64,000 nucleotides of DNA from Macrostomum hystrix. Lineage: Eukaryota > Animalia > Platyhelminthes. This document shows, piece by piece, positions 1-64,000 of this stretch (its first letter is position 1; each line of letters opens with the position of its first letter). The stretch is taken from the NCBI GenBank assembly GCA_950097015.1, contig CATNEN010000029.1, forward strand, positions 2,418,001 through 2,482,000, written 5' to 3'. The position numbers and the translations under genes were made by a program. Under the pieces are notes generated by a model. That model was not told where the DNA came from. It saw nothing but the letters and a program-made list of their open reading frames with translations, and ran no database searches.

Positions 1-968
1 AAACAGTTATAATAAATAGGCAAGACGGCTATTGGTTTGTAGTTATTTTTCTGTGCAATCATTTCTCGTCGCTGAGGCCTAGTTGACACGGTCGCAACGT
101 CATTTCGGTTTAATTCGGTTGTGGTCGGGCAGCTAACAAGAGCAGCATGTGAGGAGAGTGGTGCGAAAGCTTGGTTCCACCCTTTCCCTTAGTAAGCAGT
201 GCGCCATAGTTCTCGGCATGTATTCGCTCGAAATGATCGAGCTTACAGAGCGCATCCACTCCCTTGCTATTCTCTCTCTCTCTCTCACTCGCTCAATTCT
301 CCACGCATCGCCTAGTCTGAAGACGAGCTATGCGCGCACAATTCACACACAACAGCAAACCTGTCATGCCACGCACTCAGTGTACTAGATGCCATGGCCA
401 CTCGCCATATGCAGTCCTACAGGCGCCCAGCCCCACCCCGACAGTGCCACATAAGTGCGCTATCGCATCCAACAAGTTTGGCCTAAATCTACAAATTAAG
501 TCCAATGATTTAATGCCAGTGCAACTGAACTGAACAGAGATGACAAAGAGAGAGGCCTGTTAGCGACACCAGTCCCGCCCGCTAAGAGTTCTGAAACTCC
601 CACAAGTCACTTGTCGTATCCTCACCTCCGGCAGGCGTGGGAATCTCTCCTGAAACCCCGGCCGCAGTCGGGTTTTGCGGGCGGTTGGCTGCGGGCGGAG
701 TCAGGGGAGGGTAGGGAGGAGGGAGGGGAACCCTTAGCGTTTGAGCGCTAGGCTGCCTGGTGCTAAACTTACAGAGTTCTGGTTGGCTAGTGGATTCTCT
801 CATTTTGCTTTAAATATGAGGGCCTAGTGGAAGAGAAGCCCTCTGTAAGAGCTAATAAACTAAATAAATGAGGAAAGGCTCAAAATTCAAGAATTAAATT
901 TCTTTTTTGTTGAATTGGCCACTTTACGGAGTTTGGCTGGGTAGTGACGAGTGAGAGCGAAGAAAACA

Positions 969-3900
969 ATGGCCAGCACAGCGGCGGCGACGGAGGGGCG
1001 TCCGCAGCACCGCCTGGGTCCTCTGGATGGCAGCCTGTACGCCATTGTTCGTCGTAGTGACGACGGCTGCTGGATCGAGGAGGACGGCCCGCCGGCCAGC
1101 TGTTCACCAGGGGCCACCGGTGGTCTCAGCGCCTACGACCCCGACTCTGGCTGCGCGTGTGAGTTGGCTGATAGAACCATAAAACATGTACGAGCTAAAA
1201 TCATAAGTCTCAGAGAACACTTCTTCATTTAGAGTATGGAAAACGCTTTATAACTTGCCTAATGTGCTTACTTGTGCTTAAAACAATGGGGATTTTATTA
1301 TCGATTAATAATATAGTTTTCATCTCTGTGTTCAAAGTTCCAACTTTTGCTAGCAAAGTCAGTCGCAGCAAGAGTCAGCTTCGCAGCCATATGCTTCTCA
1401 TTATCTTTGTCGAATTATCGGCTTCTGAACAAGCGGCTTCCGCATAGCTTGGTCCACTGGACGCACGCGGATCAGTTCAGTAAATGCTACCCAGCTTAGT
1501 CTGATTCCATAGCCGTCAACCAACCCCCAGTCCGGATTTTCCTCTCCTGCAGTTCCGGGAAATTCTGGCCGGAATTGGTACCGATGCAATTCCACCCAGC
1601 CTCATGCAGCCCATCCGTAACTCTGCGGCCGCTGCAAGAACAAGCCGTACTGTCCAGGCCAGCGTCCACAGAATTTCTTCCCCGTTGCGCTCCCTCCGTT
1701 CTTCCCAACGCCAGCAGCAGGGCTATCGACTCCAGAAGACTCGTTGATAAGATGCTGATGAGGAAGAACTTAGAGCTTGTGGATGCCTATGAGGGGAGCA
1801 TTGCTGGGGTTTAGCGAATACAATAATTCGGCTTGCATTCCATGCCATGCATTTTCCAGTCGGTTTGGAAAAGAGGATGCGAGGCATGGCAGAGGCCGCA
1901 GAAGCAACTGGCACTGCTGATGCCTCCCGTTTCGACAGGGAAAAGGCAGGGGGACGTGAGGCATACTAAATACTTTCTAGCAGCTAGCATCTACCATATA
2001 AGGATCCTACGACCCATGCGTTTTACCTGGGCGAGGGCGTTTTTCAGAAATGGGTTAGTGGAGGACGATCGCTTTAGATATAGGGAAGTGCAGGGCTAAA
2101 GCATGCGCCATCGCATTGTGACGGAACGAAGATGTTGCGAAAAAGGATGATTTTTAAGTGGAAAGAGCGAAACATCGATAGTGGCCCCTTACCCATCAGC
2201 GTTCAACAAAAAATGCATCCGATTGCTCTCCGTAGAATGTACGGAGAATGTCATTGTAGAATAAATGAGTAGCATATAACAAACCAAAACGAGTACATTG
2301 TCTGGCTGGAATGTCAGCCAGCTAGAAGCGGCACAGTAATACGCCAGCGCACATAATGCTCAAATCCACCCCAGTGTCTATTCCCCTTGCACCCCAGATC
2401 AAGGCTAAAGCGAGATCGGTCTAGAGAAAAATTCTCGGGACGTCGGCGCGGCTCGTCTGCTCCTAAGCTGCATGATCCGAGAATAACTCTGTCCTCCTCA
2501 ACCCCACACTCACGTTCCTTCGTCCTTACGTTCCCAGTTTGGCTTTTTGGCGCTTACAGTGTGTAGGACCAGCTAAACAAAACAATTTCAACTGCCATCA
2601 TCGGTGAGCGAAGTCAAGAATTAGTTCTAGTTAGAAAACATACGCTTTGGAAAAGGCTGAGAGAGAGAGAGAAAGAGAAAGCAGGATAGATAGACTAGTA
2701 GGCAACTTCAGGCCAGCAACTGCGTTATCGCAGCCTCCCTCTTCGTGCAGCCAGGGCCAGGCGCGTGCAACCACCGCACATCGGCATCGGGTCTGGCGAA
2801 GAGAAAGATTTTGGTAGCACCAGGCGCTGGACACAAAACCTTTTGGGCTACAAATTATCGATCACCTTCTACCTACACAGCCCCGGCTTTGCATCCGAAC
2901 CCTGTGATACGCTTGCGTTAAACAGTCCTTACTTTGGCGCTTTGCTTCGGTCAGTTCAGCAAGTTTTGCTTATTCGCTGGCGCACTGGTGGATCCCTGAC
3001 TTTGCTCGCCCCTCTCCATCAGACCACCCCAGCCTCCCTGCTACCTTCCGGTTGACATCCCGCGTGGCAGCGGGAAGTTCTTCCTTCCCGTCCTCTCTGG
3101 CTTCGGTCCTCTCAGTCGGCATTTCGCGGCCCTCACCTCTTCCAGCCGGGATCGTCCCAATCCCGACCTCTCACTCCTGCCAAGATCCCCGCCTCTGTGT
3201 ATTTTTCCTCCCAATTCACTGTTTTGACCCGGTATCGCTAGAGAAACGCAAACCAAGACAGACAGGCACCAGAGACCTGCTGAGCCACTCGTACTTAACT
3301 CTTGGTGTCACACTTCGCCAGACGTCTATAGACTGGCAGTTTCTCTAACATTAGCCAAAGAAGGGGAATCTTTCGACAAAGTCCGACCATGAACTACGAA
3401 GGCAGTTCGCGCGACTTTCAGCAGAGTAATCGCTTCTGCACCGTCTTTAGGAGTGAGTTGTCCTTCGTTTATTTCTCTTCGTGCTTCTGACCTTCAGCAC
3501 TCTCCGTCTTTCTGAAATTCGTTGATTTGCGCATTTAAGGGGCCACGGAGAAACGGGAAGAATACAACAATCGCTTTTTTAGTTTTATCCACACGAGTCC
3601 TACACAATCTTTGCTGATGATGTGGAGCCGAGAAGTAGTATGGACAAAGGTGAAGAGTCTCTTAAAGACTCGTGGGACGAATTTGATAGTGGCTGTCTAA
3701 CAGACCTAATCCTAACAGTTAAATGCCGATTTATTTTGAACGTAATCGACAAGCCAAATGAAAATTCCGCAGCAAACATTGGCTCAGGCAATGCGCACCG
3801 CAGCAGCGGCGGCGGCGGAATCGTCCTGCCGCTACAGCCGCACACGCTGCAGCCAAATTTTGAGTACACGTCGTCGTCATCATCGCGATATGGGGCCAGC

Positions 3901-4375
3901 CGGAGTCGTCCAGTCCAGGATATTGACAGCCTACTGGACGAGCTGCTAGGCATCGGTGGCAGCGGTGGTGGCGGGGGCAGCAACGCTGCAAGCGCTAACG
4001 TAACTGCCAGACCAGCTAGTGACAGACTCCGACACCGATCCACCGAGCCATCGGAGCAGGCGAGCCGCAACTTTGCCTACCAGCTGCCAGTGCACCATCA
4101 GCCAGCTCAGCCTCATCACCAGCAAACTCTGCACCTAAATCAGCAGCATCACCAACAGCAACTATTCTCTACCTCATCTTCTACAGCTGGTGGTGGCTAC
4201 CGCTACCAAAGTGGCGGCGGCGGTGGAGGCGGTGGCGATGGTTTCCAAACGGAGCGGGAGCGCCAGCTGGCGCTGGAGCTTCGACGAACGCAGAAGAAGC
4301 TGCGGAAGCTGAGGAAGGCGGCTAGCGATTGCGGCTACGATCTGGATGAAGAGCGTCGGTTTGATTTTACCGACA

Positions 4376-4418
<43 letters not shown>

Positions 4419-6484
4419 GCAGAAGCATCAGCAGCAGCAGCAGCAGCACAGCTACTTTACCAGGTCCTATCAGCAGCAGCAGCCTCCGGCTCCGCCACAG
4501 CCGCACAAATACGGAGGCATTTCTGCACCTTTTGAGGACGCCTTTCAGAGCCTCGGAGGTGAGCTAGCTTTGCCTGCCTTGTGTGTCTCTAGCCAATTAG
4601 TTTTAACTAATTTAACTCGGCTCATGTGCCCAATGACGGACTAAATGAGTCTTAGAGAATATAGCCGGCAGCAGCGGAAGTTGCCCAATCCCCCAGTTGC
4701 AATGCCTACATGTAGCCAACTCTTGGCTAGTAGAGATTTGTTTAACTATAGCAGCAAAGCCGGCACTCGATTCATTATCATTAGTCTACGGTAGAGCTCG
4801 AAATTTTGACTTTGCTATAAAAAAATTGAGACCGAATTGATGAGCCGCAGCGCCTCCAATCGCTTCCATCCTCGCTCCCGTTCGTCTGTCGCCTTGACAG
4901 GCCGCTTTAGGCATCAGAGTGAGAACAGAGAGCTGGGGGGACAGCAGCACTTTAGCCTGCAGCAGCAGCAGCAGCAGCCGCAGCCGATCTGGGAGAGGCA
5001 GCACCACACCTTCACCAGGCAGTCTAGTGAGCAGTACCGCGACGGTGGCGGACTTTTTGGCGGTGAGTTATTTGAGTAATGATTACTCCATTACTCAATG
5101 CCCCATTCACTTGAGCGCTGATTCTGTAAAACTATTTTTCGCTCAGTTTTTCAATAGACCACTTCCCAATTAACCCAGTTTCTCATTAGCCCGAGTTCCT
5201 AATTATCCCGAATTCCTTATTATCCCGAGTTCCTCATTGGCATCATTCCCCCTTAACCCAGTTTCTCATTAGCTCGAGTTCCTTATTATCGAGAGTTCCT
5301 CATTGGCCCAGTTTCTCATAGCCAAATCCGTCATTGTACACCTATACTCGTAGGAGGGAGAATCGTCTAAAGTTTGGGGCGAATAGAACTGCTAGTAATT
5401 GGTGTCCCGTGTCCCCTTTTCGTCATCCACTTACTTGGCAGCGGTTGAATCCATTCTGTAATGGCATTTAAACTCCCTAGCTGAATCATGCTTGCTGGCT
5501 AAATTTGCACTTTACAGTCCCAATCTGAATCATTGTTTAGCAATCACTTAGAAAATATGGCACCAAAGCGAAGCCCCATCGCATCGGTTAATAGTTTCTT
5601 CGCAATGACATAAACAAATTATTTTTAGCTTCTGTTCAGTCACGGTTGCATAAACTGGACCGCATCATTGTGTTCCAACTTGGCCAACCCAACATTGGAA
5701 TTTCACAATCACAAAAAATCTAGACGACACAAGATAGACAAGTATCCCCATATATGGGGAGAATTTTTTCGAGCAAGTAGCAAAGCAGACAATAATCAAG
5801 TTGCCACCTCTCCAGAACGTCGACATATTTAAATATCATGACTGGAGGCCCATTTATTTCCACAAGCTCCCATGCATTCAGCAGACTACAGTTTAGGCAC
5901 AGTTCAGGCGCAAAAAATATCGCCGGAGGAAACTCCCTTGGTGCCAAAATTTGCGGAAAATTGGCTAGGTGTTCCTACAAATAAGATATCTCAAAGTATT
6001 TATACACATGCGATCATTTATAATTTCGGCTCTTGGCTTCAAACTGTACCTCATCAAACTGCTTTAGGCCGATCGCACTTGGCCACTGCCACTCTGCCGA
6101 CGAGCCACCAGTCGCATTCAGGCAGGCAGCAGCACTGGGAGAGCCACCGGCGTCAATTTGAATCGACCGGCCAGACCGGCGGAGAGGACACATTCGACAG
6201 CAAGCTGCAGGAGCTGGAGCGGTCGCTGGAGCGGGTCCGGCAGAAAATCAAGATGACCGGCGCCAGCACCCACCGGGCCAGCTCTGTGAGCCACTTTCGC
6301 ACTAGCGAGACGCCCATTGCGCAGCGAACCGCAACGACCGGGGAGTCGACGGCGCACACGCGGCATCATCATCATCAGGAGAGACGGGTGAGAAGCTTGA
6401 GAACTGGCACTCCTTGCTGATGGTTGAGTTCTCAGAGCCAATCAAATCTAGATCTGCCTGCCTGTCTGTCTGCTTGTCTGATTT

Positions 6485-6518
<34 letters not shown>

Positions 6519-9500
6519 AATCTGCCTGTCTGTCTGCCTGTCAATCTGCCTGTCTGTCTACCTGTCTGTCAATCTGCCTGTCTGTCTGCCTGTCAATCTG
6601 CCTGTCTGTCTGCCTGTCTCTCTACCTGTCAATCTGCCTGTCTTTCTGCCTGTCTGTCTACCTGTCTGTCTACCTATCTGTCTACCTGTCTGTCTACCTG
6701 TCTGTCTGTCTACCTGTCTGTCTGCCTGTCTGTCTGCCTGCCTGTCTACCTGTCTGTCAATCTGCCTGTCTGTCTGCCTGTCTGTCTATCTGTCTGGCCA
6801 CATGTGAAGCATTGTCCGCCTCCGACTCGGTCAGGTTCAAATTCCTGTGCAGTCGTCTGGTCCGGTCCCTGATCCGCTTCAAGTAGTAAGTTGAAGCCGT
6901 GTTTTCCTCGACTGTCAGCTCCCACTGCAAGCCTTTATTTATACTCATTCTCCTATTTATTTTGTTTTTTTTCATTACTTTATTAGAGCATTCATTGCTG
7001 TGTAGTGCTTCTATTTGAAATTTCATTTCTTTGGCGGTCAGGGGTTTCGTTAAATAATTAATTATTAATTTTTATTAATAATATTAGTCAAGATATAACA
7101 AACAAAAACAGTTAATACAAAAGAAACAGAAAACAGAAAAAATATTTAAAAAGACTTTTTGAGCAATAAAGTCATATAGTTACCGTTGTTGCGTTTAATC
7201 TAAAAATTAAACAATAAAAGTTTTATTCGTCAATAACGGGACAAGTTTTTTAGCAATCTAACCTAGTGCGCACTACTGCTTAGAGAGAATTCCGTTTAAT
7301 TTTGAAATTGTGACAATATTATAAATCTGCTGTGTCTGCTGCAGAATTAAACTTGCGATCCGTTGATTCCCAAATTTGAAATGAAAAATGTGGCCACCCA
7401 ACGTGCGCAACAGAAGTTTAGGCCGGAGAAGAGATCGCACAAGGACACAGAACTAGTCGCTACAAGTCGTGGCAACTGCGCTGAAAAAATAAGTTTTGAA
7501 TGGTTATTCCATAGACATGTAGCCAAGCAGACGAAAGCATTTAGTTTTCGGCCTTCCTAATTCACTTTTGTCTCTTCTCTGGAGCAGCAGGCCTGGGTGG
7601 CCAATATTTTCGTTTTAATGTTGGATGATTTAGTTTGCAACTTGAGTCACACGCATGCACCGCCGCTGCACAATGCTCTGTCTGGTATTGTCAGCTATGC
7701 TAGCAACAAAAAATGCAGTCCGGTTACGGTGACACGGTTACATAATGAAATTTTGTGAGCAGCAAATTATGCCTAAATTGGTGGTTTTTGCCACCAGACA
7801 ACACGACGAGGAGCTTTGAATGTGTCGACGATGCCGATGTTTTTATGATTCTGGAAGTTGTTTCATCGGATAGAGCGGAAAATTTTAGCCCGTGTTCTGC
7901 ATTTTCATGGGGTTGAATATCTTAGGCGATGCAGAAAAAATATGGGTATTCGAAATACCCCGTGGTATTTGTAGTGTTAAAACATTGTGTTTACCAGTCT
8001 AGCAGCCAGGAAGCTATTTTTTTCGACAAGAGACATACTAGTTTTAGTAAACATATTAAGTCTGTACAGCAGGATTTATATTAAGTTTACTATCGTTTCT
8101 CTCACATTTCGCTTGACCTTCGCGGAGCATACCCTGACAGTTCTGCAGCAGTAGGTTGCAACGCATTTCATCAGAACAATAAGAGTTTTTTGTATTTCAA
8201 GGTAGCCGGGATAATGATAACGCTCGTCCCGCAGACGCTCCAGCAGCGCACGGTGACGCACGCGGCGCCGGGCGAGGTCTACCAGGAGGTGGAGACCATC
8301 ACGCTGCAGCCCATTGGTAAGGGCATTCACGACCTAGAGGCGCCGAAGGAGGCCGCCGCGGCTGTTGGCGGCAGGCGCCAGATGGCTCAGTCGACGCCGC
8401 ACCTGCCGACTGCGACAGCCACCTTGGTCGGGGGCGGGTTTCAGACAGCTCAGCAGCAGCAGCACGCGGTTAGCCAGCGCAGAGGTTGGTACTAAAGTTA
8501 ATATTGATTTAAGCTACGCCTCAGGCTTGTCCAATCGATCTCAATTCGTTAAACTTGAACCCGGCAGTGGCCACTCTGCGCTTCTTCGACGCCGCAACCA
8601 CAGTCCGGGTGGCGGTGTTGCCATGAAAACAACTGCCCAGGTGCATCTGCAGCCACAGCACCAGCAGGTGCATCAGCAGCATTCGTTAACAAGAGCACCG
8701 CAGATTCACCAGATTGGAGTTCAGCAGCAGCAGTTTGCTCAGGTGTCAGCCGTCGGCGGTCGCATGGCTCATTCGTCCTCGGTGCCGCCTGACTTCGGCG
8801 ATCCGACAATTCAGTCGCCGATGTCGCTGCCACTGCCGGTTTCTGTTCAGAACCAGCAGCAGCAGCAGCAGACGGTCACTAGACGGTATGAAACCTACAG
8901 CCATACTAGACAGACGGATGGTGACCGATTCGCTCAGCAGCAGCAGCAGCAGCCAATAGCCATCGAGCTGCAACAACCGCAAACTGTGGAAGTGGTCAGG
9001 GCTCCCGCAGGTGCTACAGGCACTATTACAAGCACCCGGAGCTATAGCACGCAGCAGCAAATGCAGCAGCAGCAGCAGCAGCCCAGAGACACCATGGAAG
9101 CCGGTGGCAACGGATTCAGTGGCTACTACTCCGAGCAACAACGAGGCGGAACGACTCAGCAGCTGCAGCAGCGCCAGTATCTGAGCAGCCAAGCTCAAGA
9201 CTCTATGCTGCTATCTCCTGTATCTACGGTGTCCTCTGTGATTCAGATCACATCTCAGCAGAATCACCAGCAGCAGCAGCAGCAACAGCAGCAACCGCCG
9301 CCGGGCTTTCCAATGGCGCCTCTGTCGCCTGGCGAGCAGTCGTCAAGCAATTTCTCACGGCCCTCCAGCTTGAACGGCAGCGTTGACGGGCTGGACTCGC
9401 CAAATGGGCAGGCTGCGATGAAAGAGAGCATGAAGCTCTGGTACAGGCCACGCATTTCCAGAGAGGAAGGCAAGACTTCAAATATGTTTTCTTTACCTAC

Positions 9501-11836
9501 CCATGCCGATTGATCAGTTTGAAAGCTTGGATTTTTTAAGAATTTGAGCAATAATATATTGGTTGCTTACCCATCAATGTTTCAGAGTGCAGAGTCCATA
9601 AATTATTAATTGGTAAAGACTATCCAGCAATATTGGCTAATCTTCGCTTTAAAAACACAACCAGATACTTAAAATGCCTGAGATAGCATGAACAGCGAGA
9701 AGGATAGAAATGTTAATCAAGCAGCCAATCCGCTAGCAGGAAGCGGGTTAGAGCTTCGTACGCAAACACGCCAGGCAGCTCTTAGAGGAGCGGAAGGGCA
9801 AAGCCACGAAGAGCTGATTGGCGCCTGAGGGGCAGAGCGACACAGGGCTGATTGAAAGACGAGAGAGGGGACAGAAGGGCCCCTGCCAATCAGCTCACGA
9901 CTCGGGGCAGAGCGACACAGGGCTGGTTGAAGGGGGAGAGAAGGGGGACACAGGGGCCCAGCCAATCGGCTCACGACCCGTGGCACGTAGGACAGGGTGG
10001 AGGAGGGCTCAGCTATCACTTCTTTTTTATTCCTTCCGTCATCCATTCTTACCTGGCAGCCATCAACCTGCTTCGTCACGCCCAGCCGGGCACTTTCGTG
10101 GTCCGAGACTCTAACAGCTTCCCAGGCGCTTTCGGCCTGGCCGTCCGGGTGGCTCAAATCCCCAAGGGTATTCAGCCAAAGTCCAGCGACATTAGCACCG
10201 AACTCGTGCGCCATTTTCTGATCGAGCCAACAGGAGGTGGCGTCCGGCTGAAGGGCTGCGCCAACGAGCCGATCTTCCCAACCCTGGCAGCGCTGGTGCA
10301 TCAGCACTCGGTCACCCAGCTGGCCCTGCCTTGCCGTCTGCTGGTCCCGAAACCGGAGGCAGCTGTGTACGACCAGCCGGACAGGTTTGTGACGCAAGCT
10401 CGCGGCGGCGGCGGAGGCGGAGGTGGTGATCCAACTGTGGGAGCTCCAGTGGAGCTCAGGCATCCGTTACAGAGCAGTGCAGGTGAGCAAGGCTACCGCA
10501 CAATGTGTTGAGAAAGTTTGTTCAGTATATAAACTTTACTCCCTAACCCTCGCAGCCTGCAACGTACTGTACGTCGGCAGCGTGGATGTCGAGTCGCTGT
10601 CTGGCGGCGACGCCATTAGCCGAGCGGTCGATGTGGCGCTCTCGAGTCAAGCCCAGCTGCGCACCGCTGAATGCCAGCTGAAGGTCGGTCAGGATGGCAT
10701 CACGCTGACTGACAACCACCGGAAGCTCTTCTTCCGGCGCAATTATCCGCTATCATCAGTTCTGCACTGCGGCCTCGACAATTTGGACAGGAGGTGAGCG
10801 CTAAGTGATTTCAGGTAACATTTTTAGACTTTCTTTTGTAAGGCATTAAACCTGCCTATCCTCCTGACACGCCAGCTGCCGCTGTCTCTCCTCCTGACAC
10901 CCCCCAGCAGCCACTGCCTCTCCTCCTGACACCCCCCAGCAGCCACTGCCTCTCCTCCTGACACGCCAGCTGCCGCTGTCTCTCCTCCTGACACCCCCAG
11001 CAGCCACTGCCTCTCCTCCTGACACCCCCAGCAGCCACTGCCTCTCCTCCTGACACCCCCAGCACCCACTGCCTCTCCTCCTGACACACCCAGCAGCCAC
11101 TGTCTCTCCTCCTGACACGCCAGCTGCCGCTGTCTCTCCTCCTGACACCCCCAGCAGCCACTGCCTCTCCTCCTGACACGCCAGCTGCTGCTGTCTCTCC
11201 TCCTGACACCCCAGCTGCCGCTGTCTCTCCTCCTAACACCCGCAGCAGCCACTGTCTCTCCTCCTGACACCTCCAGCTGTCACTCCCTCTCTCCTCCTGA
11301 CACCCGCAGCTGCCACTGCCTCTCCTCCTGACACATCCAGCTGTCACTGCCTCTCCTCCTGACGCCTTTAGCTGTCACTGCCTCTCCTCCTGACACCTCC
11401 AGCTGTCACTCCCTCTCTCCTCCTGACACCCGCAGCTGCAATTTGCAACTGCCTCTCTGACTGGCACTTCTATCTTCTATCTCTCCTTCTGACAACTCAA
11501 TTCGCTACTGCCTCTCCTCCTAACATCAATCGCTGCCTCAGCTTCTTATCCTGACACCCTCAGCTGCCTCTGAATCTACTCCTGATACCCGCATCAGCTA
11601 CTGCCAACTTCCATCGCAGATTCGCCCACCCAGAGCTGTCGGCCCGGGGCGTGAAGAGTCCTCGCCTATTTGGCTTCGTGGCCCGCAAAGGTGCCGCGGG
11701 GGGCGGCGGTGGCCACTTCGGCCAGTCTGAGCACACCTGCGTGCTTGCCTGCGAGTTCGACCCGCAGCAGCCGGCGGCAGCAATCGTCGCCTTCATCAAC
11801 AAGCTGCTTTCGCAGCATCAGCAGCAACGGCGCTGA
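969..11836 (+). CDS. TNS: Tensin-like protein (C-terminal SH2 + PTB domains, long Q/S-rich N-terminal region), multi-exon
   Basis: Phase-consistent exons: 969-1158 (tentative first exon), 3773-4558 (could start at 3622), 4901-5062, 6068-6387, 6835-6885, 8202-8484, 8525-9469, 10060-10482, 10556-10793, 11620-11836 (TGA). The spliced product contains the tensin SH2 '[41 protein letters not shown]...ELVRHFLIEPTGGGVRLKGCANEPIFPTLAALVHQHSVTQLALPCRL'. It also contains the tensin PTB 'ACNVLYVGSVDVESLSGGDAISRA...GITLTDNHRKLFFRRNYP...LFGFVARK...FDPQQPAAAIVAFINK'. SH2/PTB exons are high confidence; 5' exons are less certain. Confidence 0.9.
5172..5325. repeat. Degenerate short tandem repeat (intron)
   Basis: Repeated 'ttaacccagtttctcattagc' and 'cgagttcct(t/c)att' units. 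Confidence 0.6.
6440..6795. repeat. (CTGT/CTGC)n microsatellite in tensin intron
   Basis: Direct reading of the tetranucleotide array; it is the source of ORFs 6414, 6424 and 6302. Confidence 0.95.
9825..9985. repeat. Degenerate tandem duplication in tensin GC-AG intron
   Basis: 'ggggcagagcgacacagggctg...gccaatc(a/g)gctcacga' recurs 2-3 times. Confidence 0.6.
10855..11530. repeat. ~31-bp minisatellite in last tensin intron
   Basis: Unit approx 'ctctcctcctgacacccccagcagccactgc', about 20 copies, decaying toward the 3' end. Confidence 0.95.
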
Positions 11837-12651
11837 CGCAATTGCAATTCAACCGGAACAAAGTATTGCAGAATAGAACTAGAGTAAATCTCGTGTACTT
11901 TTTCTCATAGTCGCATAATTATGCTCATTATGTTTTCAGATACTGATCAGCTACTTATTCTGCTGCCTATAGCGATTTCATCACAGTTGCACTGTCCAAC
12001 TAATCTATAACTTGCTTTTATCCTCTTGCTCTTGCTTGTTCTTTTAATTTTACCCATCCCAACGATGAGAATTCTCTAACCCTCATCTACTGAGATTATA
12101 TTCAGCCTGTCGCAGATCCTTGGAGCGTTCTCTGCGTTCTCTCTTCAGTAAAATCCTAAAGTTTGTGCCGGTGTTCTTACACTGGCACATACACTGGCAA
12201 ATAGGCTATTGTCCGTGTGGCAGAGGGAAAGCATAAAACTATTAATTTTCTTCCTTTCTTTATTCTGCTATTACGTCGGCTGGTTGAACAAGTCCAGCTC
12301 TTCAAGCACTGCTATCTATGTAAGCCTGCTATATAGGTTAATTAATCTGCAGCTTTTGTAATCATGTTATTTCTGTTTCCACTCTCACTATCTGACTACG
12401 CCTCAACGCCGCCCCCTCCCTACTATTTTGCTTTCCTTAGCGACATCGGCAGCGCACAAAAAAGTTAATTACGACACCTTTGCAGTATAATCCCTCCTGC
12501 TCCAATCAATGTTTTATTTGTATGCAACCTTCTTTGCAGAAATTATGGGATCCGTCTGCTTATCTCCCACCCCATGCCCTGTGGCTTTTAAACTCAGTCG
12601 CTTTAAATAACTGTGCAATATGCATCGATTTTTTGTCATGCCGACGAAAGA

Positions 12652-12925
12652 CTGAATTCTAGGGTTGAAATGTACATTTGAAGGGGTGTAGAGAGGACGA
12701 TAGGGTTAATTCTAGGGTTTACATGTACATTTGAAGGGGTGTAGAGGGGCGGAAGATTGAATTCTAGGGTTGAAATGTACATTTGAATGGGTGTGGGGAG
12801 GACGATAGAGTTAATTCTATGGTTTACATGTACATTTGAAGGGGTGTAGGGGGGGCGGAAGATTGAATTCTAGGGTTGAAATGTACATTTGAAGGGGAGA
12901 CGGAAGATTGAATTCTAGTGTTGAA
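12652..12925. repeat. ~55-bp tandem repeat, intergenic
   Basis: 'gaattctagggttgaaatgtacatttgaaggggtgtag...' about 5 copies. Confidence 0.9.
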
Positions 12926-13729
12926 ATGTTTCAGTTTTCAAGATTGCTTGTTTCAATTTTAAACAACGCCTAGTCCGGCAATGTGGCAATAATTTTCGCC
13001 CGTTTTCAATGCCTAATTTCATTTCTGTTCTTCGCTTCTGCATGCCAACCCCACAGAGAAAAATACACTAACTCATACAGGTGTATATACGTAGGCAAAG
13101 CTTGGAACGAGAAAACAAAAAATTTGTCGCCACCTCATTCTCAACGAACTCACTGCTTTTTAAGTAATCTATATACAAATAACTATAACAAGAAAATCTT
13201 GAACCACATTGAGCCGTTAACAGTTTAGACAAAGTTTCATGCTCACTGCTACGCTAGTAAATGAAATTCCGCTAATAGCATTGAGTCTTCTCTCTGTGTT
13301 GCTTTTATTTCGATGCCTCACTGGGTGCTTAGCCTGCAGATGGGGATTACTTTGCTCGCCGTATTTCTCGGGGAGTGAAGCTGCGATCCCATTTCGCTTC
13401 ACTCCGCATCGAGTCGTGGCACTAATGCGCCTTTAGAAATGCCTAATTTGGCATGCGCTATTTTTGTACTCGTATCGCCGGCTGAGCAAGAGCTCAAGCT
13501 TTTGCTTCATTGCGGAAGGAATTTTTAGGCTGTTTACAAGTAGCAAATCTACTAGTTTTTGTGTGCACATGGTTAACTGAATATTAGGAATTTTTCTGAC
13601 GATTTTCAATAACTTGGAATGCATTTGTTTCACATATAGTGCGTTTGCATTCAACAAAGGGATAAGATGGGAGATAGGAGATGGAATGGGAGAGCGGATT
13701 TTGTGACTAGTGGGAGATTTGATGAATTC

Positions 13730-14890
13730 CAAAGGGTTTGACGAATGTGAGAGCTGATTTAACGAATAGGAGAGCGGATTTGACGAATGGGAGAGGGATT
13801 TGACGAATGGGAGAGGGATTTGACGAATGGGAGAGGGATTTGACGAATGGGAGAGCGGATTGAACGAATGAGAGAGGTATTGGACGAATAGGAGAGGTAT
13901 TGAACGAATGAGAGAGGTATTGAACGAATGAGAGAGGTATTGGACGAATAGGAGAGGTATTGGACGAATAGGAGAGGTATTGAACGAATGAGAGAGGTAT
14001 TGAACGAATGAGAAAGGTATTGGACGAATAGGAGAGGTATTGGACGAATAGGAGAGGTATTGAACGAATGAGAGAGGTATTGGACGAATAGGAGAGGTAT
14101 TGAACGAATGAGAGAGGTATTGGACGAATGGGAGAGGTATTGGACGAATAGGAGAGGTATTGTACGAATGGGAGAGGGATTTGACGAATGGGAGAGGGAT
14201 TTGACGAATGGGAGAGGGATTTGACGAATGGGAGAGGGATTTGACGAATGGGAGAGAGATTGAACGAATAGGAGAGGTATTTGACGAATGGGAGAGGTAT
14301 TTGACGAATGGGAGAGGGATTTGACGAATGGGAGAGAGATTGAACGAATAGGAGAGGTATTGTACGAATGGGAGAGGGATTTGACGAATGGGAGAGGGAT
14401 TTGACGAATGGGAGAGGTATTTGACGAATGGGAGAGGGATTTGACGAATGGGAGAGAGATTGAACGAATAGGAGAGGTATTGTACGAATGGGAGAGGGAT
14501 TTGACGAATGGGAGAGGGATTTGACGAATGGGAGAGAGATTGAACGAATAGGAGAGGTATTTGACGAATGGGAGAGGGATTTGACGAATGGGAGAGGGAT
14601 TTGACGAATGGGAGAGGGGATTTGACGAATGGGAGAGCGGATTGAACGAATGAGAGAGGTATTGGACGAATAGGAGAGGTATTGGACGAATGGGAGAGGG
14701 ATTTGACGAATGGGAGAGGGATTTGACGAATGGGAGAGGGATTTGACGAATGAGAGAGCGGATTTAACGAATGGGAGAGAGATTGAACGAATGGGAGAGG
14801 TATTTGACGAATGGGAGAGGGATTTGACGAATGAGAGAGCGGATTTAACGAATGAGAGAGGGATTTGAATTTTGGGAGAGGGATTTGACT
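13730..14890. repeat. 20-bp purine-rich minisatellite, intergenic
   Basis: Unit 'ttgacgaatgggagagggat'; it explains the 501-aa pseudo-ORF 13433-14938. Confidence 0.97.
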
Positions 14891-16187
14891 ATTAGGAGAG
14901 GGGTTTGAGAAGGCGATTTGAATGGCAGAATGGTACATGATTAATGGCAGAGGGGATTTGACTACAATGAAAAATAGGCGATTGTCATCAGAGGGACAGG
15001 GCTACATGAAAATGAAACAAAGACAGTGTTAGCGTTGCCAAATGACCCAGTCTCAAGCCAATGCTGTCCGCGTTCGCTTCTCTGTAACTGGCCCGGGCTG
15101 ACTTTCCACCCTAGTCTATTCTGCTGCGAGTCCCGCCCGCTTCACCCCTTGATCTCCGCCTTTGTGGGCCTAATCCCATGTTTCCCCTTCCCCACCACCC
15201 CACATCGTTCGCCTCATCCCCTGATTTAGCCTCTCTGCTCCCATTCTAACAGTCTCGTTATTTTCCCATATTATTCCTCTATTGCCCCATCTACGATGAG
15301 GCGAGGCTGCCCCCCCCACAAAAATCCCAGATGCGGACAGAGGGGAGGCAGCGGAGCGGGCGGGGATTTCCACCTGACTTGGCGGCTGAGACCAGCCAGC
15401 CTCCGGGGGCATCTGCGAGTGTCCCTCACAGCCAATGGCCACGCGCCCCCTCTGTCTCCTGGCATGCCCTGCATTCAGCCTCATCCTCTTCGCTTTAAGC
15501 CTCATCCGGAGCGATGCGGGAGGTGAGGCGGGGGGGCAACGCGTCGCATTAAAAACTAAAAAAGCTGACTGACTTCGCTCTGTCCTCTTCGCTACTCCCC
15601 AGACTCCGATCGCCGCTCAGGCCAGAAAAATCCCCCCTCCCTGCAAAAAAATCTCTGGTGATTCCCACCTGGCTGGGCTGAGCCCTACTGAGCTATTCAA
15701 TAGGCACTTTGTTACCGGGGCGGCATCATCATGGCTTCCGACGTGAGTGAATTTTTCTCTACTTGGGCTGTCAGAGACCGCTGCACTGTTAGGCTGTGAA
15801 GGGCGGAGTCCTGCGGGCCTGAGAACCTGACGGGACTCTTCGCACTGCGGTCAGGAGCTGCATCTGGGTGCATGCTGGGCAGTTCAAGGCTGTAATAAAA
15901 TCCCCAAATTGGGAGTATGTCCCATAATCAGATCTGAAGGACAGTGCTTTCACTATGTGAGTACCCTGCTCATGATGCTTAATATTTTATGACCCGCCCA
16001 TGCCATCATGTTCCCATAAGTCAGAAAGCAGCTGAATTTATTCCTTAAAGCCATCAAAATCCTATGAAAAAATTGTTTTTCAATCAGTCTTCCACTGAAC
16101 TGATTGCGTTCAGTGGAGCACATATTGCTCAATCAAAATTCTGTGTACTTTAAAGCAATTTTAACACTCAATTTGCAGCCATTTGAC

Positions 16188-19100
16188 ATGGCCATCTCAC
16201 GTGCGCAGCAGCAGCAGCACCAGTACGTAGCAGCCCCCACAGCGCCTGAAGATGAAGACAAAGAGCAGGTAGCTTTCTCGCAGCCTCAGCAGCCAGAGCA
16301 GCAGCAGCAGCAGCAGCAGCAGCGACGTGCTTCGAAGGGAGCTGGAGGTCACATGCCGCAGTTCAAGCAGCACGCGCTGAAGACTGTGAACTACTGCCTG
16401 CTATTCAGCCTGGTGGGCATGTCGGATGCCAGCATCGGGGCAGCTCTGCCGGGACTCACCTGTCTGGCCCGCACCTCAGAGCAGCGGGCCACTCTGCTGC
16501 TGTTCTTTCACGAGATCGCCGTCCTGCTCATGACCATCTTCTCTGGGTTTCTCAACAGAAAGTGAGCACGTGAAGTGGAGTGCCTGAGACAGGCATGCAG
16601 TGCAGAGGTGGAGTGACTGAGGCAGGCAGGCAGTGCAAATGTGGAGTGACTGAGGCAGGCAGGCAGTGCAGAGGTGGAGTGACTGTAAAGGTTATGTGCC
16701 TGTGTGAATGAGACGTATACTACTAGAGTGCTGAGCATCGGTCGCACCAATGAACACCAGAGGCAGAGAAAAGGGCAAAGAAGAAATGCCCCAAGTGTAC
16801 ACTATCGAATTGGGTGACAAGCAGTTCTTGCGGCTCGTATTTACAGTCAGCTATTAGATAAAGCCCTGAGCTCGCGGCCTAGTGCTTCTGGGTGAATCGA
16901 TCGGCCACCCCAGCACAAAAACTCGGCTGCCTGCTCTGACACGATAATCCCGCAGTGGGAAGAGATTAAAAGCGCTACCAAGGTCAAGATATCGCGCCGG
17001 GTGTTGGGAGGCCGCAGAATCCTACTCACATCGCTGAATGCCAGCTCGATAAAGTGAGGAATAAAGGACTCCCGCTTTTATCGCCACTTTTTATCCCCAC
17101 GATCAGCAGAGAATCCAAGAATGGCTGGCCAAGTGAAACCTATCGCCCCATCATCACAAACTACCGTGCCCGGCTTCTCACAACTGGGCCGGCTCTCTGT
17201 TCGTCTCGGAGGCTCAGATAGAGTGAAGGACTCGAGGACTCGACTGACTGGCATTGGGGGTGGGAAGCTTTCAGAGGCCGGTGAAAAAGCAATTTCCTGC
17301 GGCTGCAGAGTCTTGGCTGCTCTCTAACCCGGCCGGCTCGCATATTTCAAAAACTCTGCCTCCATCTCTCTCTCTCACTTTGCGGAAGAGCGGTTATGTG
17401 CTCTTGTGTGCTCAGTGCTCTGCTGGCTCCCCACACTCTCAATTTTCTCTTCTATTTTGGATTCTTTCCAACAAAAAGCCTCAGTGTGCTCATACTCAGG
17501 CCCAGCTGAGCCATTAAAATGAGTTCAGTCCTGGCATCTCTCTATGACTTCTCCCCATTATCCCATACCTTACGATGGAATGTGATATTTTCATCTGAAG
17601 CTGCCTTGAAGCTGGAAAGATTTGAAATTAGCCAAAAGTTAGACTATGGGCTGACGAACAAAGGCAAAAAGTAAGCTGCTACAGATATCAAAGAATAAGA
17701 TTTCTACCTGCGCCTGTGTTTTCGCTTGCAAAGTGCATCTGTTTGCATCACAACGATAGAAAGGAAGTGATAGCACCAGCTGTCGAAGCGTTAATAAATG
17801 CATACAATCGCCCTTCCTGTCAATTGATTGGCTACCAACCCCGTTTCTGTCACCTGATTGGCTACTACGACTAACCCCATTTCTGTCACCTGATTGGCTA
17901 CTAACCCCATTTCTGTCACCAGATTGGCTACCAACCCGATTAACTGACCAATCAGAATCCTTGATTGGCCCATCAGTCCTCATCGAGAAGTCTACTGACC
18001 AATCAGAATCGTGCATTTGAGAATGTCAATGCACCCTCTGAGTTCATATTTACGATTATATGTCAGTTTTACCATACTCTGCGAGCCCAGGCAGCAGTAA
18101 TGCAATTTGGAGACTTTAGAGTGAAAAAAGAAAGTGAAAGTTTTACATCGATGCAAGCGTAGAGAAGCCCGAATGCACCAGCGCTATTCTTGTCTGCCTG
18201 CTTTCGTGTGCCGATGCCTCAGACGCACGGGCGAAATAGAAAATAATCTAGACAGATAGAATGCGGATTAGGGTTTAGCGGAGCAGACAGACACACAGGC
18301 GGGGTACTCAGAATGAGTAGACTCAAGCTATAGAAACCTTTTTTGACTCTGCTCTGCTTTCCCATTTCCCTAATTGAGTTTTGTGAGGAGGGAGGCGTCT
18401 CGCTGCCCTGGCTTCGCCCCCCTCAACTGCGACCCCGCATGAAGGGCTTCCCAGTGGCAGAGACTGCGGGATAACTGCGAGACTGCTGTCCATAAGCCAC
18501 TGAGCAGCAGTGAGACCGCAGTCACGTACTCATCATCCATATAGTCTCCATTGTTTTTTACTATAGCGTTTTTTATCAGGCCAATGTCGGCGTAACATAG
18601 GTGATACTGCACACAATGCATAGGTAATACTGCACTCAGTGCGTAGGTGATACTGTACTCAGTGCATAGGTGATACTGCACACAATGTATAGGTAATACT
18701 GTACTCAGTGCGTAGGTGATACTGTACTCAGTGCATAGGTGATACTGCACACAATGCATAGGTAATACTGTACTCAGTGCGTAGGTGATACTGCACACAA
18801 TGCATAGGTAATACTGTACTCAGTGCGTAGGTGATACTGCACACAATGCGTAGGTGATACTGTACTCAGTGCATAGGTGATACTGCACACAATGCGTAGG
18901 TAATACTGCACTCAGTGCGTAGGTGATACTGCACACAATGCATAGGTGATACTGTACTCAGTGCGTAGGTAATATTGCACTCAGTGCGTAGGTGATACTG
19001 AACACAATGCATAGGTAATACTGCACTCAGTGCGTAGGTGATACTGCACACAATGCGTAGGTAATACTGCACTCAGTGCGTAGGTGATACTGCACACAAT

Positions 19101-22100
19101 GCGTAGGTGATACTGTACTCAGTGCGTAGGTAATATTGCACTCAGTGCGTAGGTGATACTGCACACAATGCATAGGTAATACTGTACTCAGTGCGTAGGT
19201 GATACTGTACTCAGTGCGTATGTGATACTGTACTCAGTGCGTATGTGATACTGTACTCAGTGCGTAGGTGATACTGTACTCAGTGCGTAGGTGATACTGT
19301 ACTCAGTGCGTAGGTGATACTGTACTCAGTGCATAGATGATACTGTACTCAGTGCATAGGTGATACTGTACTCAGTGCATAGATGATACTGTAATCAGTG
19401 CATAGGTGATACTGTACTCAGTGCAGTAGGTGATACTGTACTCAGTGCGTAGGTGATACTGTACTCAGTGCGTAGGTGATACTGTACTCAGTGCATAGAT
19501 AATACTGTACTCAGTGCATAGGTGATACTGCACTCAGTGCGTAGGTGATACTGCACTCAGTACATAGATGATACTGTAATCAGTACATAGATGATACTGC
19601 ACTCAGTACATAGATGATACTGTACACAGTACATAGATGATACTGTACTCAGTGCATAGATAATACTGTAATCAGTGCATAGATGATACTGTACTCAGTA
19701 CATAGATGATACTGTACTCAGTACATAGATGATACTGTAATCAGTACATAGATGATACTGTACACAGTACATAGATGATACTGTACTCAGTACATAGATG
19801 ATACTGTACACAGTACATAGATGATACTGTACTCAGTACATAGATGATACTGTACTCAGTGCATAGATGATACTGTACTCAGTACATAGATGATACTGTA
19901 ATCAGTACATAGATGATACTGTACTCAGTACATAGATGATACTGTACACAGTACATAGATGATACTGTACTCAGTGCGTAGGTGATACTGTACTCAGTGC
20001 ATAGGTGATACTGTACTCAGTGCGTAGGTGATACTGTACTCAGTGCATAGATAATACTGTAATCAGTGCATAGGTGATACTGTACTCAGTGCGTAGGTGA
20101 TACTGTACTCAGTGCATAGATAATACTGTAATCAGTGCGTAGGTGATACTGTACTCAGTGCGTATGTGATACTGTACTCAGTGCGTAGGTGATACTGTAC
20201 TCAGTGCGTAGGTGATACTGTACTCAGTGCGTATGTGATACTGTACTCAGTGCGTAGGTGATACTGCACTCAGTGCATAGATAATACTGTAATCAGTGCA
20301 TAGGTGATACTGCACTCAGTGCGTAGGTGATACTGCACTCAGTGCGTAGGTGATACTGCACACAATGCATAGGTAATACTGTACTCAGTGCATAGATAAT
20401 ACTGTAATCAGTGCATAGGTGATACTGTACTCAGTGAATATATGATACTGTATTTAGTGCATAGGTGATACTATACTCAGTACATAGGTGATACTGTACT
20501 TAGTGCATAGGTAATACTGTACTCATTGATTGAGTAATATATTAATGAATTCGAACGCAAATCGATTAGCACAGTACATACAAAAAACGAACTGCTAATT
20601 TTTACTTTTTTTCGTAGAATGTCGTCGAAAATCGAATGAAATCATATCACCTATGCACTGACATCTATAGTGCTTCATAATACAGGTGATACTGTACTCA
20701 GTGCATAGGTGATACTGCACTAATTGATTGAGTAATTTATTTCGATGAGCATGAGCACAGTCTATAGAAAAAACGGTAAATTTTATCTCCTTTCGGAGGA
20801 TGTCGTCGAAAATCGAATGAAATCATTTTGAAAGCGAAAACGGCCCTTTTAAGGACTGCCAGACTTTTGCTAGTTAAATGGATGACATAAAGCCATGTAA
20901 ATTTCGGGTCAAGCCAAGAACCTTGTCTGCTTACTAATCTGCGCACTAGGAACAACTTGAATTTCCTGCCCATGTGTTAGCAATTTCAAGTGCAGATCGA
21001 TTTCCCTTGTCTCTGCACCTGTCTGCAGGGTGCCAGCCAACATTGTGATGACCGCAGTCTCGGTGCTGGTGCCGGCTTGCTTCGTGCTGGTGACCTTCTG
21101 CGGCAGCCTGCCGAGCATGGCCTTCATATTCGGCCTGATGGGCCTGGCCGAGGGCTGCCTGGAGTTCTTCTGCAACACGCAGATGATCTTCCTCTACAGG
21201 CAAAACTCGGGCCCGTTCCTGCAGGCCATGTTCTTCAGCCAGAGCGTTGGTGCCCTGGTTTCCCCGCTGATCATCGGCAGCTTCATGTCTAAGCCGCTGT
21301 TTCGCCAGTGGAGCAATTGCTCCCTGCCAGAGGAGCTGGAGGCCGCGATATCGGCAGAGTCCCTCGGTGACATCATCCAGCGGGACCCGGCCCTCGGCGA
21401 GATGCTGTCCCGCGTGCGGTATCCGTTCTATGCCATCGCCGTCATTCAGGTGACGTCATCTGATTCAGGCAGCTGCGATCCTGCGACTTGACAGCCTGGG
21501 GTCTGGGAGCTGGATAGAATTGTTGTAGCTGAGAACTGGCTTGGACCTAGGTCAGCTGTGATTGGACAGGATAGTTTCATGAGTGGGGTAGAGCTGTTGT
21601 AGCTGAGAACTGGCTTGGACCTAGGTCAGCTGTGATTAGACCGGTCATGGGTGCGACAGGGTGAAAACGAATTAATTGTAGTCATCCACCTGTCATTCAC
21701 AGATCCCCATCATGATTTCAATGTTCTACCTGTCCTACAAGGAGGGCTGGACTCAGGAGGTCACACGTGGAGTGGAAGCTGAAGGTATAATTTACTTGGA
21801 TTGTAAATAGTTTTATTGCAAATCAGCATCCGTTGTTTCAAGAGTTTTATACTACAGCTCGTATAATAGGTTTAAAATATTTTTTTAATTTGACAGAAGA
21901 GTTCGAGGACAGACGCGAGGAGGGTCCGTCGGCTTACCTGGTGTTGGCTTTTGCATCAGCCTGCGCCTTTGCTCTTGACGGTCTCATGGTGAGGCTCGAC
22001 CACCCTTGCCTAAGATTATTAATTGTTACTCTCGTTTGCAAACTAAAAGTACGTATTGCTCAGGTGTAAAATAAGTACTACCCAGGCGTAAAGTACGTAC

Positions 22101-24097
22101 TGCTCAGGTGTAAAGTACGTACTGCTCAGGTGTAAAGTACGTACTGCTCAGGTGTAAAGTACGTACTGCTCATGTGTACAATAAGTACGTACTGCTCAGG
22201 TGTAAAGTACGTACTGCTCAGGTGTAAAGTACGTACTGCTCAGATGTACAATAAGTACTACCCAGGTGTAAAGTACGTACTGCTCAGGTGTAAAGTACGT
22301 ACTGCTCAGATGTACAATAAGTACTACCCAGGTGTAAAGTACGTACTGCTCAGGTGTACAATAAGTACTACCCAGGTGAACGTACTGCCCAGTGTTTATT
22401 GCTCGGACAACCTAACCTTCCCCAAATTAATCCTTATAGGGCGCATTCAGCAGCCTGATCTACACATTCTCAACGCACTCGGTGCAGTCTGTAGTTAGCG
22501 AGGCTCGCGCCGCCTACCTCCCAGCCACATTCTGGGTGAGTCTCGCTTCAAAGTGTCGAATCTAAGTTGGAATGACGTGCAATAGCGACAGGGAGAGTAG
22601 GTGAGACTGACGGCTGGCAGCTCCGGGAAGAGCCTTCCCCAGCCACTGCTTCCGGGGACGAGGGTAGGACTATGTTAGCCTGAAGGCTGCGAGCTCTCTC
22701 CGCAATGAGGGAGGGTGCGCGCGACTCAGCGGAATCCCCACTGCAGCCGCAGCCACAAGTTGGGGAGCCGGCCGACCTGTCAGTTGAGATTAGCGAACTC
22801 CCGACTCTTCTTTCCCGTGAGGCTCAGGGGCTCAACCTTAGCCCTCACTAAGCCTTTCTGCCCCGTTTCCTTTCCACAACTAAAGCCCTGGCTGCTTTAC
22901 TAGCGACTTTTACAACTAGCGTGAGCACAAAATAGTTTGAGAACAGCCGAATTGCACTGCTCCATCTAACTCCAATGCACGCTCAGGGCTTCACTCTGAT
23001 TGGTCGGCTGATGGGCATCTTCCTGACTGTGCGACTGTCCAGCGTTCACGTCATCTTCATGGACCTGGTGAGGTCTTTGTTACAACGCTTGTGTGCATCA
23101 TCAGAATCTATTTACTAGGGTTTGCATGGAAGACCTGCTAATTAAAACACAGGAATAATTCAAATCCAGCATTTATCTTTCATTTTTAGATAGGCTTGGT
23201 GTTCTCCGCTACTCTGTTCATGATTGGCCAGAAAAATGTAGCCGTGCTGTTTCTGAGCACTATGCTCACAGGCTTCTTCATCAGCCACTGCATGCCAGCC
23301 CTGCTGGCCCTCACTGAGCAGTTCATCCAAGTAACCAGTGAGCCTTTTGTCACGCATTGTTTTGCAAATAACCAGGATTCTCTTTAATTTGAATTTGACA
23401 ATAAGTACATGAAATGTCTTATTCGTTCTGCTTTTAGGAGACCGGGCCACTTCACTGGTCGCTTCGGCTGCTTTTGGCGAAGCTGTACTGCCTGTACTCA
23501 TGGCAGCGGTAAGGACACTTTAAAAAATGGTCATGATTGGTCAAGGCCACTTACGAGCACACACCTCAGATTTATCCGCTTACCCGGTCTATTCTGATTG
23601 GCTAAGGCCACTCACGAGTTGCACCCCAGATTGGTCCGCTTACCCAGTCCACTTTAATTGGTCAAGGCCATGCTCAAACTAAAGCTCCTCGACTCGAATT
23701 GCAGGTAATGAACAAGATCCACCCTATTGCCTACCCGATCTTCTACTCCGTCTTCGTGGTGATCGCGGTCGTGCTCTTCTTCTGCTTTGTCAGTCTCGGC
23801 TATCAAACTAAGAAGTCGCAGTTCAGCGAGAGCCGCTTCGACAGCTTCCTTCGTCTGGGATTCTTCGCCAGATTAATGCCTAAGAAGGACGAAATGATGC
23901 CCATGCAGAACATGCAGCAGCAGCAGCAGCAGCAGCAGGCTTGGCAGTCGGATGCTGGATTCCAGGCGGCTGCTCAAGATGGAGCTTTCCAGCAGCAGCA
24001 GCAGCAGCAAAGCAGTTTCACCGTGCACTCCCAGCAGCGTCACAAGCCCATGTACAAGGACGACTCATTTGATGAGCTGGCAAATCGGCACAATTAG
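16188..24097 (+). CDS. Major facilitator superfamily transporter (MFSD4/sodium-dependent glucose transporter-like), multi-exon
   Basis: Exons 16188-16561, 21029-21449, 21703-21784, 21897-21988, 22440-22535, 22987-23067, 23190-23337, 23438-23508, 23705-24097 are all GT-AG and phase-compatible. There are about 12 hydrophobic segments, with MFSD4-like motifs 'YCLLFSLVGMSDASIGAALPGL', 'LYRQNSGPFLQAMFFSQSVGALVSPLII', 'GAFSSLIYTF...AAYLPATFWGFTLIGRLMGI' and 'SAAFGEAVLPVLM'. Both termini carry polyQ. Confidence 0.88.
16570..16690. repeat. Short tandem repeat directly after MFS exon 1 donor
   Basis: 'gtggagtgactgaggcaggcaggcagtgca' about 3.5 copies. Confidence 0.8.
17820..18010. repeat. ~30-bp ATTGG/CCAAT-containing tandem repeat (MFS intron 1)
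   Basis: 'ctgattggctac(c/t)aacccc(g/a)tttctgtcac' about 4 copies, plus two 'ctgaccaatcagaatc'. Confidence 0.75.
18595..20525. repeat. 23-bp minisatellite (MFS intron 1)
   Basis: Unit 'gtgcgtaggtgatactgtactca' with variants, about 80 copies. Confidence 0.97.
22045..22388. repeat. 22-bp minisatellite (MFS intron)
   Basis: Unit 'gtacgtactgctcaggtgtaaa'. Confidence 0.93.
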
Positions 24098-24223
24098 TTT
24101 TGAGAAGACTGTGAGCACTGAAAAAACTGGAGCATATTCTCAGCTGGATGAGTGAGATGCTCAGTGTTATATAGAATTTAAACTTTCAATTCGGCACTGA
24201 CTCTCAAGGTTAACAGGAGAACA

Positions 24224-24723
24224 ACCAATGGGAGGATTTCCCCCTGACTATTATTTCTGCTGCACCCGAATCCTAAGCGGCTCAAGCACAGGAAACTCAA
24301 GAAAACGGGCCAAATTTTTGTTGCGCATCTTCTTAAACATTTTCAAGTCGACAGCCCTTCAGACCTTCGAGATATTCAACATCTGAAGGTCCAGCAGCTC
24401 CGTCTAGATAAAGGTAGGTGACCACCGAAGTAGGATGATGCAGGCACATTCGGGTGACATGCTGATAAAGTTTGAAGGCCTGGCAAGGCCGCACTGAGGC
24501 GCAGTGCTGTAGGGGTGTATGAAATACACCAGGTCTTATAGGAAAAATCATACCTTCTGCCAGAACTTTTGTATATCTCGACGGTCCGAAGAGCTGGCGA
24601 CTTGATTATTGTTTCCGAAGATGCGCAACAGAAAGTTGGCCCGTGTTCTTGAGTTTCGTGTGCTTGCGTTGTTCCATTCGGGTGCAGCAAAATTAGTTGT
24701 CGGGGGGAATCGGGCCCTTGGTA
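24224..24723. repeat. Diverged long inverted repeat (arms ~24224-24390 and ~24553-24723)
   Basis: The reverse complement of the left arm 'gaagatgcgcaacaaaaatttggcccgttttcttgagtttcctgtgcttg' matches the right arm 'gaagatgcgcaacagaaagttggcccgtgttcttgagtttcgtgtgcttg'. Likewise 'tatctcgaaggtctgaagggctgtcgacttga' matches 'tatctcgacggtccgaagagctggcgacttga'. Confidence 0.9.
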
Positions 24724-25350
24724 TAAAAACAAGGTAGAAAATACTGATATTCAGAGTAAATTGTAGTTTTCTAAAAAGCATGACAATAAACGAATTATCA
24801 AATTAGCTAACGAACTAATTAAACATCAGCAGGATAAGAGCGAGATAATAAAGATAATTGGCTGATAGGACTATCAAAGGAAGCCGCACCTAGACTGAAA
24901 TGCAGTATTTTTATATGGAAACGAAATTAAATTAATTTTTTAATAGTACTGGACTATAGCCCAGCTGACCAGAGTCGAAGATGTAAAGATAAGAGCAAAT
25001 ATTTCCTCACCACCTGTAGATGGACTTGAGGTGGTACGGTACGGAACACACTTATCCTTGCAAGGCTTATACTAGTTGCTCTGGTGGAGGTATGCTCTGG
25101 TGCATAGCTCTTGTAGACTCATGCGATCGAATAACAATGACAATAATTATGTGTTTTACAGTATTCATACTTCGCAAGAGTGCTGTGGGCACTGGCACAT
25201 TATTTCATGACACCATGAGCTCACATGAGCTCACCCACTGGCAAACACTCACACAGGGATGTGTAAATCTGACCTGAATTTCTCCTCGTCAGGCAGTTAC
25301 ACTTTACCTGTGTCTTGGAGGTTGGCCCTCAAAGGCGTAAGTTGAAAGAC

Positions 25351-25436
25351 AAGCCTCCAAGCCTTCTCTCCGCAACTGCGCCTCAAACTAATGTGGTCTC
25401 GAGTTCAGGGACCTTGCCGCTATGCCACTTACCCCC
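25351..25436 (-). mobile_element. tRNA-derived SINE copy (internally shortened)
   Basis: The reverse complement reads 'ggggtaagtggcatagcgg...cgagaccacattagtttgaggcgcagttgcggagagaaggcttggaggctt'. It shares the 3' core with the copies at 52690 and 58146 and has an A-box-like TGGCATAGCGG. Confidence 0.6.
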
Positions 25437-26557
25437 TGATAACTAGGTAAGAATGCACTTTAAGGAAAGCAAAGCTAATACGGCTCGATCGTTTGCGATC
25501 TAGCAGCTAAAAGCAGCACAAAGGATCAAATCTAAAGAATGTTTTTCAACTTGACTTTTTCAGATAATGTTAGTCGCACATTGTCAATATTTATCCCAGA
25601 AACACCCGAATAACAAAATATTTTGTCTTTTCTAAGGTAGTCACATTGGCCATAATGTTATAGACCATTGGCGTTAAAGCTTCACATTGAAATCTGTTTG
25701 TTATAATTCACACTATCCTCATTAGATGGGCTTGAGAAATACATATTCGACGGAGTTGAACCTTTTTCTGATACTAGTCGCACTATAATTAGAAGCATTA
25801 GTTAGTAGTATGTTAGAGAAAAAAACTGCGATCCTTACTAAATGTCCGAAACTCTGGATTAATCAGAGTGATATTATCCTCCGCATAATATTAAATGTTG
25901 TGATTTTTTATCCTCAAATTTCTATGAAATTGTTCTATTATTTGCGCTTATTGAGCTGCAAACAATTATAGTACACTCTGATTGAATTTTAAGTGTAACC
26001 AACGTTTTATTTATTCTTGTGTCATGTGACTTGCTAGGAAACACTGTAACAATAATTTTTTGCATAAGCATTATTTCAATTTTTTGTCGGCGTCACATGC
26101 ACTCTTACTACTGGCTACACGAGTAGTTATAGTAGACTTGTGTGTACTCGTAATTAAACCACTAAATAAAAATGCATATTCCCAATCTTATTGTCAAAAT
26201 CTAGAAAACTATCAAAACTTAGCCAACGCAAAGCATATATTTTATTTGTTTTTATATTTTACTTGTAGATTCAGTTCACTAAAAGTTTTGATTTTTTCGT
26301 GTTAGCAAAAATTAAGAGCTAGATAGTTAAAAACTAATGTTTTCATTTATTGTTGGTATGGCATTTCCTAGTAGATTCATCCGGAACTAACGATTGGATT
26401 TCAACCTCCAGTGGTGGTAAAAACGAAGAAAAACTCCAGAAATTAGAAACCTTCTCGATTAAAGAGAAATTTCTGAAACCTGAGTCCTTTGTGAGCACTT
26501 CAGCACGATTGGGACGAAATGTACTTGTGCAGCTCTGAAATAGAAAACAAAAATACT

Positions 26558-27315
26558 ATGGCATCACTCATGGTCTAGCTGATTGTGTCACTCCTGGTCT
26601 AGCTGATTGTGTCACTCCTGGTCTAGCTGATTGTGTCACTCCTGGTCTAGCTGATTGTGTCACTCCTTCTTTAGCTGATTGTGTCACTCCTTCTTTAGCT
26701 GATTGTGTCACTCCTGGTCTAGCTGATTGTGTCACTCCTGGTCTAGCTGATTGTGTCACTCCTTCTTTAGCTGATTGTGTCACTCCTGGTCTAGCTGATT
26801 GTGTCACTCCTGGTCTAGCTGATTGTGTCACTCCTTCTTTAGCTGATTGTGTCACTCCTGACCTAGCTGATTGTGTCACTCCTTCTTTAGCTGATTGTGT
26901 CACTCCTGGTCTAGCCGATTGTGTCACTCCTGACCTAGCTGATTGTGTCACTCTTGATCTAGCTGATTGTGTCACTCCTGACCTAGCTGATTGTGTCACT
27001 CTTGATCTAGCTGATTGTGTCACTCCTGACCTAGCTGATTGTGTCACTCTTGATCTAGCTGATTGTGTCACTCCTGACCTAGCTGATTGTGTCACTCTTG
27101 ATCTAGCTGATTGTGTCACTCCTGACCTAGCTGATTGTGTCACTCTTGATCTAGCTGATTGTGTCACTCCTGACCTAGCTGATTGTGTCACTCCTGACCT
27201 AGCTGATTGTGTCACTCTTGATCTAGCTGATTGTGTCACTCCTGACCTAGCTGATTGTGTCACTCCTGACCTAGCTGATTGTGTCACTCCTGACCTAGCT
27301 GATTGTGTCACTCGT
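26558..27315. repeat. 24-bp minisatellite, intergenic
   Basis: Unit 'gtcactcctggtctagctgattgt', about 31 copies; it explains ORF 26568-27311. Confidence 0.97.
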
Positions 27316-28024
27316 GAGTCACTTTATAATCCAGCATAAGTGCATTATTAGAATTACGTCGAAATTTTTCATTAAAAACTTAGTAGGCCAATCCATAGTC
27401 AAATTTTATGTCGGTTTGGCTGCTTCATTGTAAATATACTAAAATAAAATGAAGATCATTTTATTTATGAATGAAGTTCTTTGGTTTCGATGACGCAACA
27501 TATTTTGCAAGATACTCGTATATTAAAAGAAGAGCATTGGATCTGCTTCTAATGAAAAGTTTTCAACATTTTAGGGTGAAAAAGTTAACTAGTGCATTTT
27601 TCATGAAAATCTGCCTCTGTTAAATTTTCTAAGAAACAAAATTGTCACATCCGCAAAGTGTCCAACCAAACAAAGTGGCTTTGCCTTTTTACTGTGCAAA
27701 ACGGAATCCCCTAGTCAATCGAAATCACTGTCAAATTAAGCACTAACACCCCCATAATTGGAACATCTCAACTTCATCAGGTTGGCCTGGTTAGACTAGC
27801 TTGAGCGAATCAAAAACTGTTCCTAACTTACTGCTTCAAAAAAAATTAATTGTTTATATCATAAACAATACAAAACCTACCATCTAGCTCTCAGTGACCG
27901 CACTTAAAAGCTGCATACGGCAGTTCAGTCCATGGACTGGGAGCAAGACACCCAGCTGATGCGGGCACCTATTTAACAGCTAAGGTTAACTAACTCAATG
28001 CCTAGATAAGTTATTAGGCGACAA

Positions 28025-28892
28025 ACCCTTACTGCACACCCCCATTACTAGGCTGAAACCCTTATTATAAGCTAAAACCCTTTTCAAGGCTACAACCCTT
28101 ACTAGGCAACAGCCCCTTACAAGGCTACAACCCCTGACTAAGCTACAACCCCTATCATAAGCTAAAAACCCTATCATAAGCTACAACCCCTATCATAAGC
28201 TACAACCCCTATCATAAGCTACAACCCCTTACTAGGCTAAAACCCCTTACTTGGCTACAACCCCTATCATAAGCTACAACCCCTTACTAGGCTAAAACCC
28301 CTTACTTGGCTACAACCCCTTACTAGGCTAAAACCCCTTACTTCTTCTTAAGATGCGCTGGATCTTCAACAGCACAGGCTGCTCAAATATTTGGCCGTAC
28401 TTTTGATCCTGATCTAAAATATAGTTTCTCAAAAAGAAGAAGACAATAATAGAGAACAACCCACTGGTTGTTTGCTTGATGCACGCGCTCCGATATAAAA
28501 TGACGATATAAAGCTCCGAATTGGCTGCACATCAGGCTACTAGGCTTCTTGGCTACAACCCCTTACTAGGCTACAACCCCTTACAAGGGCACAACCCCTT
28601 ACTAGGCTACAACCCCTTACTAGGCTACAACCCCTTACTAGGGTACAACCCCTTACTAGGCTACAACCCCTTACAAGGGTACAACCCCTTACTAGGCTAC
28701 AACCCCTTACTAGGCTACAACCCCTTACTAGGCTACAACCCCTTACTAGGCTACAACCCCTTACTAGGCTACAACCCCTTACTAGGCTACAACCCCTTAC
28801 TAGGCTACAACCCCTTACTAGGCTACAACCCATTACTAGGCTACAACCCCTTACTAGGCTACAACCCATTACTTGGCTACAACCCTTTACTA
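28025..28892. repeat. 18-bp minisatellite in two blocks (28025-28345, 28545-28892)
   Basis: Unit 'ctacaaccccttactagg', interrupted by ~190 bp of unique sequence. Confidence 0.95.
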
Positions 28893-29343
28893 GGCGAGCT
28901 CTCGGAGGGCATAGGAGGACGCAGAAAACAGAGGTTTTCCACTTTTTTTATTCTATCTCTTTTTAGCAATTTTCCAGGCGTCATAATACAATGTCGTGCA
29001 CATGTACAATTACAATGAAAAGTAATGAATGAATTCCAGTGTAAACTCTCTATACTTAAGTTTGGTTTTTGAGCACAGTTAAAGTGTTTGAACTCCGGTT
29101 CTAATTATTTTCTCACTTAAACGAATTGGCTGCACATCAATCAAACCTGAGTCAGCCAAACGTGCCTCAGTAACAACAACAAACGCCCCCTTTCTCGCAC
29201 TCGCATCTACACAGCCGCGCAACCAAACCAAGGCGCAATGCGGATTGCGCAATGGACAAACAAAAGCTTTGCCGTATTGGCTCACTCAGGCAGCCTGGGC
29301 TCAATAAATAGAGAGCACAAGGTTGGGACTGACAGACGGTCAC

Positions 29344-32300
29344 ATGGAGATGAGCGGTGGCAGTAGCAAGCAGCAGCCATCTGAGTGTGTCATGCAGCAG
29401 GCGCAGAGGTCAGCGATGCGCTGCAGCGCCGAGGACCTCGGCCTGATCCGGGCCGCCAAGCTGGCTACCTGGCTGCGGACGGAGGGCATCGACAAGCGGG
29501 ATCCCCGCGTCAAGGCCAACCTGCAGCAGCTGCTGGCCGCCATGTCCGACGCCGAAGATGAGGCTCAATCGGACGGCGCCTCAGCAATGCCGGTATTCAG
29601 CAAGGCGACGGTCGAGCGGATCTTCTCGGCAACTGGCAGTGTGTTCCTGTTGAAGGTGCTGCGAAATGAGCTCATTGTACGCGACTTTGCCGGATTCGCC
29701 AAGACCATTGAGCGGCTGTTTGAGTAAGAAACAGAACTTTAGGAAAACTTCTTTTGGAACGAAGAGACACTTTCTGAATAAAGACACAAGCTAAGAGACA
29801 CGTTCGGGACTAAGAGACACATTCTGGACTAAAAGACACATTCGGGACTAAAAGAAAGACACATTCGGGACTAAGAGACACGTTCGGGACTAAGAGACAC
29901 GTTCGGGACTAAGAGACACTTTCGGGAGAGAGACACATTCGGGACTAAGAGACACATTCGGGACAGAGACACATTCCAGGAAGGCAGGCAGCAATTCCTA
30001 TACGACTATGCCACAGCTGAACCTATATCGCCCCTACTCAGGCAAGCCAGACAAGATTGCTCACTCGGTGAAGTAAGTCGCCTGACTCCGGAGCTGGCCG
30101 AAGCTGATCCAGAGCTGTGGGGCGTGTCCCTGTGCACAGTGGACGGTCAGAGACTGTCTATGGGCGACTCTCGGGTTGCCTTCTGCCTGCAGGACTGCAG
30201 CCAGCCAATCACCTACGCCATGGCTCTAACCGAGAAGGGCCCAGATGTTGTGCACCAGTATGTGGGCTATGAGCCAGTGGGTGAGTAGACTGGTTAAATA
30301 TGACCCAATGTCAAATGACCAACTGACCACATATGACCCAATGTTCAATGACCAACTGACCACAAATGACCCAATGTTCAATGACCAACTGACCACATAT
30401 GACCCAATGTTCAATGACCAACTGACCACATAAAACCCAATGTTTGAATGACCAACTGACCACATAAAACCCAATGTTTGAATGACCAACTGACCACAAA
30501 TGACCCAATGTTTGAATGTCTCACTGACCAAACTGACAACTGTAGGCGAGCATCACGAAGGCCTGGAGATCGGGCCAGACGGCAAGCCGTTCAACCCACT
30601 GACCGGGTCCGGGGCTCTCCTGACGGCTGCTCTGATTGGCTCTCCGGAGGATCCGCTGTCAGCCAGGTTCTCAGCGATGCGCCGAGTCTACAGCAGGCTG
30701 ATGGCAGGCGGCTCAGTGTCGGTTCACACCGGCGCCTACCTGTCACAGCGGGAGGCCAATTATCACAACTGGGCGGTTGCCTACCGCCTGCTGGAGCTTG
30801 GTGCCTTCCCACCAGGTGCACACGTGGCTGACGCCATGGATTTGCACCTGCAGTTGGCCGCCTTCTCAATCGACTGTCAGGTGCGACTCTATACTACTTT
30901 TTACTATCATTAGTAGTATAATTGGAGTGTTAAAATATAATTAAACGAATAACTGAAACCTCACAATAAATTTGCTTAACTTTTTTTCTCTCTTTAAAAA
31001 AGACTGTCCCCCACACCAAAAATTCCATCCTAAAATTATATTCCATCTCTCCACCTTTAGCCAATTCCCAACAAGATCCCAGTCCCAACAAGATCCCATT
31101 CCGAACAAGATCCCATTCCCAACAAGATCCCATTCCCAACAAGATCCCATTCCCAACAAGATCCCATTCCCAACAAGATCCCATTCCCAACAAGATCCCA
31201 TTCCCAACAAGATCCCATTCCCAACAAGATCCCATTCCCAACAAGATCCCATTCCCAACAAGATCCCATTCCCAACAAGATCCCATTCCCAACAAGATCC
31301 CATTCCCAACAAGATCCCATTCCCAACAAGATCCCCATTCCCAACAAGATCCCATTCACAACAAGATCCCATTCACAAAGATCCCATTCCACTTCCTCTT
31401 CGCTAAAGGCTGGCGCTCTAATAGCCGCGGCTCTGGCCAACGGGGGAGTCTGCCCGCTGACCGAGGACCGGGTGCTCAGCTCCGCGGCCACCCGCAGTAC
31501 CCTGTCCGTCATGCACAGCTGCGGTCTGGGCCGCCACTCCGGCCGGTTCGCCTTCAAGTGCGGCCTCCCGGCCACCGCTGGTGTCAGCGGCTGCCTCCTG
31601 GCTGTCCTGCCCAATGTCATGGGCCTCTGCTTGTACTCGCCCAGGCTGCTGCAGGGTCGCGTCTCGGCCAGGGCGCTGCGCTTCTGCGAACTGCTGGTGC
31701 AATTGTACAGCTTTCATCTGTACGACTCTCTGCTGCACAACAGAAAGCTTGACCCCACCGGTAGGCTGGCGGACGGCGGTCGGGCCTGGGTGGGCGCCGT
31801 TTCCACCATGCTGTACGCCGCCAAGGCTGGCGACATCCCCTGCCTCAGGCGCTTCTACCTGACGGTGAGGAACGTTGATCTGCGTGGATGGCGCAGTGGC
31901 TTTGCGATTCTGGTGGGAGATCAGATAGGAATCAGGTGGGGAATCAGGTGGGGAATCAGGTGTGGAATCAGGTGGGGAATCAGGTGTGGAATCAGGAGGA
32001 GAATCAGGTGGGGAATCAGGTGGGGAATCAGGTGTGGAATCAGGTGTGGAATCAGGTGGGGAATCAGGTGTGGAATCAGGAGGGGAATCAGGTGGGGAAT
32101 CAGGTGTGGAATCAGGTGTGGAATCAGGTGTGGAATCAGGAGTGGAATCAGGAGGGGAATCAGGTGGGGAATCAGGTGTGGAATCAGGTGGGGAATCAGG
32201 TGTGGAATCAGGTGTGGAATCAGGTGGGGAATCAGGTGTGGAATCAGGTGGGGAATCAGGTGGGGAATCAGGTGTGGAATCAGGAGGAGAATCAGGTGGG

Positions 32301-33414
32301 GAATCAGGTGGGGAATCAGGTGTGGAATCAGGTGTGGAATCAGGAGTGGAATCAGGAGGGGAATCAGGTGGGGAATCAGGTGTGGAATCAGGAGGGGAAT
32401 CAGGTGTGGAATCAGGTGTGGAATCAGGTGTGGAATCAGGTGTGGAATCAGGTGCAGAATCAGGAGGGGAATCAGGTGTGGAATCAGGTGTGGAATCAGG
32501 TGTGGAATCAGGTCGGTAATCAGGTGCGAAATCAGGTGGGGAATCAGGTGGGGAATCAGGTGGGGAATCAGGTGGGGAATCAGGCGGGTAATTAGGTGGG
32601 GAATCAGGCGGGTAATTAGGTGGGGAATCCGGTGATTAATCAGGTGGGTAAAGAATTGATGCAACTTTTTGTTTATTTTTGCAGCAAAACCCTTTGTTTT
32701 AGGCAACTGTTATCGACAAGCCAGACAAATTTTATCAAATAATTTGCAAAAATCAAATACTGGCAGACTGACGGTCTCCTAAATCTTTTTAATTAAATGC
32801 AGGGCCATGATATGAACTCCTGCGACTATGACAGTCGAACACCTCTCCACGTGGCGGCCTCTGAAGGCCATCTGGCCGCTGTGCAGTTCCTCTGCGGGGT
32901 CTGTCTGGCTGATCGTCGGCCGCGCGATCGCTGGGGCTTCACGGCGCGCGACTGCGCCAGGCTGCTTGGCCACGTCGAGGTCGAGCGCTACCTTGCCGAG
33001 CTGGACGACGAAGCGGAGCCCGCGGAGCTAAGGACGGCGAAGAGGACTGAATTGCAAGACAATCGGCTGGTCGGAAGGCTTTCGAATGACATCAAAGTCG
33101 ACCTCAGCAATGGTCGCCGCAGCGAGGATGGCGGCTGCGAGATCAAAGGAAACAGAGGCGCGAATTTCAAGGAAATTCAAGGGATCTTTGTTGACTCCTT
33201 CAAAGACAGTGTTGGCAGCTGGTTGAACGAAGACTCACTAGACGAACTCGTTGACAATGGCAATGACGGTGTCACTCTTGGCGTTGAGCAGCGCGGCTGT
33301 CAAGTGTGCCCTAAGGACTCCGCTAGCGACAGCGGTGCTACCTGTCAGAGGGGCAGCGATAGCGTCCGCTTCTTCTCTGGAAGCGACCGCGACCCCGATG
33401 ACGATCTGAGATGA
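29344..33414 (+). CDS. GLS: Glutaminase-family protein (GLS-like with C-terminal ankyrin repeats); probably catalytically inactive
   Basis: Exons 29344-29723, 30042-30280, 30546-30880, 31409-31864, 32803-33414. Family motifs: 'GIDKRDPRV', 'LWGVSLCTVDGQRLSMGD', 'FCLQDCSQPITYA', 'VHQYVGYEPVG', 'ALANGGVCPLTEDRVL', 'LSVMHSCG', 'GRFAFKCGLPA', 'GLCLYSPRL'. Ankyrin region: 'DYDSRTPLHVAASEGH...DRWGFT'. The reading frame is intact with no internal stops. Confidence 0.93.
29780..29975. repeat. 19-bp minisatellite, glutaminase intron 1
   Basis: Unit 'gagacacattcgggactaa'. Confidence 0.9.
30298..30525. repeat. 33-bp minisatellite, glutaminase intron 2
   Basis: Unit 'tgaccaactgaccacatatgacccaatgttcaa'. 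Confidence 0.92.
31060..31390. repeat. 17-bp minisatellite, glutaminase intron 3
   Basis: Unit 'cccattcccaacaagat'. Confidence 0.95.
31920..32650. repeat. 12-bp minisatellite, glutaminase intron 4
   Basis: Unit 'ggaatcaggt(g/t)(g/t)'; it explains ORFs 31472 (3' part), 31888, 31921 and 31962. Confidence 0.97.
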
Positions 33415-36400
33415 ACTATGAGCAGCTATTGAGTATAGCTAGCTCATCCGCTTGCAACCCTCATGCCTACCTAGCTTTTTATTCCAACCTTTTACGACGT
33501 TTAGGTAATTTAATAATTCATTAACTGTAAGCTTGCATTATAGCCCGCTGGATAGACAACAAGAAAGCTAATTAATGTAACAAAGCCACAGTCGTTTGTT
33601 TTACTTTTTCTATGATATTTTTATACAGACATTGTTGCTAATTCATATAGCAGGAGAAGCGAAAAAATGTCTGACAAATTAAAATAACTATATTCGTATA
33701 AAACCTCAAAAAAATTTGTTCAACACTCACAGTCGCACACACACAAGAGGGAGGGAAAGGACGAGATAAGTTGAACCAACAAGAGAGCAGCTCCATGACA
33801 CAGTTGCTACTTATTCACTGTGTCAGGCGAGCGACTCTCCTAGCTGTTCGACTAAAGTTGCAGCTGGTTGCAGGACTTTACCTCTCTTCCAGGGAGCCCG
33901 TTGCTGCAGAGAGCATGTGCGGTTTTGGAACCGGTTCTGGCGAAATTGTCGTCTATTTATACACAGATTTGTGTCGCCCCGCTCAAACACTCGCGCACAC
34001 ACACACACAATCCGCTGTGTGCATTCATTTCCGTTTGGTTCCAGCCGACTAAGCAACCAAAGGCGGGTCACAGCATCGGTTCTCAGGCTAGCGTATAGCA
34101 CCCTTCTTGCGACATTTTTTCTTAATTTCTTGTGTTCTCTATCCTCCACAACCTCCGCGCGTCTCTCAGCCTTGAAAGTCGAGTTCTTGTTAGAAACGGC
34201 TCGAATATCCCGAAGCCTAGCCTGCTGCCTGTGCTTGTATGATATTACAGAGGCACTATCGTAGCGAACAGAATATTTTTTATATATTAAGTCTGCGCAG
34301 ATGCGTATCAATGCGTAAGTTTGAGCAACAAGCCACTTTGTGAGATGGTACTTCATGAAAGCATATAGTTGTACTTGGATTGTACATAGAATAACAGCTC
34401 TTTCTCTCTCTCTGCGTTGGTTGTGACCGGACTTAATTAGATTTCAGCCTGCGGATCTGGAAGGTAAAATAATAATCTATGCTAATTTTACGGCACACTG
34501 AACTGCCACTAAACACCTGTTGAAACTGGATACGCTCCACTAATGCGGCTCTCCTCTCTCTACCTCTTTCCCGGCAAAGGTGTGCTGAAGCCGCATTTGA
34601 GAGTCCGCATTTACTTCATGCAAATTAAATCAGGCAAAGATTGACTTTTAGTGGCATTGGAATTTTTAGCAGCGGTTCTTGAATCATTGTAAATTCTTCT
34701 CACCTTCTGTCATTTCTTCTTTTGCTCTAATTCTAACGAATTTTTCGAACTCAAGTGAAGAACATTCTATCTTATGCTGCAAAGCTTTTTTTAATATTTT
34801 AACCAGAATATTATACTTTAAATTTTCATCAATATTTTTACTTTACATTGTGCCTTTAGAGGCTAAATACGAGCGTAGCTACAATATGCATAATCGATTT
34901 CCATGGTATTGTATTCAAAAGCAGTCGTAATCTTCTACTATTAGTAGAACTTTATGCAGTTCGATGGAGAAACGAGCGCGTATTTTCGCTTTTTGCAGTT
35001 AATTTGGATTTGTACAGTGTTAAGCGCGTTACCAAAAAGTAACGGCGATGACGGTAACGATCGTTACTGATCATTTGGAAACGGAAAAATTTGATAACAA
35101 AAAATACCGGTCAAAACGAAAGATTTTTTCGAAAGAGTAAGAGTAACGTTACGAAAGAGTAACGGTCGTTACTTTTAATCGCTACTTTCAGTTTTCTTGC
35201 ACTTTTACCAAAAATCTGCTATTTTTTACGTAAGCACGCTCGTATGTGATAAATAGGTGTAGCATTTTGTATTTCGGTCATCATTCATATCATATGCTTT
35301 AATCTTCAGCATCGTCCACTTTTAAGACTCCGCCAGCATTATCACTCTCACTGATCTTGACCATTTCGGCTTGGGTTTACGAGCCCGTAGTAGCCATGAT
35401 ATCACATGAAGATTTTAGATAAGATTGATAATATTGATGATTGATTACAATATAAAATTGTCGTCAGAGTAAAGTAACAGACTATAGTCTGTCTAAATAG
35501 CCAGGACTCGGGGTAGTACATCATGTACGGTCTCGACCACCGCCTGGAACAGCGCAGCCCTCTAAGGATCAGTTAGGACTGCAGGACCGCTCACACAGAA
35601 CGAAAGGCAGCCCAAGCGAACCTGGTGCACCAGACCACCGTGGTAGAGGAACTCCTGACAGCGCCTCCGCAGAATATTACATGATATTATTTTATTAAAA
35701 AGTCGAATTAAAGGTTGTTTGTGACATAGACTATGTTCTCTCACAAGTCCGCATACTTTAAGCAATCTCTAAAGATTCGTTTCTGTAGGCGTATTTTTGC
35801 CAAAGTCAATGCAAAATGAATGGTCACTTTTTTCTGCACGAGTTAACAACTCAAAAAAAGGAATTTCGCGTCAAGCAAAGTATGTAAGCGGCCCTCTATA
35901 GCTACACAGCCATGGCCTGCACTTCAATAATCCTAACTCGTGTCCTTATCAGTTCATGTAAAACTACTCAGAGACATGCCTCATTGTATAGTGACGAGTG
36001 CGCTAAGGTTTTCTCTTCAGTGTGGGACTGTTTGATTAAGTAGATACCGCAGACTTGAAACCCTAAGCAATAGTGCTTGTGTAGTACATCTGTACAATCT
36101 TCTATCTTGTTGTAATAAGATTGTTGCCATTTTTCTTCTTAAATTTTGAAATCTAGATACAGAGAGAGAAATATAGTTGTCCAATTTTGGACGCGCCAAT
36201 CGCACGCGCTGTAAGGCAACTGAGCCTACTCACTCTTCCAGTAGTGTCTGTCTGGCCTCAGCCACTCCGATGCGGTTTACCATTGTTCTCATCTCTCATC
36301 GCTTATCTCATTGTTCTCAAAGACATCTTCAGGGTGACCCAGGCTGCAGGACTGCGGGTCAAACCGGGTCTGTCCCCATTCACTGTACCCTGCTGTAGAT

Positions 36401-36462
36401 GCATAGGTGAGTACCTGTATGCTCAAAGAGAGTTTTGGTAGAGAAGGCAGAGAGACCAGGTC

Positions 36463-36495
<33 letters not shown>

Positions 36496-36861
36496 ATTCG
36501 ACACACCTAGTGCCATTGTACGCGTGCACTGGGGCTACTCAGTGCAGGGCAGAGGTTGGGCGGGGGGTGTAGATCGTATTCTACCAGCGCGGTACCGAAC
36601 GATACGAATACGCGTAACTATATAGTTTTTTTTAAGCCAAAAGAAGAGCAAGAAATAACAAGTTGGTATTCGACCGACCTGTCAAACCAGGCTCAGAAAA
36701 AAGCATAAGAGTTGTAAACTCGGCGACGTGTGGGCCCGAATCAACAGGTTAATCATTTGGTGACTAGAGCCAGAGACAAAACATAGACAATAAGAAAAAA
36801 TTGGTTTGACAATTCCTAGAGTGGAAAGCAACTGCTTTTGAAGCTAGGTGAAGAGCTCGTC

Positions 36862-39800
36862 ATGTCCTCGAAGAGATTGTCAAAGCGGCGAGACAGTCGG
36901 CAAATTTACCTGTCCGTGAGAGAGAAGGACTTTAGGTTTCATTCCGACAATGACTTGGTGAGAACTTTAATTCTCTTCATTGCCTTCCATTCTAACAATT
37001 TCAGTGTCTTTCAATTTGACATAATTTTTTCTTACTATAGCCTATATTCTACATCAGGGGTCGGCAAACTTTTTAGCGAGCGGGCCACGGAGAGAACCTA
37101 TAGGACGACAGCGGGCCGTATTAACTGTAGGAATATGAGAAATGGGAGAGATGAGACACAGGATAGATGAGAAATGAGAGAGATGATAAATGGGAGAGAT
37201 GGGACACAGGATAGATGAGAAATGGGAGAGATATGAAATGGGAGAGATGGGACACAGGATAGATGAGAAATGATAGAGATGATAAATGGGAGAGATGGGA
37301 CACAGGATAGATGAGAAATGGGAGAGATGATAAATGGGAGAGATAGGACACAGGATAGATGAGAAATGGGAGAGATATGAAATGGGAGAGATGGGACACA
37401 GGATAGATGAGAAATGAGAGAGATGAGAAATGGGAGAGATGGGACACAGGATAGATGAGAAATGGGAGAGATGATAAATGGGAGAGATGGGACACAGGAT
37501 AGATGAGAAATGGAGAGATGATAATCTCACCCTCATCTCGCCTTAATCTCACCCCATCTCGCCATAATCTCACCCTCATCTCGCCATAATCTCACCCCAT
37601 CTCGACATAATCTCACCCTCATCTCGCCATAATCTCACCCTCATCTCGCCATAATCTCTCCCCCATCTCGACATAATCTCACCCTCATCTCGCCATAATC
37701 TCACCCCATCTCGCCAAAATCTCACCCTCATCTCGCTATAATCTCACCCCCATCTCGACATAATCTCACCCCATCTCGACATAATCTCACCCCATCTCGA
37801 CATAACCTCACCCCATCTCGACATAATCTCAACCTCATCTCGCCATAATCTCACCCCATCTCGACATAATCTCACCCCACCTCGACATTATCTCACCCTC
37901 ATCTCGTCATAATCTCACCCCATCTCGACGTAATCTCACCCTCATCTCGCCATAATCTCACCCCATCTCGCCATAATCTCACCGCATCTCGACATAATCT
38001 CACCCCCATTTCGCCATAATCTCACCCTATCTCGACATAATCTCACCCTATCTCGCCATAATCTCACCCTATGTCGACATAATCTCACCGCATCTCGACA
38101 TAATCTCACCCCCATTTCGGTATAAGATTTTCCCTCATTTCAAAACCGAATCCTCAAATAAACCGAATCCTTTCACTTTAATTTTAAAAAGACTCACTCC
38201 CTTTTTAACCATCGTCTTCCAAAAAAAACGCACCGCAGACAACTTTTGACAAGTGCAAAAACGCAGCTGCAGTAGCGGCAGCCACCGCGGCAGCGTTGTC
38301 GTCGGCCAACTCAGCTGCGACTTCTTCGCCGAAATTTGGTGTCGCTCCCAACATCGAAGATCGAAACGGTTCTGTTGAATTCGGCAGCAGCTGCTCCGTC
38401 CAGACAGCTCCAGTTGACGACTGCGGCAGCGTCCGTGGCGGACGCGAGCGGGCCGAGTCGTTGGAGCTCTCTGTGGGCTGCTCAACGCGATCGAACTCGC
38501 CCCAGAGTGAGTCCAAGCTCATGAGCACACTTGAGCTTGTGAAATGGGAAATTTCGCTCACAAAAAAATTTGCATTTTGGATCAGAAACCCTTGATCATG
38601 TTTCAGCACCCAAGCTGAACTTCCAACACCCAAGCTGAACTTCCAACACCCAAGCTGAACTTCCAACACCCAATTTGAACTCCCAACACCCAATTTGAAC
38701 TTCCAACACCCAATTTGAACTCCCAACACCCAATTTGAACTTCCAACACCCAATTTGAACCACCAACACACAATTTGAACCACCAACACACAATTTGAAC
38801 TTCCAACACCCAATTTGAACCTCCAACACCCAATTTGAACTCCCAACACCCAATTTGAACTTCCAACACCCAATTTGAACTTCCAACACCCAATTTGAAC
38901 CTCCAACACCCAATTTGAACCTCCAACACCCAATTTGAACCACCAACACCCAATTTGAACCACCAACACCCAATTTGAACCACCAACACCCAATTTGAAC
39001 CACCAACACCCAATTTGAACCACCAACACACAATTTGAACTTCCAACACCCAATTTGAACTTCCAACACCAAAGCTGAACCTCCAACACCCAATTTGAAC
39101 TTCTAACACCCAATTTGAACTTCCAACACCAAAGCTGAACTTCCAACACCCAATTTGAACCTCCAACACCCAATTTGAACCTCCAACACCCAATTTGAAC
39201 CTCCAACACCCAATTTGAACTTACAACACCCAATGTTTAGCGATGTTTCGCTAAAATGCTTCAATGCTTCGATGTTTAGCGAATGTGTTGGGTACTCATT
39301 TATGAAAAAAACGATATCAATATGTTAGAGCCTGTAAAAATTGGCGACAAATGCCAGACCAGCACAGAAATTTTGCTGCTTTAGAAAAAAAACAGATCAG
39401 CTAGGCCCTACATAATTGCGCAAAAGCCCTCCTTAATTCTGATACAGCTCAAATTGCGTCTTACCACAGTGCCAGAATATTTTGGTTTAGTTTTTTATTC
39501 CCTCTCCTCTTGCCATCATGTTAACGAAAACAAGCCTTCAGCACGTGTAGTTCTTGATAGTTTGTCACGCATTTCGAGTTGTTGCGTTTTTTATTTTTGA
39601 CACGCGTGTTCTAAGTGGTCTACTTATGCGGGTTCGTCAGTAGAAAAGTGCGCGCATCCGTAACTAAATTAATGCTCGCTTAGTCTCCAGTTCAGGTTCT
39701 AGAATTCTTAGTTTGATGCTAAAAATAGCAACAAAATCTGAATAAATCCAGGTGAGCAGATTTCCTACTTATCCCACTCCCGATCACGAACCCACTGACC

Positions 39801-42800
39801 CGAAAATGCACCGACTTGCTAGGGTGAATACGAGTCTGTCAGAATATTACTCATTTTACTTTTTTATAGGAGTACAAAACCAAGACAGATATGGGATTGT
39901 GTCGTGAGGTGTGAGATTATGTCATGAGTAATGATATTATGCCGAACTGAGGGTGAGAATGTGTGAGATAATCGCACAATTATCGCCGCAATTGCAGTCC
40001 GCCTCAAAGACAGTCCGCTAGTCGGGAGGGATCTGCATCCGAATGGCATTTCAGCCGCCGCCGCCGCCGCTGCTGCTGCCGCATCTGAATCGGCCCAGCA
40101 GCGGCGGAGAAATTCTGGCGGTCCGCTGAGCCTGTTTCTGAGCGGCGGCCGGGGCTCCACGGAGCTGTTGTCGGGTTCGCGCGGCTCCGCCGGCATCAAC
40201 GACGCCTACCTGTCGGTGCACAGCTGCAGCCGGGCAGCCGGGCAGCTGATGAGGCAGCGGCTGTTGGACCCCGCAAAGCGGACGCGACTGCTCGAGCGAT
40301 ACTGTGAGCTCCGGGATCTGCTAGCCGAGTTGCGCGAGCAGAAATCCGCTAAGGAGACCGAGCTGCAGCAGCTGCTGGCAAAGGAGCGGGTGAGCCAGTC
40401 TAGCACTCTCAACTGTCACTCGAATCTAGCACTCTCTATTGTCACCCGAATCTAGCACTCTCTCTATTGTCACCCGAATCTAGCACTCTCTCTATTGTCA
40501 CCCGAATCTAGCACTCTCTCTATTGTCACTCGAATCTAGCACTCTCAACTGTCACTCGAATCTAGCACTCTCTCTATTGTCACCCGAATCTAGCAATCTC
40601 TATTGTCACCCGAATCTAGCACTCTCTCTATTGTCACTCGAATCTAGTACTCTCTCTATTGTCACTCGAATCTAGCACTGTCTCTATTGTCACTCGAATC
40701 TAGCTCTCTCTCTATTGTCACCCGAATCTAGCACTCTCTCTATTGTCACCCGAATCTAGCACTCTCTCTATTGTCACCCGAATCTAGCACTCTCTCTATT
40801 GTCACTCGAATCTAGCACTCTCAACTGTCACTCGAATCTAGCACTCTCTATTGTCACCCGAATCTAGCACTCTCTCTATTGTCACTCGAATCTAGCACTC
40901 TCTCTATTGTCACCCGAATCTAGCACTCTCTCTATTGTCACTCGAATCTAGCAATCTCAACTGTCACTCGAATCTAGCACTCTCTCTATTGTCACCCGAA
41001 TCTAGCACTGTCTCTATTGTCACTCGAATCTAGCACTCTCTCTATTGTCACCCGAATCTAGCACTGTCTCTATTGTCACCCGAATCTAGCACTGTCTCTA
41101 TTGTCACCCGAATCTAGCACTCTCTCTATTGTCACTCGAATCTAGCACTCTCTCTATTGTCACCCGAATCTAGCACTGTCTCTATTGTCACCCGAATCTA
41201 GCACTCTCTCTATTGTCACCCGAATCTAGCACTCTCTCTATTGTCACCCGAATCTAGCACTCTCTCTATTGTCACCCGAATCTAGCAATCTCTATTGTCA
41301 CCCGAATCTAGCACTCTCTCTATTGTCACCCGAATCTAGCACTCTCTCTATTGTCACCCGAATCTAGCAATCTCTATTGTCACCCGAATCTAGCACTCTC
41401 TCTATTGTCACTCGAATCTAGCACTGTCTCTATTGTCACTCGAATCTAGCTCTCTCTCTATTGTCACCCGAATCTAGCACTCTCTCTATTGTCACCCGAA
41501 TCTAGCACTCTCTCTATTGTCACCCGAATCTAGCACTCTCTCTATTGTCACTCGAATCTAGCACTCTCAACTGTCACTCGAATCTAGCACTCTCTATTGT
41601 CACCCGAATCTAGCACTCTCTCTATTGTCACTCGAATCTAGCACTCTCTCTATTGTCACCCGAATCTAGCACTCTCTCTATTGTCACTCGAATCTAGCAA
41701 TCTCAACTGTCACTCGAATCTAGCACTCTCTCTATTGTCACCCGAATCTAGCACTGTCTCTATTGTCACTCGAATCTAGCACTCTCTCTATTGTCACCCG
41801 AATCTAGCACTGTCTCTATTGTCACCCGAATCTAGCACTGTCTCTATTGTCACCCGAATCTAGCACTCTCTCTATTGTCACTCGAATCTAGCACTCTCTC
41901 TATTGTCACCCGAATCTAGCACTGTCTCTATTGTCACCCGAATCTAGCACTCTCTCTATTGTCACCCGAATCTAGCACTCTCTCTATTGTCACCCGAATC
42001 TAGCACTCTCTCTATTGTCACTCGAATCTAGCACTCTCAACTGTCACTCGAATCTAGCACTCTCTCTATTGTCACTCGAATCTAGTACTCTCTCTATTGT
42101 CACTCGAATCTAGCACTGTCTCTATTGTCACTCGAATCTAGCTCTCTCTCTATTGTCACCCGAATCTAGCACTCTCTCTATTGTCACCCGAATCTAGCAC
42201 TCTCTCTATTGTCACCCGAATCTAGCACTCTCTCTATTGTCACTCGAATCTAGCACTCTCAACTGTCACTCGAATCTAGCACTCTCTATTGTCACCCGAA
42301 TCTAGCACTCTCTCTATTGTCACTCGAATCTAGCACTCTCTCTATTGTCACCCGAATCTAGCACTCTCTCTATTGTCACTCGAATCTAGCAATCTCAACT
42401 GTCACTCGAATCTAGCACTCTCTCTATTGTCACCCGAATCTAGCACTGTCTCTATTGTCACTCGAATCTAGCACTCTCTCTATTGTCACCCGAATCTAGC
42501 ACTGTCTCTATTGTCACCCGAATCTAGCACTGTCTCTATTGTCACCCGAATCTAGCACTCTCTCTATTGTCACTCGAATCTAGCACTCTCTCTATTGTCA
42601 CCCGAATCTAGCACTGTCTCTATTGTCACCCGAATCTAGCACTGTCTCTATTGTCACCCGAATCTAGCACTCTCTCTATTGTCACTCGAATCTAGCACTC
42701 TCAACTGTCACTCGAATCTAGCACTCTCTATTGTCACCCGAATCTAGCACTCTCTCTATTGTCACTCGAATCTAGCACTCTCTCTATTGTCACCCGAATC

Positions 42801-44295
42801 TAGCACTCTCTCTATTGTCACTCGAATCTAGCAATCTCAACTGTCACTCGAATCTAGCACTCTCTCTATTGTCACCCGAATCTAGCAATCTCTATTGTCA
42901 CCCGAATCTAGCACTCTCTCTATTGTCACTCGAATCTAGTACTCTCTCTATTGTCACTCGAATCTAGCACTCTCTCTATTGTCACTCGAATCTAGCACTC
43001 TCTCTATTGTCACTCGAATCTAGCACTCTCTCTATTGTCACTCGAATCTAGCACTGTCTGTCTAGCACCCGTGATTCAGTCATTTGTGCAGTGCTAATGC
43101 CATATGCGTAGTCAGGCACGCATATTTTTGTTCGAGGTTAAGGCCGGAGTGGCGAGTCAAATTCAATTGTGAATTAGCCCCCTCCACGGCAGCAATTGCG
43201 CATCGCATACTTCGACCTTAAGGAGTATCCTAAATCGTACTAAAAGATTGTCCCGATCTTCTTTTCCCCACTGCAATATTATTATCAAGATTTAACCCCT
43301 GGAGTATTATGAAGCTTTGAGTACAATTTGTTAATCGCTAACCTATCACACCCTATATGTACAGCCAGAAAGAAAGAACACTCACCTTCTTTCTTCTGTT
43401 TCTCGTGTCCTGTGCGTGGGGTCCGAAAGCGCTGTAGAGCCAGGTGACTCAGACCTACAGTAACCCCAACCACCCACCCCCAACACTAAAATTCCGAACA
43501 AGCAAAAAAACCCATTCAGTTGTGTCCTACAACCGCTTAAATTTAGGAAAGGAGAGAGGACAGACAGAGAGAGAGGACAGGAGATAGCAAAGAGCAATGG
43601 AATGGCTTGAATGTGTTGTATGAGGGGAGAGATGAGAGCGACTAGCCGCACACCCTCCCCACTCCACACCAGTCCCCCATAGACTACACCGTGAAACTCT
43701 TCTCTCCGTCTTCCCTTCACCCCTCTGATTAGAGCGTTCCCGCGATGACTCACCCGGCGGCCCGCCAGCCCCAGCCCCCTCCGTAGCTTGGTCTGAAGCA
43801 GCATTTAATCAAGAGCTCCTTTCCTCTGTACTGATTATCTTTCTTCTTATTTTGCTAAATCTGATAAAACTTTGTAATTCAGCAATTAAACGCTAGATTC
43901 TGTCTTCCTTATAAATTCTTCGACAAAAGAATTGATTAATTATTAGAAGCTTTTTAATTGTGACTGTCGTCGCCAGTTTTAACAAAATTGAGCCATGCTT
44001 GACCCGCCGGAGGTGACCCCGTATGACCTGCGCTGCGCTAGTATTAAGGTCAACTGCTGGCTTAAGGTGAGATGTGATCAAGGACTGCTGCTTAAGGTGT
44101 CTATGTATCTGGTATCTCATTGTTTTTCGAATTCAACAGTCCATCTTCTTAATAATTTTATGGCTCCTTAAGCCTATCGTAAGTAAGCAGGTTTTAATTC
44201 TTTTCATTTTGTGTTTATTTCTTTTCAAACAGGAGCTATCAGGCAAACCTCAGCAGCAGCAGCCTCAGAATTCTCAATTTCAAAAGCCTCATCAT

Positions 44296-44329
<34 letters not shown>

Positions 44330-47300
44330 TGCGAGATCGGCGCTTAGCTGGCAGCCGCTCTGGCATCCTGGGCAGCAACATCTGCCTGCCAACGCAGTTC
44401 CTTGTCGCTGTCGACACCGAAGCTGTAGCCAGGTGTGCCGGAGGCGACACAGATGTCGACTCCGTTATGTCATTTGAGGTTTGTGATCTGTGAATATAGC
44501 TCGTAATATGACATAATGATTCAAATATCATAACTCATACCTGTATCTAGTACACCTGTGCAATATCCTACCTGTATCTAGTACACCTGTGCAATATCCT
44601 ACCTTGTATCTAGTACACCTGTGCAATATCCTTACCTGTATCTAGTACACCTGTGCAATATCCTACCTTGTATCTAGTACACCTGTGCAATATCCTACCT
44701 GTATCTAGTACACCTGTGCAATATCCTACCTGTATCTAGTACACCTGTGCAATATCCTACCTTGTATCTAGTACACCTGTGCAATATCCTTCCTGTATCT
44801 AGTACACCTGTGCAATATCCTACCTTGTATCTAGTACACCTGTGCAATATCCTACCTGTATCTAGTACACCTGTGCAATATCCTACCTTGTATCTAGTAC
44901 ACCTGTGCAATATCCTTCCTGTATCTAGTACACCTGTGCAATATCCTACCTTGTATCTAGTACACCTGTGCAATATCCTACCTGTATCTAGTACACCTGT
45001 GCAATATCCTACCTTGTATCTAGTACACCTGTGCAATATCCTACCTGTATCTAGTACACCTGTGCAATATCCTACCTTGTATCTAGTACACCTGTGCAAT
45101 ATCCTTCCTGTATCTAGTACACCTGTGCAATATCCTACCTTGTATCTAGTACACCTGTGCAATATCCTACCTGTATCTAGTACACCTGTGCAATATCCTA
45201 CCTTGTATCTAGTACACCTGTGCAATATCCTTCCTGTATCTAGTACACCTGTGCAATATCCTACCTTGTATCTAGTACACCTGTGCAATATCCTACCTGT
45301 ATCTAGTACACCTGTGCAATATCCTACCTTGTATCTAGTACACCTGTGCAATATCCTACCTGTATCTAGTACACCTGTGCAATATCCTACCTGTATCTAG
45401 TACACCTGTGCAATATCCTACCTGTATCTAGTACACCTGTGCAATATCCTACCTTGTATCTAGTACACCTGTGCAATATCCTACCTTGTATCTAGTACAC
45501 CTGTGCAATATCCTTCCTGTATATAGTACACCTGTGCAATATCCTTCCTGTATCTAGTACACCTGTGCAATATCCTACCTTGTATCTAGTACACCTGTGC
45601 AATATCCTTCCTGTATCTAGTACACCTGTGCAATATCCTACCTTGTATCTAGTACACCTGTGCAATATCCTTCCTGTATCTAGTACACCTGTGCAATATC
45701 CTACCTTGTATCTAGTACACCTGTGCAATATCCTTCCTGTATATAGTACACCTGTGCAATATCCTTCCTGTATCTAGTACACCTGTGCAATATCCTACCT
45801 TGTATCTAGTACACCTGTGCAATATCCTTCCTGTATCTAGTACACCTGTGCAATATCCTACCTTGTATCTAGTACACCTGTGCAATATCCTTCCTGTATC
45901 TAGTACACCTGTGCAATATCCTACCTTGTATCTAGTACACCTGTGCAATATCCTTCCTGTATCTAGTACACCTGTGCAATATCCTACCTTGTATCTAGTA
46001 CACCTGTGCAATATCCTTCCTGTATCTAGTACACCTGTGCAATATCCTACCTTGTATCTAGTACACCTGTGCAATATCCTACCTGTATCTAGTACACCTG
46101 TGCCATATCCTACCTTGTATCTAGTACACCTGTGCAATATCCTTCCTGTATCTAGTACACCTGTGCAATATCCTACCTTGTATCTAGTACACCTGTGCAA
46201 TATCCTACCTGTATCTAGTACACCTGTGCAATATCCTACCTGTATCTAGTACACCTGTGCCATATCCTACCTGTATCTAGTACACCTGTGCCATATCCTA
46301 CCTGTATCTAGTACGCCTGTGCAATATCCTACCTGTATCTAGTACACCTGTGCAATATCCTACCTGTATCTAGTACACCTGTGCAATATCCTACCTGTAT
46401 CTAGTACAGCATAGTTGAGATGCTCGCACAGTCTAAGCTATGCCGCATCGCCAAACTTTCAGCTCGAGTCGGTAAAGCAAGAAATCGCGGTACAGAAGGC
46501 CATGGTGGACGCACATGTCAAGCTGTTACGCGAGGCCAAGGAGCTTCACCTGCCGAGGCATGTCAAAAAGAAACGCGCTGCCGATTATCAATCAGGATTG
46601 GAGAAGGTGCGCTGATTTTTCATATTTTCTACTGGCTACTAACACTAGTACTCAGTAGGCTGGCGAGGTTACTTGCATTTAAATTTAGTCCATTTGATAA
46701 ATCCACAACTGAATATATCGAACCCGCAGCTTTCCCAGCTAAATCTGAAGGCTCGCACCATACGGGAGCAGATGCCCTACGCTGATTGGCTCGATGAAGA
46801 CACCATATCACAATCGTCCAGCTTCGCCTACTTGCACGGATTCAATGGCGGCGTCGGCGCTGTCAGTAGGAGCGGTGGTGGCGACAACATTTCAGTCACT
46901 GGGTCAGTGTCCTCGGCCTACCACAGTAGCAGTCCTAGGAATACTTCCTCAGCTGATTATTGCTCTGAGTCGGTGAGTGTACCGGTGCTGCCACAATAGA
47001 TGAACATTTGTTTGTCCTTTGGCAGAATGCGCAATAGAATGCTGATCGATTTCACTTTGCAGCTTCTTTCCGGTCAGCTGTATGACGCTCGCAGTCTGGT
47101 GTCCGACCTCAGCCGCGAGTCCTCTGTGCGCTCGGCTGCTTCCGCTAATCCGCCGTAAGTGCTGGAAGCATTACAAACATCCACCTCACACCCGGCAGCC
47201 TACACCCACCTCACACCCGGCAGCCTAGACCCACCTCACACCCGACAGCCTACACCCACCTCACACCTGGTAGCCTAGACCCACCTTACACCCGGCAGCC

Positions 47301-48692
47301 TAGACCCACCTCACACCCGACAGCCTACACCCACCTCACACCTGGTAGCCTAGACCCACCTTACACCCGGCAGCCTACACTCGCCTCACATCCAGCAGCC
47401 TACACCCACCTCACACCCGGCAGCCTAGACCCACCTCACACCCGACAGCCTAGACCCACCTCACACCTGGTAGCCTAGACCCACCTTACACCCGGCAGCC
47501 TAGACCCACCTCACACCCGACAGCCTACACCCACCTCACACCTGGTAGCCTAGACCCACCTTACACCCGGCAGCCTACACCCGCCTCACATCCGGCAGCC
47601 TACACCCACCTCCATCCGGCAGCCTAGACCCACCTCACACCCGACAGCCTACACCCCCCTCACATCCGGCAGCCTAGACCCACCTCACACCCGGCAGCCT
47701 ACACCCACCTCACACCTGGTAGCCTAGACCCACCTTACACCCGTCAGCCTACACCCGCCTCACATCCGGCAGCCTAGACCCACCTCACACCCGGCAGCCT
47801 ACACCCACCTCACACCTGGTAGCCTAGACCCACCTTACACCCGGCAGCCTACACCCGCATCACACCCGGCAGCCTACACCCACCTCACACCTGGTAGCCT
47901 AGACCCACCTCACACCCGGCAGCCTACACCCACCTCACACCCGGCAGCCAAGACCCACCTCACACCCAGCAGCCTAGACCCGCCTCACACCCGCAAGCCT
48001 ACACCCGCCTCACACCCACCAGCCTGCATCCATTTCACACCCGGCAGCCTACACCCACCTCACACCTGGCAGGTAATACCCTCACCTTCCTCCAACCCTG
48101 ACACAAACCAGTCATTACATGGCCAAATAAAGCATTCCGTCTCACTTTTCGCAGGAGCATGAGCAGCTGCATCCTTGGCAGCAGCCAGTCGGCCAACCAG
48201 CATCCCAATCAGCCCCATCAGCAGCAGCCGCAGCCGCCTTCAATAGTGCCACGCCGGTCGAATCTCGGGCCGAACGCTCGGGCCGGCTCAAAATGGCGCC
48301 GCTCTAATTCCATGGGCAACCTTCTGGCTGACGCTGACAACGACGCTCCTGCAGCCGCGGCTAACCAACGACATCATTATCAACAGCAGCAGCAACAATA
48401 TCAGCAGCAGCAAAAGCAGCAACAGCAGCAGCAGCGTCGTCTGCCCAGCATTCCAGCGGTGACGCCCGTCAATACCAGCTTCCCGACTCCGGCGCCGTCG
48501 CAGGCGCTCACGGCCTACAGACGCGGCTCGAACGCCAGCGTCAGCTCGGGGACTTCGAGTGCCCTGTCAGCCAGTCAGCAGTCGCCCTACTGGTACACAC
48601 CGCGCTCCAGACTGGAGCCAGTGCCTTCGCCACCCGCCAGCTCGGCAGCGCCGCTTCAAAGGCGTCACTTAAAGCAGCACAGCGACCTCTGA
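36862..48692 (+). CDS. CUPID-domain coiled-coil protein (FRMD4/CCDC120/INAVA-like), low-complexity C-terminus
   Basis: Exons: 36862(or 36848)-36915 and 38239-38506 (both tentative), then 39998-40389, 44233-44478, 46463-46606, 46730-46972, 47063-47154, 48155-48692. Spliced 'LRDLLAELREQKSAKETELQQLLAKER|ELSGKP' resembles FRMD4 'LKKLCLREAELTGKLP'. 'LESVKQEIAVQKAMVDAHVKLLREAKELHLPRHVKKKRAADYQSGLEK|LSQLN' resembles 'LEREFAIQSQITEAARRLASDPNVSKKLKKQRKTSYLNALKKLQEIE'. Gene existence is solid; family call and 5' end are less certain. Confidence 0.7.
37055..37125 (+). mobile_element. hAT (Charlie-type) DNA transposon/MITE left terminus
   Basis: 'caggggtcggcaaactttttagcgagcgggccac...gcgggccgta' matches the characteristic CAGGGGTCGGCAAACT terminus and subterminal GCGGGCC motifs of hAT-Charlie elements (e.g. 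MER58-like). No matching right end was found. Confidence 0.55.
37135..37520. repeat. ~48-bp purine-rich minisatellite
   Basis: Unit approx 'gatgggacacaggatagatgagaaatgggagagatgataaatgggaga'. Confidence 0.93.
37520..38118. repeat. ~21-bp pyrimidine-rich minisatellite
   Basis: Unit approx 'cataatctcaccccatctcg(a/c)'. Confidence 0.93.
38605..39236. repeat. 20-bp minisatellite (intron)
   Basis: Unit 'aacacccaatttgaac(t/c)(t/a)cc'; it explains ORFs 38205, 38596 and 38603. Confidence 0.96.
40397..43065. repeat. 28-bp minisatellite, ~2.7 kb, intron of CUPID gene
   Basis: Unit 'gaatctagcactctctctattgtcaccc', about 95 copies, starting about 7 nt after the donor at 40390. Confidence 0.98.
44535..46410. 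repeat. 31/32-bp (63-bp dimer) minisatellite, intron of CUPID gene
   Basis: Unit 'cctacct(t)gtatctagtacacctgtgcaatat'; the alternating monomers give the 21-aa pseudo-ORFs. Confidence 0.98.
47180..48070. repeat. 25-bp minisatellite, last intron of CUPID gene
   Basis: Unit 'cacccggcagcctacacccacctca'. Confidence 0.96.
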
Positions 48693-49774
48693 ATGCAGTT
48701 CTGCTGAAGCTGTTTCTAGGAAACGAATTGCATTGCTTGAATGCAACAAAAGGCTCACTAGATTTTCGCTTATTTTAGTCCAATTAGGCTAGAAAAGTGA
48801 ATATTAAGTGACTTTCTGTTTTTTTTACTTCCCATAAGTACAAGTAGGAATTCCCATCGCTTCTTCTCAAATAGTCAAATGCATTCTACGATTAAAATTA
48901 TGGAATTTATGTTTGTCATGCAAAAACCTTTGTGGAATTACAACTCAAACTTTGATGAATTCATGATGTAATTCATTTGATACAATGTTAAGTTTCTGCA
49001 AAACATTATGCAACAATCACAGTCGCTGTAGTTTTAAGTTTGCATTCCAACCATGCTTTAATCGCTTGAAGTGTGTAAAGATCTAATTTTCTTTCTCACA
49101 ACTAAATTCACATCCTATCCGACTTACGAGTATATAGTTTTTTTTCTATTTTCGTGTGCATTTCCTGTTGCTAACTGGGTCCTGTTCGGTTACTGGTACC
49201 CACGCTACGTTCAATCTATTAAATTCATAGACCAAATTTACCATTGCTATTATTATTACTATCTATTATTTGCCCCATGTAATTCAATCAGCTAAGTCCT
49301 ATTTTCAGTTCAAACGATAAATCAAGTTCAAATTTTAATATAGATTTTTCCAATCAAGATTGTTATCTGGTAGAATTTATTTTTTTTTCGTGTGATTTTG
49401 ATCAAAGTTCACGTTTGCTGATTTTGCTATTGGCTGTGGAACAAGTGGCCGATCATCTAATAAATACATGCGTGTATTCATAGTTTTTCACACTTGTCTG
49501 ATAAACGAAAAATGTGTAAATTAGAAATAAAAAAAGCTATTAAATTGCCTTCGCTATATTTGTGGCCAATCTATGGCCAAGACTGACTGTACGCAGAAAG
49601 GGCTAGCGATTAATAGAAGCTTGGCTAGACAAATTCACTGCCAAATTGATTCTACTTATTGTCTAAAATTTGAGCTAGCTCATTCTAGGCTAGTATTGCA
49701 ACAGTCTCCATCTATCTGTTAGTTATAGTGCAGCTCATTCTGGAGCACCGTTCGCCCTTTTGGAGCGAAGCGTA

Positions 49775-52700
49775 ATGGAAACAGAACCGCACCGAGATCA
49801 GCCAAGTCCATACCAGGCACAGGATGATGAGCACGGCAACTGGGGCGGTGGAAATAGCATCGTGAGTCGTATTCTCAGACGATGCCGTCCACTGAAGGAA
49901 CAGCAGCAGCAAAGTAACGAAGGCAGCAGTGGTATTCAAAGAATTTCCATACTTGAAGACGCTGTGAAGCCGACGATGGAGTCGTTAATCGGCTCGGAGG
50001 AGCGGGGGGAGCGTTTCAGCGATAACAATGTTAACAATGTTGATTGCATCGGATCGGGGGCGTGTGCCGCAAGCGAATCGAGCGAGAGCGACAATCTTGT
50101 CACTCAGAATAATGGTAAGTCAGCCTTCTTAATTGAGTTATGGGATCAGTCCATATTACAACCGATTTCCGTATGAAGTCAGTTCCCATTCGGAATATTC
50201 CGATATCTAGCCCCAGATTGTACCTAATCACCCAAGAAATCCCAACAACCCGCCATTTTCCGGCTCCAATGCGACAGAAGGCGTTAGGAATTCTCATCTC
50301 TCGAATATCTTGGAGTCGGCAATCGACAGCAATAAAGTAAAATCCCTCCTATATTTTCCTTGCTTTTTGCTTAGCACCAGAAGAGGACACTGAGAGGAAG
50401 ACCAACGCAGAGGGGTCTGCCAGCCAGAAGCAGCAGAGTGAGCAGAAATCTTCAAAAGGGAAGAAGACTCGCGAGCAGATCTTCTTGGCCAATGAGGCTG
50501 CCGCTAGAAAACGGGCCGAAAAGCACTGGACAGTGGATAATGAGGCCTACGATTTCAAGTTAGTTCAAATGCTAACGGAAGAGTCTGAATATTCTGATGG
50601 GGCAGAGTCAGAGACTGGGACACTGGTAGAAGGAGGGCGTAACGAATTCTGGGAAGAGTCAGAGACTGGGACACTGGTAGAAGGAGGGCGTAACGAATTC
50701 TGGGAAGAGTCAGAGACTGGAACACTGGTTGAAGGAGGGCGTGACGAATTCTGGGAAGAGTCAGAGACTGGGACACTGGTTGAAGGAGGGCGTGACGAAT
50801 TCTGGGAAGAGTCAGAGACTGGGACACTGGTTGAAGGAGGGCGTGACGAATTCTGGGAAGAGTCAGAGACTGGGACACTGGTTGAAGGAGGGCGTGACGA
50901 ATTCTGGGAAGAGTCAGAGACTGGGACACTGGTAGAAGGAGTGCCTGAAAAATCCTGGGATGAGTCAGAGACTGGGCAACTGGAAGAAGTACCTGATCGA
51001 TTACACGAGTTGGATGCTGAGATCGGTTCCAAATCCAAACTTTTATTACTCAACCTGCTAATTGCTGGGCTATAACTAATGTCTAGGCGCGTCCTGCTCC
51101 ACTACACAAACGTTGACAAGCGCATTAAGCCGAAGGACATGAAGTACGTAGTTGACCACCGTGAGAAATCGATTTGCGATCAATACGGCAAGGTGATGCG
51201 CACGGTGATCCGAGGCGCCATTCACCCGCTGATTGACAACGTTGTGAACGGCTTCTGTCAGCGCATGGGCATGTCCGAGGCGAAGAGGGTGCCAACGGTG
51301 GAGGAGCGAATGTTTCTGTGGTTTAACCGCGAGAAGGCTTTGAAGCTAAATGATGCGAATGGGTCCAAAAAAGCAGGTTGGAAATTTTTAATTTATCCTT
51401 GTAGCTTGCTGCGCGTAGATATTTTCGCCTATTAAAAAATTATTAATTACGAGCGTAAGAGCTTTGAACTGCATATCACTACCGATTCACACTGATTCGC
51501 GTTGTAAGTCTAGTTTTATGCGTACATACCAATGAGTGATCTCAGGTGTGCGGTGTGATGCCAAAAATGGTCTTCGATAACACCCAGATTCTAGTTTCAT
51601 TCACCTTATGAAAAAAACCGATTCCCAGGTGTACTTCGTCAACTTTATCACCTGGGACAACATGTTGACGGATCTCCAGAGCCTCAACTCGCGTCTATCG
51701 CACTGCAACATGCGCCTGGGCCAGATCTACCCGGACCACTACTGCTACGACGAAGAAAAGATTAAGGAAGTGTTTCACGCCAAGGTCAACGTCAAGTCTG
51801 ACACACCCATGCCAAAAATGCTCTTTGTTGAGAAGCAGTCAATATGCGAGCATGTGTTCGAGTCGCAAGACCTAAATAAGGCCTGCGAGGAAAAGGGCTG
51901 CCCTAATTTTGGCAAGAAAATGTGTCGCTGCTTCAGACTTGGTATCTTCATGCCGGAGACCATGGTGCTGGCTACGAAGACCCAGTTTGAGTCTGTGCTC
52001 AGGAACTTCGTTGGTAAGGCCGGTGAAGCTTAAAAAAAAAGTCACGGTAGATTTTGCCGAAATTATTTTCGATAGACTATCGAAAACAGAGAGACGCTCT
52101 GTTCAGTTCTTAGTTTGAAAACTCACAGACACATCCAGCCCGTTACCCAATCACCGCTCGTATCACCGCAGAGGACAGGTACATCAACCATCGCTGGCTG
52201 ATCCGCGCCTCCAATCTGAAGAGCGGCAACGGGGTACAGTTCATTGACTCCGCCGCCGAGCTAGAGACCTTCTTGCGCTACGACATTCGAAAAAGTGTGC
52301 GCGGTCAGTTCTACATCATGCAAAGGTAAGACAAAAAAGTTGTTTTATGAAATACGCTTGCTGCTGGTGGTTTCCTGTTTTGCAATTCAACCAGCGAACC
52401 CTCAAAGGACCCTCAGAGAACACTGTGGCTCAAAAATCCCGGGCCTTTCCCATGCGAGACGACTCGTTGAGACAGGAGGGGGATTCAGAAAAAAGGGCCA
52501 CTATGATGAGAGCTGTCCTGCCGGTAGCAGTAGTTTCACTGACTGATTTCTCTCAACAGGCCTGCATTTCAACAGTATAAGTACAGCTAATCTGGTTCAG
52601 TTCACCTTCTTGGAGGTATTGCATAAAAAAAAATAGTTTCTCAACTTTCTCAATGAAAAAAGGTAGATTAGACCTAGTTTAAAGATAACCGGAGCAGTCC

Positions 52701-54964
52701 GAAGCTCGCAACAGGCTCCCTGAGCTCGAAACCGCGGCGAGGCCACATTTATTTGTGGCGCAGCCGCGGAGAGAAGGCTGGGGGGGGCTTTCCATGCATA
52801 CAAAACTATAAACTTTTCGTTCTAAATTCGATTGCTTAACACCCTCTCACCTGTTGTCAGGTACCTCAAGAATCCCATGCTAATGGGAATGCGCAGATTC
52901 GACTGTCGCATGTTCCTGCTGATCTGCGTGCTGTCAGAACGTCGTGTTGTTGGATTCCTGCATCCGGGCTACATGCGCGTGGCCCAGCAAGACTTCGATC
53001 CGAAGAGTAAAGACCTTCGCTGTCATCTGACTTGGCCGTTTACCTGGGATCCGGAGTACAACAGGTAACTATTCATAACCTGAAAGTAATTTAAACGTTG
53101 AAAAAACGAAATCAAATGAATAATGTTAGCTCTTCGTACCCGGATATGCTAGTTCAAAGAACCCGGATATATTAGTTCAAAGAATGCGGATATACTAGTT
53201 CAAAGAATCAGGTATACTAGTTCAAAGAACCCGGATATGCTAGTTCAAAGAACTCGGATATACTAGTTCAAAGAACCCGGATATACTAGTTCAAAGAACC
53301 CGGATATACTAGTTCAAAGAACCCGGTTATACTAGTTCAAAGAACCCAGGTATACTAGTTCAAAGAACCCGGATATACTAGTTCAAAGAACCCGGATATA
53401 CTAGTTCAAAGAACCCGGTTATACTAGTTCAAAGAACCCAGGTATACTAGTTCAAAGAACCCGGATATACTAGTTCAAAGAACCCGGATATGCTAGTTCA
53501 AAGAACCCGGATATACTAGTTCAAAGAACCCGGATATACTAGTTCAAAGAACCCGGATATACTAGTTCAAAGAACCCAGGTATACTAGTTCAAAGAACCC
53601 GGATATACTAGTTCAAAGAACCCGGATATGCTAGTTCAAAGAACCCAGATATACTAGTTCAAAGAACCCAGATATACTAGTTCAAAGAGCCCGGATATGG
53701 TAGTTCAAAGAACCTGTGTATGGTGTTCAAAGAACCCGGATGTTGCATTATTATCTGAGTATGATGTCGCGGCACCAACTTTGATCAACCGCCTAAAAAC
53801 TATGTCGCATCTCACATCTTAAATATGAAATCTCCCTTCTTTATCTAAAATGGGAGAATCGCTTTGCTTTAGCCTGTCACAAAGACATGCTCAGAAAACT
53901 GGCATGAATGAAGATAAAAGTGTAAAAATAGGGGTTCGCCTCCACGTTGCGTCTTCGGACCGCCCTTCGGATAAGTCCGGTAAGTCAAAAGACTAGGGGT
54001 AAAACATGAAACATGACACTTAATTTCAGACTATGAATGCGGGAACGACTTAGCAGTGTGACATTAGCCCAGCCAATCATGTTATCAGCAAGAAAGCAGT
54101 TGATTTTCCATTCTAGGTACAAGGGCAAAAACCCTGAGAAGCTGCCAGATTATTGCCATGCATACTCCAGCGCGTGCACAAAGCTGGAGCTGCCAAAGCT
54201 CGACTACAAAACCTTCGACCAAGAATTGCTCGCCGGGAATCACTTTATCGCCAAGCTCAACTGCATCGTCCAGGAGATTGTGCGCAATATGGAGTCCATC
54301 ATTTACGACAAGCCCGGCACCTGGCAGTTGTTCGGCTTGGACTTGACGGTCGACAGCGACAAGAATCCTTGGCTGTACGATGTCATGACCTACCCAAGCG
54401 TCAATGAGCCGGACTTCTTTTCAGAGACTCAGAACAAAATACTGCCAGCCGTCTTTACAGAGGCTGTATGCATCGGCTTTGAGCTGAATCAGCGAGACTT
54501 TGCCACCAGATCGCGGATGGAATGGATGGACCTGCCGGATGTACCGTTTAACAAGCAAGGTGAGGTGTTTTGTGATAGAGGTGTATTTTTTTGCTTCTCG
54601 ATGTGCTTTCTGCAAAGTGTAAGATACGATCTATAATTTTACTATAAATTTTACTATATTCTCAAAACCAAATAACGCAGGCATCATCACAGCTCAGCAG
54701 AATTTCATCTGGATGTACAGCACCAGTCCTGAAAGACTGCTGAGCTACAAGGAGGTCAGGAAGATCCCTCGCCTGCACTGGTATCATAAGTGGCGCGTTG
54801 CGGAGGACTTCAACGACTATATTTTGTACCTGAAGAACTTCCGCTTAGATAGCATCGTACGCATGGAGGACAATAATATCTATGGTCGGAAGACATTCGA
54901 CAACTCGCCGATGTTCAAGGCGAAACAACAGTTGAAGAAATCTGGCAAAGAGCCGCCCCAATGA
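49775..54964 (+). CDS. Tubulin-tyrosine ligase-like (TTLL, TTLL10-like ATP-grasp) protein with degenerate active site
   Basis: Exons 49775-50114, 50375-50558, 51087-~51376, (unresolved 51377-51628), 51629-52013, 52172-52325, 52861-53064, 54117-54559, 54681-54964. TTL-domain motifs: 'QIYPDHY' (~FxPxTY), 'WLIRASNLKSGNGVQFI' (~WIxKPxxxxxGxGIxL), 'YIMQRYLKNPMLMGMRRFDCRMFLLI', 'HPGYMRVAQQDFDPKSKDLRCHLT', 'WQLFGLDLTVDSDKNPWLYDVMTYPS'. Confidence 0.82.
50605..50985 (+). repeat. 51-bp tandem repeat (17-codon acidic unit SETGTLVEGGRDEFWEE)
   Basis: About 7 copies of 'gagtcagagactgggacactggtagaaggagggcgtaacgaattctgggaa', inside the predicted TTLL intron 50559-51086. Confidence 0.95.
52690..52791 (+). 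mobile_element. tRNA-derived SINE copy (TTLL intron)
   Basis: 'gagctcgaaacc' (B-box-like), then 'gcgaggccacatttatttgtggcgcagccgcggagagaaggctggggggggctt', shared with the copy at 58146. Confidence 0.6.
53135..53745. repeat. 23-bp minisatellite (TTLL intron)
   Basis: Unit 'ctagttcaaagaacccggatata'. Confidence 0.96.
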
Positions 54965-55999
54965 GACAGAGCCGACTGACACAGAGCTGTCACAGAGCCG
55001 ACTGACTTCTACGAGCTACTACTCATTCATTTTCTCATCCTTTTTCTTCTTGTTTTTGCCTCTCTCTTTGAGGCCTCCAACTCTTCCGCTTTTGCTTCCC
55101 CTAGACAGGCAGGAAAATGTTTTATTTTAGCAGGCGTCCAGTAGGTGTAAAATGCTTGCACTTTTATATTCCATCTTATTGTATTTGCGAACCAGCGGTG
55201 GATGCGAGAGGCCTGTTCGAGTGCTGAGTACTGCTCAATTAGTTAAAATTCTATGTATAAAAAATATCAAAGCTCTCAAACTGTTCTGTCTGTATGAATC
55301 AGTTTTCATTGAAACTGTCAGTTACTCGACACCGCTCACTCGCAAAGCCGATTCAGTCGTCGCAAAGGTATTTAGCAAGCGAAAAAATACAAAAGGAACT
55401 AACTCGAACGGACTGGCCAGGCTTGTCTCGTTTTCGCTTCCGCACTACGAGTGATGCTTGTTTATTATAGACTAGCCAGTCTAGCAGATAGTCAGGGCCA
55501 CACTTGACAAGCAGGCAGCAATCGTTTCGCAAACAATGTTGCCGATAATCACTGTCATGCAAAAACTACCTGAATGAATCACACTTTTAGGCAATGAAGG
55601 TGAGTGCAAAAATGAATATAAGTAGTGTAACTAATTATTAACTTATTATATAAACAGTTTTCAATTAATAGTGAAGCACTTGGCTGTACCCAGTGCAACT
55701 CTACATGTTGAAAATGACTGAATCCTTGAAGAGCGATGCAATAAGAATCAGCTGGAGACAAATTCACAATCTGAAATGAGGGAGGCCACTGTACAGCTCG
55801 GGGAAATTTGGGGATTTAGGGGAGTAGGCAAGTTTATCGCGCAAAACTTCTTACAGAAAGGTGCGATTGTAAGAACGAGCTTTTAATACGCGTGTTTTCA
55901 ATTCGATATAAATAGTATTGATGGGCTCCAATAAGCAGAACAGGATTGTGTAATTTTTTTATCGTGTTTGATTGTCTCAATTTACAAAGTAGGCATCAA

Positions 56000-56270
56000 T
56001 TTGTCTGTCAGTGTCTGTCAGGGTCTGTCAGTGTCTGTGAGTGTCTGTGAGTGTCTGTGAGTGTCTGTGAGTGTCTGTGAGTGTCTGTCAGTGTCTGTCA
56101 GTGTCTGTCAGTGTCTGTCAGTGTCTGTGAGTGTCTGTCAGTGTCTGTGAGTGTCTGTCAGTGTCTGTCAGTGTCTGTCAGTGTCTGTGAGTGTCTGTCA
56201 GTGTCTGTGAGTGTCTGTCAGTGTCTGCCAGTGTCAATAAGCTGTCAGTGTCAATAGGCTGTCAGTGTAC
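56000..56270. repeat. 10-bp repeat (GTGTCTGT(C/G)A)n between TTLL and Lhx 3' ends
   Basis: Direct reading. Confidence 0.95.
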
Positions 56271-56396
56271 TAGAGTAAAGATTTTTTAGATCGTGACCAT
56301 AACTAAGCATGTAAAACAACGATTTACGCAGTTAGAGAACGAATCTGTTGTCTCGCAGTCATTTGTAAATGAGTGAATCAGCGAAGCGCCATGCAG

Positions 56397-59300
56397 TCAG
56401 GCTAGGCAGTTCACATTATGCATGGAGAAGTAGTCTCCTCCACTGGGCGACTCTGGCGATACGGCCAAGCCACCGTCGCCGCCGCTCAAACCGACGTCGT
56501 CTCTGCCTACGCCGCCGCTGCCGTAGCTCAAGCCTGCAGGTTGCTGGCAAATCGCGGACTCGATGGCTGAGCTGACAGATGCTGCCTGCTGATGCAGCAG
56601 CTGATGCTGCTGCAGCTGCTGGCCCTGGTGGTGAAGATGATGCTGGTGATGGTGGTGGCTGAACTCGGGCACGGAGCCAGTGCTAGACAGATCCGACAGG
56701 TCGTCCGGCGATGCCGAGGCCGCGTGGCAGTGCAGACTGGCCGACTTCTGGTGCCCCGAAGCTGCTGCGCCACTCATCATAGCGTGAGCAGCTTCGTCTA
56801 GCTGCTGCTGTTGCTGCTGCTGCTGGGGCTGTTGAAGCTGCTGCTGCGGCGGCGGCTGCTGCTGCTGCTTCAATAGTGATCGTCGGTACTTGGCCCGCGC
56901 GTTTTGAAACCAAACCTAGCATTGGTTGGGGAATTGTGGCGGGATTTGGGGAATATATTTTTGTAGGCAGTAGACACGACTTTACTACTGCAAGTAGTAG
57001 CAATGACAACGTGGAAAACACGTGACTCTCAATTCTTGCAAAAATAGCTATCGGCCGATTTTAAGCAGAAAGTTAATTTTCGAGTTGGTTATTGTCAGTT
57101 TTTCTAAACCAAACTTAATTAATCGTGAACCATCGTGAGACAGCAGCCGGGCTAGCATTTTAGTAACCGACAGGTTGTCCTATCGATTTTTTCAGATATT
57201 TCTTTAATCCTTTAACAGGCTTTTTTACAAACAAAATACTGGATATTTGCGCTTTTTCTAGTAGGATTGTTTTTTTAAAGAACTTTATAAAGGCCTCTGA
57301 AATTAATTTAAAAAATTGACTTTGAAAATCAATTGAGCAAATCATCACATACTCAGATTATATCCCTAAAAAGGTTGTGTCCTTCATGCATTTCTTGCTT
57401 AATATATCGGTCGTCAACTATGTTGTCGCAAATAGAGAATATTTTGCTTCCTTTCTCTTTAGTAGCTGTTGAGTAGTAAGTTAGGAGTTTTTGTTTTGTT
57501 TGTATTCAAAGAGTCAAAACTGACCTGCAGGACTCTTTTGCTGAGTCCAGTCTTCTGGGCGAGCTGCTTCAGGTCTTTGCTGTCCGGATTGTGGTTGATG
57601 ATGAAGTAGCTCTTCATGGTGCGCAGCTGGTGGTGCTTGAAGCTGGTGCGGACTCGCTTCTGCCGCTGTCCCGGCGTACCAGACGATCCCCCGGCCGCCG
57701 ACGCGCCGCCGTCGCCGACTCCACTAGCACCGCTGCCTCCGCCTACGCCATCGCCGCCGCCGGCTCCGCCGCAACCGCTGCTGGCTGAGTTGGGCGAATG
57801 GCAGCAAGCGTCGCTGGCCATTTCAGAGCCTGTAGCGGGTCCCATAGAGATAAGATTAGCATGTTAAACTCTTCGTTCGGAGGACCGATTTCAATACAAG
57901 GCGTTTTTTCTTCAGAAGCTTCAGCGGTGATAATAATAATTGCAGGAGGGCAGCGGGCAATGGCACATCATTTGGTGACACTAGACCCGCAGCCAGCGAG
58001 GAGGCAATTCTGTCCATTTCGCTGACTCCAGAGCACACACGCACACAGACACCGTACGCAGGCACACGCTCACACAGGTGTGTACATCTGCCCTGACTTT
58101 CTCATTGTCAGGCAGTGCACACTCTCACTGTGCCTTGTGCACGAGAAGCCCCCAAGCCTTCTCTCCGCGGCTGCGCCCCAAAGAAATGTGGCCTCGCCAT
58201 CGAATCGAACTTAGGGCCGTGGTGCGAGAGGCAAACGCGTTAACCGCTCTGCCACCGACCCCCCTAGCTTCAGCGATAGTTTATGTTTGTCGATCTGACA
58301 ACGCAAACGTAGGCGCCTCTTTCTTGAAGTATTCAAAAAAGTCTGCAACAATTAATCAATTGTTTCGAAAAACTAAACTGACGCCCGAGGGTTGATTGTC
58401 CAAGTTTTGTTTGACTAAAGTGGCCACAGCCTGTCCCTGATGCAATTTCGGCCATCTTATAGTACCATGTCTAGCAGAAGCCCCATCCTGAGTCTGACCC
58501 TCGGGGTGGAGATGTCTGCAGGAGGTGAGGAGCCAGATGAGGCAGCCCTTGTGTCGGAATGGAAGCATGCTAATAGGCTGGCTCCTATACTCGTGTCCGA
58601 ACGCCTCATTAAGCAGAATCCCCGCCGAGCACGGACACCCGCTGATCCCTGCTGTCCTTTGGAAGCGATTGGGAGGCCAATTCAACCCAGCTCGAGTGGA
58701 GACTGGGAGACTTCTCTCCGCCATTTGTCCGATTCTGGATTCTTACACAATCTTTGAGTAAAGTGTATTTTTAGACCGCGTATTTTTAAAGAGGCCGAAT
58801 CGACAACATCGGTATTTATGTTTTGTCGCGTTTCTTTCTGTGGCACTTGCGACAGAGTCAGAAGTAATTGAAACAGAACGTCTAAGAACAGTTTGTCAGA
58901 AAAAGTTAAGATAGAAAAAGGTAAGCGAGAGAGAATCTGTTGAGTAGAGTGGAATTCCCGCAGTGTTTGCCCAGATGAAGCTGCGTTGGCCCTGTGAATT
59001 TTGGAATCTGGTGTCGAGAGCTGGGTGTGTGTGTCCGGGATGAGCTATGGGATTATTTACCCAACGGAGGCATCTCCCGCCATATTTGAACGGGGATTAT
59101 TTGAGCGGGCCAGGAGAGGGGAGGATGGGATCTTTACAAGCAGCCACTCAAAAAAGCTGAAATCGACACAGAATTGGCGGTTGGGCTGGCGGGGGGCAAG
59201 AACTGATGCAGAAGAAGGCAAAAAATGATTTGAAACTTTTCCCCATTGAATTCTTGCATCCTCATAAGATCCCCCATCCCAATGGGCCACCGTTTGCTTC

Positions 59301-60386
59301 CCCAAACTGTTTCCCAAGCAAGTGGCGGGACCAGAAACTGTGGCATCCCCTTCTCAATTGTCTTCCCCTATTCTGACTAACCGTCCCCTGTTGCGGAATC
59401 CCCATATATTCTTCCTCTTCTTTTACTAAAACTTCTCTTCTTCTGATGCCTTGTTCTTAAAAAAATCAGCAAGCCCATTGAATTCAGGCGGTGGGAAATT
59501 TTGCAGACAGTTGAAGATTGTCGGCCCAGCCTTGTCGCCCGTGTGGAACAGTTTTCTAGCGCGAATTCAGTTTGCTTTGGGAGAAATCATTTTGAATTCC
59601 AGGCATACAAGCCAATAATTTTCCTGCCAGATGATGTCGAAAGATGTTCGGGAAATAGCTTAGGCGTTATCAGATGCGGCCGAGTGTCACCTGTCTCTCT
59701 GCTGAATATCAAACAGATTTTATCACCTCTCAGAAGGAGTCAGGTAAGGTTCAGTTTGCTCACCGAGCTGCTCTAGCGGGTCGCCGCCAACTCCAAACAC
59801 GCCGGACACGAAGCCCAAGTCCATCGCGTCACTGGACAGCGCCGACGCCAGAGTCACGGTCGTCGTGGCTGCCGCTGACGACGCGATCGTCACGAGCTCC
59901 TCCTTCACAACGCCGCTATCAAAGCTGCAAGCTATCTGCTGATGCAGGTGATGCTGCTGGACAATGCCCAGCTCCTCCTGATGATGTAGAGCAGTTGGCA
60001 GCTGGGTCTGCGGTGGCACGTCGGCCGACTTTTTGGCCGAAGTCTTTCGCGGCCGGCCTTTGCCACCGCGAGCCTGCTTGCCGCCCGCGGTGTCGACTTT
60101 AGTTGTCGAAATTTCTACCTCCGCCGAGGAGTCGCCCAGAATGAACTGCGGCGGCGGTGGGGGATGCGCCTGCACCAGCTGCTGATGCTGAAGGTGAAAC
60201 CGGCAGAAGACGGCGCCGCCGACGCTCAAGCCGAACTCGTCGCCAGGTGAGAAGCGGCGCTCGCAGGCCGGCCAGTGGCAGGTGAAGCAGGCCAGGTGGA
60301 AGTGATGCTCTCGAGCCTTCATCACTAGATCGGCCGGGTTGAGGCTGAGGCCACAGCGGCTGCAGGACTGGCGCGCGCTGAAGAGG
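56397..60386 (-). CDS. LHX2/9: LIM-homeobox protein Lhx2/9 (apterous), 5'-partial (LIM2 + homeodomain exons)
   Basis: Minus-strand exons 60386-59764, 57829-57525, 56915-56397 (TGA). LIM2: 'CSRCGLSLNPADLVMKAREHHFHLACFTCHWPACERRFSPGDEFGLSVGGAVFCRFH'. Homeodomain: 'RQKRVRTSFKHHQLRTMKSYFIINHNPDSKDLKQLAQKTGLSKRVLQ|VWFQNARAKYRR', near-identical to the Lhx2/9/apterous homeodomain, with an intron between LQ and VWFQN. Confidence 0.95.
58146..58264 (-). mobile_element. tRNA-derived SINE, most complete copy (Lhx intron)
   Basis: The reverse complement reads 'ggggtcggTGGCAGAGCGGttaacgcg...ctaaGTTCGATTCgatggcgaggccacatttctttggggcgcagccgcggagagaaggcttgggggctt'. It has Pol III A and B boxes plus a 3' core shared by two other copies, and it does not fold into a proper cloverleaf. 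Confidence 0.7.
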
Positions 60387-60424
60387 CTGCGAGATGGCGG
60401 GTCAAAAATTGCACCATTGAACAG

Positions 60425-61475
60425 ACTTTATCCAGCTTGTGAACTTATCCAGCTTGTGAACTTATCCAGCTTTTGAACTTATCCAGCTTGTGAACTTATC
60501 CAGCTTGTGAATATTTATCCAGCTTGTGAGCTTATCCAGCTTGTGAACTTATCCAGCTTGTGAACTTATCCAGCTTGTGAACTTATCCAGCTTTTGAACT
60601 TATCCAGCTTGTGAACTTATCCAGCTTGTGAACTTATCCAGCTTGTGAACTTATCCAGCTTGTGAACTTATCCAGCTTGTGAACTTATCCAGCTTGTGAA
60701 CTTATCCAGCTTGTGAGCTTATCCAGCTTGTGAACTTATCCAGCTTGTGAACTTATCCAGCTTGTGAATATTTATCCAGCTTGTGAGCTTATCCAGCTTG
60801 CGAACTAATCCAGCTTGTGAGCTTATCCAGCTTGTGAACTTATCCAGCTTGTGAACTTATCCAGCTTGTGAACTTATCCAGCTTGTGAACTTATCCAGCT
60901 TGTGAATTTATCCAGCTTGTGAGCTTATCCAGCTTGTGAACTTATCCAGCTTGTGAACTTATCCAGCTTGTGAACTTATCCAGCTTGTGAACTTATCCAG
61001 CTTGTGAACTTATCCAGCTTGTGAACTTATCCAGCTTGTGAGCTTATCCAACTTGTGAACTTATCCAGCTTGTGAACTTATCCAGCTTGTGAGCTTATCC
61101 AGCTTGTGAACTTATCCAGCTTGTGAACTTATCCAGCTTGTGAACTTATCCAGCTAGTGAACTTATCCAGCTTGTGAACTTATCCAGCTTGTGAACTTAT
61201 CCAGCTTGTGAACTTATCCAGCTTGTGAACTTATCCAGCTTGTGAACTTATCCAGCTTGTGAGCTTATCCAGCTTGTGAACTTATCCAGCTTGTGAACTT
61301 ATCCAGCTTGTGAACTTATCCAGCTTGTGAACTTATCCAGCTTGTGAACTTATCCAGCTTGTGAACTTATCCAGCTTGTGAGCTTATCCAGCTTGTGAAC
61401 TTATCCAGCTTGTGAACTTATCCAGCTTGTGAGCTTATCCAGCTTGTGAACTTATCCAGCTAGTGAGTTTATCTG
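60425..61475. repeat. 17-bp minisatellite in Lhx intron just upstream of LIM2 exon
   Basis: Unit 'cttatccagcttgtgaa', about 60 copies, ending about 40 nt from the acceptor at 60387. Confidence 0.98.
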
Positions 61476-62449
61476 TTTCCGCAGATCAGATAAAAATCAC
61501 ACTTTTACACCCGTAGTTACAAAACTTTACGAGTCTTCGGCGGCTAGCTTGCGCGCATGAAGTGTTTTTTAATTCTCGTTAGACAGTGAAAACGAAATCA
61601 AGCAAGCTGTGCTACAACTGACATCCAAAGCCTGGGTCCATGGTCTTAGAAAGGACCGGCTTCTTATCGCCGAGCCATATGCTTAACAAGGCTAAGCCTT
61701 TCACCTGAACAGCGATAGTTTTATGCTGTTCCGTCCAAGCTCGTTAGTGCAGATTGCAGTGGGCACAAGTGGGTGAGATGCCGCATTCAACTAAACACTA
61801 TCCGTAGAACAGAGCCGCTTCGGATAACTTTACAATTGCTGCGCCGAAAACTGATAGCTAAAAAAAGCGGAATTCTCTGTAGCTTGTTGTGCCGATACTG
61901 CCCAGGTTTCTTCGGCGAAAGCGAAACAAAAAAGTTGTTTGAAAACACAAAAACTTGATATTCGAGGATTTCCTTTTTGTTTTCGGCTCCGAAGATCAAC
62001 CCCGTATAGTGTCTGTGCCTCACTGCCCCTACATCCTTATGCCGTTGGGATTTGATAAGCATCGCTGATGGGGATAAAGGTAGCGGGAGGCCGCTGTAAC
62101 GCGACACCGTGTGGAAACATCCCATTTTTGCTTGTTAAACTTGGGAAGCCGCCAGAATTCAACAATTTGGGGAATGTGGCTGAATACGGTGTGTGTTAGT
62201 CCTGTTGCTGCTGCTGCCGCTACTGCTGCTGTAATCTGACAGCGTCTAGTGGCATCCCACAGACTTCCACTGGCTTCTTTCTCACTGATTTTTTATCTCT
62301 ATCTCCGTTTCTCCACCTCCAGATAGTCACTCTAAACATATCCTGGATCACACACCTTCATAGTTAACATTTCTGCCTCTCTCGTTATCTATCCGCACCA
62401 CTTCTATCCACATCGCTCTTCACCTCCTAACCAGTCTCCCTCATAATCA

Positions 62450-62860
62450 TTCTCAGCCCTCCATCTCTCCGCTCTCCCTCTCTCCGCCCTCCCTCTCTCC
62501 GCCCTCCCTCTCTCCGCCCTTCCTCTCTCCGCCTTTCCTCTCTCACCCCACCCTTTCTCCGCCCTCGCTCTCTCCGCCTTCGCTCTCTCCGCCCTCGCTC
62601 TCTCCCCCCTTCCTCTCTCCGCTATCCATTTCTCCACCCTCGCTCTCTCCAAAATTCCTCTCTCCACCCTCCCTTTCTCCGCCCTCGCTCTCTCCACCCT
62701 CGCTCTCTCCGCCCTCCCTTTCTCCGCTCTCGTTCTCTCCGCTCTTCCTCTCTCCGCCCTCTCACTCTCCGCTTTTCCTCTCTCCACCCTCCCTTTCTTC
62801 GCCCTCCCCCTCTCCGCTCTCCCTCTCTCCGCTCTCCCGCTCTCCCTCTCACTTTCCCTG
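62450..62860. repeat. Pyrimidine-rich ~15-bp repeat
   Basis: 'ctctccgccctc(g/c)ct' units; they explain the R/E/G pseudo-ORFs 62404 and 62622. Confidence 0.9.
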
Positions 62861-64000
62861 CCATCTGTCGGTGTAATTAATAACAGTACAATAACATGCC
62901 TCTATCTGACAAATAGTCAATCTAAGTAATAAAATTTGTATGTATTTTGCTGTTGTTTTCGAAACTGTTTGCTATTGCTATTGGACAGTTTTGTCGGCAA
63001 GTTAAAGGGCTAGTTTTTATGGTGGGTTGAGCTCTATAAATCTCTACCTGTGAAAGTAAAGAAGCGGTTTTCACTTAGCCCATCATAGAGATCCCCCATC
63101 ATAGAAGGCTGATGAAGCATTGTAAATCTTATCCCTGGTTGTTGGGTGGGCCAATGCAAAGATGCCGGCCTCCGATACTAACCCCGGTTCCCAATGGACT
63201 GTCCTCTCCCACAAAAATACCTAAGTTTGGTATTTTTAGGCTCCATGTGAGTGTGTCTCTTCCCACTTATCCCCACCTGGTTACACCCCACAGGCCCACT
63301 TGATCCGCCAAGCGACTAAAGAATATCAGAAGACAAGCTAACTGCGAATTGAACATTGAGAAAAATTGATTAGAATCTTGACAAAGTCTTGCGCAATAAC
63401 TTTCCTTAAGTTTTGAATTATTTCCTGCAAAAGAAGCGGATTTAGCTGCAAGTCCGGGTGACTGCGGGCTATAAATTTGAAACCCTCAATTTCTATTGCA
63501 AGTCGTAAATGATTAAAAAACTAATAACTCCGTTGCCAAGCAACACGGAAAACACGGAAGCGATGCGAGTCAAGTAGCTGTTATGGGGCATTATTATCAC
63601 GGCTTGCAGCCCTGTACGCGTGCTATAGAGTCGCGAATGCGAAAATAAATATATGGTATCCGGGGGGTGTCGAAACAAAGCAGCTATAGCACAAGTAAGA
63701 AATCAGAGGTAGAAATGGTAATTCGCGCGCACACACACACACCTGATGCAGTACCCGCTGCCTAAGACTTTTAGCATCCACCTGATAGTTCCGCCACCCC
63801 ACGCCATTATTTTACAGCCTTTTCTTATTAGGCGGCAGGTTTTGTGTGTGGCGGGCCATTTTTTTGCTACCGGATTACGATAGCTGCAAGACTGTGGGAC
63901 CGCGATTTAGATCGGTCATAAAGTAGTCATAAAGCAATGACCTAAGAACACCACAAATCCCTACGCCTAGCACCCAGCCTCCCAGCCTCCTCTCTCTCCA

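Follow-up and report, generated by a model that had tools for sequence, protein, structure and literature searches.

To our knowledge, TTLL12 is the only proposed pseudoenzyme of the tubulin-ligase family, and its mode of action is debated. Tyrosination, glutamylation and glycylation by TTLL12 are undetectable and some of its ATP/Mg motifs are absent, while its TTL domain is required for binding of the tubulin dimer (PMC3520985; PMC10883266). In the active enzyme TTL, two Mg ions are coordinated by D318 and E331 (PMC3563685), and the E331Q substitution is described as abolishing activity in the passage of PMC7293026 that cites it. Mutants of TTLL6 at K125 (K125A), K174 (K174A), N264 (N264A), D346 and E359 have only background activity, and R219 and R241, which correspond to R202 and R222 of TTL, are essential (bioRxiv 10.1101/2020.06.07.139295). 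The roles assigned to TTL residues below are drawn from the last three sources. Yeast Pby1 is a TTL-like ATP-grasp protein and a partner of Dcp2 (PMC7293026).

The window, a 64,000-nucleotide stretch of the genome of the flatworm Macrostomum hystrix, carries on its plus strand a gene of 8 exons (49775-54964) with GT-AG introns. Its predicted product has approximately 760 residues and a complete TTL/ATP-grasp fold. The initial annotation had placed a TTL-like protein at 52172-54559. Both ends are exact splice boundaries, with an acceptor AG preceding 52172 and a donor GT following 54559, but the interval spans exons 5-7 only. A start at the ATG at 51079 was ruled out, since the orthologues point to an acceptor at 51086|51087 and to two more exons before it. 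Searches, alignments and dN/dS estimates for the M. hystrix gene were run exon by exon.

Exon 1 (49775-50114) starts with the ATG at 49775 and encodes a low-complexity N-terminus that aligns by tblastn with residues 1-109 of the M. lignano orthologue P0013; its donor, ATG|gtaagt, is consistent in phase. Exon 2 (50375-50558), bordered by the acceptor ttag|CA and the donor TTCAA|gttagt, encodes the conserved segment ...IFLANEAAARKRAEK..., 58% identical to P0013 residues 142-200 (tblastn). Within intron 2 (50559-51086), TRF detected a minisatellite of 7.6 copies of a 51-nt unit (50600-50989) that is stop-free and in frame with exon 2 (ORF 50485-51075); the orthologues lack this segment. The TTL N-domain starts in exon 3 (51087-51376; 75% identity to P0013 by tblastn) and continues in exon 4 (51629-52013), which includes MLTDLQSL (51662-51685) and has an acceptor orthologous to those of M. 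lignano and of a transcript from a third species. Exon 5 (52172-52325) encodes RWLIRAS (52192-52212) and the glycine-rich loop SGNG, and exon 6 (52861-53064) encodes (Q)RYLKNP, RRFDCR (52892-52909), HPGYMR and CHLTW (53021-53035). A minisatellite of 26 copies of a 23-nt unit (53138-53741, TRF) lies within intron 6 (53065-54116). The ATP-grasp C-domain is found in exon 7 (54117-54559), with LFGLDL at 54328-54345 and PWLYDVMTYP at 54367-54396. Exon 8 (54681-54964), 83% identical to P0013 residues 689-783 (tblastn), encodes a conserved C-terminal extension (QNFIWMYST...) common to the canonical sister genes and ends in the stop codon TGA (54962-54964). Across the 4/5, 5/6, 6/7 and 7/8 junctions, the exons line up end to end along P0019, a protein deduced from a transcript, with a single codon split at each junction.

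The motifs quoted in the initial annotation (within RWLIRAS, RRFDCR, CHLTW and PWLYDVMTYP) are all present on the plus strand, as is LFGLDL. TTL numbering for K150, K198, R202, D318, E331 and N333 was assigned by aligning the orthologue with TTL chains from the PDB in HMMER. Those alignments to solved structures stop short of the N-domain lysine, which was placed by motif alignment. In this numbering, the M. hystrix gene has leucine for the N-domain lysine, K150R in RWLIRAS, K198R in RRFDCR, and E331D and N333M in PWLYDVMTYP. The change of the N-domain lysine (KDK to TDL, 51662-51685) had been missed before. D318 in LFGLDL, R222 in HPGYMR, and D200 and R202 in RRFDCR are retained, as are, in a table of sites, Q183 and Y185.

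In this table, the N-domain lysine, K150, K198, D318, E331, N333, R202 and R222 are unchanged in each of 21 further TTL-domain proteins from M. hystrix and M. lignano, wherever a residue is present at the site. The M. hystrix gene instead has L, R, R, D, D and M at the first six positions of this catalytic set, with the two arginines retained. This confirms the earlier observation of substitutions at nucleotide- and metal-binding positions that are otherwise invariant. The description of the protein as lacking the metal ligands was overstated, however: N333M is a clear loss at the metal site, but D318 is kept and E331D is conservative. The change of HLTN to HLTW (N242W) is also present, but it is weak evidence because this position already varies (G/N/A/P/D) in the canonical sister genes.

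The TTL scaffold itself is real. The PF03133 model, whose cut-off is 20.1 bits, gives exon 6 by itself 27.2 bits and exon 7 18.5 bits; the full-length orthologues P0013, P0019 and P0016 reach 47, 64.5 and 53.1 bits with the Pfam TTL model. An AF2 model was made of the M. lignano orthologue, which is 70-84% identical to the window gene per exon over the TTL core (exons 3-8) and less so in exons 1-2. It rests on a shallow, 14-row alignment and reaches a pTM of 0.70; pLDDT is 80-90 over most of the core. Foldseek placed TTLL11, TTLL6 and TTL in a tie (E ~1e-12, probability 1.00). By descent and predicted fold, then, the gene belongs to the TTL family, yet it is not a canonical enzyme of that family, because most of its catalytic set is replaced while the comparison proteins keep theirs.

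The motif spacing had been likened most closely to that of TTLL10. No signal for this or any other specific TTLL subfamily was found by structure-sequence searches, Foldseek, Atlas shape search or the tree. Sequence searches of solved structures rank TTL first, followed by TTLL7, TTLL6 and TTLL3. The ESM Atlas shape search lists a TTLL10 cluster first at a TM of 0.51, versus 0.50 for TTLL7 and TTLL11. In a tree of within-genome TTL loci, labelled by their best solved-structure match, the gene and its closest relatives fall on the side with loci matching TTLL3.

The window gene is the M. hystrix orthologue of M. lignano BOX15_Mlig012602. Intron positions are conserved, and synteny with the M. 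lignano locus extends to the neighbouring gene downstream. The M. lignano orthologue, the third species' spliced transcript and a second group of M. lignano paralogues carry the same substitutions, which are fixed in three species and two paralogue groups. The subgroup was named “DVM” after its D/E-V-M-T-Y-P motif. In all four of its members, from three species, the N-domain lysine is replaced by L, K150 and K198 by R and N333 by M, position 331 is D or E, and position 242 is W, M or L. None of the four has a canonical E-x-N, although E331 is kept by the third-species transcript. The third-species orthologue has an uninterrupted coding sequence on Logan contigs of about 3 kb from SRR30276812 and SRR30276804, which indicates that this is spliced mRNA of the orthologue from another species.

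The DVM clade has a support of 100/100 and is nested in a 100/99 clade with canonical members. Its parent group of TTL-like genes has so far been found only in Macrostomum. A HMMER search of 1.84 billion representative proteins with exon 7 returned P0005 at 75% identity, and only 8 matches at E <= 1e-3. One of these eight, P0007 from Dreissena, was rejected as spurious, consisting of 16 short stretches in a repeat protein. Word-index protein searches gave 4 matches for the canonical paralogue, 2 for P0013 and only itself for P0005, and added no species. Members of the expansion are currently annotated as hypothetical or carry automatic TTLL9 or TTLL12 names. A literature search found nothing on the M. 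lignano gene identifiers and nothing linking Macrostomum to TTL or TTLL proteins.

Across the three species pairs, NG86 estimates over 575 codons give omega values of 0.116, 0.093 and 0.100, with pairwise dS of 1.1-2.0. On its own branch, the M. hystrix gene has a dN of 0.093, a dS of 0.92 and an omega of about 0.10. The gene is conserved under purifying selection and not decaying. Its family membership, the conserved substitutions and a dN/dS of about 0.1 together fit either a pseudoenzyme under selection or an enzyme that has been strongly altered.

One irregularity is found in exon 3. A three-way DNA alignment with both orthologues (M. lignano genomic DNA and the third-species transcript) shows an insertion of one nucleotide within the AAA of CTAAATG, at about 51349-51351. 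The exon lengths total 2284 nt, or 3n+1, and the extra base breaks the frame when the conserved exon 3/4 splice sites are used, so that the orthologous junction leads to a stop codon 46 codons into exon 4. After the extra base, the shifted frame reads MMRMGPKKQ, versus MNRMGPKKQ in M. lignano. The 27 nt past the insertion hold four synonymous differences from M. lignano in the old frame versus one changed codon. The frame can be restored by four combinations of GT-AG sites; in one of them, the conserved donor would be spliced to an acceptor located 41 nt upstream, and exon 4 would start at 51588. There are no further stops or frameshifts in the 2.3 kb of coding sequence. The M. hystrix assembly was made from PacBio reads with canu and polished with Arrow and Pilon (PMC10468722). 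The extra base could be an assembly error or a very recent lesion, or it could be rescued by an alternative splice site. The otherwise intact coding sequence, the own-branch omega and the differences at third positions indicate that any lesion is very young, if it is not an artefact of the assembly.

These data bear differently on two ways in which the gene might be dead. An old pseudogene in decay, or a set of chance open reading frames merely resembling a TTL domain, is hardly credible: the per-exon Pfam scores are weak and the gene is the weakest of the 69 TTL matches in the genome, but core identity of 70-84% at a dS above 1 and an omega near 0.1, together with the conserved introns and synteny and the spliced transcript of the orthologue, effectively refute it. 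The M. hystrix copy could instead have been disabled very recently, with a real insertion, use of the conserved splice sites and an early stop. The absence of the extra base from M. lignano genomic DNA and the third-species transcript agrees with such an event, as do the 3n+1 length of the orthologous exons and the stop met at their junction, and the second DVM paralogue of M. lignano was likewise lost from, or never present in, M. hystrix. We nevertheless regard recent disabling as improbable. The rest of the coding sequence is intact with a low omega on its own branch, differences after the insertion still fall chiefly on third codon positions of the original frame, four splice combinations restore that frame, and the base may be an artefact of the polished PacBio/canu assembly.

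The more difficult question is whether the protein is catalytically dead. The initial annotation proposed a pseudoenzyme. Conservation of the substitutions in three species at a dN/dS of about 0.1 favors this proposal, but K150R, K198R and E331D are conservative. If the protein were still an active ATP-grasp ligase whose site had been remodelled, arginine might take the place of the phosphate-binding lysines and aspartate that of glutamate as a Mg ligand, while the changed pocket (N333M and N242W/M/L) would accommodate a new donor or acceptor substrate. Charge is preserved by the three conservative changes, D318, R202, R222, Q183 and Y185 are kept, the replaced positions are strictly conserved within the DVM group, as those of a working site would be, and omega is low. 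However, leucine and methionine at the N-domain lysine and the metal-site asparagine can bind neither phosphate nor Mg, TTLL6 falls to background activity when K125, K174 or N264 alone is changed to alanine, and none of the 21 compared TTL-domain proteins tolerates any of these changes. An active ligase thus seems rather unlikely, and we favor, with some confidence, the interpretation that the gene encodes a conserved, selected, non-catalytic pseudo-ligase. Some residual or altered catalysis may persist, given that E331 is present in one orthologue and that conservative changes make up three of the five.

As a pseudo-ligase, the protein would have lost ATP-dependent amino-acid ligation at any useful rate. 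In the DVM subgroup, leucine replaces the lysine of the N-domain, whose role is to hold the gamma-phosphate of ATP, arginine replaces the two central-domain lysines, and the E-x-N metal site has methionine for its asparagine and usually aspartate for E331. The predicted fold is kept, and so are D318 and the arginines R202 and R222, by which TTL and TTLL6 bind the carboxylate of the acceptor and the phosphate being transferred. The old active-site cleft might therefore still dock the acidic C-terminal tail of tubulin or of another protein, and perhaps a nucleotide as well. The protein could thus act as a binder, competitor or regulator beside its catalytically canonical paralogues.

Macrostomum sperm are not known to have an axoneme. 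It is tempting, though speculative and on balance doubtful, to view the DVM proteins as non-catalytic readers or regulators of acidic tails that arose in a genus-restricted expansion of TTL-like genes and co-evolved with unusual Macrostomum microtubules. Tubulin tails would dock in the old cleft, where R202, R222 and D318 remain and arginines stand in for the lysines, and this docking would gate the access of active paralogues.

If the protein is a pseudo-ligase, the locus would represent an independent, lineage-restricted case beside TTLL12, within an expansion of TTL-like genes private to Macrostomum. RNAi and transgenesis are feasible in the close relative M. lignano. Together with the distinct pattern of loss and the canonical sister genes in the same genomes, which are usable as natural controls, this could make the group a tractable system for the role of a dead TTL domain.

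Among the known systems, Pby1 resembles the proposed pseudo-ligase in that a TTL fold can act through protein binding at a former active-site cleft, unrelated to tubulin ligation (PMC7293026). However, Pby1 retains every catalytic residue, whereas these are substituted in the M. hystrix protein, for which a link to mRNA decapping is without support. TTL is the best solved-structure match, with E-values of 2e-9 for one orthologue and 7e-22 for the clade profile. The motifs correspond as WIAKSS to WLIRAS, RKFDIR to RRFDCR and FGFD...WLIEVN to FGLD...WLYDVM, while CHLT is shared. However, TTL consists of one domain of about 380 residues and has K150, K198, E331 and N333 intact. The M. hystrix protein, at about 760 residues, is extended at both termini, carries an insertion separating its central domain from its C domain and has all four residues replaced. 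The glutamylases TTLL6, TTLL7 and TTLL11 and the glycylases TTLL3 and TTLL10 have the same ATP-grasp TTL core, but the essential catalytic residues of TTLL6 are replaced in M. hystrix.

TTLL12 offers the precedent for a conserved TTL fold that is non-catalytic and binds tubulin. The UniRef name “TTLL12” on P0013 is automatic. An identity with TTLL12 was rejected: Pfam finds only TTL and ATPgrasp_YheCD domains in the DVM orthologues and no SET domain, whereas TTLL12 has an N-terminal SET-like domain, and the WICK lysine and E-V-N metal motif kept by TTLL12 are both changed in the M. hystrix gene. TTLL12 spans protists to plants, while DVM relatives are found only in Macrostomum. The pattern of loss is also more extensive than in TTLL12, since the phosphate lysines and the metal-site asparagine are gone and the acceptor-binding arginines are kept. 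The loss in the DVM group is independent of that in TTLL12 and lies within a different clade.

The gene encoding this TTL-family protein consists of eight exons on the + strand (window 49775-54964), as mapped by tblastn of its M. lignano orthologue P0013 (PAA75181.1, BOX15_Mlig012602g1) onto the window and by reading the splice sites directly. The initial annotation gave it as 52172-54559, a span that begins and ends precisely at splice sites but takes in exons 5-7 only. The exons lie at 49775-50114, 50375-50558, 51087-51376, 51629-52013, 52172-52325, 52861-53064, 54117-54559 and 54681-54964, the last ending in a TGA stop, and all introns are GT-AG. An orthologue from a third species, P0019, has 800 residues and is read as one unbroken frame on ~3 kb contigs from two SRA runs. 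Since the M. hystrix and M. lignano genes both have seven introns, P0019 must derive from spliced mRNA of a third Macrostomum-like species. It is tiled contiguously by the in-frame cores of exons 4-8, with one residue (a split codon) between each neighboring pair, so that those junctions are validated by an orthologous spliced mRNA.

Two introns contain minisatellites. That in intron 2 (50559-51086) is a 51-nt unit repeated 7.6 times (50600-50989) that is stop-free, continues the exon 2 frame and reads ESETGTLVEGGR(N/D)EFWE seven times; the orthologues lack it. The other, a 23-nt unit present 26 times with 92% matches (53138-53741), occupies much of intron 6. Searches, alignments and substitution counts on the window gene were run exon by exon rather than on a joined model. 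The genome searched comprised 220,453,370 bases in 42 contigs; the published M. hystrix assembly is a ~220 Mb, 42-contig PacBio/canu assembly polished with Arrow and Pilon (PMC10468722).

The motifs originally quoted (RWLIRAS, RRFDCR, CHLTW, LFGLDL and PWLYDVMTYP) are all found in the window, and membership of the TTL family is borne out by Pfam (TTL, PF03133), with 27.2 bits for exon 6 alone (cut-off 20.1), 18.5 bits for exon 7 and 47-64.5 bits for the full-length orthologues. The locus is nevertheless the weakest of 69 exon-level TTL matches in the M. hystrix genome. No close paralogue was found in that genome, and the nearest proteins in public collections are from M. lignano (74-79% identity). 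The TTL fold is complete in the window gene and its orthologues, and an AF2 model of an orthologue has a pTM of 0.70 and a core mostly at pLDDT 80-90. Searched against solved structures, a profile of the clade ranks TTL first (7e-22), then TTLL7 (5e-20), TTLL6 (2e-16) and TTLL3 (9e-14). With the AF2 model, Foldseek matches TTLL11, TTLL6 and TTL equally, and a shape search of the ESM Atlas gives a TTLL10 cluster at TM 0.51 versus 0.50 for TTLL7 and TTLL11, while the tree places the Macrostomum clade on the side of M. hystrix loci for which TTLL3 is the closest solved structure. Because sequence, shape and tree give different best matches, the clade is not assigned to any one of TTLL1-13, and the resemblance to TTLL10 proposed at first is neither backed nor contradicted. 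TTLL12 was considered and rejected: Pfam found no SET-like domain, and the equivalents of the WICK lysine and EVN motif, which TTLL12 itself retains (PMC3520985), are replaced in the window gene.

Residues of the active site were numbered by HMMER alignment of P0019 to PDB TTL chains. In this alignment, WLIR-A-S corresponds to TTL W147-I-A-K150-S-S, RRFDCR to R197-K198-F-D200-I-R202, the R of Y-M-R to R222, CHLT-W to C238-H-L-T241-N242, FGLD to F-G-F-D318 and L-Y-D-V-M to L329-I-E331-V-N333. The window exons, as fragments, were compared with three relatives sharing the D/E-V-M-T-Y-P motif (the DVM subgroup), eight canonical members of their clade and 13 other M. hystrix TTL domains. Wherever the site is present, the 21 comparison proteins have the N-domain lysine (the lysine in the family's R-K-D motif), K150, K198, D200, R202, R222, D318, E331 and N333. 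At these nine sites the four DVM sequences, that of the window gene included, read L, R, R, D, R, R, D, D and M, except that the third species' protein retains E at 331. The leucine, in the DVM sequence TDL, is equated with the N-domain lysine by motif alignment only, as the HMMER alignments to solved structures begin further downstream. The changes first noted in WLYDVM, WLIR and RRFD thus hold at positions where K, E and N are invariant in the comparators, whereas the change in HLTN is given little weight because the canonical sisters themselves vary at N242 (G/N/A/P/D); the DVM proteins have W, M or L there. The suggestion that the metal ligands are lost holds clearly for N333M in the window gene, but E331D is a conservative change and D318 is kept.

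The significance of these residues is known from active relatives. In TTLL6, the α-, β- and γ-phosphates are held by K174 (TTL K150), N264 (TTL N242) and the N-domain K125, respectively, the transferred phosphate by R219 and R241 (TTL R202 and R222), and two Mg ions by D346 and E359; K125A, K174A, N264A and D346/E359/R219/R241 mutants have activity down to background (bioRxiv 10.1101/2020.06.07.139295). TTL itself coordinates two Mg ions through D318 and E331 and binds the acceptor Glu carboxylate through R202 (PMC3563685), and its E331Q mutant is cited as abolishing tyrosination (cited in PMC7293026).

Compared exon by exon, the M. lignano orthologues P0013 and P0005 share 70-84% identity with the window gene across the TTL core (exons 3-8) and less across the N-terminal exons 1-2. 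M. lignano also has a second DVM-type group (P0006 and P0014-P0016; BOX15_Mlig009102), with WLHDVMTYP and ~50-55% identity, for which the M. hystrix assembly yielded no counterpart, so that either M. hystrix lost the group or the M. lignano lineage gained it. TDL, WLIRA, RRFD and (D/E)VMTYP are common to all DVM relatives found. Neither the orthologues nor the transcript have a canonical E-x-N, position 333 being M throughout; the E is kept in the third species. Nei-Gojobori counts summed per exon across exons 3-8 (575 aligned codons) put dN at 0.131 and dS at 1.12 between M. hystrix and M. lignano (ω 0.116); ω is 0.093 between M. hystrix and the third species and 0.100 between M. lignano and the third species. 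A three-taxon decomposition assigns dN 0.093 and dS 0.92 to the M. hystrix branch. Synteny is conserved: the downstream neighbor (~56393-60403, minus strand) lines up collinearly with the sequence that follows the M. lignano gene (L011, ~16030-20330). Low ω and a collinear neighbor identify the window gene as the positional orthologue of the M. lignano gene, under strong purifying selection, and not a decaying copy. The neighbor itself has a polyQ-rich N-terminus (ORF 56397-56873).

In a maximum-likelihood tree (IQ-TREE, LG+C20, 24 rows, 314 columns), the three DVM proteins form one clade (support 100/100) nested in a 100/99 clade with three canonical lineages, P0001/P0003 with L004/L002, P0012/P0021 with L023/L024, and P0008, each represented in both M. 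hystrix and M. lignano. With a length of 1.09, the stem leading to the DVM proteins falls within the range of the sister stems (0.87-1.21). The searches run found no relatives of the wider clade outside Macrostomum. The canonical TTL-like expansion common to both species includes the M. hystrix loci L002 (C38:7706771-7710046), L004 (C29:4849285-4852545), L006 (C33:60826-63942), L023 and L024, which share canonical catalytic residues, long central-to-C domain inserts and a C-terminal QNFxWxYST motif.

Exon 3 of the M. hystrix gene, otherwise a coding exon under strong constraint, has one extra A in the AAA of CTAAATG (~51349-51351) that neither M. lignano genomic DNA nor the third species' transcript has. 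The exon 3 donor (CAG|gt after 51376) and exon 4 acceptor (cag|GTG before 51629) correspond to those of the orthologues; if they are used, the eight exons total 2284 nt (3n+1) and exon 4 is read for 46 codons before a stop. It is quite improbable, however, that the gene has only just been disabled in M. hystrix. In the old frame, the 27 nt past the insertion read MMRMGPKKQ (MNRMGPKKQ in M. lignano), with four synonymous third-position differences and one changed codon, the pattern expected had that frame been translated during almost all of the time since the species diverged. This points to a very recent insertion or a residual long-read assembly error; in the latter case, similar indels may affect other genes in this PacBio/canu assembly. 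Four GT-AG combinations would restore the frame, the simplest pairing the conserved donor with an AG 41 nt upstream (exon start 51588), which adds 14 residues in a loop also length-variable in the second paralogue group. By chance alone such an AG would turn up in roughly one case in two; its presence therefore does not speak for rescue. An old pseudogene is very improbable at these values of ω.

Four otherwise invariant phosphate- or metal-binding side chains are lost, D318, R202 and R222 are retained, and the new residues are conserved. From these residues, the window gene probably encodes a pseudo-ligase. The original pseudoenzyme proposal is upheld as to the replaced active-site residues, their conservation and ω of ~0.1, while loss of activity is inferred. 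A still-active enzyme with a remodeled site, to which the retained residues and the third species' E331 might be ascribed, is unlikely, given the residues lost. The pseudo-ligase would no longer perform ATP-dependent ligation at a useful rate. The remaining cleft may serve to hold an acidic C-terminal tail and perhaps a nucleotide as well, since two lysines have become arginines rather than random residues. The DVM protein could then act as a binder or regulator beside its active paralogues.

In the databases, the M. lignano orthologues are entered as hypothetical proteins under automatic TTLL12 or TTLL9 names, and a literature search turned up no paper about them. TTLL12 already provides the concept of a pseudoenzyme in the TTL family; the novelty lies in an independent clade, restricted to one genus, in which the losses go further and follow another pattern, and whose canonical sisters occur in the same genomes. 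Precedents for such a binding role are TTLL12, whose own TTL domain is required for binding the tubulin dimer (PMC10883266), and Pby1, whose ATP-grasp domain binds Dcp2 at its putative active site (PMC7293026).
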